This document shows, one piece after another, positions 1 through 64,000 of a stretch of DNA of 64,000 nucleotides. The stretch is from Octopus vulgaris (Eukaryota). The notes below the pieces were generated by a model. It worked only from the letters and a program-made list of their open reading frames with translations, was not told the DNA's origin and ran no database searches. The position numbers and the translations under genes are program-made. Positions within the stretch are counted from its first letter, which is position 1. The number at the start of each line of letters is the position of its first letter. The stretch lies in contig OX597821.1 in assembly GCA_951406725.2 (NCBI GenBank), positions 84,010,001 to 84,074,000 on the forward strand. Reading direction: 5' to 3'.

Positions 1-330
1 TGGCGGCGGTGGCGGCGGTGGCGGCGGTGGTGGTGGTAGTGGTGGTGGTAGTGGTGGTGGTAGTGGTGATGGTGGTGGTGGTGGTGGTGTTGGTGGTGGT
101 GTCATTGATGTCCTCTTACCGTCGGTATGTTCAGGTTGCTTTTATTATTGTTCGGTGTTGCTTCAACTGTCGTCGTTTTATATTGCTGACGATACTATTA
201 TCGTATGACAACAATGACGACGAGGAAGACGATGACAACGACGAGGGCGGCGGCGGCGGCGACGACGCTGACGAAATCAATACAAATAAATATTGTGCAG
301 CATTGAACAACAACAATAACAACTACCGTC
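1..330. repeat. (GGT/GGC)n and (GAC/AAC)n low-complexity tract
   Basis: Trinucleotide runs read directly; the ORFs here are poly-V/D/S artefacts. Confidence 0.9.
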
Positions 331-414
331 ACACCCACTGAAATCACGTGTAACCGCGCCTCCCAAATATGATAGCTTCCTACCAACCTTACCTGCAGCA
401 TATATATATATATA

Positions 415-449
<35 letters not shown>

Positions 450-460
450 ATATATATATA

Positions 461-788
461 AATTAGGGAAAAACCATTATTATGTAGTTCAAACAATGAT
501 AGACATAAACCATATATAGAAAAAATAAAATATATTATAAAACATATCAAAAAAGTATTTTTAAAAATTAATAAAGATTATATAACAAGTAAAAAGACTA
601 CGTACGTTTCGTGGCTTTATAGCCACGAAACGTGCGTAATCTTTTTACTTATTATATAATGTTTATTCATTTTTTAAATACTTTTGTGATCTAGATATAT
701 GTTTTATAATATATTTTGTTTTTTTCTGTGTGATATGGTTTATGCCTATCATTGTTTGAATTACATAATAATGGTTTTTTCTCTAATT
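461..788. repeat. ~330-bp imperfect palindrome between (TA)n tracts, centred on a hammerhead helix II
   Basis: Arms run aattagggaaaaaccattattatg... / ...cataataatggttttttctctaatt. The centre is GTGGC-tttata-GCCAC, followed by GAAAC-GTRC-GTA on both strands. Confidence 0.85.
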
Positions 789-869
789 TATATATATATA
801 TTATATTTATAGTGAAATTTGATTTAATGCTAAGTTGAATTTTTCCCTGTAAGTTTGGAGTTATATTCC

Positions 870-928
<59 letters not shown>

Positions 929-988
929 TTTTCGTAATGAGATAAAAAACCAAGGCTGTGTAGATTTTAGAACATTTATATATAGAAG

Positions 989-1036
989 GTCTCACGGCTA
1001 TTTCCAGGATATTTATTATATCCCTTCATCGGAGAC
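989..1036 (-). ncRNA. Decayed type I hammerhead ribozyme motif (PLE-type)
   Basis: Minus strand reads GUCU-CCGAUGA-A-GGGAUAU(AAUAA)AUAUCCU-G-GAAA-UAGCC-GUG-AGAC. Helices I and II are intact; U4C variant; G at position 17, so probably inactive. Confidence 0.6.
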
Positions 1037-1142
1037 GGTGTGAGAAGATGGTTAAGAAATAGTTAATTTAGATAAGATCACTCTCAATTTTATATCTTAT
1101 CTAAATTAACTATTTCTTAACCATCCTCTCACACCGTCTCCG
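1030..1142. repeat. Inverted repeat (~49-bp arms, 15-nt loop) directly 5' of the HHR motif
   Basis: cggagacggtgtgagaagatggttaagaaatagttaatttagataagat and its reverse complement at 1094-1142. Confidence 0.85.
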
Positions 1143-1630
1143 GTGTATATAGGGAGAGAGAGACGCAAGCGTGGCTGTGTAGTAAGCTTGCTTCCCAACC
1201 ACATGGTTCGGGGTTCAGCACCTTTCCGTAGAACCTTGGGAAAGTGTCTTCTACTATAGCCTCGGATTTGGTAGACAAAAAATGAATAAAACCCGTCATA
1301 TATACACCCAGAACAACGCTAATAGCTTTAGAGTGAAATTTATGATTTCTCGGTTTTCTATAAATCGATTATGATAAAACTTTTCCCAGCTGGTTTGCAC
1401 ACTATGGCATCACCATTATCATGTTTTCCTTATTCTGTGTAACGTTCTTTCTTTTTTATTTCAGATTCTTCAGTTTTTGGGTGAACCAATCTCATAACAT
1501 TTGAATGAAAATAGCTCATTTAGACTTCTTTTTTCAGAAAATGAAGTACACTGATACATATTAAGCATACATTGAGTATATATTTAACAGAAAATCATAA
1601 TCATATTATAAAATTTATTGACATGATGAA

Positions 1631-2085
1631 TTATTTAGCCACATGAGGGCCATTTCGACGGATAACTTCAAAAACCCTATTAGTCATACAATCTGTCAAT
1701 TCCTTAATAGTAGAAGGTTGAACTGCCTCTACAGCAGCTTTGATGGTCGCCCATAAGATAGCTTTCGATGTAAATTGGCGTCCATAGGCATAAACATCTT
1801 GTTTAATGATGGACCAAAGATTTTCAATAGAGTTGAGATCAGGAGATGCTAGCGACCACACTATCAATATTTCACTAATGTATGCCGTAAGACCCTAGGA
1901 ATGTTTGGGTGGACCCAGTAGAGTGGGAGGGAGCGTTATCATGCATGAATACGAAATTCCTTAGAAGTGACAGCGGTATGTCATCTAGCCAGGGATGCAA
2001 GCCCTCCTTCAGGAGATTACAGTCGGTGGTTGCCGTCATTTTAACCTCTTCAGACACCCTAATTGGGCCAACAAGCCTGTCCCCA
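1631..2085 (-). mobile_element. Tc1-family transposase C-terminal remnant (frameshifted)
   Basis: Motifs FMHDNAPSH and SPDLNSIENLWSIIK...VIRRNG lie in two adjacent ORFs. Confidence 0.85.
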
Positions 2086-2445
2086 ATGAAGTTTTATGAG
2101 CGTCATCTATGACATCTAGTTAAGTTCTGTTGTTTAAGTTAACCTTCTCGGGTTAGACACTGTTCGAGAGAGATAAACTCATTTTCCATAGTTCACCGAT
2201 TTACATCCATCTTTCCAACACACAGTAACCAAATTTCGTTCTTTCGTCTTTCTTTCAGCGCCAACAAGAGAAACACCTTATGCAAGGAACTACACAGCTC
2301 TTACCCTTTCTACTTGTCTAGATACTTTTACTCTTTCTTACTCTTTCTCCTTTTTCCACAAATCTTCTAGCAGTCTACAAAACACGAATTTAACTACCTG
2401 CAGACTGGATAACAAACCGGCAAATTATCATTCCGTAAAAACCAC

Positions 2446-2476
2446 CTGAAGAAGTTGTATCTTACAATGAAACGAT
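2446..2476 (+). ncRNA. Decayed hammerhead core
   Basis: CUGAAGA-A-GUUGUA(UCU)UACAAU-GAAAC-GAU followed by AATAAA. Cleavage triplet and helix I are degenerate. Confidence 0.4.
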
Positions 2477-2549
2477 GAAAATAAAGGGTTATTTCAATTA
2501 ATAGCAATTTTTCTTCCTGTCATTAACTTGCAGCAAAAATCGTTACATC

Positions 2550-2850
2550 CATACATATACATACATACATACATACATACATACACACATACATACACAC
2601 ATACATACACACATACATACATACATACATACATACATACATACATACATACATACATGCATGCATGCATACATACATACATACATACATACACACATAC
2701 ATACACACACATACATACATACATACATACATACATACATACATACATACATACATACATACAGACAGACCGACAGACAGCCAGACATACATACATACAC
2801 ATACATATACATACACATACATATATATACACATACATACATATATATAT
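2550..2850. repeat. (ACAT)n compound microsatellite
   Basis: Read directly. Similar tracts occur at about 10940-11330, 39780-41790, 49770-49940, 52900-53258 and 59245-59740. Confidence 0.95.
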
Positions 2851-3197
2851 ATATCTGTGTGTGTATGTGTGCATGTATATGTATATACATATTTATGAAA
2901 ATATGTACATGTAATACATGTATAAATGTGTATACTATTTTTTATATATATATAAATTTTTTAATATATATTTTTAACACCATTTCTGTCGGTGTTGATG
3001 TGCTTACGTCCCCGTAACCTAGCGGTTCGGGAAAAGAGTTTGATAGAATAAGTGACAAGCTTTTAAAATTTAAGTACTGGGTTCGATTCGTTCGACTGAG
3101 ATTCTTCAAGGCGGTGCCCCAGCATGGCCGCAGTTCAATGACTGAAACAAGTAAAATAAGATAAAAGTAAATTTATTTATATAAAGTACACATCTGT

Positions 3198-3233
<36 letters not shown>

Positions 3234-3242
3234 TATTTACTA

Positions 3243-3635
3243 TTTTACTTGTTTCAGTCATTTGACTGCGGCCATGCTGGAGCACCGCCTTTAGTCGAAC
3301 AAATCGACCCCGGGACTTATTCTTTGTAAGCCCAGTACTTATTCTATCGGTCTCTTTTGCCGAACCGCTAAGTAACGGGGACGTAAACATACCAGCATCG
3401 GTTGTCAAGCAATGCTAGGGGGTCAAACACAGACACATAAACATACACACGCATACATATATATATACATACATACGACAGGCTTCTTTCAGTGTCCGTC
3501 TACCAAATCCACTCACAAGGCTTTGGTCGGCCCGAGGCTATAGTAGAAGACACTTGCCCAAGATGCCACGCAGTGGACTGAACCCGGAACCATCTGGCTG
3601 GTAAACAAGCTACTTACCACACAGCCACTCCTGCG

Positions 3636-3638
<3 letters not shown>
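3243..3638 (-). mobile_element. tRNA-derived SINE family A, full length
   Basis: Head GGCGCAGGAGTGGCTGTGTGG...GGTTCAGTCC (pol III A/B boxes), internal microsatellite, tail GACTGAAACAAGTAAAA. More than 20 full or partial copies in the window. Confidence 0.9.
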
Positions 3639-3713
<75 letters not shown>

Positions 3714-4261
3714 CATATATATATGCGTGTGCGCGCGTGTGTATTTATAAAAGTATAGAACATTGTAGATGATATGACGTTTGGAGGGAAACCTCCCTTT
3801 GTTACGTCATACTTATAGAAAATATTTTACCTTTATACTAACAAATACAAGTTTTGCCTACGCAGATCGCTAAGTCACTCATTACGTGTGTCCTTGGGAA
3901 ACTCACGGAAATAATGCAGTGACTCATCAACGGTGTGTGTGTGAGTAAACATTTAAAAATATTTACATTAGATAAGTCCAGGTGAATGTCACCCAGTTAC
4001 ATTTTTTCTCCGCCTGTCACACAGATTAAAAAAAAAAACTCACACACACATAAACGTATTTCACTCACTGTCTTATATACACTTTCAATAACACACACAC
4101 TCACACACACATACCCGTGTGCATACATAGTCATTAGGCACAAGAAGAAATAATTCTATGGAATGTAAACATGCGATTTCTATGTGAATTAGGAAATGGC
4201 GGCGAGTGAAATTATCTTACCTGTATTGACTACAGAAAATAGTTTAATATTAGGGCATATA

Positions 4262-4645
4262 CTCTCTTTTACTTGTTTCAGTCATTCAACTGCGGCCATG
4301 CTGGAGCACCGCCTTTAGTCGAGCAAATCGACCCCGGGACTTATTCTTTGTAAGCCCAGTACTTATTCTATCGGTCTCTTTCGCCGAACCGCTAAGTGAC
4401 GGGGACGTAGACACACCAGCATCGGTTGTCAAGCAATGGTAGGGGGACAAACACAGACACACAAACACATACACACACATATATATATATATATATATAC
4501 ATATATACGACAGGCTTCTTTCAGTTTCCGTCTACCAAATCCACTCACAAGGCATTGGTCGGTCCGGGGCTATAGCAGAAGACACTTGCCCAAGATGCCA
4601 CGCAGTGGGACTGAATCCGGAACCATGTGGTTGGTTAGCAAGCTA
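4262..4645 (-). mobile_element. SINE family A, 5'-truncated, with 11-bp target-site duplication
   Basis: TSD tagggcatata at 4251-4261 and 4645-4655. Confidence 0.9.
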
Positions 4646-4843
4646 GGGCATATAGTACATGTACTAATACCCATTTCCCCCTTACGTTTACTAATGTCCA
4701 TTTTCTTCCGTTATAGGGGTTTATTTATCCTAATAAACTATTTTCTGTAGTCAATATACGGTAAAAGTTAATAATTTTGTTTACAAAGTACTTTCCAATG
4801 TTCAATGCTTTTAAGGCTTTCGGCTAGGTACTATCTTTTATCC

Positions 4844-5229
4844 GTGGAGGCGCAATGGCCCAGTGTTTAGGGCAGCGGACTCGCGGTCGTAGGAACGCGG
4901 TTTCGATCCCCAGACCGGGCGTTGTGAGTGTTTATTGAGCGAAAACACCTAAAGCTCCACGAGGCTCCGGCAGGGGATGGTGGTGATCCCTGCTGTATTC
5001 TTTCACCACTACTTTCTCTCACTCTTACTTCCTGTTTCTGTTGTACCTGTAATTCAAAGGGGCCAGCCTTGTCACTCTCTGTGTCACGCTGAATATCCCC
5101 GAGAACTACGTTAAGGGTACACGTGTCTGTGGAGTGCTCAGCCACTTACACGTTAATTTCACGAGCAGGCTGTTCCGTTGATTCGGATCAACCGGAACCC
5201 TCGTCGTCGTAACCGACGGAGAGCTTCCT
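4844..5229 (+). mobile_element. tRNA-derived SINE family C, tail type 1
   Basis: Head GGAGGCGCAATGGCCCAGTG...GGTTTCGATCCC. TSD tatcttttatcc at 4832-4843 and 5230-5241. Confidence 0.9.
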
Positions 5230-5959
5230 TATCTTTTATCCTTTTTTAATTTTCTTTTTACTTGTTTCAGTCATTAGGCTGCGGCCATACTGGGGGTGCT
5301 GCCTTGAAGAATTTTTGAGTCGAAAGAATTCACCCCAGCATTTTAAACACACCAACACCTGTTGCCAAACGGTGGTAGTGGTGGGACACACAGACAAGAC
5401 AGACATACATACATATACATATATATAAATATACAGGGAGAGAGAGTGAGAGAGGGGGGGGAGATACAACGAGCTTCTTTCAGTTTCCGCTTACGAAGTC
5501 AACTCACAAGTTTATATATATATATAGTAGAAGACACATCCCCAAAGTGCTACGTAGTAAGACTGAACCCGGAACCATGTGATTGGGAAGCAAGCTTCTT
5601 ACCACACAGTCATGCCTGCGCCTATATTGAATATTTTCAAAAATAGCTCAAGGCTCGAATGTACGCCACCTATCACTCTGATTGTCAGACAAAATTCTCA
5701 AACCATGAGTCACTTTTGCAACTTCTGCCGAATAGACATAAATGATAAAAATAAAACACAAAAATATACAGGCGCTGGCTTGGCTGTGCGGTTATGAAGC
5801 TCGCTTTGCAATCAACAGGTTTCGGGTTCAGTCCCACAGCGCAGCATCTTGGACAAGTGTCTTCTATAATAGCCCTGATGTGAACAATGCCTTTGTAAGT
5901 GAACTTGATAAATAGAAAGTTTGTTGAAGCCTGTCGTAATACATATTTGAAGTTTAAAG

Positions 5960-6105
5960 AAAAACAAAAGACGAAGACAGGTGTATGAACAACAAGCAGG
6001 TGTATTAGTTTGACGCTCGGGAAAGTGAGAAAGTCTTTAACGTTTCGAACCTACGCTCTTCAGCAGAAAGGCATAACAGAAAATAAAGAGAGGGCATAAA
6101 AACTT
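5960..6105 (-). mobile_element. Short dispersed element with a minimal-HHR-like motif (6033-6072)
   Basis: CUUU-CUGCUGA-A-GAGC(GUAG)GUUC-GAAACGUU-AAAG; homologous to copies at 8100, 17965, 50730 and 53970. Confidence 0.6.
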
Positions 6106-6121
6106 ATGGATTTAGCGGTCG

Positions 6122-6177
<56 letters not shown>

Positions 6178-6426
6178 CTGTCTCCCCTCTTCCCACTGCT
6201 TGACAACCGGTGTTGCTGTTGTTTACGTCCCCGTAATAATAGAGATCACCAGAAAAATACGTATCAGAAGAGTTTAAAATGTTCGACGAAAACTTTTCAA
6301 GGTGGATCCCCAAAACGGCCGCAATGACGGAAACAAATGAGAGATTAAAGTCAGTGTTCCGTTTCTACTGTTTGGCCTATCAAACCTAAACACGAACGCG
6401 CACGCACACACACACACACACACACA

Positions 6427-6457
<31 letters not shown>

Positions 6458-6469
6458 ACAAATATGCAC

Positions 6470-6475
6470 AGATAC

Positions 6476-6543
<68 letters not shown>

Positions 6544-6757
6544 TTAGACAGACAGATAGATAGACAGACAGACAGACAGTCAGACAGACAGTCAAACAGA
6601 CAGACAGACAGTCAGACAGACAGACAGTCAGATAGACAGACAAACAGACAGACAGACAATCAGTCAGACAGACAGACAGGCAGACAGACAGACAGTCAGA
6701 TAGACAGACAAACAGACAGACAGACAATCAGTCAGACAGACAGACAGACAGACAGAC

Positions 6758-6836
<79 letters not shown>
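6470..6836. repeat. (GATA)n/(GACA)n microsatellite
   Basis: Read directly. Confidence 0.95.
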
Positions 6837-6837
<1 letters not shown>

Positions 6838-7310
6838 TACCCCGGTATTAGATTTGACAAGTAGTAGAGCACAGAATGAGTTAGGAGTATAAAAGACATC
6901 ATTATGATTACAAAGGAAAAAGGTGGGTGCACCGTAGTCCGAAGATACCTTAAATGGCCGAAACTTCGATATCACTGTCAACTATATTTCTGTTTAAGAA
7001 CAAACTAACAGAATCGTTAGCAAGTCGGACGAAAAGGTTAGAGTCGTTTTGTCCATTCTATAACCTGAGGTCAAATTCCACCGAGATCGACTTTGCCTTT
7101 CATTACTTTTGGGGGTCGACGTATCAACTGAATACTGGGGTCGGTGTAATCGACCAACCCACTCTCCCACACAATTTCAGTCCTTGTGCTTATAATAGAA
7201 AAAAAAAATTGTTATAAAAACCACACAAAAATCGATTTAATATTCCGACCAGGAAACCCTGGGTAACTGAATTTCACATGGTTTTTGAGTGTTTTCTTTT
7301 TTAATTAATC

Positions 7311-7395
<85 letters not shown>

Positions 7396-7413
7396 ATATA
7401 TATATATATATAT

Positions 7414-7640
7414 CGGTGGCACATAAAAACACCATCCGAGTGTGGCCGTTCGCCAGCCTCATCTGGCACCTGTGTCGGTGGCACATAAAATCACCCACTA
7501 CACTGTCGGAGTGGTTGGCGTTAGGAAGGGCATCCAGCTGTAGAAACACTGCCAGATCTGACTGGCCTGGTGCAGCCTTCGGGCTCCCCAGACCCCAGTA
7601 GAACCGTCCAACCCATGCTAGCATGGAAAGCGGACGTTGA

Positions 7641-7678
<38 letters not shown>
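7414..7678 (+). mobile_element. 3' end of an RTE-type LINE or partner SINE with a (GAT)n tail
   Basis: GTTGGCGTTAGGAAGGGCATCCAGCTGTAGAAAC...CCATGCTAGCATGGAAAGCGGACGTTG followed by (ATG)n. Confidence 0.6.
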
Positions 7679-7688
7679 ATATATATAG

Positions 7689-7783
<95 letters not shown>

Positions 7784-7875
7784 CATACATATATTAGCCT
7801 TGGGAGGGGGCATTATGCCGGTAATAATAAACACACGCACTGGTTCGATCCTTTATTGTTATTGTTCAGTATATA

Positions 7876-7941
<66 letters not shown>

Positions 7942-8053
7942 CATATTTACATATATACATATATATATATATAGAAAGAGAGGGGGAGGGGAGGAGGAGG
8001 AAGAGGAAGGGGAGAGAGAGCGTGCAATGACAGTCTAATTGAGACATCTTTGT

Positions 8054-8103
<50 letters not shown>

Positions 8104-8204
8104 CTTTCTCTCCTTGTGTTTTCTTTCTGTCGAAGAACGTATGCTCGAAACGTAAATGCCCTTCTATTCTTCTATTTTTTCCTGAGCGTGAATCTAATAC
8201 ACTC

Positions 8205-8331
<127 letters not shown>

Positions 8332-8460
8332 ATGATAAGAGTAAATAATTTCTATAAAGGCTTTTAAAAAAACCCCAATTATTTACTGGTAGAATTCGGT
8401 ATGTAAATATAGCCGATTACCGGCAGGAACTTCTGTAAAGTTCAGTATATATATTGTATA

Positions 8461-8794
<334 letters not shown>

Positions 8795-9296
8795 CACACA
8801 CACACACTCATACACGCACTCACTATTTGGTGAGACAATAAAGTATGTTGAATATTCGAATTACGATTTCTCAAAAGCTGTCGTTATTGTTACAGTATTC
8901 CATGAGTTGTCACTTCGTCGTCATTAAGATGGTGGATGGGCCGCAGGTTTGAGCCTTTCGTTAATTATCCCGCCTGTTTACCTCTTGAGCTTAAATGCCG
9001 CACGGGTCGATAACATACAATGTCACTCAAGTACTGGTATTGATTTTATCGATTGCCCACTGGCGGCAACATGCAATGGTCGAGTACATTTCAAAAGAAG
9101 CCAAATCCCGCATCCGTCCGTGGATTGACACACGGGTTGGTGATACGCAGACGTCACATCAATATTTTAAGTCATACAACGCGCTTCTGCACGTCTTAGC
9201 ATTCATTAACGCATACATACAGCCTTCGTTTATGAAGTGGAGCTCACTAAAGAGTGTAACGCAAAGGAGAAGCAAAACGACTGCATGTATGTATGA

Positions 9297-9361
<65 letters not shown>

Positions 9362-9768
9362 TGTGTGTGTGTGTGCGTGCATGTCATTATTCAGCTATAT
9401 TTCAAGATTTCTTGCCAATGGAGAAAGAGCCGGTTTCTATCCTAGATCCAAGGCTCCTTCGTTAGGATTTCAACAACAGGGAATGTATGGACGTATTTTT
9501 ATGTATGTATGTATTCTTTTATTTGTTTCAGTCATTTGACTGCGGCCATGCTGGAGTACCACCTTTAGTCGAGCAAATCGACCCCAGGACTTATTCTTTG
9601 TAAGCCTAGTACTTATTCTATCGGTCCCTCTTGCCGAACCGCTAAGTGACGGGGCGAAAACACACCAGCATCGGTTGTCAAGCGATGTTGGGGGGACAAA
9701 CACAGACACACAAACACGCACACACACACGCACACACACACACATACACACGCACACACACACACACA

Positions 9769-9818
<50 letters not shown>

Positions 9819-10397
9819 AGACGGGTTTCTTTCAGTTTCCGATCATGATCCGAATACCCTAACCATTAAGCCAGGTGCCTTCATACACGCGGGCGCGCGC
9901 ATATCGTACAATTCTATTTATGACGGTGTATTAACAACTAATAATTCCCATTTACGCCGAGGTCCACTATGCCTCTTTATCCTTTAGGGGTCGATAAAAT
10001 AAGTATCAATGAAACACTGATATCCGTGTAAATGACTTTCCCCTTCCCCCGGGCGTTATGGTGTTATCAGTCTCACGTGTGCAAACTTGTTCAAGGGATG
10101 CATTTCGACATTTGGGGGTAAAAAAAAATGTTGCCGAGGGGATAAGATACGACACTGAAAGGCATTTTGGATGGATGTTAAGCCTCTGCCGTCATTGGGC
10201 CTCCAACCAGGCTTCACACGATAGCCTCAAAGCCAGGAACTTTACAACACCCTTTATATATATATATCTCCCTCCATCCCTCCCTCCCTCCCTCTGTGTG
10301 TGTGTGAGAGAGAGTGAGAGAGCGTGTGTATGTGAATGTATTTCTGTCTATGTATGTGTGTGTATTGGATAAGCGAGTGTGTATATATGTGTGTATA

Positions 10398-10712
10398 TCA
10401 CCGTGATCACCGTGACCGACCAGGCTATCAGAGGTTGCTACACATCGCTGGTCACAATGCGCTTCGCATTGTTTTAGCCTTCAAATGACGCCACCCCGCT
10501 GGCTAAGCGAGCAGATCCAACAGAAGAAAGAGTGAGAGAAAGTTGTGGTGAAAGAGTACAGCAGGGATCACCACCATCCCCTGCCGGAGCCTCGTGGAGC
10601 TTTAGGTGTTTTCGGTCAATAAACCCCTCACAACGCCCGGCCTGTGAATCGAAACCGCGTTCCTACGACCGCGAGTCCGCTACTCTAACCCCCTGATCCA
10701 TTGCGCCTCCAC
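10398..10712 (-). mobile_element. tRNA-derived SINE family C, tail type 2
   Basis: Same head and body as 4844, but the tail is ...GCGCATTGTGACCAGCGATGTG...GGTCACGGTGAT. Confidence 0.85.
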
Positions 10713-11025
10713 ATGTGTGTATATATATGTGGAAATTATGTGTGCTTGTTAGTTTTTTTCAGTTTTTCAAATTAATGGCTTGGATCTCATGAAGCGTTCA
10801 ATTAAACAGCCTAAATGTTGGCATAGTTACTGGCACTGCAAACACATTGTGGGTCACTGTTTTATTGAATGCAAAGAGGGTTCTGAGGTCCAAATTTTCT
10901 TTATTCAGCTGAAATATTCTTTAGAGACACGTGTTCTGTTACATGTATGTATGTATGTATGTATGTATGTATGTATGTATGTATGTATGAATGTATGTAT
11001 GTATGTATGTATGTATGTATGTATG

Positions 11026-11058
<33 letters not shown>

Positions 11059-11103
11059 GTGTATGTAAGTGCGTGCGTCCGTGCATGCGTGGGTATGTGT
11101 GGG

Positions 11104-11161
<58 letters not shown>

Positions 11162-11266
11162 CGTGTGTGTACGTAAATATTTGTTTGTGAAAGTGGAAAA
11201 AACCATCTGCACGGAAACACACATCCGACCATTCACTCATACATATACATACATGCACACACACAC

Positions 11267-11318
<52 letters not shown>

Positions 11319-12204
11319 CTACAAACACTATTAATGATATACTCTGCTATGGTTGACTGATGTAACACAAACCGACATTTACATAACAATCCTATTTCCG
11401 AAAATTATTTAATCTGAGCAGCATAAAGAACACCATTGTATATATATATATATATATATATATGAATGTATGTATGTATATATTTATATATGCATGTATA
11501 CATGCCTCAATACAAGTTTACATAAAACCTGGCTCTCGACATATTTTCTGGGTCAGGTACACATATATACACACTTGCTTATGCAATACACACACACACA
11601 CACACACACACATACATTCACATACATGCACACATACATCCACATACACACACATACATTCACATACACGCACACATACATCCACATACACACACATACA
11701 TTCACATACACGCACACATACATCCACATACACACATACATTCACATACACACACACATACATTCACACATGCACACACACATATATACACATACAGAGA
11801 AGGATATATATATATATATAAGGGGTGCTGTAAAGTTCTTGGCTTTAAGGCTATCGTGGAAAGCCTGGTTGGAGGCCCAATCTACCGAGTTCTTTTGCAG
11901 GCCTTGGAAAAATTGTGTGTGTGTACTACGGAGATGTACTTGCATAGCAAGTCACCTGATCTGAGATCGTGTGCTGGAACGAAAACAATTCTATAGCACG
12001 GAACTTTGTCAGTGAACAAGTCGCGGTCTCAAAGTAACGAAAAAAAAAATGTATGGTATAATTTTTTTCCAAATATTTTGTTTATGCTTTGATTGTTGGA
12101 AGGATATTATTACAAAAGTTAATTAAAACTAATTACAAGAAAATATAACATCATATTGACCTCCAACACAGTCGTGTTTTCATTACACACACTCGCACAT
12201 AGTC

Positions 12205-12857
12205 TTTTACCCTTTTACCTGTTTCAGTAATTAGACTGCGCCTATGCTGCAGCACCGCCTTTAATCGAGTAAATCGACCCCAAGACTTATTCTTTGTAAG
12301 CCCAGTACTTATTCTATCGGACGCTTTTGCCGAACCGCTAAGTTACGTGGACGTAAACACACCAGCATCGGTTGTCAAGCGATGTTGGTGGTGGTGGCGG
12401 GGGGAGGGGACACAGACACGCAAACATATACACACACATGCATATATATATATATGGAGACCCCCTTCGCTCATGATTGACCATGGGATTGCACCTAGAA
12501 AGTTACCCTCCGAGGCACAAGTCCGGGCAAGGTTGTTTGTGGAAGGCTAGCAGTCGCCTATGCATACCAGCCTCCCCTTCCCACACCACTGATGTCACAA
12601 CCCATTTCTACAGCTGAGTGAACTGGAGCAACGTGAAATAAAGTGTCTTGTTCAAGTACACAACGCGCAGCCCGGTCCGGGATTCGAAGTCACAACCACA
12701 CGATCGTAAGCTCGATGCTTTAACCACTGAGCCATTCGCTTTCACACATACATACATATACGACGGGCTTCTTTCAGTTTCCGTCTATCAAATCCATTCA
12801 CAAGTCTTTGGTCGGCCCGAGGCTATAGTAGAAGACTCTTGGCCAAGGTGCCCAAGG
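12205..12857 (-). mobile_element. SINE family A interrupted by a nested CORE-type SINE (about 12457-12745)
   Basis: Family A halves flank an insert with a tRNA-like head and CORE-like sequence CAAGACACTTTATTTCACGTTGCTCCAGTTCACTCAGCTG. Confidence 0.75.
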
Positions 12858-14545
12858 TACACACACTCATGTATAATAGCATACATACATACGTATACGC
12901 GTGTATGTGAGAGAGTGTATTCATGCGCGCGCATGTATTGTGTATTGAGTTATGTGAAAGTGGTGTCGCTGCGGCACGAAATCGATGCCAGAAATGCGAC
13001 AAGTTCTTACTCGTGTTAACAGCAAAGTGTTTCTATTCTATGAAGTTAAATGCTTTGTTGAGGAACGAGACAAGTAATGAACGTGGAAGATGTATAGAAT
13101 AGAGAGAAATATGAGTTAATGTGATCTGCCGGGTTGCCGGATACGAAATGACAATTAGCAATGGAAGGTAGGGCACATTTGATGTTCGAAGGCAAGCAGT
13201 CATTTATGCTATTAAAATTTATAAAGACAATGAATGAGGAAGAAACAGTTAGACTGATATTTGGCAATTAATGTGAGTAGACGTCACTTACGGACGTGGG
13301 AAAAGTGATGAGGGTTGTCAGTGGGAGGTAATCTATGGCACAGGAAAACCAAAACAGATAGGGGAAGAAATGGTAAAAATGAGTAAAGTGCGAATGTTGG
13401 ACCATAGGAGGTAGGACACATGTGATAGGAGGAGGTTACATGTTCGATAATAGACTTCTTGTCCGGGTTCTAGATATCCGGAATTCTCACAAACCGGAAT
13501 TTCCAGAAATCCGGAATTTTCAGAAACCGGCATTTTCTGAAACCGGAATTTCCAGAAATCCGGGAATAATGTGCGCTACCATACAATATGATGTACCCTG
13601 TATTGAATCAACAGACCTTGTTTTTGAAGTTGATTACTTTGCATAAATTGTGTTAAAAATAGTTCCATTTACTTTTTAAATTAGATTGATAGCGATAAAA
13701 CATATTCTGCTTAAGAAATGTATTAATTTGTACCTCTATGTCTTATATAAAATCATGTTCTTTATTTTTGGTTTAATTCTCATCTTGTAAGCATTATATT
13801 GTACATGTGTTGCCGTATGATATGTTTTAAGAATGTTAAGTACATTAATAGATATGAAATAGACTCTGCTTTAGAAATGTATTAGAATCTGTTAAATACA
13901 ATTTGGTCCTTTATCTTTAGAGCATATTTTAGATTTCAAATATATATTTCAGCTTTTAGATTTTAAGTATATATATATTCTTTTATTTGTTTCAGTAATT
14001 TGACAGCGGCCATGCTGGAGCACCACCTTTAGTCGAGACAAATCGACTTATTCTCTATAAGCCTAGTACTTATTCCATCAATGTTTTTTGCCGAACCGCT
14101 AGGTTACGGGGGTAGTAAACACACCAGCATCAGTTGCCAAGCGATGTTAGGGGGACAAACATAGTGAAAGTATTAATACTAAAACTATTAAAACTGAAAG
14201 TATTATCTCACATTACAATAGAGATGTTATTGTTTCACTTTTAGCACGTAATACTGAAATAGTGTAAGAGATAAGAGATTGCTCCGAGATCGCATTACGC
14301 AAAAAGTTGAAAATCTTTTTACCCATGACACTGCATGGCCCCTAAGTTAGGCAGGTGTAAAATTTGAATGAAATCGGTTGGGTAGTTCTCGAGTTTTAGA
14401 GACGCACACATACAGACTGACTGACAGACAGACAGACATTCTCAGTTTTATACATATATGTGTGTGCGTGTGTGTTTGTGTGTCAGTGTTTGTCGCCCTA
14501 ATATATGTATTAGTTTCACTATGTATTTATATACGTTTGTGTGTA

Positions 14546-14612
<67 letters not shown>

Positions 14613-14615
<3 letters not shown>

Positions 14616-15774
14616 TTGGACAAAATAATGGGAACACCTCAAAATTTCAAACAAATTTATTTTAATATGGGGTAGGACCGCCTTTGGCAGTAATTACAGC
14701 TTGAATTCTATGAGGTATGAACTCGTACAAAGTTTGAATTGTTTCCAAAGGAATTTTTGTTCATTCTTCAGCTAAAACAGTCTCCAGTTCTTGTAGTGAT
14801 GATGGTGGAGGATATTGACTCCTTACTTGTTTTTCTAAATTGCACCATAAATGTGCAATAATATTGAGATTGGTGGGGGGGGGGGCTGAGGTGGCCAGAT
14901 AAGATGTTCACCTTCACTAGAATGTTCCTCTCACTGCTTCCCCTTTACTCGTTCACTGCTACCTTTATTACATATCAGTTGTGTGAATTTGTGTATTATC
15001 ATCCTGAAAGATTGCATTTCCCTCCGGAAACAGTTCCGCAACTATATGATGAATTTGATCAGATAAATTAATTAAATAGTCTTGACTATTAATTCTGCCA
15101 TTAAGGGAAAGCATTGGGCCAGCGGATTTCCAAGATATAGCCTTCTCAGATCATCACAGATCCTCCTCCATGTTTAACAGTTGGAAGAAGGCTTCTTTTG
15201 GGTGTCTCCACACGTATACTCGACCGGTAGTCGGAAATAAGGTAAAGGATGACTCGTCTGAGAAAACAACATTCTTCCGCTGCTATTGAGACCAATTCTG
15301 TAGGATTTTATTCCACTCTAAACCCTTTGCAGCGTTTGTTTTTTAAAGTAGTGGTTTTCGGATTGCTGCCCTTCCGTGAAATCCGGCTTTGAGCAGTTCC
15401 CGGCGAGCAGTTTTTGTGGAAACTGGGTTCTCGAGGTCGTCATTAAGCTCTGCAATAATTTTGGGAGTTGAACTTTTGTGATCCTTTCTAACAATTCGCG
15501 TAAGAGTCCGACGGTCCCAATCTGAAAGTTTGGGTTTTCTTCCGGAGTTTTGTTTCGACTACGAGGTATTTCCCTGCTTCTCAAAGGCTGTCATTACTTT
15601 CCAGAAACTACTTCTTGGTACACCTTTTTCTGATGATATCTGAAAAGAAACAGCAATTTTAGCAAAACATATTAAGCAACACTAATAATAAATCAAAGAA
15701 CATAAAAATAAACAAGCTTTTGACGGTTTTGTAGATATTACGATGCTAGGTGTTTCCATTATTTTGTCCAATCC

Positions 15775-15777
<3 letters not shown>
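14613..15777 (-). mobile_element. Decayed Tc1 transposon with TIRs, in (TA)n
   Basis: TIRs gttggacaaaataatgggaacacct / aggtgtttccattattttgtccaatccctg. Minus-strand remnants FSDESSF, IFQDDN and RIQAVITAKGGPTPY. Confidence 0.9.
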
Positions 15778-15848
<71 letters not shown>

Positions 15849-16010
15849 ACCAAAATGTGGTTTTAGAGTCAAGATTTGGCTGCTACATCTAGCATGGTGG
15901 TATCTTTTAGATGCCCTTAATTATAATTTTAATAATAATTATTACCTATGACGATTTTATTGCCATGCTAGTCACTTTATATGATCGATATTTTAAATAA
16001 CGATCTTATC

Positions 16011-16065
<55 letters not shown>

Positions 16066-16227
16066 CATAATTATGTTTACAATTATAGAATATTTGTATA
16101 ATTTTACCTAAAAAGGCTATTTTAACATACCGAGCTACTTGATAAAATTAATTATTAATTAATTAATTGATTAATAAATTAATTGATTTTACCTTTTTAT
16201 TATTATATGTATATGTATGTATGTATG

Positions 16228-16332
<105 letters not shown>

Positions 16333-16427
16333 ATGTATATGTATATATGTGTATATATATGTATGTATATGTGCATATATATGTATGTATATATATATAT
16401 GCGTATGTATATATGTGTATATATATG

Positions 16428-16980
16428 TACGAGCAAAACGCCCACCGTACAATGGACGGTGCTGAATTATATTTGCTGAATAAAAAGCAATCAGTGTTTT
16501 CTTTTAATTAAAAAATAATTAAGCATACCTATATTTCAATAAAATTTTTGGTTTTTTAAACAAAATTAAGGCAAAAAGAAAGCTTCTTGAGAAACCAAAT
16601 GGTTTTTTCTTCCTTCATGCCAAGTTTGAAGAAAATATTTCTTTTGCATCTTACATCTTTGGTCTCTTAAATATACAGCATTTTGTGGCATTATTTCAAG
16701 CCAGCCAGCTTCTTTTTTTCTAGCAAACTGCACGCGCATTTTTCTCTCGCGTACGCATAGTATCTTTCGCAACAGCCGATGTACTTGCGTGTACAAATGC
16801 ACGTTCCCACGGCTTTATCGATCGCATTCTCTCCTGGAATCGATTTTTGTAATTTTTTCAAGACTTATACACGCCCTGATACCGTCGGTATCTACATATC
16901 AAATTTGAGCGCAATCGGATGGCGGATGCTCGAGATCCTAGAAGACACACAGACAGACAGAATGGATTTTATATAATAGC
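16428..16980 (+). mobile_element. Possible non-autonomous Helitron/HINE-like element
   Basis: 5' hairpin caccgt-acaatgg-acggtg; 3' signature AAATTTGA...AATCGG...GAGA...(CAGA)n...TTTATA. A similar 3' end lies at 14350-14455. Confidence 0.4.
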
Positions 16981-16992
16981 TGTAGGTATATG

Positions 16993-17031
<39 letters not shown>

Positions 17032-17134
17032 TTATATGTATGCATTATATGTATTACAAAGAATAAGTCCAGGGGTTGATTTCTTCAACTAATATATATA
17101 CACACATATACACATATGTGTGTATATATATTTG

Positions 17135-17195
<61 letters not shown>

Positions 17196-17315
17196 GAAGT
17201 ATAAGGAATGGAAAAATTGTAGGTGTAGACGATCTTTACTTGAATTCTACCGGCAGACTTGCGTGTTTGACATCCCTTTGAAGGATTTCGGTCCTCACCT
17301 CTTATATGCATATGC

Positions 17316-17446
<131 letters not shown>

Positions 17447-17469
17447 AATCTTACTTAGAAATGGATAAC

Positions 17470-17720
17470 GCAGAGTAGATGAAACCATGGTGACTGAAGA
17501 AGGGGAATTTTCCTTGTGTTATTTGTCCTGTAATCTATTTTTTTGTTGTTTAAGAAAAATGTCCAGTTCCTTGGTTTTGTGTTTATGTTTTCGTTTCTCA
17601 TTGTGTTCGACGTTTTTTTGGGTGTCCTGTGCCCATATATGCATGTAGATATACATGTAGAATTAGGTACGTACATATATGTATGTATATATGCATATGT
17701 TTTATTTATTAATTTATACA
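17470..17720 (+). repeat. Dispersed repeat; second copy inverted at about 56590-56830
   Basis: gagtagatgaaaccatggYgactgaagaaggg...aaaaatgtccagttccttgg...catatgttttatttattaa is shared. Confidence 0.8.
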
Positions 17721-17857
17721 AAAAACACGGACGGGTCATTCGAAGCCTTTAATCTTCAGTCAAGAACCGGATCATCCTCGCAATTTCGGCTGTTCGAATG
17801 ACCCGTTCGTGTTTTTTGTATCGTCTTCTGGATGTTTTGCGTTCTTGTCCCATTTTG

Positions 17858-17904
<47 letters not shown>

Positions 17905-17964
17905 CGGCGTACATACACTTTGCTCTCTCTCTCTCTCTCTCTCTCACTATATATATATATATAT

Positions 17965-18171
17965 AGTTAATCCAAACAAGAAAGCACAGAAAAAACACAA
18001 CAACGCGAGGACGTGGAACAAATATAGTATTATTGGACGCTCAGGAAAGAAGGAAAGAAGGAGGGTGTAACGTTTCGAGCGGAGCTCTTCGTCGGAAACA
18101 TAGGAGAAGGAAAGATCCAGAGAAGGGAAGACAGGGGGAAAAAATCGCCAACGGTACACACGAGGTCACAT
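17965..18171 (-). mobile_element. ~200-bp (TA)n-flanked element with minimal HHR motif (18065-18100)
   Basis: CCGACGA-A-GAGC(UCC)GCUC-GAAACGUU; homologous to 53970-54182. Confidence 0.7.
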
Positions 18172-18464
18172 TATATATATATATATACGTAGATATATAG
18201 ACGGAAACTGAAAGAAGCCTGTCGTATGTATATATGTGTCTGTGCATGCATTTGTTTGTGTGTCTGTGCTTGTCCCCCCCCCCCAACATCGCTTGACAAC
18301 CTATGCTGGTGTGTTTACGTCCCCGTCACAAAGCGGTTCGGTAAGAGAGACCGATAGAATAAGTCCTGGGGTCGATTTGCTCTACTAAAGGCGATGCTTC
18401 AGCATGGCTGCAGCCAAATTAGTGAAACAAATAGAAAAAGGATATATATATATGTATATATATA

Positions 18465-20387
18465 TAACATAAGGGACTAAAGCCATCTGAATATGGCTAG
18501 GGACAGGGCAGGGTGGTGGGGGTGTTACTGTTGCATTTAGCCCCAGGCGAACATCGACGTCACCAGAAAGGCCCGACACCGTCACGGTGTCCTTAACCTG
18601 CAAAGGGAGGTAATTCCCCGATGAAGCGGAAACCACACACGGACCATGGTTTCAAGGTGTATTGCTTATCGTCGGCGTGTGGTAGGCTTCCGCTTCCTCG
18701 ACGAATTCTCACTCTGCAGGATATTCATATATAGATTTTCAAGCAAAATACATTTGCTGATTTCGAAAATCTGTTCGAAAGCAATAATAATTCTCTAAAA
18801 GAGATATAGACAGTAACTGCTCGATAACATAAGGGACTAAAGCCATCTGAATATGGCTAGGGACAGGGAAGGGTGGTGGGGGTGTTACTGTTGCATTTAG
18901 CCCCAGGCGAACATCGACGTCACCAGAAAGGCCCGACACCGTCACGGTGTCCTTAACCTGCAAAGGGAGGTAATTCCCCGATGAAGCGGAAACCACACAC
19001 GGACCATGGTTTCAAGGTGTATTGCCTATCGTCGGCGTGTGGTAGGCTTCCGCTTCCTCGACGAATTCTCACTCTGCAGGATATTCATATATAGATTTTC
19101 AAGCAAAATACATTTGCTGATTTCGAAAATCTGTTTGAAAGCAATAATAATTCTCTAAAAGAGATATAGACAGTAACTGCTCGATAACATAAGGGACTAA
19201 AGCGATCTGAATATGGCTAGGGACAGGGCAGGGTGGTGGGGGTGTTACTGTTGCATTTAGCCCCAGGCGAACATCGACGTCACCAGAAAGGCCCGACACC
19301 GTCACGGTGTCCTTAACCTGCAAAGGGAGGTAATTCCCCGATGAAGCGGAAACCACACACGGACCATGGTTTCAAGGTGTATTGCCTATCGTCGGCGTGT
19401 GGTAGGCTTCCGCTTCCTCGACGAATTCTCACTCTGCAGGATATTCATATATAGATTTTCAAGCAAAATACATTTGCTGATTTCGAAAATCTGTTTGAAA
19501 GCAATAATAATTCTCTAAAAGAGATATAGACAGTAACTGCTCGATAACATAAGGGACTAAAGCCATCTGAATATGGCTAGGGACAGGGCAGGGTGGTGGG
19601 GGTGTTACTGTTGCATTTAGCCCCAGGCGAACATCGACGTCACCAGAAAGGCCCGACACCGTCACGGTGTCCTTAACCTGCAAAGGGAGGTAATTCCCCG
19701 ATGAAGCGGAAACCACACACGGACCATGGTTTCAAGGTGTATTGCCTATCGTCGGCGTGTGGTAGGCTTCCGCTTCCTCGACGAATTCTCACTCTGCAGG
19801 ATATTCATATATAGATTTTCAAGCAAAATACATTTGCTGATTTCGAAAATCTGTTTGAAAGCAATAATAATTCTCTAAAGAGATATAGACAGTAACTGCT
19901 CGATAACATAAAGGGACTACTGTTGCAAGCCAGGCGAACTGAATATGGCTAGGGACAGCGGCAGGGTGGTGCCTATCGGGGTGTTACTGTCACTGCATTT
20001 AGCCCCAGGCGAACATCGACGTCACCAGAAAGGCCCGACACCGTCACGGTGTCCTTAACCTGCAAAGGGAGGTAATTCCCCGATGAAGCGGAAACCACAC
20101 ACGGACCATGGTTTCAAGGTGTATTGCCTATCGTCGGCAATATAGACCTTGAAACCATGGTCCGTGTGTGGTTTCCGCTTCATCGGGGAATTACCTCTTT
20201 GCAGGTTAAGGACACCGTGACGGTGTCGGGCCTTTCTGGTGACGTCGATGTTCGCCGGGGCTAAATGCAACAGTAACACCCCCACTACCCCTTCCCTGTC
20301 CCTAGCCATATTCAGATGGCTTTAGTCCCTTATGTTATCGAGCAGTCGAGCGTTACTGTCTATATCTCTTTTAGAGAATTATTATTG

Positions 20388-20389
<2 letters not shown>
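18465..20389 (-). mobile_element. Retrozyme/PLE-pLTR-like array: about 4.6 tandem 360-bp monomers plus an inverted partial copy, flanked by (TA)n
   Basis: Exact 360-bp period (taacataagggactaa at 18465, 18825, 19185, 19545); one HHR per monomer; inversion at about 20138. Confidence 0.85.
18996..19041 (-). ncRNA. Type I hammerhead ribozyme in the 360-bp monomer (also 18636-18681, 19356-19401, 19716-19761, partial about 20097-20138)
   Basis: CACACG-CCGACGA-U-AGG(CAAUACA)CCU-U-GAAAC-CAUG-GUC^CGUGUG: 6-bp helix I, U4C core variant, palindromic helix III ACCAUGGU, GUC triplet. Confidence 0.8.
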
Positions 20390-20454
<65 letters not shown>

Positions 20455-20570
20455 GAGGGCATTATTATACATACATACCACACGCTAAGAGGGACAATTA
20501 GTCATTTCTACCAAAAAATTTTACTAATCCCACCGAATGCAATTTTTCAAAGTATGACATTTAAAAATAT

Positions 20571-20619
20571 AGACTTGTATCACCTGTGATTTCATACCTC
20601 TGTATTCATCAGCAAGCCT
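20571..20619 (-). ncRNA. Mirror copy of the canonical hammerhead
   Basis: Exact reverse complement of 20675-20723. Confidence 0.9.
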
Positions 20620-20674
20620 CAACGTATCATAAATAAACGACCCTGAGGTAGGGTCGTTTATTTATGATACGTTC

Positions 20675-20723
20675 AGGCTTGCTGATGAATACAGAGGTAT
20701 GAAATCACAGGTGATACAAGTCT
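20675..20723 (+). ncRNA. Canonical type I hammerhead ribozyme
   Basis: AGGCUUG-CUGAUGA-AUAC(AGAG)GUAU-GAAA-UCA(CAGG)UGA-UA^CAAGUCU. All core nucleotides and three helices are present; predicted cleavage after 20716. Confidence 0.9.
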
Positions 20724-20966
20724 ATATTTTTAAATGTCATACTTTGAAAAATTGCATTCGGTGGGATTAGTAAAATTTTTGGTAGAAATGACTAATTGTC
20801 CCTCTTAGCGTGTGGCATGTATGTATAATAATGCACTCTATATATAAATTAATATGTTCAATGAGAAAGAATTATTTTCGAAATTTTTTCTCTTATGAGG
20901 TCTTTCACGCTATCTACCTGATAATTTCTTGTTAAGTTTTCCTTATTAAGAAGTTGTCCTTAATTG

Positions 20967-21569
<603 letters not shown>

Positions 21570-22599
21570 GACGGGCTTCTTTCAGTTTCCGTCAACCAAA
21601 TCCACTCACAAGGCTTTGGTCGGCCTGACGCTATATTAGAAGATATCTGCCCAAGGTGCCACGCAGTGGGACTGAATCCGGAACCAAGTGGTTTGTAAGC
21701 AAGCTACTTACCACACAGCTATTCCTGCGCCTATCTCCAGAAAACTGGAAAACCCCTAAATCTGGGCCAGATCCGGTCCCAAGCTTGCTGGATATTTGAT
21801 CTGGTATCATATTTAGCAGTTAATATATAAATTTGTATTCTTTTGGCCTAACATTCGTCAACTCATGAAACTAAGATGAAATACGTTGGTATATTAGACA
21901 TTAGTGGAAGAAAACAGTCTACACAGTCAAGGTGGAGATCGGATTATAGGAGTAAGTGAAGGATTATTAGATATACAATTTGATTCATTTAGGGAGGGAG
22001 GGTTCGTATCGGGCCAGTAACCAATCAAAATCGTTATCGCTAACTTCGCGCGCCGAAGTGTACGTTATGCTAATAGCGTTCAAGGACGTCTATGCCGCAT
22101 GACACAACCCAGGCAGTTCTAAACAGTTGCTGCACCTTAATTTACAAATATATACACAACAGAGTACAACTCACTTCTGTGGTGAATCATTCACTTCACA
22201 CATACACACATTGCTCATATTCTTCATAAATAAAACCATAAAAACAGCATTTGCGGTTGGCTAGCAAATTTTCATCTATCAACAATCACGATTATAGCTT
22301 TGAAAAATTTCAAGATATAATTTTAACATTTTACATAAATTTGAATCCACGAACTTCTAAGCCTGGTTATTTTTGTAGATATTCTTCGAAGATGTGACTT
22401 AAACCTTTCACACGATTAGTTTAAATTTAAGACGGAAAATTTGCAGTTACTTATCTTTTATTTGTTTCGGTCATTGGACTGAGGTTATGCTGGGGACACC
22501 ACCTTAAAGGGTTTTAGTAAAACAAATCGCCGCTAGAACTTATCTTTTAAGCTTAGGGTTTATTCTGTCGGCCGAAGGTTGTCAAGCGGTGTGGCACTC

Positions 22600-22674
<75 letters not shown>

Positions 22675-22711
22675 TATAGATATACACGACGGGCCTTTTT
22701 TTAGTTTCCAA

Positions 22712-23341
22712 TTTCTTTGCTGCCCACAAGTGGCTACACGCAGAGAGGACAAACAAGGACAGACAAACGGATTAAGTCGATTATATCGACCCCAGTGCGT
22801 AACTGGTACTTATTTAATCGAGATCGAAAGGGTGAAAGACAAAGTCGACCTCGGCGGAATTTGAACTCAGAACGTAGCGGCAGACGAAATACCGCTAGGC
22901 ATTTCGCCCGGCGTGCTAACGTTTCTTATTTCTTTATTGCCCACAAGGGACTACACACAGAGGGGACAAACAAGGACAGATAAACAGATTAAGCCGATTA
23001 CATCGATCCCAGTGCGTAACTGGTACTTAATTTATCGACCCCGAAAGGATGAAAGGCAAAGTCGACCTCGGCGGAATTTGAACTCAGAACGTAGCGGCAG
23101 ACGAAATACCTATTTCTTTACTACCCACAAGGGGCTAAACACAGAGAGGACAAACAAGGACAGACAACCGGATTAAGTCGATTACATCGACCCCAGTGCG
23201 TAACTGGTACTTACTTAATCGACCCCGAAAGGATGAAAAGCAAAGTCGACCTCGGCGGAATTTGAACTCAGAACGTAACGGCAAACGAAATACCGCTAAA
23301 CATTTCGCCCGGCGTGCTAACGTATCTGCCAGCTCGCCGCC
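22712..23341 (-). mobile_element. SINE family B tandem trimer inserted in a diverged family A copy
   Basis: Three units containing GAGTTCAAATTCCGCCGAGGTCGACTTTGCCTTTCATCCTTTCGGGGTCGATAA; only the outermost has the full GGCGGCGAGCTGGCAGA head. Confidence 0.9.
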
Positions 23342-24271
23342 TTCTTTTAGTTTCCGTCTTTCAGATCTACTCAGAAGGCTGTGGTGGACCTAAGACTACA
23401 GTAGGAGACACTTGTCCAAGGTATCATGCGGTGGAACTGAACCCGGAACTGTAGGATTTGGAAACAAACTTCTTCCAAACCTTGTGTTAAGTTATTATAT
23501 TACTTCCATCTTATTTAGCTGATGAGTCAAACAAAGTAATCGAGATATAAACATTTGGCGATCCTATTTTGATGATTAAAATGTAGCTATTTCACTTTTC
23601 ATAAATATTCACGATTCTAAAGTACATTTAAGTATTCCAACGTGGGAAATATTTTTTTAGGGCGAACAATACTTAATCATAATTTGCTCTGTGTGTGTGT
23701 TTTTTTTTTTACCTTCTAAATTTACAGTATTTCATAGCCTGAAAGATCCACCTGCGTATTAGACGTTCCCCCAATTTCAGCGGCGGATTTTTCAGGGGTA
23801 CACAACTTTGTATATAAGATCAATGGTGATTTTTTGAAACACTTTTTTTAAAAGAAAAGATGCGTTTTATATGCTATCAAACAGGGTATTTCTCTTAACG
23901 ATTATTTTAAAGAATGTTAATAGTAAATGGAAAAAAAAAGCTTGTTTAAGCTAAATAATAGTCTTTGTTGTAAACAAGAATGCATTTCTTTTCTTAAGAT
24001 ATGACATATGTGTAGGACGAATCGGAATGGTGACTCGAAAAATGTGGGGGTAGGGCGTGGATGGGGTATGATACAGAAAAATGTAAGAAAGATTGGCATA
24101 AACTGATGTCTCTGACATAGAGAAAAGAAAGACATTATTACTACCCTCAATCAATATGAACCGCTCCTCTGTTGATAGATTTTATTTACTTCAAGCAATT
24201 TTCTGTATTTACAAAATGTGCGTCAGACAAAACTAAGGGAGCGAGCCAATGACTCGTTTTTGGTTGTTGGG

Positions 24272-24356
24272 TGATGATGATGATGACGATGATGATGATG
24301 ATGACGATGACGATGACGATGAGGATGATGATGACGATGACGATGATGACGATGAC

Positions 24357-24388
<32 letters not shown>

Positions 24389-24585
24389 GGAGGAGGAGGA
24401 GGAGGAGGAGGAGGAGGAGGAGGAAGAGGACAACGACGATGCTAATGAGGATGATGATGGTGATGACGACGGTGATAACGGCGACGATGATGCTGACGGT
24501 GATGATGACGGTGATGACAACGACGATGATGATGATGATGATGAGAAGGAGGGGAGGAGAAGGTGGAGGAAGAGAAAGAGGAAAT
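24272..24585. repeat. (GAT/GAC/GAG)n compound trinucleotide repeat
   Basis: Read directly. Confidence 0.95.
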
Positions 24586-24996
24586 TCAGAATAAAACCAA
24601 TAACTTCTTAGTCTCAATGTGGTCGCTCGTCATGCTTGAAGTAGCAGCCAAATCTCTCCTTCAAATCACATTCTTAACATTGTATTGAGCAAAAACAAAA
24701 ACAAAAAAGTGTAAAGGAGGGATTACACAACGTAATCCAATCAGAGAAAAACTACGACTAAATTAAAGATGGGACAGTTACGGTCGGATTATCTTTGATT
24801 ATAGATCCGATTGATGAACAACACCATCCACGACGACCACCACCACTACTACTATCACCACCACCACAACCACCACCACCACCACCAAGTTGACGTCGTC
24901 GACGACAACCTCTACCACCACCACGTTGACGACGACGGCACAACGACGACGACCATCACTACCACCGCCACCACCACCATCATCACCATCACCACC

Positions 24997-25028
<32 letters not shown>

Positions 25029-25720
25029 CAACAACAACACCATTACCACCACGTTGACAACAACAACGATGACAACCATATTGATTTCATTACTATTTTT
25101 CATTTTTCCTTCTTATTTTATAGTTCCTTCTCTAAGATCATCGAATATCTTTCGGAGATCGATAAACATTTGATGGAGACACTTCTGATTGTTGTGCCAT
25201 CAACTGCATCGATTAGGGGATGTCAGCAATGGTATTTACAAAGGGAGTGGGGGGGGCCTTACCATTTCGTGTGCAATCTATGGTTTGAGTATTGAGTATA
25301 GCTGTGTGTGTTGTGTATATTCCTTTACTTGTTTCAGTTATTAGACTCCGACCATGCTGGGGCACCGCATTCAAGAACTTTTAGTATTCCTTTTCACTTT
25401 TTAAACCCTAGTACATATTCTATTGCCTTCTTTTGCCGAACCGCTAGTGTACAGGAACGCGAATAAACCAGCACCGGTTGTAAAGCGGTGGTTGTGCGGC
25501 AAACACGCGCGCACGCATATATACATGACGGGCTTCTTTCCGTTTCCGTCTACTCCCGGATCAGCGATGAGTGATTCAGTGACAAAGGAGGCTACATACA
25601 TTATCAAGAAAACCAGCTTGACTATCTATCCTCAGCAGATCCCATCACTTCTTTTTTGTGAAATTTTTCGGTAATGTTAACGGTAATTGATAAATCTTAG
25701 TGCGGTGCACGACCAGAAGA

Positions 25721-25822
<102 letters not shown>

Positions 25823-25834
25823 AAGAATTATAAA

Positions 25835-26047
25835 CCTTTCTACCATCGGCACAAGGCCTGAAATTTGGTGGGAGGGGCCAGTCGGTTAGATCGATCCCAG
25901 TACGCAACTGGTACTTAATTTATCGACCCCCGAAATTTTGACAGGCAAACTCGACCTCGGCGGAATTTGAACTCAGAACGTAGTGACAGACGAAATACCG
26001 CTAAGCATTTCGCCCGGCGTGCTAACGATTCTGCCAGCTCGCCGCCT
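25835..26047 (-). mobile_element. SINE family B monomer, alternative tail
   Basis: Full family B head and body; tail ...CAAATTTCAGGCCTTGTGCC then (TTC)n(TTA)n. Confidence 0.85.
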
Positions 26048-26140
26048 TCTAATAATTAAATGCTTAGTGGCTTTTCGCCTGTCTTTAAGATCTGAATTCA
26101 AATTCCGCCTTTCAGTTTTTCTGGATTGATAAAATAAATA

Positions 26141-26707
26141 TTGGATTGTCCGGAAAGTTCATGCCGATTTTTAACGGAAAGAAAATGGTCAATAAATTCT
26201 TGCCATTACATTTTTAATCAACCAAATATGAACCATTTTGTTGCACAATGCGTCTCCATCTTTCCTTTAACTTGAAAATACCCTCTTCCCAGAATTGAGG
26301 TGGTTTCATGGCAAAGAATTCATCAAACTATCTTTTTACGTCATCCAACGAATTGAAATTTTTACCATTAAGACTATTCTGCAGAGACCTGAATAAGTGG
26401 AAATCCGAAGGAGCAATATCTGGTGAATATGGAGGGTGGGGTAACACATCCCAGCCGAGCTGCAGCAATTTTTGTCTGGTTCCCAAAGCATCAAGTGCCG
26501 AAAATGAACTTTTTTTTCTTCCATTTTAAAGGGTTACAGAATTAACACAGGTTATAGGAACATAAACCTTCTTCCACGAAAAGAGAGCTCAAACTGCGCT
26601 CTAAATGGAGGTGTAGTCAAATCCTATTTTATGGACTCAACCATGTTCTAAAAATAAGTCGAAAGGTAAGCTACTGTAAATCGGCATGAACTTTCAGGAC
26701 AACCCAA
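26141..26707 (-). mobile_element. Internally deleted mariner element with TIRs and TA TSD
   Basis: TIRs ttggattgtccggaaagttcatgccgattt / aaatcggcatgaactttcaggacaacccaa; HPPYSPDIAPSDFHLF remnant; splits a SINE B relic at a TA. Confidence 0.92.
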
Positions 26708-27246
26708 TACCAGTTAAACACTGCAGTCAACAAGCCCTCTCCATCAAAATTTCAGCCTTTGTGCTTATAGTAGAAAAGATTCTGAAAAGAATGGCTTTCG
26801 ATTAGCAGAATCAAAAGAACTTCGTATTATTTAAATATTGGCTTTAATGTCCTGAATTAAAATTTAACCGAGATTAACTCTGCTTTTCATCCTCTTAGGG
26901 ACAATAGAATAAATAATCGTTGTGTATAGGGGCCGATACAATCGACTACGGATTGAATGTGCGACACCGGAGCGTGGTGGCCAAACGACGTACTATTTCT
27001 TATAAGGGCTATGAGCAATCGTAGAGGATGCACTATGCAAGTTGTCGTCTGAAAAGCTGAAAATAGAAAAAAAATAATAAATAACAAAGAAAAGAAACCG
27101 CAGACGTGACTGTGTGGCTAAGAAACTTACCCTCGCAACCAAGTGGAATCGCGTTCTGTTCCACAGCGCGGCATCTTGGGCAAGTCCCTTCTACTATAGA
27201 CACTGACTTTGTAGATGGATATTTGGCAGCCGGACATTGAAAGAAG

Positions 27247-27326
<80 letters not shown>

Positions 27327-27520
27327 GAGTTTGTCCTCCACCATAACTTGACAACCAGTGTTCCATTGTTTACTCCACAGTAACCTAGTGGTTCGCCTAA
27401 CAGAACCGATAGAGTAAGTAGCAGACCTAAAAAAAATATTAGAGTTGATTGGTTCAACTAAACCTGTCAACGCGGTGCCCCAGCATGGCCGCAATTGACT
27501 GAAACTACCAAAAAAGGTAA

Positions 27521-27682
27521 GGCGCAGGAGTGGCTGTGTGGTAAGTAGTTTGCTTACCAACCACATGGTTCCGGGTTCAGTCCCACAGCGTAGCACCTTG
27601 GGAAAGTGTCTTCTACTATAGCCTCAGGCCGACCAAAGCCTTGTAAGTGGATTTGGTAGACGGAAACTTAAAGAAGCCCGTC

Positions 27683-27770
<88 letters not shown>

Positions 27771-27975
27771 TGTGTTTGTCCCCACTCAACATCGCTTGAC
27801 AACCGATGCTGGTGTGTTTATGTCCCAGTAACTTAGCAGTTCGACAAAAGAGCCCGGTAGAATAAGTACTAGGCTTACAAAAAATAACTCCTGGAGTCGA
27901 TTTGCTCGACTAAAGGCGGTGCTCCAGCATGACCGCAGTCAAATGGCTGAAACAAGTGAAAGATTAAAAGAGATA
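27521..27975 (+). mobile_element. SINE family A, full length, preceded by a diverged copy at 27097-27510
   Basis: Head to tail match to other family A copies. Confidence 0.9.
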
Positions 27976-28068
27976 AAGGATTAAGGAAATCGAAAGTAAC
28001 GTATCGGTCCAGAGGAAGTTAGTCTCAACACCGAATTGTGCGACTTGGTGGAAACCTGATAAATGGAG

Positions 28069-28120
<52 letters not shown>

Positions 28121-28338
28121 GGGATGACAGTGGAAAAAAAAGGAAAGAGAGAAAATGGTGTAGGATCATTAAATAGAAGGTAGGTGGCGTTTTGTGGTCG
28201 TTGGTTGGGGGGGAATCAATGGTGAACACAAACATGGTTTGGTGTTTATATGTATTTTTGAGGTAGGACGAAATGAATCAATATGGCGACACGTGCCGGA
28301 CTGGGACGGACCCCCAGCTTGTTATAATTGTAAAACAG

Positions 28339-28395
<57 letters not shown>

Positions 28396-28519
28396 GTGGG
28401 TGTTGTTTTTGGGTGTCTGGGCGGGTGGACAGACTGTGCATATGCAGAAAGCATGTGCAAATGTGTGTGCAAATGTGTGTGTGTTTACACGTGTTGTCTC
28501 GCCAATTGGGAAAATTACG

Positions 28520-28541
28520 GATGCTGCTGCTACTACTGCTG

Positions 28542-28598
<57 letters not shown>

Positions 28599-28647
28599 TC
28601 ACCACCAACATCACTAACTCACTACTATCACCAACACCACATGCCCC

Positions 28648-28678
<31 letters not shown>

Positions 28679-28690
28679 ACATCACTACCC

Positions 28691-28730
<40 letters not shown>

Positions 28731-30230
28731 CATATCGCTAAAAATGTATTGATATTAGTATCAATACTACCACCTTCACACGTCTCAAGACGACTATCAC
28801 CTATTACCTTCACCACTGCCACAACCCACCCTACTACCGTCATTGTCACCACCATCACCACCACTACCAGTACTACTATTACCTCCACCGTCTACACCAC
28901 CACCACCAACACCATCACTATTTACACGATTGCTTTTAACTATTACACGACAATAGCAATAACAATGGCTACCATCAGTCTTAAAGTAACATCCTCTCCA
29001 TCATCAGAGTGGCCACCACCATCAAGAATTCGCCTAGACCTGCAAGAAATAGCAGCCGAATCGCCTTCAAAGCATGTCCTAACATCTTACCATTAGGCAA
29101 AGTACATTAGATAATGTAGTCTTTTGTACCACTAATACAGGATGGCCATAGCTAGAACGTCTTTTACCGTTGATCTACTCTATCAATATTGATTGGGGAC
29201 TAAAGAACAACAACAACAACAACGACGACGACAATAACAACTCAATTAAAGAGCCTCTACGTGGTCGCTTTAGATGCTAGAAACAACAGCCTATTAACTT
29301 TCACATCGTAGCCTACTGCTTTGCACACGGTAAGGAAGCTTCCTATGATGTAGTCCCTTGATATACCCGTAAAAACGTTAGATAGTCGCGGCTGGAACGC
29401 CTTTCAACATAGATCTGTTAGATGAAGGTTGAGCTGGATTGGCTATTCTAAAATAATAATGACAGCAATGATGACCGCGACACCTTGAATAAGGAAAGGA
29501 GAAGATATATAAAGTAGTTCTACATAGTACGCAATTCCTGGTTGCAAGGGACGGTCATATCAGGAACGTCTCTCTGATCATAGTTTTGAAGACTCGATCT
29601 ACATGGTTAAACAACAAAGACATTGATGAACATCGCCGCCGCCGCTACCACCACCACCATCACCACCACCCAGCACCACCACCACCACCACCACCACCCA
29701 GCACCACCACCACCACCACCCAGCACCACCACCACCACCACCACCACCACCCAGCACCACCAGTATCATCATCATCGTCACCACTACCACCACCATCATC
29801 GTCATAATCAACAACAAAACTACTGCTTATACTACAACTACTACTACCACCAATACTATTACTACTATCACTACCACTACTACCACCACCGCTGCCACCG
29901 CTACCACCACCACCACCACCTCCATCGCTACTACTACTACTACTACTTCACTTCTGGATCCGTCACTTTACCAACCCACCACCATCACCACACTCATCAC
30001 TCCCATCGCCACTCCTTATCACAGCCATCATCCCCGCCATACGCAGCACCGTCACCATTTCCCCCTACACCACAATAACTATCATCTCCAACATCACCAT
30101 AACCATATCCCCCTTAATCCTCCACCAATCCCCCCCCCCCTATTGTAACCATTATCATCAACACCATCACGCCACCTGCGCACCCATCACTAGCCATCAC
30201 CACCATCACCAGATACCGACCACAACAACA
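28520..30230. repeat. (CTA)n/(CAC)n low-complexity region with SINE relics
   Basis: Trinucleotide runs; the 300-aa ORF at 28194 is a microsatellite artefact. Confidence 0.85.
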
Positions 30231-31260
30231 CAGATTCTACGTGATGATTAAATTAATAAATTAACCATTGATTAATTGATCAGACCGTCCAAGCAGCAAC
30301 TTCCTGGTTACTATAGCAACAATAGTAAGGATTCTCTTTGTCCCTTGTCCATCAATGTTGCCACAGTTAGCCTCACCACTCCCTGCCTATCCGAACCCCA
30401 GTTTGGTTGGGTAAGAGATCGTACAATTAGTTACTGTCTAATGACCAGATGCGAACAAGACGTTTGAAAATATGCCGCACATTACTCCACTACATACGGC
30501 AACATTTTCCTTGGACACTCCAGCAGAGAGCTAAGGGCATCTTCTCCCTTTAACTCCCTAATTACTTGTTGTGGTTGGTGGTGGAGGTGTTGTTATTTTT
30601 TTTTCCTTTTTGACCAAAGAAAAATAACCTTAGGTTGATTTACTTCCGGTGGTTCAACAATGGCCATAGTCTGTCCATAAACCGATCTACTATATTGCTT
30701 CTATTGAAGCTAAGCTAATTGTTTTCCCAATCACAAAAATTTCATCTTTGCCTTAATTAAATAAGAAACAAACAATCTTCATCCTGGATAGAATATGCGT
30801 CTATTGCGGATACAAACAGTTCGCGGTTATTCGAAAGACGACAGAAACCATATGTTTCTAAACCAGGCTTTTCATCGAAGATAGTTTGTCTTGCTGAACA
30901 ATGAATTACTTGTTAAATCCACAGTGCTACCCTTAGTTTTGCAACGCTAGATATATAACAGTGTGGTACCTATTTACAGCTGGGTGAACTGAGATGTCGG
31001 AAGCAAAGTGCTTTGGTTATGAACCGTTGCCTTAGCTGATTATTCAATTCACAATTGACGCGATCATTAATCGGAGAGGTCGGTGAAGACAATCCACAAG
31101 ATTGTTAAATCTTCCATTCAACGATAATGATTTCTAACGTAGACACAAGACGGCATATTTGATCTACCCCACTTTATTACTGGTACTGTGTCTATCGACT
31201 CCAAAAGGATGAAAGAAAAAAGTCGAGTATGGTTTTAGAAATCAGAATGTAACTTAACAA

Positions 31261-31330
<70 letters not shown>

Positions 31331-31335
31331 TTTTG

Positions 31336-31374
<39 letters not shown>

Positions 31375-31376
<2 letters not shown>

Positions 31377-31538
31377 GAGAAGAAAATGGATATAATAACA
31401 TTGGGAAGCTCGTGGTTTTCGCCGGTATGTCTTTAATTAATTAGATAACAAAGAACGAAGGAGCAAATCTAATTAAAGACATACCAGCGAAAACCATGAG
31501 CTTCCCGATGTTAATGTATCAATTTTCTTCTCCTATAT
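31375..31538. repeat. Diverged palindrome abutting (TA)n
   Basis: gagaagaaaatgga...gggaagctcgtggttttcgccggtatgtctttaatta / taattaaagacataccagcgaaaaccatgagcttccc...attttcttctc. Confidence 0.85.
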
Positions 31539-31685
31539 AACCTAAACTTCGGTTTACCAACCGAACCACCTGCTACCGTACAACCTTACAAAAAAGACTA
31601 TACCTACCCAGGTTATAACCAGGAGCGTTCTGGATTTAATTATCCCTTAGAAGTATTATACCCCTCTAACTGATACCTACACTAA

Positions 31686-31743
<58 letters not shown>

Positions 31744-32422
31744 CAACAACAACAATAAAATAATAATGATGATGATGATAATAATAATAAGGGTCATTAC
31801 GAAGTTACAGAGCATTACCTTCAATTCTTTTCATATATGTACAGCTTACACAGACCTACACTTGTTTCAACTGCACTAATTAGTAACTAATGCATTTGCA
31901 GCCTTTCTATAACAGCGGTACAGTTTCTTCAGGGTCTTTACTGAAACTAATCTTGAAGAGAGATGCCATGTCCTTGATGAGGTCGTGAATAGTGACAAAA
32001 GGACTTTCACGAATAAACCGATTGATTGTTTAATCAGTACATTATACAAACGATCGATTAGCTAGTTGGTTAGATATTTAACCAAGTGACAAACAAAAAG
32101 AAGTAATACAGAACCAGTGCGTTTGTTATTATTATTGGCGTAATGACCCTCTCTGACACAGCGTTATTTTTTAAAAACTGTCATGTAATTCTAAAAACGG
32201 AACAAATCAATGAAGTATTCTTTCGGGAGAAGGGAATATTGCTTTCAAGCCCGAGAAAAATCCCGAAAAGTCTGGACGTGATGGGAAAAGACTGGAAAGC
32301 GCTGCTGAACAGTTTTGAAATAAGATTTTGGCTAAGGTTAGTATAATGCTGCGGATAAACCCCTTTGTAGAATCTTATTCTTGCCAATGTAAATTGTTAC
32401 GAGACTATAATTACTGAGTACC

Positions 32423-32841
32423 GTTTCTTATTTCTTTATTGTCCACAGGGGCTAAACATAGAGGGGACAAACAAGGACAGACAAAGGGATTAAGTCGATT
32501 ACATCGACCCTAGTGTCTAACTGGTACTTAATTTATCGACCCCGAAAGGATGAAAGGCAAAGTCGACCTCGGCGGAATTTGAACTCAGAACGTAACGGCA
32601 AACGAAATACCTGTTTCTTTACTATCCACAAGGGGCTAAACACAGAGAGGACAAACAAGGACAGAAAAACGGATTAAGTCGATTACTTCAACCCCAGTGC
32701 ATAACTGGTACTTATTTATACGACCCCGAAAGGACGAAAGGCAAAGTCGACTTCGGCGGAATTTGAACTCAGAACGTAGCGGCAGACGAAATACCGCTAA
32801 GCATTTCGCCCGGCAATGCTAACGTTTCTGCCAGCTCGCCG
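32423..32841 (-). mobile_element. SINE family B tandem dimer
   Basis: Two units with the same junctions as the 22712 trimer. Confidence 0.9.
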
Positions 32842-33099
32842 TATCTAACTACCGTAATTAGCTGCCTTCCATTGCTCACAATACAAATCAACAAGGGAAT
32901 CTTTGTGTCGTTGCTCTACCTGCTAGAAATAGCAACCAAGTTTTACCCTAGAGTTTTATTTAAGAGACTCTGCCATCTGAAACATGATTATTCATTTCGA
33001 AGAAATATATTTTATACGATGTCATGCAAGAAACATCAGTCGTGTAATGTGGTGAAGATGCATTGTATATGAAACACAAATGCTCGTGTTCACACAGAA

Positions 33100-33175
<76 letters not shown>

Positions 33176-33440
33176 GATATGGTTACGACTGGAAAACTTT
33201 TCAATCACAGGTTTGCTTAAAAACAGCCAAAATTCTGGACCAGCAACAGCGACAATACACAGCCTACCATCACAAACTACCGTCACTGTTTTACTATAAA
33301 TGGCTTCCATCACTAGGCGACCATCACTATACTACTATTAACAGTTTACAAACGTAGCTAACACAACTTACCTAAACCATCACTAGTTAGCTACCATTAC
33401 TTGCTTACACCGACACTCGCTGCTACCATTACTAGCCTGT

Positions 33441-33787
33441 GGAAGCACTCTGTCGGTTACGACGATGCGGGTTCCGGTTGATCCGAATCAACGGAACAGC
33501 CTGCTCGTGAAATTAGCGTGCAAGTGGCTGAGCACTCCACAGACACGTGTACCCTTAACATAGTTCTCGAGGATATTCAGCGTGACACAGAGAGTGACAA
33601 GGCCGGCCCTTTGAAATACAGGTACAACAGAAACAGGAAGTAAGACTGAGAGAAAATTGTGGTGAAAGAGTACAGCAGCTTTAGGTGTTTTCGCTCAATA
33701 AACACTCACAACGCCCGGTCTGGGAATTGAAACCGCGATCCTATGACCGCGAGTCCGCTGCCCTAACCACTGGGCCATTGCGCCTCC
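33441..33787 (-). mobile_element. SINE family C, tail type 1
   Basis: TSD actagcctgt at 33431-33440 and 33788-33797. Confidence 0.9.
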
Positions 33788-34377
33788 ACTAGCCTGTACT
33801 ACACTAGCTACAAACATTCCCAGGCTAAATCAACACTGTACTACCATTATTAGTAACTGGTATCGTCACCAGCATGCCAGGCAGTTCTGGTCACCGTCTT
33901 CAAATGATAACAAACAACATTTGTTTTCCAAGTTTGACAGAGTCTCTATTATGAATGCGACTGGCCTTATCCTATAATCTGTTGACACATCCAATAAACA
34001 GCATAAAATGTACACAGAGAACAGAATCATAATAAATGAGGTAGAATATAGTCAACCGTCTGTTATCTGAGATTACGGATTGTTGTGAAAGCATTATTGT
34101 CACCGAGACGTTTTCGTTTGAAATGTAAAGACCTTTGAACGAAGTTCAATAACCTTGTCAGAAACAACGAAGACATCCGCGAAAGTTTAAAGAGAAATAT
34201 TAAAACTGAGAATTATCATGCAAAATGCAGGATATTCAACGAAAGATGGGAAAAGGGTTAAGTAAAATTAGAACTATTGAAGTCAAAAGTAAAACAAGAC
34301 ACCCACACACCTCTACACATTTATGGTTTTCCGTATTTATTTATATATGTACGTATTTCCTGTTGTGTGCTTATATG

Positions 34378-34426
<49 letters not shown>

Positions 34427-34448
34427 TTCCTATTACGTGTATGTCGAT

Positions 34449-34479
<31 letters not shown>

Positions 34480-34666
34480 ATAAATATATATATATATATA
34501 TATATAAGGCGTGGCTGTGTGACAAGACACTTGCTTTCCAACCACATGGTTCCGGCTTCAGTCCCACTGCGTGGCACCTTGAGCAAGTGTCTTCTTCTAT
34601 AGCTTCGGGTCGACCAAAGCCTTGTGAGTGAATTTGGTAGAGGGAAACTGAAAGAAGCCCGTCGTA

Positions 34667-34784
<118 letters not shown>

Positions 34785-36405
34785 GGGCGCCTGTGTCATC
34801 CATGTTTTTAACCGTTACTGTCTCCAAAAAAGATTTTTCGTTTCATGTTCGTCTCTGTTGCGTTGCATTCTTTCCTTCTGTGGCTGGCTGATTCAGAGCG
34901 GATCTCAGAATTAAACAGCCGAAATCTGCGATGAGGGAACAGTTTCTGATTGAAGAATGAAGGCTTTGAATGACCCGTTTGTCTTTTTGTTCGTCCCTTC
35001 GTGTATTTCATGTTATTTATTTATGTAAAGGTTTATTATAGGTATGTATGTATGTATACATGTAATGAACATGTACATATTCAATACAAATATATATATG
35101 TATGTATACATGCCATATGTGTGTGGGTGTGAGGTGGGTGGTGCGAGTGTGTGTATGTAAGTATTATGTGTTTGTATGTATATATGTATGTGTTTGTATG
35201 TGTGCATGAATGTATGTATGTATGTATGTATGTATGTATGTATGTATGTATGTATGTGTTTGTATGTGTGTATGTATGTATGTATGCATGTATGTACAAT
35301 AGGAAATGATGATAACTTTTTCAATTTCCTTCCAACGTTAGCCAACCAAACGTTAGCCAACTAAAATTAGCCTACTAATAATAGCCTACAAATTCTGCTC
35401 TACGAATGCCAGTCTACCAACACTAAGTCACCACGCGTTGCCTTCTATCTCCAACATTCCAACATTAACCTACGACCGTTATTTTACCATCAAGCGGATG
35501 TGTCTCAAATTTTTTTTATGAAAAAGAAAATTTGGATATATCTTCATTGGTATGTTTTGAGATATTGTAGAGAATATTGTTCTAGGTTCGACACTTCTCA
35601 GATCTCACTGAATAATCCATCTCTTTTGGTGTGTCGCAAGTGGAGAGAAAATGTTAGTTCCTTGTATATTTTCTTGAGAAAATGTTAGGCTTTCACCCCC
35701 TGAAAAAGAGAAGTTATTTCAATGTTTTTAAAGACAGTGAATGGCAAAAATAGAAGATAGACATTAAAGGAAAAGCCTTATCTTCGTTTTCGTTCCTGAA
35801 ATTTATAAGTCCAAATAACTTTTTGGGTGATCAAAGAGAGGATTGATGTGAATCGGGATTGTTTCATGAATAAAGCAGATATACTTATTTAGCCAATAGC
35901 CAAGAATGCCCAAGCTCTATAAAAGAAGTCTAGCTACATAAATAGCTATATAAACAAGAATGCATTTTGCACCAAAAAGCCAATATGTGAGTTTCTCACA
36001 TGGTAACCACTGTAGTAAAATTTGTTCAAACAGAATATCCACGTTTAAATGGAGCGTAAATATTAGCGTTCGGTATTAATATTGTCGCCGTCGCTAATAT
36101 ATATAAATAACATTGTACTTTGTGGAGAGGGAAATTTCCTGAACCTTTTTTATGGTCAAACTGAAATCGAATTGAAAATCTACTCATATTTATTCATTTA
36201 TTTATTTTATATCGTGTATTTGGGGACAGTTCACAACTATCTGCAGGTTTAGTTGTGGAGTTATGAAGCTCGTTTCGCAATCTTGTGGTTTCTGGTTCAG
36301 TCCCGCTGCGTGGCACTCTGTACCAGTGTTTCCTACAATAGCCCTTGCGAGTGAATTTTGGAAAGTGGAAAATACGTGGAAGATCGCTTTGTGTGTGTGT
36401 GTATA

Positions 36406-36659
36406 CATAGGCTTGGATAAATTAATGGAAACACCTAGCATCATAGCCTCATAATTTTGAAATATCTATAAAATACAAGAACCGGAGCCTGTTTTAGCTG
36501 AAGAATGAACAAAAATTCCTTTGGAAACAATTGATATTCTGTACGAGTCCATACCTCGTAGAATTCAAGCTGTAATTACTGCTAAAGGCGGTCCTACGCC
36601 ATATTAAAATAAATTTGTATAAAATTTTAAGGTGTTTCCATTATTTTGTCCAACCCCTG
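36406..36659 (+). mobile_element. MITE-sized deletion derivative of the Tc1 family at 14613
   Basis: Same TIRs (ttggataaattaatggaaacacct / aggtgtttccattattttgtccaacccctg) and transposase tail RIQAVITAKGGPTPY. Confidence 0.85.
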
Positions 36660-36814
36660 TATATGTATACATATATATAGCGAGAGAGAGGGAGAGAGAG
36701 AAAGAGAAAGATATAGATATACATAGATACGTATATACGTATATATAAATGCATACGTACATACATGCATGTATGTATGCATACATACGTAAATACATAT
36801 ATAAATACATGTAG

Positions 36815-37040
36815 AAATCAGCTGTCTGGGAAAAAAGGGAACATTTATGGAAAATTAATGTGGAAATTACAGCTCTTGTAATCTGACTTATGAATTTGCA
36901 TTTGTATCTACCATCATAGGTGCATTAGGTTATGTACCAGCAAATTTTCACAAGAACCTAGAAATATTAAGTTCTACAGAGAAAGAACAAGAGAAACTGA
37001 AGCGGATTCTCCAAATCCAATCTGTCTGTGGCACAGTGAT
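36815..37040 (+). mobile_element. C-terminal restriction-like endonuclease remnant of an R4/Dong/NeSL-type non-LTR retrotransposon
   Basis: Manual translation gives YGKLMWKLQLL*...EFAFVSTIIGALGYVPANFHKNLEIL...LQIQSVCGTV. Confidence 0.65.
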
Positions 37041-37530
37041 GAGTTCGATCACCCTGAATTGAGCTTGCTCAATAAGACTTGGTGTAGGAACCTTGACTGA
37101 CCATCTTCTGACCATTGAAGACGGTGTTTCATGATCAACGATTCGATGCTTTGACTGTTGGCTCTTTCCAGGATTTTGTTGTTCACTTAGTGTTCCCGTT
37201 CAAGATTGAATTATTCTAATTTTTGAATATCCAGGTTTCGCAGCCATGTTGCAAGGTTGAGATGACAACAGCATTATAGACCATAATTTTCGTTGTTAAC
37301 TTCAGATTTTTCTTGTTGAAGACGCGTTTAATTAGCTTTTCAAACGCCCCATGTACAACCCCAATTCTGTGTCCCACATCCTTTTCTGAGGTGTACTTGT
37401 TTGACAGAAGGCTGCCTAGATACGGAAAATGCTCTACTATCAGAGATAATAACATCAATATCTGGTAAGATGGTATTTCGGGCTGGTTGTGCAAGGACTT
37501 TGGTTTTCTGGATGCTTACTGTAAAACTAA
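37041..37530 (-). mobile_element. RTE-clade LINE reverse transcriptase C-terminal fragment
   Basis: KTKVL...VEHFPYLGSLLS...RIG...AF...KIMVYNAVVISTLQHGCETW. Confidence 0.85.
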
Positions 37531-37553
37531 GGGGGTGGTAGGCCATAACAAAG

Positions 37554-37585
<32 letters not shown>

Positions 37586-38337
37586 TGTATGTATGTATGT
37601 ATGTGAGTGTGTACATATATGTATGTGTGTATGACTGTGTTTGTGTCTGCTCCCCCAACACCATGTGACAACCGGTGTTTCGTTTGTTTAGGTCCCATTT
37701 AAAGAGCAAACATCAGACTTTTAAAAAATATACCGGAGTCGATTTGTTCTTTTAAAACCCATCAAGAGGTGGCCCAGCGTAGCTGCAATCCAAAGACTGA
37801 AACATGTAAAAGCTACAAAAAAATAAATAAATAAGTAAATAAATAAAAACAAAGATGGATGGATGCGTCTTCCAGACCAGAACCGACAACAACAATACAC
37901 ATCGACAAACAACAACAACAACGACGACAACAACAATAACAACAACAAGCAATAAAAGTGGACAAATGCAATTGTAGCATAAAGCTGGATATTAGCTTGA
38001 CCTGTGGGTGGTTTGTGTGTATGAGGAGAGGGAGGTCAATGGAAGGTTAGGGTCGATAGCTAAGTACTGTGAGCGTAGGGTAAATATTCTTGCAGTGACT
38101 GAACCAATCAGAAATATTAAGGGCTTTGGGTTCACAACCTTAAAGGTATTGGGAAACTTCATGAGTGTATGTGTGTGTGCATGTGTGTGTGTGTGTGTAT
38201 GTGTGTGTATGTGTGTATGTGTGTTTATATTTGTTTGTTTCTTTGTGTGTGTGTGTGTATATATATATGTATGTGTATTTGCGTGTGTCTGTATATAGGA
38301 CTCCTGTATGTTCGGTCGTGTATATGTATGTGTGTGC

Positions 38338-38412
<75 letters not shown>

Positions 38413-38429
38413 CACATATACACACACGC

Positions 38430-38463
<34 letters not shown>

Positions 38464-38746
38464 GTATGCATGATGTACGTATGTATTTACATATACACAT
38501 ACACTCATGCACACACTCATACATGCACACATATTCATGCATACACCCACGCACACACATGCACGCGCATATACGTACACATGTACATACATGTGAACAT
38601 GCACATACACACACATATGTATAAAAAAAAACAGTGACCCACCCACAGACATCGCCTTTATAGCCCATCGTTTTCTCTTCTATTTTTTCTGCTGTCTCCT
38701 TAATACAGACACACCCACATAAATACACAACCAAAAACACATCTAT

Positions 38747-38792
<46 letters not shown>

Positions 38793-39204
38793 ACAGGTAC
38801 GTACACAGAGAATTACATACTATTTAATGTGTGTGTGTGAGTGAGTGTATAAGCAAATGCATATATGCATGAAGATATTCATACATATATGCATGAATGT
38901 ATATATATTTATGAATGATAAATAAACATTTATGAGCACGCGCGAACACTGACACACACACACACACGCACACACACACACGCACACACACACACACACC
39001 GCCTCTCCACACACACAAAGCTGGTATATTTTACGTCGCCAGACAGAAATATATAAGGTGAGATTAAGCAAATACAATATCTACAAACGTATGTACGTAT
39101 AGTATATATATACATATACATATATTTATGCATATATGCATATATTCATATATGTATATATACATATTATACGTATACACATACACATATATATGCATAC
39201 ATAC

Positions 39205-39256
<52 letters not shown>

Positions 39257-39309
39257 TAGATAGATAGATACATACATACATACATAGATATATGTGTGTA
39301 TATATATAT

Positions 39310-39356
<47 letters not shown>

Positions 39357-39381
39357 AATATATATACATACATATATAACA

Positions 39382-39473
<92 letters not shown>

Positions 39474-40274
39474 TTTATACACACGCACATACATGTAGTG
39501 TATTTTTGTGTATATCGAAATATATCAATCATTGTTAGGTTTATTTTTTTTATGTATTATTTCTTTTTGATTCTTATATATTTACATATTTATTTATGTA
39601 TTTTGTCACCTTTTTCTTTTCCCCACTCCCTTCCTCACCAATTCATCAGGGGAGTGCATTGTAAATATAGTTAGAAAGAGCCCCATACTCTTTCTCTCAC
39701 TCTCTCTCTTTCCCCCGTCACTCCCTCTCTCTCTCTCTCCTCCGTCACTCCCCCTCTCTCTCTCTCACGCATGTAGTCACACAAACATTCACACATGAAC
39801 GAACACACGCGCACATGCATGCATATATATGTACGTACGTACGTACGTATGTATGTATGCATGTATGTAAGTATGTATGTGTGTATGTATGTAAGTATGT
39901 ATGTGTGTATGTATGTAAGTATGTATGTGTGTATGTATGTATGTGTGTATGTATGTATGTATGTGTGTATTTATGTATGTGTGTGTATGTATGTATGTAT
40001 GTGTGTATGTATGTATGTATGGATGTATGTGCACATACATACACACTAGCATACGTATTCACACACATAGATGCACAGACACACCTGCATGTAAACCTAT
40101 ATAGATTCAGAGACATGTGTGTGTGTCTGTGTGTGTTTGTATACCTGCACGCATACTAGAAATTGATATATATACATACATACAAAGATACATACACAAA
40201 CACCCAGCAGCACGAACAGCAAGCAGACCTAAGCACACGCCCGTATACACCATAGATATGTTTATGTATGTATA

Positions 40275-40305
<31 letters not shown>

Positions 40306-40346
40306 ATATGTATATATATACATAAATATATAAAAAAAAAAAAAAA

Positions 40347-40585
<239 letters not shown>

Positions 40586-40636
40586 ACATACATAAATTCA
40601 TTCATATATATACATATTTAAATGGATATATGTAAA

Positions 40637-40686
<50 letters not shown>

Positions 40687-40748
40687 ATATATATTATATA
40701 TATATACATATATATACATACACATACATTTATGTATATGTATATATA

Positions 40749-40804
<56 letters not shown>

Positions 40805-40963
40805 TGTCCCGCCAGATAGTGTTTAGGCATTAATGTCATGTAAAATGTCGTCTTCTTGTGGGACGTCAAGAATATCTGACAGTCTGTCCGTCTGGATGTC
40901 TGTCTTCCTTCAGTCAGTTAGTCTCTTTCTCTGTCTCTCTCTATACCTCTCTCTTCTCTCTCT

Positions 40964-41009
<46 letters not shown>

Positions 41010-41044
41010 CATACATATACATATATATAAATCTATATCTATAC

Positions 41045-41134
<90 letters not shown>

Positions 41135-41420
41135 AAACATGCTTTACAAACGGAATGATGAACAGAAAATAAATTAAGCCATACATATCAATATACGTGT
41201 GTGTGTGTGATTGTTTGTATGTATATATATGTATTTATGTGTGTGTATGCAAGTTTCTATGTGTATGTAATCAATGAGATAAAGATAAGTATGGCAATCA
41301 TTTTTTGCATACATACATACTACATAATATACATCCATATATATTCATATTTATATCGATATATATATGTATACATGTATATATGGGTAAAGAGACACAG
41401 ACATATACATACATTCATAC

Positions 41421-41469
<49 letters not shown>

Positions 41470-41544
41470 TACAGACATACATATATATATATATATATAC
41501 ACACATATATATATATATATACACACATATACATACATATACAC

Positions 41545-41736
<192 letters not shown>

Positions 41737-42410
41737 CTCTCTCTCTATATATATATATATATGTATAGACACACATACACATATATACGTACACTAACGA
41801 ACACGTGTGTGTGTAGATGTGTGTATATTTGTATACATGTCTACCGCGGAGTGCAGTGCTAAGAGCAATGATTTGTAAACAACAACAAACCATGAGTCAG
41901 CGGGTGGGGCGGTGGGGCCTCTGAATGCAGTATTGATGTAAGCAGGGCGATACGAGGGAATTCCTCGGCTTTTATTAGCTTGATGACTCACAACTCTCGC
42001 TCTCTCTCTCTCTCTCTCTCGCTCTCTCTTATTCTGTCGCTCTCACTCTTATCTTTCTATTACTTCCTGTTTTCCTCTCTCTCTATCTCTCTCTGTCTCT
42101 CTCATTCCCCCTCTCTCTCTAACATACACACAGAGAAAGCATAAATTCATAATCGCTCATTCTGTGTCTCTATACATCTTTTTCATTTTCGCTCGCTGTC
42201 TCTGTCTCTCTCTATCTTCTTTTCTTTTCCTGTCTATCTCTCTCTCTCTTTCTTGCTCTCTCTCTCTATTTGTCTCTCTCTCTCTTTATTTGTTTCTCTC
42301 TCTCTGTTTTTCTTCTGCTTTATCTTCCGTTTTCTTTTCATTCCTTCTCTCTTTCTTAGTCTTTCTCCCTTTTTTTCAATTTTTCGTACATACACAACGA
42401 CACACACACA

Positions 42411-42466
<56 letters not shown>

Positions 42467-42782
42467 TACGGATATGTATCTACACACATATACGCACTCA
42501 CATACACATACATATTCATACACACACGCATACATATACATACACGCGCATACGTCCCCCTCACACACACACATATTCACTCACGTACGCACACACCCAC
42601 TTTTTCAGAAAGGATAACGCCGTATTAAAAGGTCCCGTGTTTCTTGCTTATACGGAAAAGACGGGATGGTCACAAACGGAGAGCCTTTGATCAGAAGTCT
42701 TCTCGATCAAGACTGACCTGGCACTAAACAACAACAGCTTTAACTGCCAACGGCCCGTTCTCATACGCTTTTCGTTTAGTTT

Positions 42783-43058
42783 TCCCACCACCACCACCAC
42801 CACCACTCTCACCGCCGCCACCACCACCACCACCACTCTCACCGCCGCCACCACCACCACCACCCTCACCGCCGCCACCACCACCACCACCGCCGCCACC
42901 CTCACCGCCACCACTACCACCACCACCACCCTCACCACCCTCACCACCACCACCCTCACCGCCACCACCACCACCACCCTCACCGCCATCACCACCACCA
43001 CCCTCACCGCCATCACTACCACCACCACCCTCACCACCACCACCGCCACCACCACCAT
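42783..43058. repeat. (CCA/CCG)n repeat followed by a pyrimidine-rich tract to about 43915
   Basis: Read directly. Confidence 0.9.
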
Positions 43059-44147
43059 CTTTCACCAATTTTTCTCTAACACACCCTTCCACTTCTCTCG
43101 AGCCTTTCCCATCCGTATCGTAATTTCACATACCCTACCCATCCAGCTACGAACCTTCTTCTCCATCGCCACCCTTATCTCTCTCCAGGCCTCCTCACCC
43201 ACCTTCCTTCTCACCACTCCCATTGACCCATCCTTCAATACGTCCGATTTACGAGTTCTGCCTTTCCTTCACTTTACTCCCACCCACCCCCACTTTCTGC
43301 TTCTTCCACCCCTCACAGTCTCTCCCTCTCTCTCTTTCTGTCTTTCTCTCCTCCTCCCTCCTCTCCCCGTCTATATCTCTCACACATATTGACTCTCCTC
43401 CCTCTCCCTATCTCTCTCTTCTACCACACGTTACATGTACTTCTTTACTTTCTATTTTTCCTTCTCTCTTAACCTCCCCCCCACATCCAACACTCTATCA
43501 CTCTCATTACCTCTCTCTATCTATCTCTCTCTCTCTCTCTCTGCATTTTTGTCTTTCTCTTCACTCTCACAGTCATTTTTCTCTCTCTCCTCCTTCCATC
43601 TATCACACCTTCTCCTCCCCCCCCCCGTCTCCTCTATCGACTCCCCAGTACACCCTTATCTAACCCCCCACCACTTCACTTTCACTTTCTCCCCCTCTCT
43701 CTCTCTCTTTCTCTCTCGCCTCACACACTTTCTCTTCACCCTCAATCTCCCTCCCTCACTTCCTAATTCCCTCTATCTCCCTCACCCACACCTTACATCT
43801 TTCCCTCTTCCAACAACTCTCTCTCTGTATCTCACTCTCCCCGCCCCCCTTACTCTCTCTCTCTGTCTTACTCTCTCTCTCAGTCTCGCTCACTCTTTTC
43901 CCCTTACTTTGTCCCACACTGTACATTGTTCACTCAACTATAGACCCCATCTCATCACCCCACTTTCACATAGCACAAGCGGGAGGGGAGGGGCTTGCAC
44001 AGCCTCACAACTGTAACCATAGTGACAAGCAACAAGGAAACCCCAATAACATACTTGAACTCGAACCCTCGTCACCACTATTACGGCCTTATAAACCATT
44101 ATTACATCAGTGTCTATAGATACAATAATTAAATAACCAGTAATCAA

Positions 44148-45062
44148 TGACTATAGTCAGACCAGTGTTATACTCATTGTCTATGGATACAGTCTATTGT
44201 TAGACAATTGTTGTCTAACTATAGACTATTTTTTTGGCTAAAGTCTATAGTTAGACAATTGTTGTGCTAATGTCTTTGGACAAATTAATGTGATCAATGG
44301 CTTTAGTTAGATCACTATTATGTCAGTGTTTATAGAGAGAATGGTTAGACAATCTCGAGCTGGTCTATAATTAGACAAATCGTTGTGCTATTGTCTATAT
44401 ATGGATTAAGTGCTTTGTGGGAAAATGTATAGTTAAACAAGTTGGGTGAGGGCGAAAAGAGCTGTCTAACTCGGGTGCTGCTTTTATTGGGGTGGCACTT
44501 TTGGTCCGGCTCTAAAAGATTGGGATCCCGGGTGGGGTGGGGCAAACACAAGATCTATCCGGGTGGCACACACTCTAGCTACCCCCACTTAAGTTAGACA
44601 CTTATATTATTATCTATAAGTTAAGTGGCTTCTAGTCAATGCCTGTAGTAAGAACATTGCTTTGGTCTCTGTCCATAGATATTAATTAGATGACCTGTGG
44701 TCAATGGCAACAGTTAGACTATTGTCGTAGTCTATCTATGGAGACTAACTAATCCGACGTTTTGTGGTCAATGGCAATAATCGGCTCATTATCGTGGTTT
44801 CTTTCTATAGATATATTAATCAGATGCCCTGTAGTGAATGTAAATAGTTAGACCAATAGTGGTCTCTGTCAACAGATTCATTAATTAGATGGAGTGGGGC
44901 TAAAGTCTATAGTTAGACAACTGTTTTGTGTCTATAGACAGATTAATTTGGTGATTTATGATCAATAACCAGTTAGACTATTATTGTGTCAGTGTCTTTA
45001 GAGAGACTAATTAGATAGTTTGCAGCTAAAGACTATAGTTAGACAGTTGTGTTATTATCAGT
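44148..45062. repeat. Degenerate minisatellite-like array built on gtctatagttagaca
   Basis: The motif recurs at about 44150, 44192, 44242, 44363, 44427, 44710, 44843, 44905, 44970 and 45030. Confidence 0.7.
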
Positions 45063-46511
45063 ATATAAATTAAATGGAACGGCGAGCTGGCAGAATCGTT
45101 AGCACACCGGGCAAAGTGCTTAACGGCAGTTCATTTGTGTTTACGTTGTGGGTTCAATCTCCACCGAGGTTGATTTCGCCATTTATCATTTCGGGGTCGA
45201 TAAAATAAGTACCAGTTTCACACCGAGGTCGATGTTATTGACTCCCTCCCTCCCCCGAATATGCTGGCCTTGTGCCAAAATTTTAAACTTATATACAAAT
45301 TAAATGCTCTGTGGAAAAAGTGAATAGTTATACAAGTAGCATTGCTGGGTGGTGGCGCGGAGAGCAATCCGTCCCGGGCGACTCTTTTAAAGGGTTGGCA
45401 CTTGTGGATCTGCTCGATGTGCGAGGGGGAGATACAAACTCAAGGGCTGCTCTGGACGGCACACACTCTTGCTACACCACTAAGTTAGACTGTTGTTATG
45501 TCAGGGTCTATATGCAGATTAATTCGATAGTTTCTGGCCAATGCCTACAGTAAGCCCATTGTTGTGGTGTCCGTAAGTTAATGATTGTATTTACGTCAAT
45601 CTGCAGCCGACATTCCACTTAGATATATCATCGAGCGTGTCGACCAAGTCCTTATCCTGTACTTGACTGAGAAACAAAGCCCATCCATTGTTTGTTCGCC
45701 CGCTCCCGCACCGCTGCTCCAATTGAGGACAGTTGGAGTAACCACCTGTCTCATTGAAGATACTTATCGAATGATGAGCAACAGTTACGGACATCCAACT
45801 AACATAAGTCTTAAAGTACATTCCATAAACATACGGAGTGGGACAATTCTCGATGCGTTTTTCGGATAAACATTTTTGATTACCAACCACGACAAATGTT
45901 AGATGCTGCTATCAAACAATCATTAATATTCTATCTTAATTAGCATACAATATCAGATATTGTAATTCAAATACTTATATTTTTTTTCTTGAAACTTAAT
46001 GACGTTTATTTTTATGACTTCGATGTTCGCACCGAAATAAACTTTGCCTCTGATCGTTCCGGAATCGATAAAACAAGTACAACTGAAGTACTGGAGTAGA
46101 TATAATCGGTTGTACTTCAATTGGAAGCATCGTATCTCTGTTTGAAATCAATGATTACATTATGCAAATTGGGCTAAAAAGAATAGCTCCTTTTTATTCC
46201 AATGTATATTTTGAACAGTAATTAATTAGATAATCAGAAATAACACTTAATCATTATTATACACTTATCTTTGTACTAAGTGACGCCTTGTTTGTACACA
46301 CACGCGCGTGCACGCACACACACACACACACACACACACGCGCACACACACGCACACACACATACACACGCACACACACACACACACACACACAATAATG
46401 ATCTATCTTCCTTCATATCTATCTTATCCAAAAGTACATCTCTGTTGATCTACCTATGAACTTAGCTCTCTCTCTCTCTCTTTCCCTCCCTACCCTCTAT
46501 CTTTCCTTCCG

Positions 46512-46550
<39 letters not shown>

Positions 46551-46619
46551 AATATATACACATACACTCCATGTACATATATATATATATATATATGCAT
46601 GCATACACACATATATACA

Positions 46620-46924
46620 CATACACACGTGTATATTTATATATATACATACAAACATACATACATACTTTATATATCACAACACAGGTCTATTAATTCC
46701 TTCATTACTCCACTGACCTTTAACTTTAATAGGTCATCCCTAATAATTCCAGCACACCGCTCTTACTCCTACACTTTCACGCTCTTACACAGTAGCATCC
46801 AATTTTATTTCTTTCATAGACAATTCCCATCATACGCACTTTTAGACGTGGATATCTCCTTTCTTTATTTCACAGAATCCCTCTCTTCTCGTTTCACTTA
46901 AGCTTTCCAGTCGTAACTTCCTGA
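46620..46924. repeat. ~300-bp direct duplication of 50921-51229
   Basis: Near-identical sequence that includes the adjacent microsatellite; the ORF track shows the same peptide twice. Confidence 0.9.
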
Positions 46925-47613
46925 AATGTTTACCAAGACCGTTGAATAAAGTCGTACGTAGATGCAAAACATAATGTCCTGACACTTAGTAGTGTGTAAA
47001 TGTTATGACAGCCTGCAATAAAACGTGAATATAAACGATATAAATTGTTTCAGCCTCTACACACGATCTCAGATCAACTTGGTTAGCAAACAGCTCCGAA
47101 AGTTTATTATTTATTCTACAAGAATTTCACCGTTTCGCCTCTTCATTCGAGCTTTACCGTCTAATTTATAGACCGTAATAAAATACCTTTAGTTATTTTA
47201 TTATGCTTCATCATATTTTATTTATTCATTCAATAAATTTGAACGTCTGTGTAAAGCTGATAATTCTTGACAGCCTGGGAGAAGTATGTATCCCTTTATA
47301 TAAAAGAAAAAACAAATTTAAAAAAAAAAAACTCAGAAAAAATATAAAAGTAAAGAAGAAAGGACTACATATGTAGAACAATGACCTCGCAGCGAGAAGG
47401 GAAGTCACTAAGTTACTGAAAAGGTCGCGAACTGCAACGAAAGAACTTTGACTAAGAAACGATCGATCAATTGTTTAACCAGAACACTAAACAAACAATC
47501 GATTAGTTAGTAGGTTAGATATTTTAACCAATTAGGTAACATTGCAGAAGTGGAATTGAACCTGTGCGTGGTTATTATTTAAGCATTGTGTTCGAGGATG
47601 ATTAAAGGGCTGG

Positions 47614-47664
47614 ATGGGTGCTGATGAAGAGGAAAACCCCACGAAATATGGCCTGTGCACCCAT
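47614..47664 (+). ncRNA. Type I hammerhead motif, decayed at the cleavage site
   Basis: AUGGGUG-CUGAUGA-AGAGGAAAACCCCAC-GAAA-UAUGGCCUG-UG-CACCCAU: perfect 7-bp helix I and canonical core, but G at position 17. Confidence 0.7.
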
Positions 47665-47849
47665 TACACTTTTCTCATCTTCGATCTCATTGTTTGTTTA
47701 CATCGGACATCTCTTAGAAAGAGTCAGTGCTGCTTATAGTTTCTATAAAATATCTGTAGAAATAACCTTCACTAGTAAAGCAAAAAGCGCACTGCTAACA
47801 CAGTAGAACGCGGTTTTGATTATAAAAACATTTAATATAGTTTATAGTA

Positions 47850-48397
47850 TTGGGTTGTCCGGAAAGTTCGTGCCGATTTACAGTAGCTTACCTTTCGACT
47901 TATTTTAGAACATGGTTGAGTACATAAAATAGGATTTGACTACACCTCCATTTAGAACACAGTTTAAGCTATATTTTCGTGGAAGAAGGTTTATGTTCCT
48001 GTAACCCTTTATAATGGAAGATAAGAAAGTTCATTTTCGGCACTTGATACTTTGGGAACCAGACAAAAATTGCTGCAGCTCGGCTGGGATGTGTTACCCC
48101 ACCCGCCATATTCACCAGATATTGCTCCTTCGGATTTCCACTTATTCAGGTCTCTGCAGAATAGTCTTAATGGTAAAAATTTCAATTCCTTGGATGACGT
48201 AAAAAGATACATTGATGAATTCTTTGCCATGAAACCACCTCAATTCTGGGAAGAGGGTATTTTCAAGTTAAAGGAAAGATGGAGACGCATTGTGCAACAA
48301 AATGGTTCATATTTGGTTGATTAAAAATGTAATGGCAAGAATTTATTGACCTTTTTCTTTCCTTTAAAAATCGGCACGAACTTTCCGGACAGTCCAA
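47850..48397 (+). mobile_element. Internally deleted mariner element, same family as 26141
   Basis: TIRs with TA TSD; MEDKKVHFRH fused to GWDVLPHPPYSPDIAPSDFHLFRSL...QNGSY. Confidence 0.92.
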
Positions 48398-48469
48398 TAT
48401 TTTATGATCGCATAACGAAATACTACGTTCCAACAAGTCATTAGTATTTGTGTTGTTATTATTATTGGT

Positions 48470-48890
48470 GTAATCGTTGGCACGCTGGACGAAATGCTTA
48501 GCGATATTTCGCCCGTCGCTACGTTCTGAGTTCAAATTCCGCCGAGGTCGACTTTGCTTTTCATCCTTTCGGGGTCAATAAAGTAAGTACCAAAGAAACA
48601 CTAGGGTCGATGTAATCAACTAGTCCCCACCCTCAAATTTTCCGGCCTTCTGCTTATAGTAGAAAGGATTATTATTGGTGTAATCGTTGGCAGAATCGTT
48701 AGCACGCTGGACGAAATGCTTAGAGATATTTCGCCCGTCGCTACGTTCTGAGTTCAAATTCCGCCGAGGTCGACTTTTTCTTTTATACTTTCAGGGTCAA
48801 TAAAGTAAGTACCAATGAAACACTGGGGCTGATGTAATCGACTATCCCTCTCCTCCAAATTTCAGGCCTTGTATCCATAGTAGACGGGTT
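48470..48890 (+). mobile_element. SINE family B, two tandem copies with the alternative tail
   Basis: Body repeated at about 48480 and 48690. Confidence 0.85.
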
Positions 48891-49405
48891 TATTATTGGC
48901 ATAAGGACTCTCCCAAGAAAGCAACGAAATTTATTTTACGCGCGAAATCGCACTAAAAATCATACAAACCAAATACAAAAAAGCATCTGTTCTTAAATCT
49001 CTTCGTAGCCTCCACCAATTGGAACATCCTCTTTTTGGTTTGAGGATCTTTCAGAATAAATTGCACCACGTACTTTGGTTGCCTTTTAAAGGTAGTTTAA
49101 AAACTGCCATTCTGGAGCACTGCCTAGAAGTGCTTTTGTCGAACAATTTGACCCCAGGACTTATTTTTAAACCTAAAGCTTATTCTATTGGTCTTTTTTA
49201 CGAACCACTAAGTTACGGGAGTCAATAAACACTCCAACACCGGTTGTCAAGCGATGATGGGGGTGGGGACAAACACAGGCACAAAGACACACACTCATAT
49301 ATATGCGTGTGTGTGTGTGTGCGTGAGTGTGTGTGCGTGCGTGCGTGTGTGTGTGTTTGTGTGTGTGTATGTGATTGTGTGTGCGTGTGTGTGGTGTGTG
49401 TGTGC

Positions 49406-49443
<38 letters not shown>

Positions 49444-49740
49444 TTGTGTACGTGTGTGTGTATGTGTGTGTGTGTATGTGTGTGTGTGTGTGTAAATATG
49501 ATATGTGACAATTATTCGGTAGCCATGATAAAACTTCGAGCTTCAGATGTCGGGGCGGAACCCCACGCCGCCATTTCTATCAATATATATATATATATAT
49601 ATATAAAACTACAAATAAGGTTATCTGAGAGATACCCTTATTTATAGTTTTAAATAATTATTACCTTTGTATGGTATTTATTCTCATGCTGGCCACTTGA
49701 TAAGATCGATATTTAAATATCGATATTATCCTTATTTATA

Positions 49741-49777
<37 letters not shown>

Positions 49778-51228
49778 ACATACATGCATGCATGCATACA
49801 TACATACATACATACATACATACATACATACATACATACATACATACATACATACGTACGTACATACATACGTACGTACGTACATACATACATACATACA
49901 TACATACATTCATATATACACACACACATACACACATATATAAATATATACACACACGTGTGTGTGTTCGTGAGTTCGTTCTGAGGGACCAAACCGTTCA
50001 ACGAAAATTCATTCGGACAGTTGTCGTTGTAGAATAATGTACATGGAGTATTCTTTATCCTTATTGGAATAAACTTCAGTGAAGCAGAAATCTTACCTCT
50101 TGGATTAAAATAAAAGACCCACCCACCAAGCCGCCAGAACTACTACCACGGCCACCGCCACAACCAGTACTCTCCACCATCCTCTACCATTCAGTCTCAG
50201 ATCCCTGCAACTTACAGAACAGATCTAATCAGATGAGATAGAATCATATCACATACTCATTTGTGCCTATATAATTTCATTATCTTATCATTATAATCCT
50301 TAATAACCATGCAATTAAAACATTAATTAAACAGATTTCGTCTATGTTGGCCTATTCAGATCGCTTCTCCCCGGGCTCTGGGCTCTGAGCTCTAGGCTCA
50401 GAGCTGAAGAAATATTTTTCTATAAGGGGATTAATACGATCATCTTAATCTGTCTGTTTCGCTAATCCATCTCTCTTTTTCACAATCCACAAGCAATTAC
50501 ATTTTATAAATGTTTTCTTTTTAAAATATATTTTTGTTTATTTTGTGTTTCTGTTTATTTCAGTATACTTTTATCTCGATAAGCTATGATTGATGTATGT
50601 TTACAAACATCAATCGTCTACATTAGTTTGATAGTTTCTTAGTGGTTTCGTAGAAATATTCGCCATTGCTATTCATAATGATGGTCGAAAAACTGATACG
50701 TATTTGTGCGCGTGTGCATATACATATATAGGGAGAATTCACAAGAAAACAGAAGACGAAGACAGCTGGTGTAGACAACAAACAGATGTATTAGTTTAAC
50801 GCTCGGTAAGTGAAGAAAACTTTAACGTTTCGAGTTTACGCTCTTCCACAGAAAGGAACACAGAAAGAAACAAGGAGAGAAAATAAAGAATGTGTAGTGG
50901 CTAGTGTATATACACATACACATACACACGTATATATTTATATATATACATACAAACATACATACATACATACTTTATATATCACAACACAGGTCTATTA
51001 ATTCCTTCATCACTCCACTGACCTTTAACTTTAATAGGTCATCCCTAATAATTCCAGCACACCGCTCTTACTCCTACACTTTCACGCTCTTACACAGTAG
51101 CATCCAATTTTATTTCTTTCATAGACAATTCCCATCATACGCACTTTTAGACGTGGATATCTCCTTTCTTTATTTCACAGAATCCCTCTCATCTCGTTTC
51201 ACTTAAGCTTTCCAATCGTAACTTCCTG

Positions 51229-52443
51229 AATGAAATGTCCGATTTTCTTATGCACCAAGTTTGACAGTCGTTAACTCTAATGTTTAATCCTGACAATTCT
51301 TTGTTTTACGACATTGAAGAGTTACATCATTACTTTTCGAAATGCAATTCATGGTGTCTGATGATATTGTGAGTTTTCTCTCGTAAATCAATTTTTGCGA
51401 ACCCATGGATAGATAAAGAATTCGTGTTGTTTATGAATATGAGTTCCGTCGTGGAACCAATGTATCCCAGACATCTCGAAACATCAGTGAGTAAAGATGT
51501 AACGAATGAGCGCACTGTGCATCGATGGTTTGGAAAGTTTAGGTCTTGTGACTTTACTCTTGAAAATCAGCTCCGTGGTAGACCAGAGAGCAAGGTGGAT
51601 AATGATGAGCTGGAAACTGTAGTGGAAGCAGATACCTCTCAAATTAGCAGCAAGGTTTGATGTTTCGATTGCAGCTGCATTGGACCATCTGAAACAAATC
51701 GGCAAAGTAAAGAAGCTGGACAAGTGGGTACCACACAAACTGAACGAGCATCAAATGACACGTCGTCTTCAGACTTGTTGTTCTTTGCTGTCACGGTACA
51801 AAGAAGAACCATTTTTGCATCTTATTGTTATGTGTGGTGAAAAATGGATTCTTTTCAACGATAGCAAGCGTTCTGCACGGTGGCTGGATAGACACGAAGT
51901 GCCAAAATACAATCCCAAAAAGAATATTCACCAAAAAAGCTAATGGTGTCTGTTTGGTGGTCCAGTACTGGTGTCATCCACTACAGCTTCATGAGACCTA
52001 GCAAGTCAATTACAGAGGATGTATACATCAACCAACTGAACAAAATGGTGAGTGAACTTGCAATTAACCGAGATTGGTAAACAGAGACAGGCCAATTCTC
52101 TTGCAAGACAATGCTCGACCACATCTTGCACAAAGAACACTACTCAAGTTGCAGGAATTGAACTTGGAAGTATTCTGTCATCCACCATATTCACCAGACC
52201 TTGCACCAACCTTTTCCAGGCATTAGACAACTTTTTTCAAGGAAAACACTTCAAATCTGAAGAAGATGAAAATACAGCCTTTCGTGAATTCTTCGCTGCC
52301 GGCATAAATAAACTACCGATAAAATGGCAAGATTGTGTTGATAATTGAGGTGCATACTTTGATTAAATGCATTGCTTTTTGTTGAGATAAAGTAAAATAA
52401 ACTTTCAGTTCAAAACCGGACATTTAATTCTTAATGACCTGAT
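51229..52443 (+). mobile_element. Near full-length, frameshifted mariner transposon
   Basis: WVPHKL, CGEKWILF, LMVSVWW, QDNARPH and HPPYSPDLAP motifs; partial TIRs aaatgtccgatttt / aaaaccggacattt. Confidence 0.9.
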
Positions 52444-53028
52444 ATATATGTCAGGTTCTATACAGGACTGTGTCCTATACAGGACAGTGCTACTGTTGTT
52501 TTTAGCCCCAGAAAGACATCTCCTCCAGCTGGCTAACGACACTAGTATTTGTGAGGGAGGTCATTGCTCCCATCTCTAGCCTTACGTGATACACATGGAC
52601 CCGAGTTTCTGACTGGTTACTCGTCTTCAGCATGCATTAATCACTGGCTAGTGATGAAAACTATTTCCACTCGCAAAATTACTATATGCTTTTCTAGCGA
52701 CTCACTGTCACTGATCTCGTAAAAGAGAGAGATTTGTTATATTAAATCTCTGAGAGAGATATAAACAGTAGCAGTACAGAATCATAAAATATATTTGCCA
52801 ACTAAGTGTGGCGTCCTATACAGGACAATGCTACTGTTGTTTATATCCCCAGGAAGACATCTCCTCCGGCTGGCTAACGACACACAGTCTGTGTCCGATA
52901 CATACATACATACATACATACATACATACATACATACATACATACATACATACACATACATACATGCATACATGCATACATACATACATACATACATTCA
53001 TTCATACATACATACATACATACATACA

Positions 53029-53062
<34 letters not shown>

Positions 53063-53100
53063 CATACATACATATATACATACAAACATACATACATACA

Positions 53101-53134
<34 letters not shown>

Positions 53135-53786
53135 CATACATACATACATATATACATACAAACATAATACATACATACATACGTACATACATACATACAT
53201 ACATACATACATACATACATACATACATACATACATACATACATACATACATACATACAACATATTTTACGTTCGCCCTTGGTCTTGTGGAAGTACAATA
53301 AATGAGTACTCTACAATAAGTACTGTAAATTTTTCAGCATGACGTTGAACTGTTTTTGGTAAAAAGCTAGCTTACCAACCACATGGTTCTGGGTTCAGTT
53401 CCACTGCGTGGCACCTTGGTCAAGAGTCTATTATAGCTGAACAAAGACTTGTGAGCGGATTTAGTAGACAGAAACTGAAAGAAGCTCGTCGTATGTGTGT
53501 GTGTGTGTGTTTGTCCCCCACCATCGCTTGACAACCGATTTTGGTGTGTTTACGCTGCGTTACATAGCGGCTTGTTCGACTAAAGGCGGTGCACCAGTTT
53601 GGCCGCAGTCAAATGAATGAAACAAGGAAATGAGTAAAAGAATAAAAATTGAAATAAGTCGTCATAGAAACAGATATTTGTATATTTGCATATGTATCTG
53701 CATGTGTGTGTGTGTGCGCGCGCGTGTGTGCATGTACACAAGAAGAGCCAGGACATGTATTTATACACACAGGCACACACTTGCAC

Positions 53787-53844
<58 letters not shown>

Positions 53845-53914
53845 TGCTCTGTCTAGTGGACGAATGGCCTGTTAAGGCCATTCCTAAATTGTTATATATA
53901 TATATATCATATAT

Positions 53915-54291
<377 letters not shown>

Positions 54292-54497
54292 ATATATGTA
54301 TATATGTATTATGTATGTATGTATGTATGTTTGTATGTATGTATGTATATTAGTGATAGCATTTTATGTATGCCAGGCTTTTGTATCGCGATATTATTTT
54401 GTGTATATTATTATTGCACGGGGTTTCATCGTGCGACTTTGATCATCATAGATCTGCTCAATCCGGGCTGGCCTGGGGCTAAACAGCAGCAACAACG

Positions 54498-54528
<31 letters not shown>

Positions 54529-54635
54529 TAATAATAATAATGATAAATGACGATAATGATGATGATGAGGAGGAGGAGGATAAATGATGGTGATGATGAT
54601 GATGATGATGATCATGATGATCATGATAAATAATA

Positions 54636-54670
<35 letters not shown>

Positions 54671-54671
54671 A

Positions 54672-54709
<38 letters not shown>

Positions 54710-54732
54710 TGATGATGATGATGATGATGATA

Positions 54733-54770
<38 letters not shown>

Positions 54771-55490
54771 TGATGATGATAATACTAACAATGTTAACAA
54801 CAACAACAGCAACAACAACAACTACTAGTATTGTTACTACTACAATGGCGACGAGTCTAACAACAACAACGACAACAACAACAACAATAGCATCGCCCAC
54901 TCAATGGTTCATTTACTCTTCTAATGGCCTGTTGAAATATTTGGCCAAAGCATTGTAACTACAATATCTTGTTGTGTGTGAATCCGTGGAAAGAATGCAA
55001 GATTTTCTGTTACGCACACACGTACACATACACACACGTACACATACACACACACACATACATACGTACATACATACGTACGTACGTACGTACGTACATA
55101 CATACATGCGTACATGCATTGCTGGTCACTCATAACCTTCAGGGGAAGAGTAAATCATACAAAGTTGATTTGTAGCCGTTGGATCATTTACAAAATTATA
55201 TTCACATGAAATTGACCGGACGTCGTTGACCTTCTGATACTTACTGATTGACGTCTTCATTTCGACCAATAATTTGGACTAAAGACTTGGCGTAACGGAA
55301 TCTGAAACTCGTCAACCATAAAGGCTGCTCTTTGATCGCTTCATTCTGATTTCCACAAAACAGACTTGCATTTAGGGAACGTTTGAAGGTTTGGAGAAGA
55401 AAGAAAAATGAAAAAAGGACCTTTCACGACCTACTATAAACGAACAGCTAGCAGCGGCAAAGAGACAGAAAGAGAAGAAGAAGAAGAAGA

Positions 55491-55521
<31 letters not shown>

Positions 55522-55717
55522 CGAAGCTCTGTGTGTGTGTGTGTGTGTGTGTGGTTCTGAAGGAAAAGCGGGAGTTTCCTATCAATGAATTATGGTGGCG
55601 AAACGCAATCACCTGTGACAAGACTGGACAGCTTATTATTAATGAGGGACGAATATTCTGGAAAAAAATGTTGAAGTATATTACTTCGTGTAATGCTGGA
55701 CACACATGATACTCGGG

Positions 55718-55751
<34 letters not shown>

Positions 55752-55785
55752 ACTACTACTAAGCTCTAGATCAACTCTGATTAAG

Positions 55786-55846
<61 letters not shown>

Positions 55847-55992
55847 AGATTAATCAGCCGAAATTGCGAAGATGATCTGGTTCTTGACTGATGACTGAGA
55901 GCTTCGAAAGTCCCGTCTGTGTGTTTTTTTTTTGTCGTCTTCAAAATGTTTCACGTTCTTGTTCCAGTTTGTGTTTTTTTTTTTTTTTTAAC

Positions 55993-56028
<36 letters not shown>

Positions 56029-56201
56029 ACGTTTCATAGACGTTTCAGCCAGTCTTTTGGTATATCTACGAACATATTGTCCAAATCTCTCCTTTCTTTT
56101 TTGAAGATGGTAGAATATAATAAGAGGGAATTTGGCTGCAATCTCTTTCGATTTCAACGTTGTGAGTGAACTTGGTTGACGGAAATTGAAAGAGCCCATC
56201 G

Positions 56202-56284
<83 letters not shown>

Positions 56285-56288
<4 letters not shown>

Positions 56289-56483
56289 CTTATAATTTAA
56301 CACACTCACCGGTAAAATTTCCACTTATTCCTTATTTTTATTTTCCTAAAATTTTCGTTGCGTCTTGCAACCTTTTCAATAGTCTTGACTCTGTCCGTTA
56401 TTTACACTGTGTTTGTGCGCATGTGTGTGGGTCAGTGTGTGTGTGGAAATTTTACTGGTGAGTGTGTTAAATTATAAGGCGCA
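56285..56483. repeat. Inverted repeat (~40-bp arms) enclosing a decayed HHR motif on the minus strand (56346-56382)
   Basis: Arms gccttataatttaacacactcaccggtaaaatttccac and reverse complement; CUA-UUGAAAA-G-GUUGC(AAGAC)GCAAC-GAAAAUUU-UAG. Confidence 0.65.
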
Positions 56484-57087
56484 AAAAGAAAATGACTCTC
56501 CCCAGACACAACAGATATGCTTCAACACACGAACTCACAAAGAATCTTGCAAATCAAATCCCAAAACGATATATATACATATATAATATATTAATAAATA
56601 AAACATATGCATATATATATATATATATGTACGTACCTACCTCTACATGTATATATACACGCATATATGAGTACAGGTCACCAAAAAAACGTCGAACACA
56701 ATGAGAAACGAAAACAGACACAAACCCAAGGAACTGGACATTTTTCTTAAACGACAACAAAAATAGAGTACAGGACAAATAACACAAGGAAAAAAAACCC
56801 TTCTTCAGTCGCCATGGTTTCATCTACTCTACGTTTCGAAGGTGAAGGCGAGACGTATCTTCGATAGAAACTTTCCTTCCTGCGAAAAGCAAATCAAATA
56901 AAATTTGAGATCTTTTTGCAGAGGGGTAAAAATGGTAACAAAAACAGGACAGTAACGACAGTACAAAACATAAGCAGTAAAAGACAGGACAAGGAAAATA
57001 ACAAGACAAGAAGGGCTGTTAAGCCGAACGAAAAAAAGTATTACGAACGCTAAAGTAAGATTGTTCTTGATATATACATATATATAT

Positions 57088-58019
57088 GGATAAGGGAAAT
57101 TATAGAAGGAATACATCCAGGCAATCAATACAAATACCAAAGTATAATCTAAAACACACAACGAAATAAATATACACATAAATTTATAAATCATTGAACA
57201 AAATTACATGTAAAAGTCATATGTAAAAACTATGCATCATGTAACTACTATATGATGATATCCTTTACCCGAATTCACTCGAATATGTATATATTTTTTT
57301 TATCTACCTATTTACCCCTGAATTTTAAAATGTTGAACTCTCATCCGACATTTCGTATAAACATCCAATTCTTAATCGATTCGAACAGTTCCTTTTGGAA
57401 GCCCTTAACTCGAACTTTTATCTCTTTATTTGCCACTCCTCCATTCGCTACTCTTTTACTTGTTTCAGTCATTTGACTACGGCCATGCTGGAGCACCGCC
57501 TTTAGTCGAGCAAATCGACTCCGGGACTTATTCTTTTTTTTGTAAGCCCAGTACTTATTCTATCGGTCTCTTTTTGCCAAACCGCTAAGTGACGGGGACG
57601 TAAACACTCCAGCATCGGTTGTCAAGCAATGCTAGGGGGACAAACACAGACACACAAACACACACACATACATATATATATACATATATACGACAGGCTT
57701 CTTTCAGTTTCCGTCTACCAAATCCACTCACAAGGCATTGGTCGGCCCGGGGCTATAGCAGAAGACACTTGCCCAAGATGCCACGCAGTGGGACTGAACC
57801 CAGAACCATGTGGTTGGTTAGCAAGCTACTTACCACACAGCCACTCATGCGCCTGAACCCAACGTACATAATGCATACTTTTCATATGACTTTTATATGT
57901 AAGCTTGTTCACTGATTTATAAATTTATGTGTATATTTATTTCATTGTGTGTTTAAAATTATGCTTTGAAATTTGCATTGATTGCCTGGATGCGTTCCTT
58001 CTATAATTTCCTTTATCCT
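57088..58019. repeat. Diverged ~155-bp inverted repeat with a full SINE A (57452-57853, minus) in the spacer
   Basis: ggaaattatagaagga...catccaggcaatcaat...cataaatttataaatca matches the reverse complement at 57864-58019. Confidence 0.8.
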
Positions 58020-58106
58020 TCGATTTAGCTCGCAATGAGCTCTTCTTAAAACAGTCCAAATATTGTGAAGTATACTTAAAAACATACTTTATAACAAAAT
58101 TTAACT

Positions 58107-58158
<52 letters not shown>

Positions 58159-58394
58159 AATGGGACAAGGACACAAAACATCCACATAGTTAGGTGAAAC
58201 AAAAAAGGGAAAAAATATCCAGACAGACGATACAAGGAAAACAAGGACGACGGATCATTTGGATTTTTGTATCCTCAGTAGAGTTCCAGATTATCTTTGC
58301 AATTTCGGCTGGTTATACTCGAGATTGCTCCAGTCTGGCCAGCCCCAAGGAAAAATAAGCTAAGAGCATTAGATTCCTTGGAAGAAAGCAGCGA

Positions 58395-58453
<59 letters not shown>

Positions 58454-59267
58454 TATATATACATACTATGCGTATATGTCGGAGTGTGTATGTGTTCGTC
58501 CCCCAACATTGATTGACAACCGGTGTTGATGTATTTGCGTACCCCATAACTGCGGAAAACAATGTATATTCCAGTGTGCCTTTTGTCGTGGAATAACTTG
58601 GGAATTAATTTTAATTCCGCAGTTAAAGAGTTAAAGAAAAGGGGACATTGTGATGCTCATACCGGGTCATGAATCGAAACTGGATTACGAACTCGTCAAT
58701 GAATATTCACCATTTTCTAAGCTTCCACGATAACACGTTTTGCTATAATAGTGTGATATCCAACAACATTAATTTTATATATTTTATCTACTACCCACAA
58801 TGTAATGTCACAGTGACATTTCGAATGTACTGGTAGATTAATTAGAAAAAAAAAGAAACAAACAAAATGAAAAAAAATCATTGTTTTTTAATCATTTACA
58901 AAATCTTCTTAATTAAACCGTGTAAAAATTACTAGGAAACAAGCTTTATACATAAAAAAATTTCTTTTATCGTAAAGTAAGTCCACATTGTTACAAACAA
59001 TTGGATTATACAGTCGCTTTTATCAAAGACTTAACTGGTTTCACAAAAAACCCTTTATGTTATCTGAATTATTAGCAATTTCTTTCTCATTTTCTATTCC
59101 TATCAGATCTTTTCCCACCAAGCAATTAAACGATGTTTGTTGAACAGTTTTCTCTCTTTCTATATATATTTTAAATCTTTGTTTATCGGGTTTATATTTT
59201 ATATCTTTCTTTTGTAATCTATGTACACTTTCAACTATACGCGTACATACATACATACATACATACA

Positions 59268-59298
<31 letters not shown>

Positions 59299-59345
59299 GT
59301 TTGCTAATTGTATGTATATATGCATGTGTGTGGTGTGTGTGCATG

Positions 59346-59377
<32 letters not shown>

Positions 59378-59398
59378 CATGTATATGCATATATGTAA

Positions 59399-59435
<37 letters not shown>

Positions 59436-59576
59436 CATACACTTATATATTTGCGTATGTGTATTAATGTATTATATATATAAATACATCCCCCCATATA
59501 TATATATATATATATAAATATATACGTACATACGTACAAGTAAACGTGCATACATATACATACATACATACATACA

Positions 59577-59610
<34 letters not shown>

Positions 59611-59617
59611 CATATAC

Positions 59618-59711
<94 letters not shown>

Positions 59712-59933
59712 CATATACACATATATATATATATATATATCATATGCTCTATGGCTTTAGATCTATATATACTTTTATGCTGTACGTTTGTGTAAACACT
59801 TTCTTACTCTTTGACATGGTGTACATCTAAGGCATTGGAGTTGTCTACATATGTCAAATTCTCACTTGTTACTGAACGGATTTGTGTGTTGCTTCATACA
59901 GTGTCGAATACACTTGGTGTAGAAATATGTGTA

Positions 59934-60260
59934 CAGGGTGATTCAAAAGTTGCCATACGTAGGAACAATTTGTCTTTTTATAAGAAGCGGTTTATAAGAA
60001 AAGGTTTGTTTTTTTTATTTAACAGGCTATGTATGGTTACCATTGTTTTGAGTACACATTGCAATACATTTACCCAACTCGTTGTAAACTCGTAATAAGC
60101 ACATTTGGTGATACGTGTGCAAAGGAGTTGGTGATGCGTTACTTCAAATTATTTATGTCTTTTATCTCTTCGCGATACTCCATGCCTTTCAAATGCTCCC
60201 AAAGATAGAAATCAAGAGGGGTCAGATCAGGGGATCTCGGGGATCTTACGAACTGTTTCT
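59934..60260 (-). mobile_element. Tc1/mariner-superfamily (maT-like) 3' fragment
   Basis: RSPDLTPLDFYLWEHLK motif; terminus ta|cagggtgattcaaaa. Confidence 0.75.
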
Positions 60261-60541
60261 TATAAAAAAATAATTTTTTCTTATGTATGGAGACTTTTGT
60301 ATACTTCACAACTGAAGCGTGCATGCAAACTCCGTATTACGTGACTTTATGTGCACGTCGTACTTATTGTATGACTGCATGGACAATCCATAATATGTGC
60401 ATGTTTGGCTGTGTCTTGGTGTGTGTGTGTGTGTGTGTGTGCGTGTGTGTGTGTGTGTGTATGTGTGTGTATGCGTGTGCGCGTGTGTGTGCGTGCATCT
60501 ATCTATCTATCTAACTATCTATCTATCTATATATATATATA

Positions 60542-60771
60542 AGGCGAGCTGGCAGAAACGTTAGCATACAAAGGCGGAATGCTTAGCGGTATTTCGTCTG
60601 TCGTTACGTTCTGAGTTCAAATTCCGCCGAGGTCGACTTTGCCTTTCATCCTTTCGGGGTCGATAAATCAAGTACCAGTTACGTACAGGGGTCGATGTAA
60701 TCGACTTAATCCCTTTGTCTGTCCTTGTTTGTCCCCTCTGTGTTTAGCCCCTTGTGGGTAGTAAAGAAATA
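60542..60771 (+). mobile_element. SINE family B monomer
   Basis: Head GGCGAGCTGGCAGAAACGTTAGC to tail GTAAAGAAATA. Confidence 0.9.
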
Positions 60772-60979
60772 TATGTATCTATCTATATATATCTGCTAGT
60801 TTACGGGGACGTACACAAACCAACACCGGTCGTTAAGCGGTGATGAGTGGATAAACACGGACACAAACACAAACACACACACACATACACATACGACGGG
60901 CTTCTTTCAGTTTCTGTCTATCAAATCCTCTCACAAAGCTTTAGTCAGCCCGAGGCTATAGCAGAAGACACTTGCCCAA

Positions 60980-61343
60980 CTGGAGCACCGCCTGTAGTCG
61001 AGCAAATCGACCCCGGGACTTATTCTACTGTAAGCCCAGTACTTATTCTATCGGTCTCTTTTGCCGAACCGCTAAGTTACGGGGACCTAAACACACCAGC
61101 ATCGGTTGTCAAGCAATGCTAGGGGGGACAAACACAGACACACAAACATATACGCACACATATATATATATACATATATACGACAGGCTTCTTTCAGTTT
61201 CCGTCTACCAAATCCACTCACAAGGCTTTGGTCGGCCCGGGGCTATAGCAGAAGACACTTGCCCAAGATGCCACGCAGTGGGACTGAACCCGGAACCATG
61301 TGGTTGGTTAGCAAGCTACTTACCACATAGCCACTCCTGCGCC
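60980..61343 (-). mobile_element. SINE family A, 3'-truncated and fused to another partial copy
   Basis: Match to other family A copies. Confidence 0.85.
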
Positions 61344-61790
61344 TTTTAAGTACCACTCTTTTAAAAAAACGTGCCGGGGTCGATTTCTTTGGCTAAAGCC
61401 TTTATGGCGGTGCTCCAGCATGACCTCAGTGAAATTACTAAAACAAGTAAAAAAAATCAAAACCAAGTTAAACGGTAAAAGATTGTTTTTAAAAAATCTT
61501 TGTCGGGATTAGAAAAGGAATTGAACCCTGTGTTATCAGTGAACAAACATGGCCGATAATGATCTTTGTCAAATATAGAATCAGATATTTTTAAACCAGT
61601 GAAATCTCATTAAGCACTAAGAAGCTATTAGCTGTTCCTTTTTTTTTTTTTTTTTTTTTTTTTGCTGTCATTAAATGCTGTTTACTAGAATATAAAGAGA
61701 TGTTGAATATCTCAGTATATTTTACATTTAATTTTTATCTTTGTTAAAGTAGCAAAAAAAATTGAAAGACACACACACACACACACACAC

Positions 61791-61821
<31 letters not shown>

Positions 61822-61895
61822 CAACGGGCTTCTTTGGTCGTCCCGAGGATATAGTAAAAAACATTTTCCCAAGATCCCACGCATTACATATATAT

Positions 61896-61940
<45 letters not shown>

Positions 61941-61941
<1 letters not shown>

Positions 61942-62193
61942 CGTAATCCCTCGCGATATCGCGGTTCACCTATCGCGGTTCACCAATTGTGTTTATTATT
62001 TAAGCTTACGACAATTGCTCTGTGTTGTTATGAATTTATAAAATAAATATATACAAATTATAAAAATAATATATATATATATATATATAAAATATATATA
62101 TATATACAGTACATTACTTTTTCTACTTCGGGGATTTTCATCTATCACGTGGTGTTTTGGAACATAACACCCGCAATAGTCGAGGGAATACTG
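61941..62193. mobile_element. pogo/Tigger-like MITE
   Basis: ta|ccgtaatccctcg ... cgagggaatactg|ta; subterminal atcgcggttcacc repeated twice. Confidence 0.75.
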
Positions 62194-62319
62194 TATAAGA
62201 CAGTTACTCCCGGAAATATTCATAATCCAGTGAAGCGAACCCAAGATTATTATAACTGAGTGCTTGTACGGTACCCGCCTGGATGATTTATCCCTATATA
62301 CTCATCATATATATGTATA

Positions 62320-62628
62320 CGGAGGCGCAATGGCCCAGTGGTTAGGGCAGCGGACTCGCGGTCGGAGGATCGCGGTTTCGATTCCCAGACCGGGCGTTGT
62401 GACTGTTTATTGAGCGCAAACACCTAAAGCTCCACGAGGCTCCGGCAGGAGGTGGTGGCGATCCCTGCTGTACTCTTTCGCCACAACTTTCTCTCACTCT
62501 TACTGTTGGCCTGCTCGCTTAGCCAGCGGGGTGGCGTCATTTGAAGGCTAAAACAATGCGAAGCGCATTGTGACCAGCGATGTGTAACAACATCTGATAG
62601 CCTGGTCGGTCACGGTGATCACGGTGAT
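62320..62628 (+). mobile_element. SINE family C, tail type 2
   Basis: Same structure as 10398-10712. Confidence 0.9.
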
Positions 62629-62633
62629 ATATG

Positions 62634-62668
<35 letters not shown>

Positions 62669-63030
62669 TGAGTATATAGATATGTTAGCTGGTACTTAGA
62701 ATGAGTGCTCCTTGCAGCTTGAACTGCAAAAGGGAATGAGGTTTTGAAATTGCCTCCCAAAGGCAGTTAGAAGCTCTCTCTGAATAGATAAAATATGAAA
62801 GACAGGCAAGCAAAGTTACGGTCGATGAGTAGAGCCTCTTACGACTGTCTCTGGAATAGCCGAGCAAGTGGATCACGCTAATGTGTAACGAATTCACGTA
62901 ATCCAAGCAGCCCGTCATCGGAGAGATCGATGTAAAAACAGTAGATAAAGACATGTCCTTAATTGAGGACATTTTTAGTCATCAATTAGAATGAGGGGCA
63001 ACTATATTAGGTAACTCCATGATTAAAATA

Positions 63031-63643
63031 TTCTTTTCTACTCTAGGCTCAAGGCCCGAAATTTATGGGGAGGGAGCCAGTCGATTAAGTCGACCCCAGT
63101 ACGCAACTGGTACTTAATTTATCGACCCCGAATGGATGAAAGGCAAAGTCGACCTGACGGAATTTGAACACAGAACGTAACGGTAGACGAAATACCGCTA
63201 AGCATTTGGCCCGGCGTGCTAACGTTTCTTATTTCTTTATTGCCCACAAGGGGCTAAACACAGAGGGGACAAACAAGGACAGACGAACGGATTAAGTCGA
63301 TTAGATAGACCCCAGTGCGTAACTGGTACTTAATTTATCGACCCCGAAAGGATGAAAGGCAAAGTCGACCTGGCGGAATTTGAACTCAGAACGTAGCGGC
63401 AGATGAAATACCTGTTTCTTTATTACCCACAAGGGGCTAAACACAGAGAGGACAAACAAGGACAGACAAACGGATTAAGTCGATTAGATAGACCCCAGTG
63501 CGTAACTGGTACTTAATTTATCGACCCCGAAAGGATGAAAGGCAAAGTCGACCTGACAGAATTTGAACTCAGAACGTAACGGCCGACGAAATACTGCTAA
63601 ACATTTCGCCCGGCGTGCTAACGTTTCTGCCAGCTCACCGCCT
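63031..63643 (-). mobile_element. SINE family B tandem trimer
   Basis: Three units; junctions equivalent to those at 22712. Confidence 0.9.
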
Positions 63644-63704
63644 TCCACGATTAAAATATTAATGAACTAATGAAGTCATAGAGTTAACAAAGTTGTGTAA
63701 AGTC

Positions 63705-64000
63705 TCTCTTTACTCTCTTTTACTCTTTTACTTGTTTCAGTCATTTGACTGCGGCCATGCTGGAGCACCACCTTTAATCGAGCAACTCGACCCCGGGACT
63801 TATTCTTTTGTAAGCCTAGTACTTATTCTATCGGTCTCTTTTGCCGAACCGCTAAGTAACGGGGACATAAACACACCAGCATCGGTTGTCAAGCAATGCT
63901 AGGAGGACAAACACAGACACACAAACATATACACACACACTTATATATATATACATATATACGACGGGCTTCTTTCAGTTTCCGTCAACCAAATCCACTC
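63705..64000 (-). mobile_element. SINE family A running off the window end
   Basis: Tail and body match other family A copies. Confidence 0.9.

Follow-up and report, generated by a model that had tools for sequence, protein, structure and literature searches.

Organization of the array and its hammerhead motif

The window analyzed here, a stretch of 64,000 nucleotides (64 kb) of Octopus vulgaris DNA, contains many microsatellites and SINE-like repeats. Within it, a tandem array of a 360-bp unit is followed by a truncated copy of the same unit in inverted orientation, with TA repeats on both sides. The features of this region are as follows.

18443..18463, no strand assigned: TA-rich microsatellite, the presumed target, left of the array and after a dispersed SINE-like repeat (18198-18436)
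18464..19902, minus strand: four full 360-bp units (the last of 359 bp), the sense strand of the element being the minus strand
19352..19403, minus strand: type I hammerhead motif of unit 3, predicted cleavage at 19362/19361, in the same place in each unit
19903..20138, minus strand: 5'-truncated fifth copy (unit positions 1 to 213)
20122..20142, no strand assigned: inversion junction, a 7-bp stem (20122-20128 with 20136-20142) and a 7-nt loop
20136..20338, plus strand: inverted 5'-truncated copy (unit positions 203 to 1), starting in helix II, without the core CCGACGA
20339..20389, plus strand: 3' extension (tail) of the inverted copy, 44 nt of the unit (51 nt with a 7-nt insertion)
20389..20454, no strand assigned: (TA)33 tract receiving the inverted arm
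20445..20967, no strand assigned: second hammerhead family, a head-to-head palindrome with 97% arm identity and a 5-nt loop

The direct array (18464-20138) holds 4.6 copies of the unit, which has a GC content of 46.4% and is noncoding, the longest methionine-started frame in the six frames being 50 amino acids. The full units differ from unit 3 at one to three positions each, and the 3' end of the array, at ca. 18464 to 18467, adjoins the TA repeats and has no tail. One variant, T313, is common to units 2 to 4, rare in the sequencing reads, and absent from unit 1, a pattern more easily reconciled with a mixed template, or with local expansion at a later time, than with repeated copying of a single circle. 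Short insertions cluster at 19911-19993, 20143-20147, and 20347-20353, several of them templated from elsewhere in the 360-bp unit. Those at 19911-19993, in the fifth copy, are 1 to 7 nt long, and three of them sit in strings of 9 to 10 nt that recur elsewhere in the unit; four insertions flanking the junction, one of them immediately past it, lie in strings of 8 to 10 nt that are also present on the plus strand of the unit. All of these may stem from errors in the consensus or be scars of repair, and base-level detail here deserves limited trust.

The hammerhead motif occupies positions 169 to 220 of the unit. In unit 3 it consists of a 6-bp stem I, the core CCGACGA (carrying U4C), a 3-bp helix II closed by U-U, GAAA, a palindromic helix III, and UC; in the other units, cleavage is predicted at 18642, 19002, 19722, and 20104. 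By our own descriptor the full motif is present in four units. Unit 1 has one change in helix II, which is impaired, the hammerhead of the fifth copy lacks the 5' strand of stem I, and both motifs beside the inversion junction are incomplete. The descriptor matched seven times in the window, compared to once in 20 shuffled windows, and all seven matches sit in head-to-head structures or in the 360-bp array. Rfam gave no match at gathering score in the window, and one unit submitted alone gave two chance matches and no hammerhead; a metagenome scan with a 22-nt motif returned no loci. The minimum free energy fold of the monomer (-20.9 kcal/mol) differs from the hammerhead fold (-4.4). U4C is a natural hammerhead variant with lower activity in vitro (PMC3088659). 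The unit may be described as carrying a predicted self-cleaving hammerhead ribozyme.

Elsewhere in the window, a sequence about one monomer in length at 52486-52861 is related to the 360-bp unit but diverged from it (alignment score of 99; the highest score among 100 shuffles was 42), and in it a hammerhead-like motif can be made out by eye on the minus strand near 52590-52632.

The inversion junction

The first-pass annotation had described the array as turning, through a GGC microhomology, to the opposite strand at helix II and running from there ca. 250 bp to (TA)n, with both 3' ends facing outward into TA repeats. We recovered the same arrangement. GGC at 20136-20138 (unit positions 211 to 213) is common to both arms, closing the direct copy and opening the inverted one. 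The inverted arm then runs from unit position 203 down to 1 and on from 360 down to 317/318, ending at 20388/20389 against the (TA)n of 20389-20454, and on the left the array adjoins TA at 18464. The outward 3' ends are offset by 44 nt, a feature missed in the annotation, the left one stopping at unit position 1 and the inverted arm continuing for 44 nt; this tail is found on the inverted arm only and is known here from one locus. The overlap at the junction is exactly 3 nt. Given that an overlap of at least 3 nt arises in 5.3% of random head-to-head joins in the unit, the microhomology alone is weak evidence.

The breakpoint does fall inside the ribozyme, as had been claimed, the direct arm ending at unit position 213 and the inverted arm starting at 203. 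It could be the ribozyme that sets the breakpoint, self-cleavage or ribozyme structure ending the template and inversions starting inside the motif. Besides the junction at 20136-20138, three of nine joints of the family found in sequencing reads (see below) lie within the motif, and the center of a palindrome at 461-788 adjoins the half-motif GAAACGUA. However, cleavage is predicted at 20104/20103 and after 20162, which puts the break 32 to 34 nt (direct arm) and ca. 25 nt (inverted arm) 5' of the site, and a junction 24 to 34 nt upstream of the predicted cleavage site indicates that the template end was not a self-cleaved end. An origin of the break at the cleavage site was therefore rejected. 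Moreover, with the motif making up 49 of the 309 visible positions, three read joints of nine do not amount to significant enrichment (p = 0.16); the palindromes at 20445-20848 and 1027-1145 are centered outside their own motifs; and hammerhead mutants left insertion by a tested Penelope-like element (PLE) unchanged (PMC11167929). We consider it very improbable that the ribozyme determined the break, and the position, to which the annotation had attached some meaning, is probably incidental.

Other head-to-head elements in the window

The element at 20445-20967 carries CUGAUGA motifs at +20682 and -20612 and continues on its right side for 119 bp before the next (TA)n. It has the same geometry as the focal array and is a separate insertion with a common TA tract. 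A repetition of this geometry had also been seen at 461-788, and this was borne out only in part: the element is a TA-flanked palindrome (84% arm identity) and has the same polarity if its half-motif is a hammerhead remnant, but it belongs to a family unrelated to the 360-bp unit, to which it shows no match. Its center consists of a hairpin and then GAAACGUA, like a minimal hammerhead cut in helix II, and ca. 75 bp of extra sequence precede the next TA tract.

At 930-1145 there is a head-to-head inversion; its long arm contains a hammerhead-like motif in degenerate form, with the core CCGAUGA at 1032 on the minus strand and a nonstandard cleavage triplet. Inverted-repeat elements by TA or TG repeats, in which a hammerhead was not detected, are located at 8467-8686 (a perfect 220-bp palindrome), 31377-31532, 56288-56479, and 57088-58018 (with a SINE-like repeat between the arms). 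At 21098-21732, 22704-23294, 32431-32795, and 48472-48899 there are two SINE-like repeats in inverted orientation, along with short tandem duplications of 184- to 222-bp period that are apparently SINE derived. On the minus strand, ca. 1650-2100 shows by eye, in its motif, some likeness to a Tc1/mariner transposase fragment.

Family joints in sequencing reads

Comparison of the junctions at other loci of the family, proposed in the annotation as a check, was carried out with 4 of 24 listed runs (X1, X2, X5, and X6), aligned to 19760-20395 at 90% likeness. The family was very abundant in X1, X2, and X6. Thirteen joints were listed. In nine of them the sequence switches from the antisense strand of the element to its sense strand (three in X1, two in X2, and four in X6), and in none is the direction reversed (p = 0.004 if independent); that is, all nine readable joints are head-to-head. 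This count excludes two opposite-strand rows of X5 and the row 20138>19760, all three being ordinary tandem continuation, and the X2 row 20093/20138, whose polarity is unreadable. The nine joints represent other loci of the family in three public DNA runs of three studies, each seen in one contig with a short side of 21 to 29 nt, and the two X2 rows may be a single event.

Breakpoints of these joints are scattered over unit positions 92 to 328, with overlaps of 0 to 2 nt and gaps between the two breakpoints of 2 to 180 nt. In eight of the nine the gap is 43 to 180 nt, which fits independent cDNA ends, and in the remaining one (X6, 20116>20148) it is 2 nt. Sense restarts cluster at unit positions 31 to 49 in six of the nine, a pattern given no weight here, the inverted arm being the only place where this region of the unit maps cleanly. 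In one X5 contig, a loose end runs out of the element into non-TA DNA at about the position of the tail-less end of the focal array. Another, contig 17 (391 nt, about one unit plus the word-length overlap), closes on itself, as a monomeric circular RNA would, a result that tandem DNA gives as well, and the RNA status of X5 is a guess.

With respect to the focal junction, no contig bridges 20138/20139 among the 32 pieces listed (2052 others were unlisted), and the junction is neither confirmed nor refuted by them. In the bins of 19936-19979, in the fifth copy, depth is 0 in X1, X6, and X5 and 3 to 7 in X2, with values of ~10^5 beside them in X1 and X6; this hole proves nothing, and depth in the junction bin cannot tell bridging contigs from ordinary contigs of the family. 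The extreme abundance of the family in the reads, the lack of a bridge among the listed contigs, and the short insertions on either side of the junction, four of them in the recurring 8- to 10-nt strings, would all suit an assembly or polishing artefact, in the junction or in the whole inverted arm of this very high-copy repeat. Yet a chimera produced by fold-back would be a mirror image of the array together with its flank, instead of stopping at a 44-nt tail and then entering TA, and the polarity agrees with that of the nine readable joints and of the neighboring palindrome. An artefact thus seems unlikely to us.

The polarity bears in the same way on a later rearrangement, in which the array came first and the inverted duplication was produced by a DNA break or by a template switch during replication, the templated insertions being repair scars. 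Microhomology-mediated repair leaves microhomology and templated insertions at its junctions, and the 3-nt microhomology and the templated micro-insertions near this junction resemble its products. Later repair, however, predicts neither a single polarity in nine of nine joints nor an arm that ends at the tail position beside TA, and we regard it as decidedly improbable.

Proposed PLE-driven insertion

In published PLE insertions, a partial tandem is accompanied by an inverted copy that is truncated at its 5' end, one end carries a tail of 30 to 40 bp, and there is a bias toward microsatellites or (TA)n (PMC8557442, PMC3846280). Rotifer PLEs have head-to-head palindromic junctions (PMC3846280), and a lizard PLE protein in vitro cut and extended AT-rich DNA on both strands, the ends of the tail matching its two start sites of reverse transcription (PMC11167929). 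Opposite-strand hammerhead pairs 100 to 700 bp apart have also been described (PMC4209133). In its tandem units, its 5'-inverted copy, its tail, and its (TA)n target, the focal locus matches the published structure of PLE insertions. The annotation had already noted this likeness, which is strengthened by the 44-nt tail and the head-to-head polarity of the other joints of the family. Overall, a PLE origin appears likely.

As to how the insertion was made, we propose that the hammerhead-motif array, with its 5'-inverted copy and one-sided 3' tail, was written into (TA)n by a PLE reverse transcriptase (RT)/endonuclease from two primed cDNAs, an interpretation that we put at an even chance. A PLE enzyme acting in trans would nick both strands of the TA tract and prime two cDNAs at start sites 44 nt apart. 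The first nick would prime at the tail-less start, and ca. 4.6 units of a circular or multimeric RNA would be copied from it, or fewer with later local expansion; the second would prime 44 nt further along and copy 250 nt. The 3' ends of the cDNAs, GGC and GCC, could then pair and prime the second strands, the break in the ribozyme being a stop in synthesis and not a product of self-cleavage. These enzymatic steps are all ones that we infer; what the DNA itself shows is the array with its motif and head-to-head inversion, an overlap of 3 nt, 3' ends offset by 44 nt, and TA on either side.

In favor of dual priming we count the two 3' ends entering TA with an offset of 44 nt, the uniform polarity of the joints, the loose end in X5 at about the tail-less end, and the confinement of the seven hammerhead-like matches to head-to-head structures or the array. 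To these we add a minor variant, A46, that is common to the inverted arm and direct unit 2, the adjacent fifth copy having C. Against it we count a tail slightly longer than the published 30 to 40 bp, a target-site duplication that is illegible inside TA repeats, and the state of the read evidence, with no listed contig across 20138/20139 and a single contig for each of the nine joints; the T313 pattern counts against laps round one circle. No RT or GIY-YIG domain of an autonomous PLE partner was found in the array or in the 12 of 61 window frames of at least 130 amino acids that were sent to Pfam, where only three unrelated matches appeared, below cut-off, and this we count against the PLE reading.

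Also against dual priming, the two breakpoints are at most 10 nt apart, which a fold-back explains more simply. Self-priming by fold-back within the same PLE insertion is the main rival: the GGC at the 3' end of the cDNA would pair with the GCC 7 nt upstream and copy itself, and the endonuclease would resolve the hairpin at the tail site. A 3-bp terminal stem with a loop of up to 7 nt, as found here with a 7-nt loop, is possible at only 33 of the 360 unit positions. Loops of 0 to 30 nt are also seen in the window's five other self-complementary palindromes, the gap of the X6 joint 20116>20148 is 2 nt, and self-priming has been proposed for PLE palindromes (PMC3846280). On the other hand, none of the insertions in the neighboring direct copy reappears in the inverted arm, which carries A46 against the C of that copy, the gaps are wide in eight of the nine read-derived joints, and the arm ends at the tail site, which is a start of reverse transcription in the tested PLE (PMC11167929). 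If real, the distribution of A46 and T313 speaks against self-copying of a simple kind and in favor of a mixed template or of subsequent expansion in place. We consider a fold-back somewhat doubtful.

Comparison with known systems

The 360-bp array fits the metazoan non-LTR retrozymes (Cervera and de la Pena 2020, PMC7229834; Li et al., preprint 10.64898/2026.07.22.740005), its cleavage being a prediction only. Shared features are noncoding tandem units (360 bp here and ~170 to 400 nt there), a type I hammerhead motif whose helix III is short and palindromic, present in every unit where two in a row would suffice, and a high copy number. The GC content of the array (46.4%, versus <45%) is marginally above the descriptive threshold, and its core has U4C. 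Mobilization of animal retrozymes by PLEs was proposed in the same two sources from shared ribozymes, co-occurrence, and pLTR homology. Word searches of their text turned up no terminal copy in inverted orientation, nor, in the preprint, a tail. A PLE scar on a retrozyme array was likewise not found in that text or in the literature listings searched, and listings on octopus, Penelope, and hammerhead gave nothing on the 360-bp family.

The focal locus is a PLE scar of known type on a retrozyme-like array, and the structure itself, already described for PLEs, would not surprise a PLE specialist. Its value is as structural evidence for PLE enzymes mobilizing retrozymes, an enzyme-specific scar being more direct than the earlier arguments. 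With it, two published models can be told apart by a genome-wide count of array ends: insertion in one step of tandem cDNA made from a circle, and local pLTR amplification. We see the chances as evenly balanced that retrozyme arrays in this genome carry the full PLE scar around the whole multimer, having been inserted ready-made in trans, from a circular or multimeric RNA and with dual priming, and not grown locally from a solo pLTR. If true, thousands of copies would be a natural readout of PLE priming and end-joining.

LINE-1 twin priming likewise starts two cDNAs from two nicks in the target, and their joining through microhomology produces a 5' inversion. The second primer in that case anneals at an internal site, and it is upstream sequence that becomes inverted. 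In contrast, both arms of the array carry the 3' end of the element, and there is no poly(A). Endonuclease-bearing PLEs (Penelope/Poseidon, Neptune, Nematis, and Naiad; PMC8557442, PMC3846280) differ from the array in that it has no RT/GIY-YIG open reading frame (ORF), 4.6 short units in place of an ORF and pLTR, and a tail of 44 nt; Naiads are without canonical hammerheads. What these elements share with it is the partial tandem, the head-to-head inverted 5'-truncated copy, the short overlap or palindrome at the junction, the one-sided 3' tail, and the (TA)n target.

Follow-up and report, generated by a model that had tools for sequence, protein, structure and literature searches.

Two groups of described elements resemble the DNA analysed here. 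The first comprises Penelope-like elements (PLEs) that carry an endonuclease. The accessible text of PMC3846280 describes inverted pLTRs, a tail on one pLTR and head-to-head palindromes, for which self-priming was proposed, and that of PMC8557442 generalises this anatomy of an inverted, 5′-truncated pLTR and reports microsatellite targets. In vitro work on the Anolis PLE PAc (Frangieh et al. 2024, PMC11167929) shows that the tail is delimited by a pair of RT start sites lying downstream of the hammerhead. Cleavage and extension take place on both strands of AT-rich targets, no strand difference in the RT start site is reported, and ribozyme cleavage is not needed. The step at which the inverted ends are formed is left open by the portions of this literature covered here. 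In Schistosoma, pairs of PLE-derived hammerheads occupy opposite strands at a distance of 100–700 bp and are predicted to be active as dimers (Cervera and de la Pena 2014, PMC4209133). The second group consists of the animal non-LTR retrozymes, which were defined by Cervera and de la Pena (2020, PMC7229834), with PLEs named as their likely drivers; vertebrate retrozymes have been linked to pLTRs (Li et al. 2026, bioRxiv 10.64898/2026.07.22.740005).

The window analysed here is a 64-kb stretch (G000:C8:84010001-84074000) of a 2.8-Gb genome, and the feature under study is a palindrome within it. This feature is very probably a single insertion of a dispersed, non-coding 459-bp non-LTR retrozyme, in which two 5′-truncated copies face each other head to head within a (TA)n tract, where the enzyme of a PLE is likely to have placed them. 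The family, its tandem period, its two fixed 3′ ends (sites A and B), the scattered 5′ starts, the (TA)n targets, the pairing of one A arm with one B arm and the lack of an ORF are all directly observed; we read the family as a retrozyme that is not autonomous and is mobilised by a PLE. With its PLE-type ends it belongs to an already described kind of element, of which it is a clean, young example bearing the footprints of a PLE insertion.

Like the animal retrozymes (PMC7229834; bioRxiv 10.64898/2026.07.22.740005), the 459-bp family is non-coding, has a tandem unit of a few hundred bases with one type I hammerhead per unit, occurs as dispersed monomers, dimers and partial copies, and coexists with PLEs. 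The likeness is suggested by sequence, and a parent pLTR was not found. In contrast to this family, the accessible text of both retrozyme papers describes neither head-to-head pairs nor two fixed 3′ ends, and the word "inverted" occurs zero times in that of PMC7229834. Those features are instead shared with the endonuclease-bearing PLE insertions (PMC3846280, PMC8557442), which have the same head-to-head junction, one-arm tail, AT-rich or microsatellite target and partial tandems. The family differs from them, as they are described there, in lacking an ORF, in its tail of about 120 nt rather than 30–40 nt, and in that its one-arm-per-end rule has been counted (35/37). PAc is likewise similar in its two tail-defining ends and AT-rich targets (PMC11167929); however, it is autonomous and shows no strand bias of starts in vitro, whereas the arms of the 459-bp family almost always use different sites. 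The close hammerheads on opposite strands and their predicted dimers recall the Schistosoma pairs, although the latter are minimal and lack helix III, while the hammerhead in the window has a near-palindromic helix III of 4 bp (PMC4209133). No paper on the 459-bp family was found in the literature searched, and repeat libraries or supplementary tables may already list it; the word "ribozyme" is absent from the accessible text of PMC13282606. The family supports the proposed but unproven link between PLEs and retrozymes outside vertebrates, and the points of most value are the counted one-arm-per-end rule, the long tail and a cross-family pair described below.

The head-to-head insertion and its family

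The palindrome is centred at position 20647 of the window, and its halves (20444-20644 and 20650-20849) differ by three substitutions and one indel over about 200 bp. The short inverted arm (20444..20644, minus strand) runs from unit position 259 to 3′ end site A and the long arm (20645..20968, plus strand) from unit position 254 to 3′ end site B, each continuing into (TA)n; the 5-nt palindrome spacer (20645-20649) is made of five further unit bases, the first five of the long arm. The initial annotation had bounded the element at 20451..20845. The palindrome it described is real, but the element is asymmetric, since the plus arm extends about 120 bp beyond the palindrome to 20968. This extension is the tail (20850..20968, plus strand), the roughly 120 nt between the two end sites, present on the long arm only, and it makes the element in the window an A+B head-to-head pair (short arm A, long arm B).

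The (TA)n target tract occupies 20389..20443 on the left, where it is shared with the end of a neighbouring 360-bp family, and 20968..21097 on the right. A TSD was unreadable within these (TA)n flanks. About 55 bp of (TA)n separate the element from the 360-bp array, close to the 60 bp first estimated, and the two units have no homology apart from matches of 11–13 nt, in keeping with the annotation of the two as unrelated.

A search with the right arm returned 1770 candidates at first look; scores were obtained for 40 of them, with identities of 96–100% at the top. The exact 36-nt hammerhead core has 113 matches in the genome, compared with 0 for a reversed control. A natural tandem at one locus (L020) has a period of 459 bp and units that are 99% identical, and same-strand cores stand 457–460 bp apart at 5 loci among the 100 exact cores listed; the copy in the window has one core per strand. 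Six-frame translation of the 459-bp unit is broken by stops and gives no open frame. The ORF with RT and GIY-YIG domains that marks an autonomous PLE is absent from the unit.

We mapped 78 distinct loci, 26 from the arm query and 12 plus 40 more fetched from the core-match list, with overlapping loci dropped; these loci were picked for holding a hammerhead or an arm, which leaves short and old copies under-represented. Across the 78 loci the 5′ starts are scattered over the whole unit. The 3′ ends fall into two classes, site A at unit position 7 (64 arm segments) and site B at position 130 (38 segments), about 120 nt apart once the TA tract is trimmed, and TA repeats follow 106 of the 115 arm ends of either class. 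Head-to-head pairs are present at 41 of the 78 loci. Thirty-five of these are A+B, one is A+A, one is B+B and four have an atypical end (p=5e-9 for 35/37). The 41 junctions comprise 21 overlaps, 7 blunt joins and 13 with inserted bases. Four single-arm loci (L006, L021, L061 and L097) do have a same-family partner arm that is too short or decayed to pass our thresholds. The window locus itself is an ordinary one among many copies of the family, and its palindrome is a by-product of insertion common to about half of the family's loci rather than a special two-ribozyme design.

The hammerhead motif and its predicted folding

Each arm carries the same 49-nt type I hammerhead motif, on the plus strand at 20675..20723 (predicted cut after A20716) and on the minus strand at 20571..20619 (predicted cut after A20578). 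These are the two motifs of the initial annotation, which had placed them head to head about 30 nt from the centre of symmetry; the measured distance is 28 nt. The motif has 7 bp in stem I, 4 bp in stem II and a near-palindromic stem III (AUCAC-AG-GUGAU). A scan of the 64 kb for type I hammerheads found these two matches and four variant matches in the 360-bp array. The motif had been called fully canonical. This holds for the catalytic core, in which the conserved type I positions C3-A9, G12-A15.1 and U16.1-H17 are intact, but not for the base of stem II, where the window subfamily has A-U at 10.1-11.1 instead of the usual, though not essential, G10.1-C11.1.

Three helices surround the core, with helix I open, and 98% of cells are paired in 14 haplotypes chosen from 73. 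In the commonest haplotypes among the 127 motifs extracted, variation in stem I is limited to A-U/G-U exchanges and the terminal pair; intact motifs are favoured in this set by the pattern used for extraction and by the way in which loci were chosen. In the 14 chosen haplotypes a two-sided change occurs at one pair alone, as one event, and 453 of 500 shuffles also reach one such pair. A sister subfamily, 84–92% identical to the window family and with 23 exact matches to its variant pattern, has a motif that differs only at the free core position 7, in loop 2 and at the 10.1-11.1 pair (A-U to G-C), which speaks for constraint on the ribozyme. Rfam gave no match at the gathering score anywhere in the window and no hammerhead model at E<=10 within 18300-21100. 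The matches it returned by E-value were hairpin and microsatellite matches and were rejected, as was a MIR9486 match (60.6 bits against a cut-off of 100 bits), which arises from the palindrome.

All fold energies given here are predictions (ViennaRNA) from models that leave out tertiary contacts. In three short contexts at 37 C the hammerhead fold of the monomer lies 4.1–5.6 kcal/mol above the ensemble, with a probability of at most 0.0014, and the favoured misfold pairs the core CUGAU with stem III. The fold z-score of the motif is 0.07. Forming the hammerhead is predicted to cost 4.7 kcal/mol in the whole plus arm, 6.9 in the minus arm and 1.9 above the ensemble in the sister subfamily. The cost rises to 87 kcal/mol in a read-through transcript (20438-20968), which agrees with the initial proposal that transcription across the whole palindrome would mask the ribozymes in dsRNA. 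An internal loop adjoining stem I may form in the predicted folds. For the dimer, the predicted minimum-energy fold is a cross-paired double hammerhead at -25.6 kcal/mol, compared with -20.4 kcal/mol (2 x -10.2) for two misfolded monomers. The ribozyme is therefore predicted to work in pairs rather than alone, which agrees with the model in which metazoan type I hammerheads act as dimers (PMC4209133). In tests of Xenopus hammerheads 1 of 9 dimers cleaved (bioRxiv 10.64898/2026.07.22.740005), so that activity of the motif in the window is not to be assumed. A look-up of public sequencing runs listed no RNA run for the sequence. Contigs of the 459-bp family occur in one sequencing run that we guessed to be RNA; these show neither transcription nor cleavage.

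Formation of the paired arms

Two further groups of loci bear on how the arms are paired. The sister subfamily has 8 head-to-head pairs in 14 loci, all 8 of them A+B. The 360-bp array, which adjoins the element in the window, represents a second young, dispersed retrozyme-like family with head-to-head pairs. Its copies are 99% identical and younger than those of the 459-bp family. In the window it consists of a tandem arm of 4.6 units (18464..20138, minus strand), with variant hammerhead motifs at 18675, 19035, 19395 and 19755, and an inverted arm (20142..20388, plus strand) that ends at the family's distal end site. Read in the minus-strand sense, its hammerhead has the core CCGACGA, with C at positions 4 and 7, a perfectly palindromic stem III and a GUC triplet. 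The family's two ends lie 44 nt apart in (TA)n, and the 16 loci examined include 10 pairs whose ends are both visible, 8 of which have one arm at each end. ATTGCT precedes the TA tract at the distal ends of both the 360-bp and the 459-bp families. One locus (L073:586-1715, G000:C7:119.72 Mb) combines the two: a 360-family arm ending at the distal site stands head to head with a 459-family arm ending at site A, each arm ending in (TA)n and the two joined via a 22-nt piece of the 360-bp unit. This is one case in 78, and no second cross-family pair was found in the 5′ flanks of 37 single-arm loci. The near-strict one-arm-per-end rule, which holds in both of these unrelated families as well as the sister subfamily, constrains, together with L073, the ways in which PLEs could form inverted ends, and these constraints can be put to the test.

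Of the 120 arms examined, 41 are longer than a single period, and 5′ starts within 5 nt of the cut site number 1 of 120 against 2.9 expected, in loci that were chosen for holding the ribozyme. Linear cleaved monomers are disfavoured as template, given the lack of a pile-up of starts at the cut site. Taken together, the long arms and the missing pile-up point to an uncleaved multimer or a circle, two templates that are not distinguishable here. Of 31 pairs, 24 have arms that resemble each other more than they do the median other copy and 7 do not, so most pairs derive from one event and one source.

Under the explanation that we favour, a PLE protein (RT plus GIY-YIG endonuclease) would bind multimeric or circular retrozyme RNA and nick both strands of a (TA)n site. 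One cDNA would be primed at site B from one strand and a second at site A from the other; both would extend toward the 5′ side of the RNA, halt at variable points and be joined, often via a few bases of microhomology. In the window both cDNAs would have halted 5 nt apart, just upstream of the hammerhead, and such halts would leave a palindrome that is nearly perfect and has a ribozyme on both strands. The job of the ribozyme is likely the cutting of multimers to monomers as a double hammerhead, in tandem copies elsewhere, and the copy in the window, with a single ribozyme per strand, is likely a dead end unable to release a monomer. It is possible, if doubtful, that a PLE enzyme pair primes the arms separately and in constant roles, one target strand being served at RNA site A and the other at site B, and that the arms are able to use two different RNA molecules. 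If so, L073 would be a fossil of such priming; it would show that one helper serves unrelated retrozymes and would count against an origin of PLE palindromes by self-priming. L073 would also be explained by a later insertion that deleted an earlier arm.

A tentative alternative concerns the second arm only and is otherwise a variant of the same explanation. The cDNA started at site B would fold back at its 3′ end and serve as its own template, and the endonuclease would resolve the hairpin at site A; the palindrome would then be the primary product, and asymmetric junctions would result from later deletions of the centre. The arms in the window fit such a fold-back, as the A arm of 208 lies within the B arm of 336 and the two start 5 nt apart. 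Near-symmetric junctions (within 12 nt), the window pair among them, are modestly enriched (6/41 against 2.2 expected, p=0.02), private variants are common to both arms, and self-priming was the proposal of PMC3846280. However, in 18 of 35 A+B pairs both arms are too short for one to have been templated by the other, unless the centre was later deleted, and L073 pairs arms from two unrelated families. A fold-back chimera arising in sequencing or assembly is far less probable still. Contigs from four public runs cover both arms and none is listed across the junction, a gap that proves nothing; against an artefact, the arms differ at 4 places, are unequal in length and each end at a family-specific site, and 41 of 78 loci are paired, mostly with offset starts, which is not expected from fold-back reads.

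It is unlikely that the locus holds an efficient stand-alone monomeric hammerhead on each strand, with a possible role in bidirectional cleavage or as a dsRNA switch. In its favour are the intact core, a 7-bp stem I and a 4-bp stem III that exceed the 1–2 bp typical of dimer-only metazoan hammerheads (PMC4209133), and the good cleavage of coral retrozyme monomers (PMC7229834). Weighing against this are the A-U pair at 10.1-11.1, the presence of the motif at 113 places and a geometry common to other loci (e.g. L042), as well as the fold predictions (a misfold favoured by 4–6 kcal/mol, the low probability and z-score of the hammerhead fold, and the favoured dimer). Given the predicted misfold and dimer, the window's motif is unsupported as the best candidate for an active monomeric ribozyme, as it had initially been ranked; monomer activity may still occur, as the models leave out tertiary contacts.

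PLEs and other hammerhead-like repeats in the genome

The relation to PLEs put forward in the initial annotation is borne out by the PLE-type anatomy of the insertion, but the parent PLE sought there was not found. Among 76 PLE loci (the best-scoring GIY-YIG loci, 36 + 40), none is an autonomous element sharing the 459-bp unit, and the unit matches no coding or terminal part of these PLEs, apart from places where the family itself has inserted independently and a single 59-nt match that is AT-rich (E=0.3). That match, to a young PLE, scores 52 against 33±4.7 in shuffles (1/300) and was picked after the fact. Three possible parents were rejected. A GIY-YIG fragment beside one copy leads to an abundant older PLE family, whose hammerhead is degenerate and which lacks homology to the unit; a relative of the unit, old and 74% identical, near a PLE fragment is a separate insertion; and the young intact PLE, found in a Pfam GIY-YIG search, has only the weak AT-rich match.

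The genome is rich in GIY-YIG PLEs, and intact RT+GIY-YIG elements that end in (TA)n are present. The intact 781-aa RT+GIY-YIG frame of one PLE family was found at 16 of the 148 places listed. Its young intact representative (L207:430-5672, G000:C16:20.83 Mb; also L214) has this frame, 456-bp terminal repeats and a (TA)n target, together with a separate upstream 479-aa frame that has no Pfam match above the cut-off. Its 3′ UTR contains internal tandem repeats, and its ends fail to line up with sites A or B. This PLE is a candidate helper for the 459-bp family. Its terminal repeat contains a minimal hammerhead-like motif (L207:5560-5610 and related loci), kept in older subfamilies, in which U and A replace C3 and G8. 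The two changes may compensate for each other, as a natural swap of the 3-8 pair; a hammerhead with U3-A8 can be active.

Three 3′ ends of the abundant older PLE family, with its degenerate hammerhead core, lie in the window near 6061 (minus strand), 8132 (plus strand) and 50846 (minus strand). More unrelated hammerhead-like repeats occur in the flanks at L134, L211, L188/L208, L181, L180 and L193, including one with a period of 465, one in an inverted repeat and one with a CCGACGA core, and the genome seems to hold many such families. Units beside inversion junctions contain scrambled small insertions or many microdeletions (window 19900-20000 and 20340-20355; L006, L002, L098), which may reflect either error-prone joining or assembly trouble at palindromes. 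To the right of the element, between (TA)n tracts, positions 21098-21510 and 21570-21730 are occupied by dispersed repeats with inverted copies elsewhere in the window, which have a SINE-like appearance.
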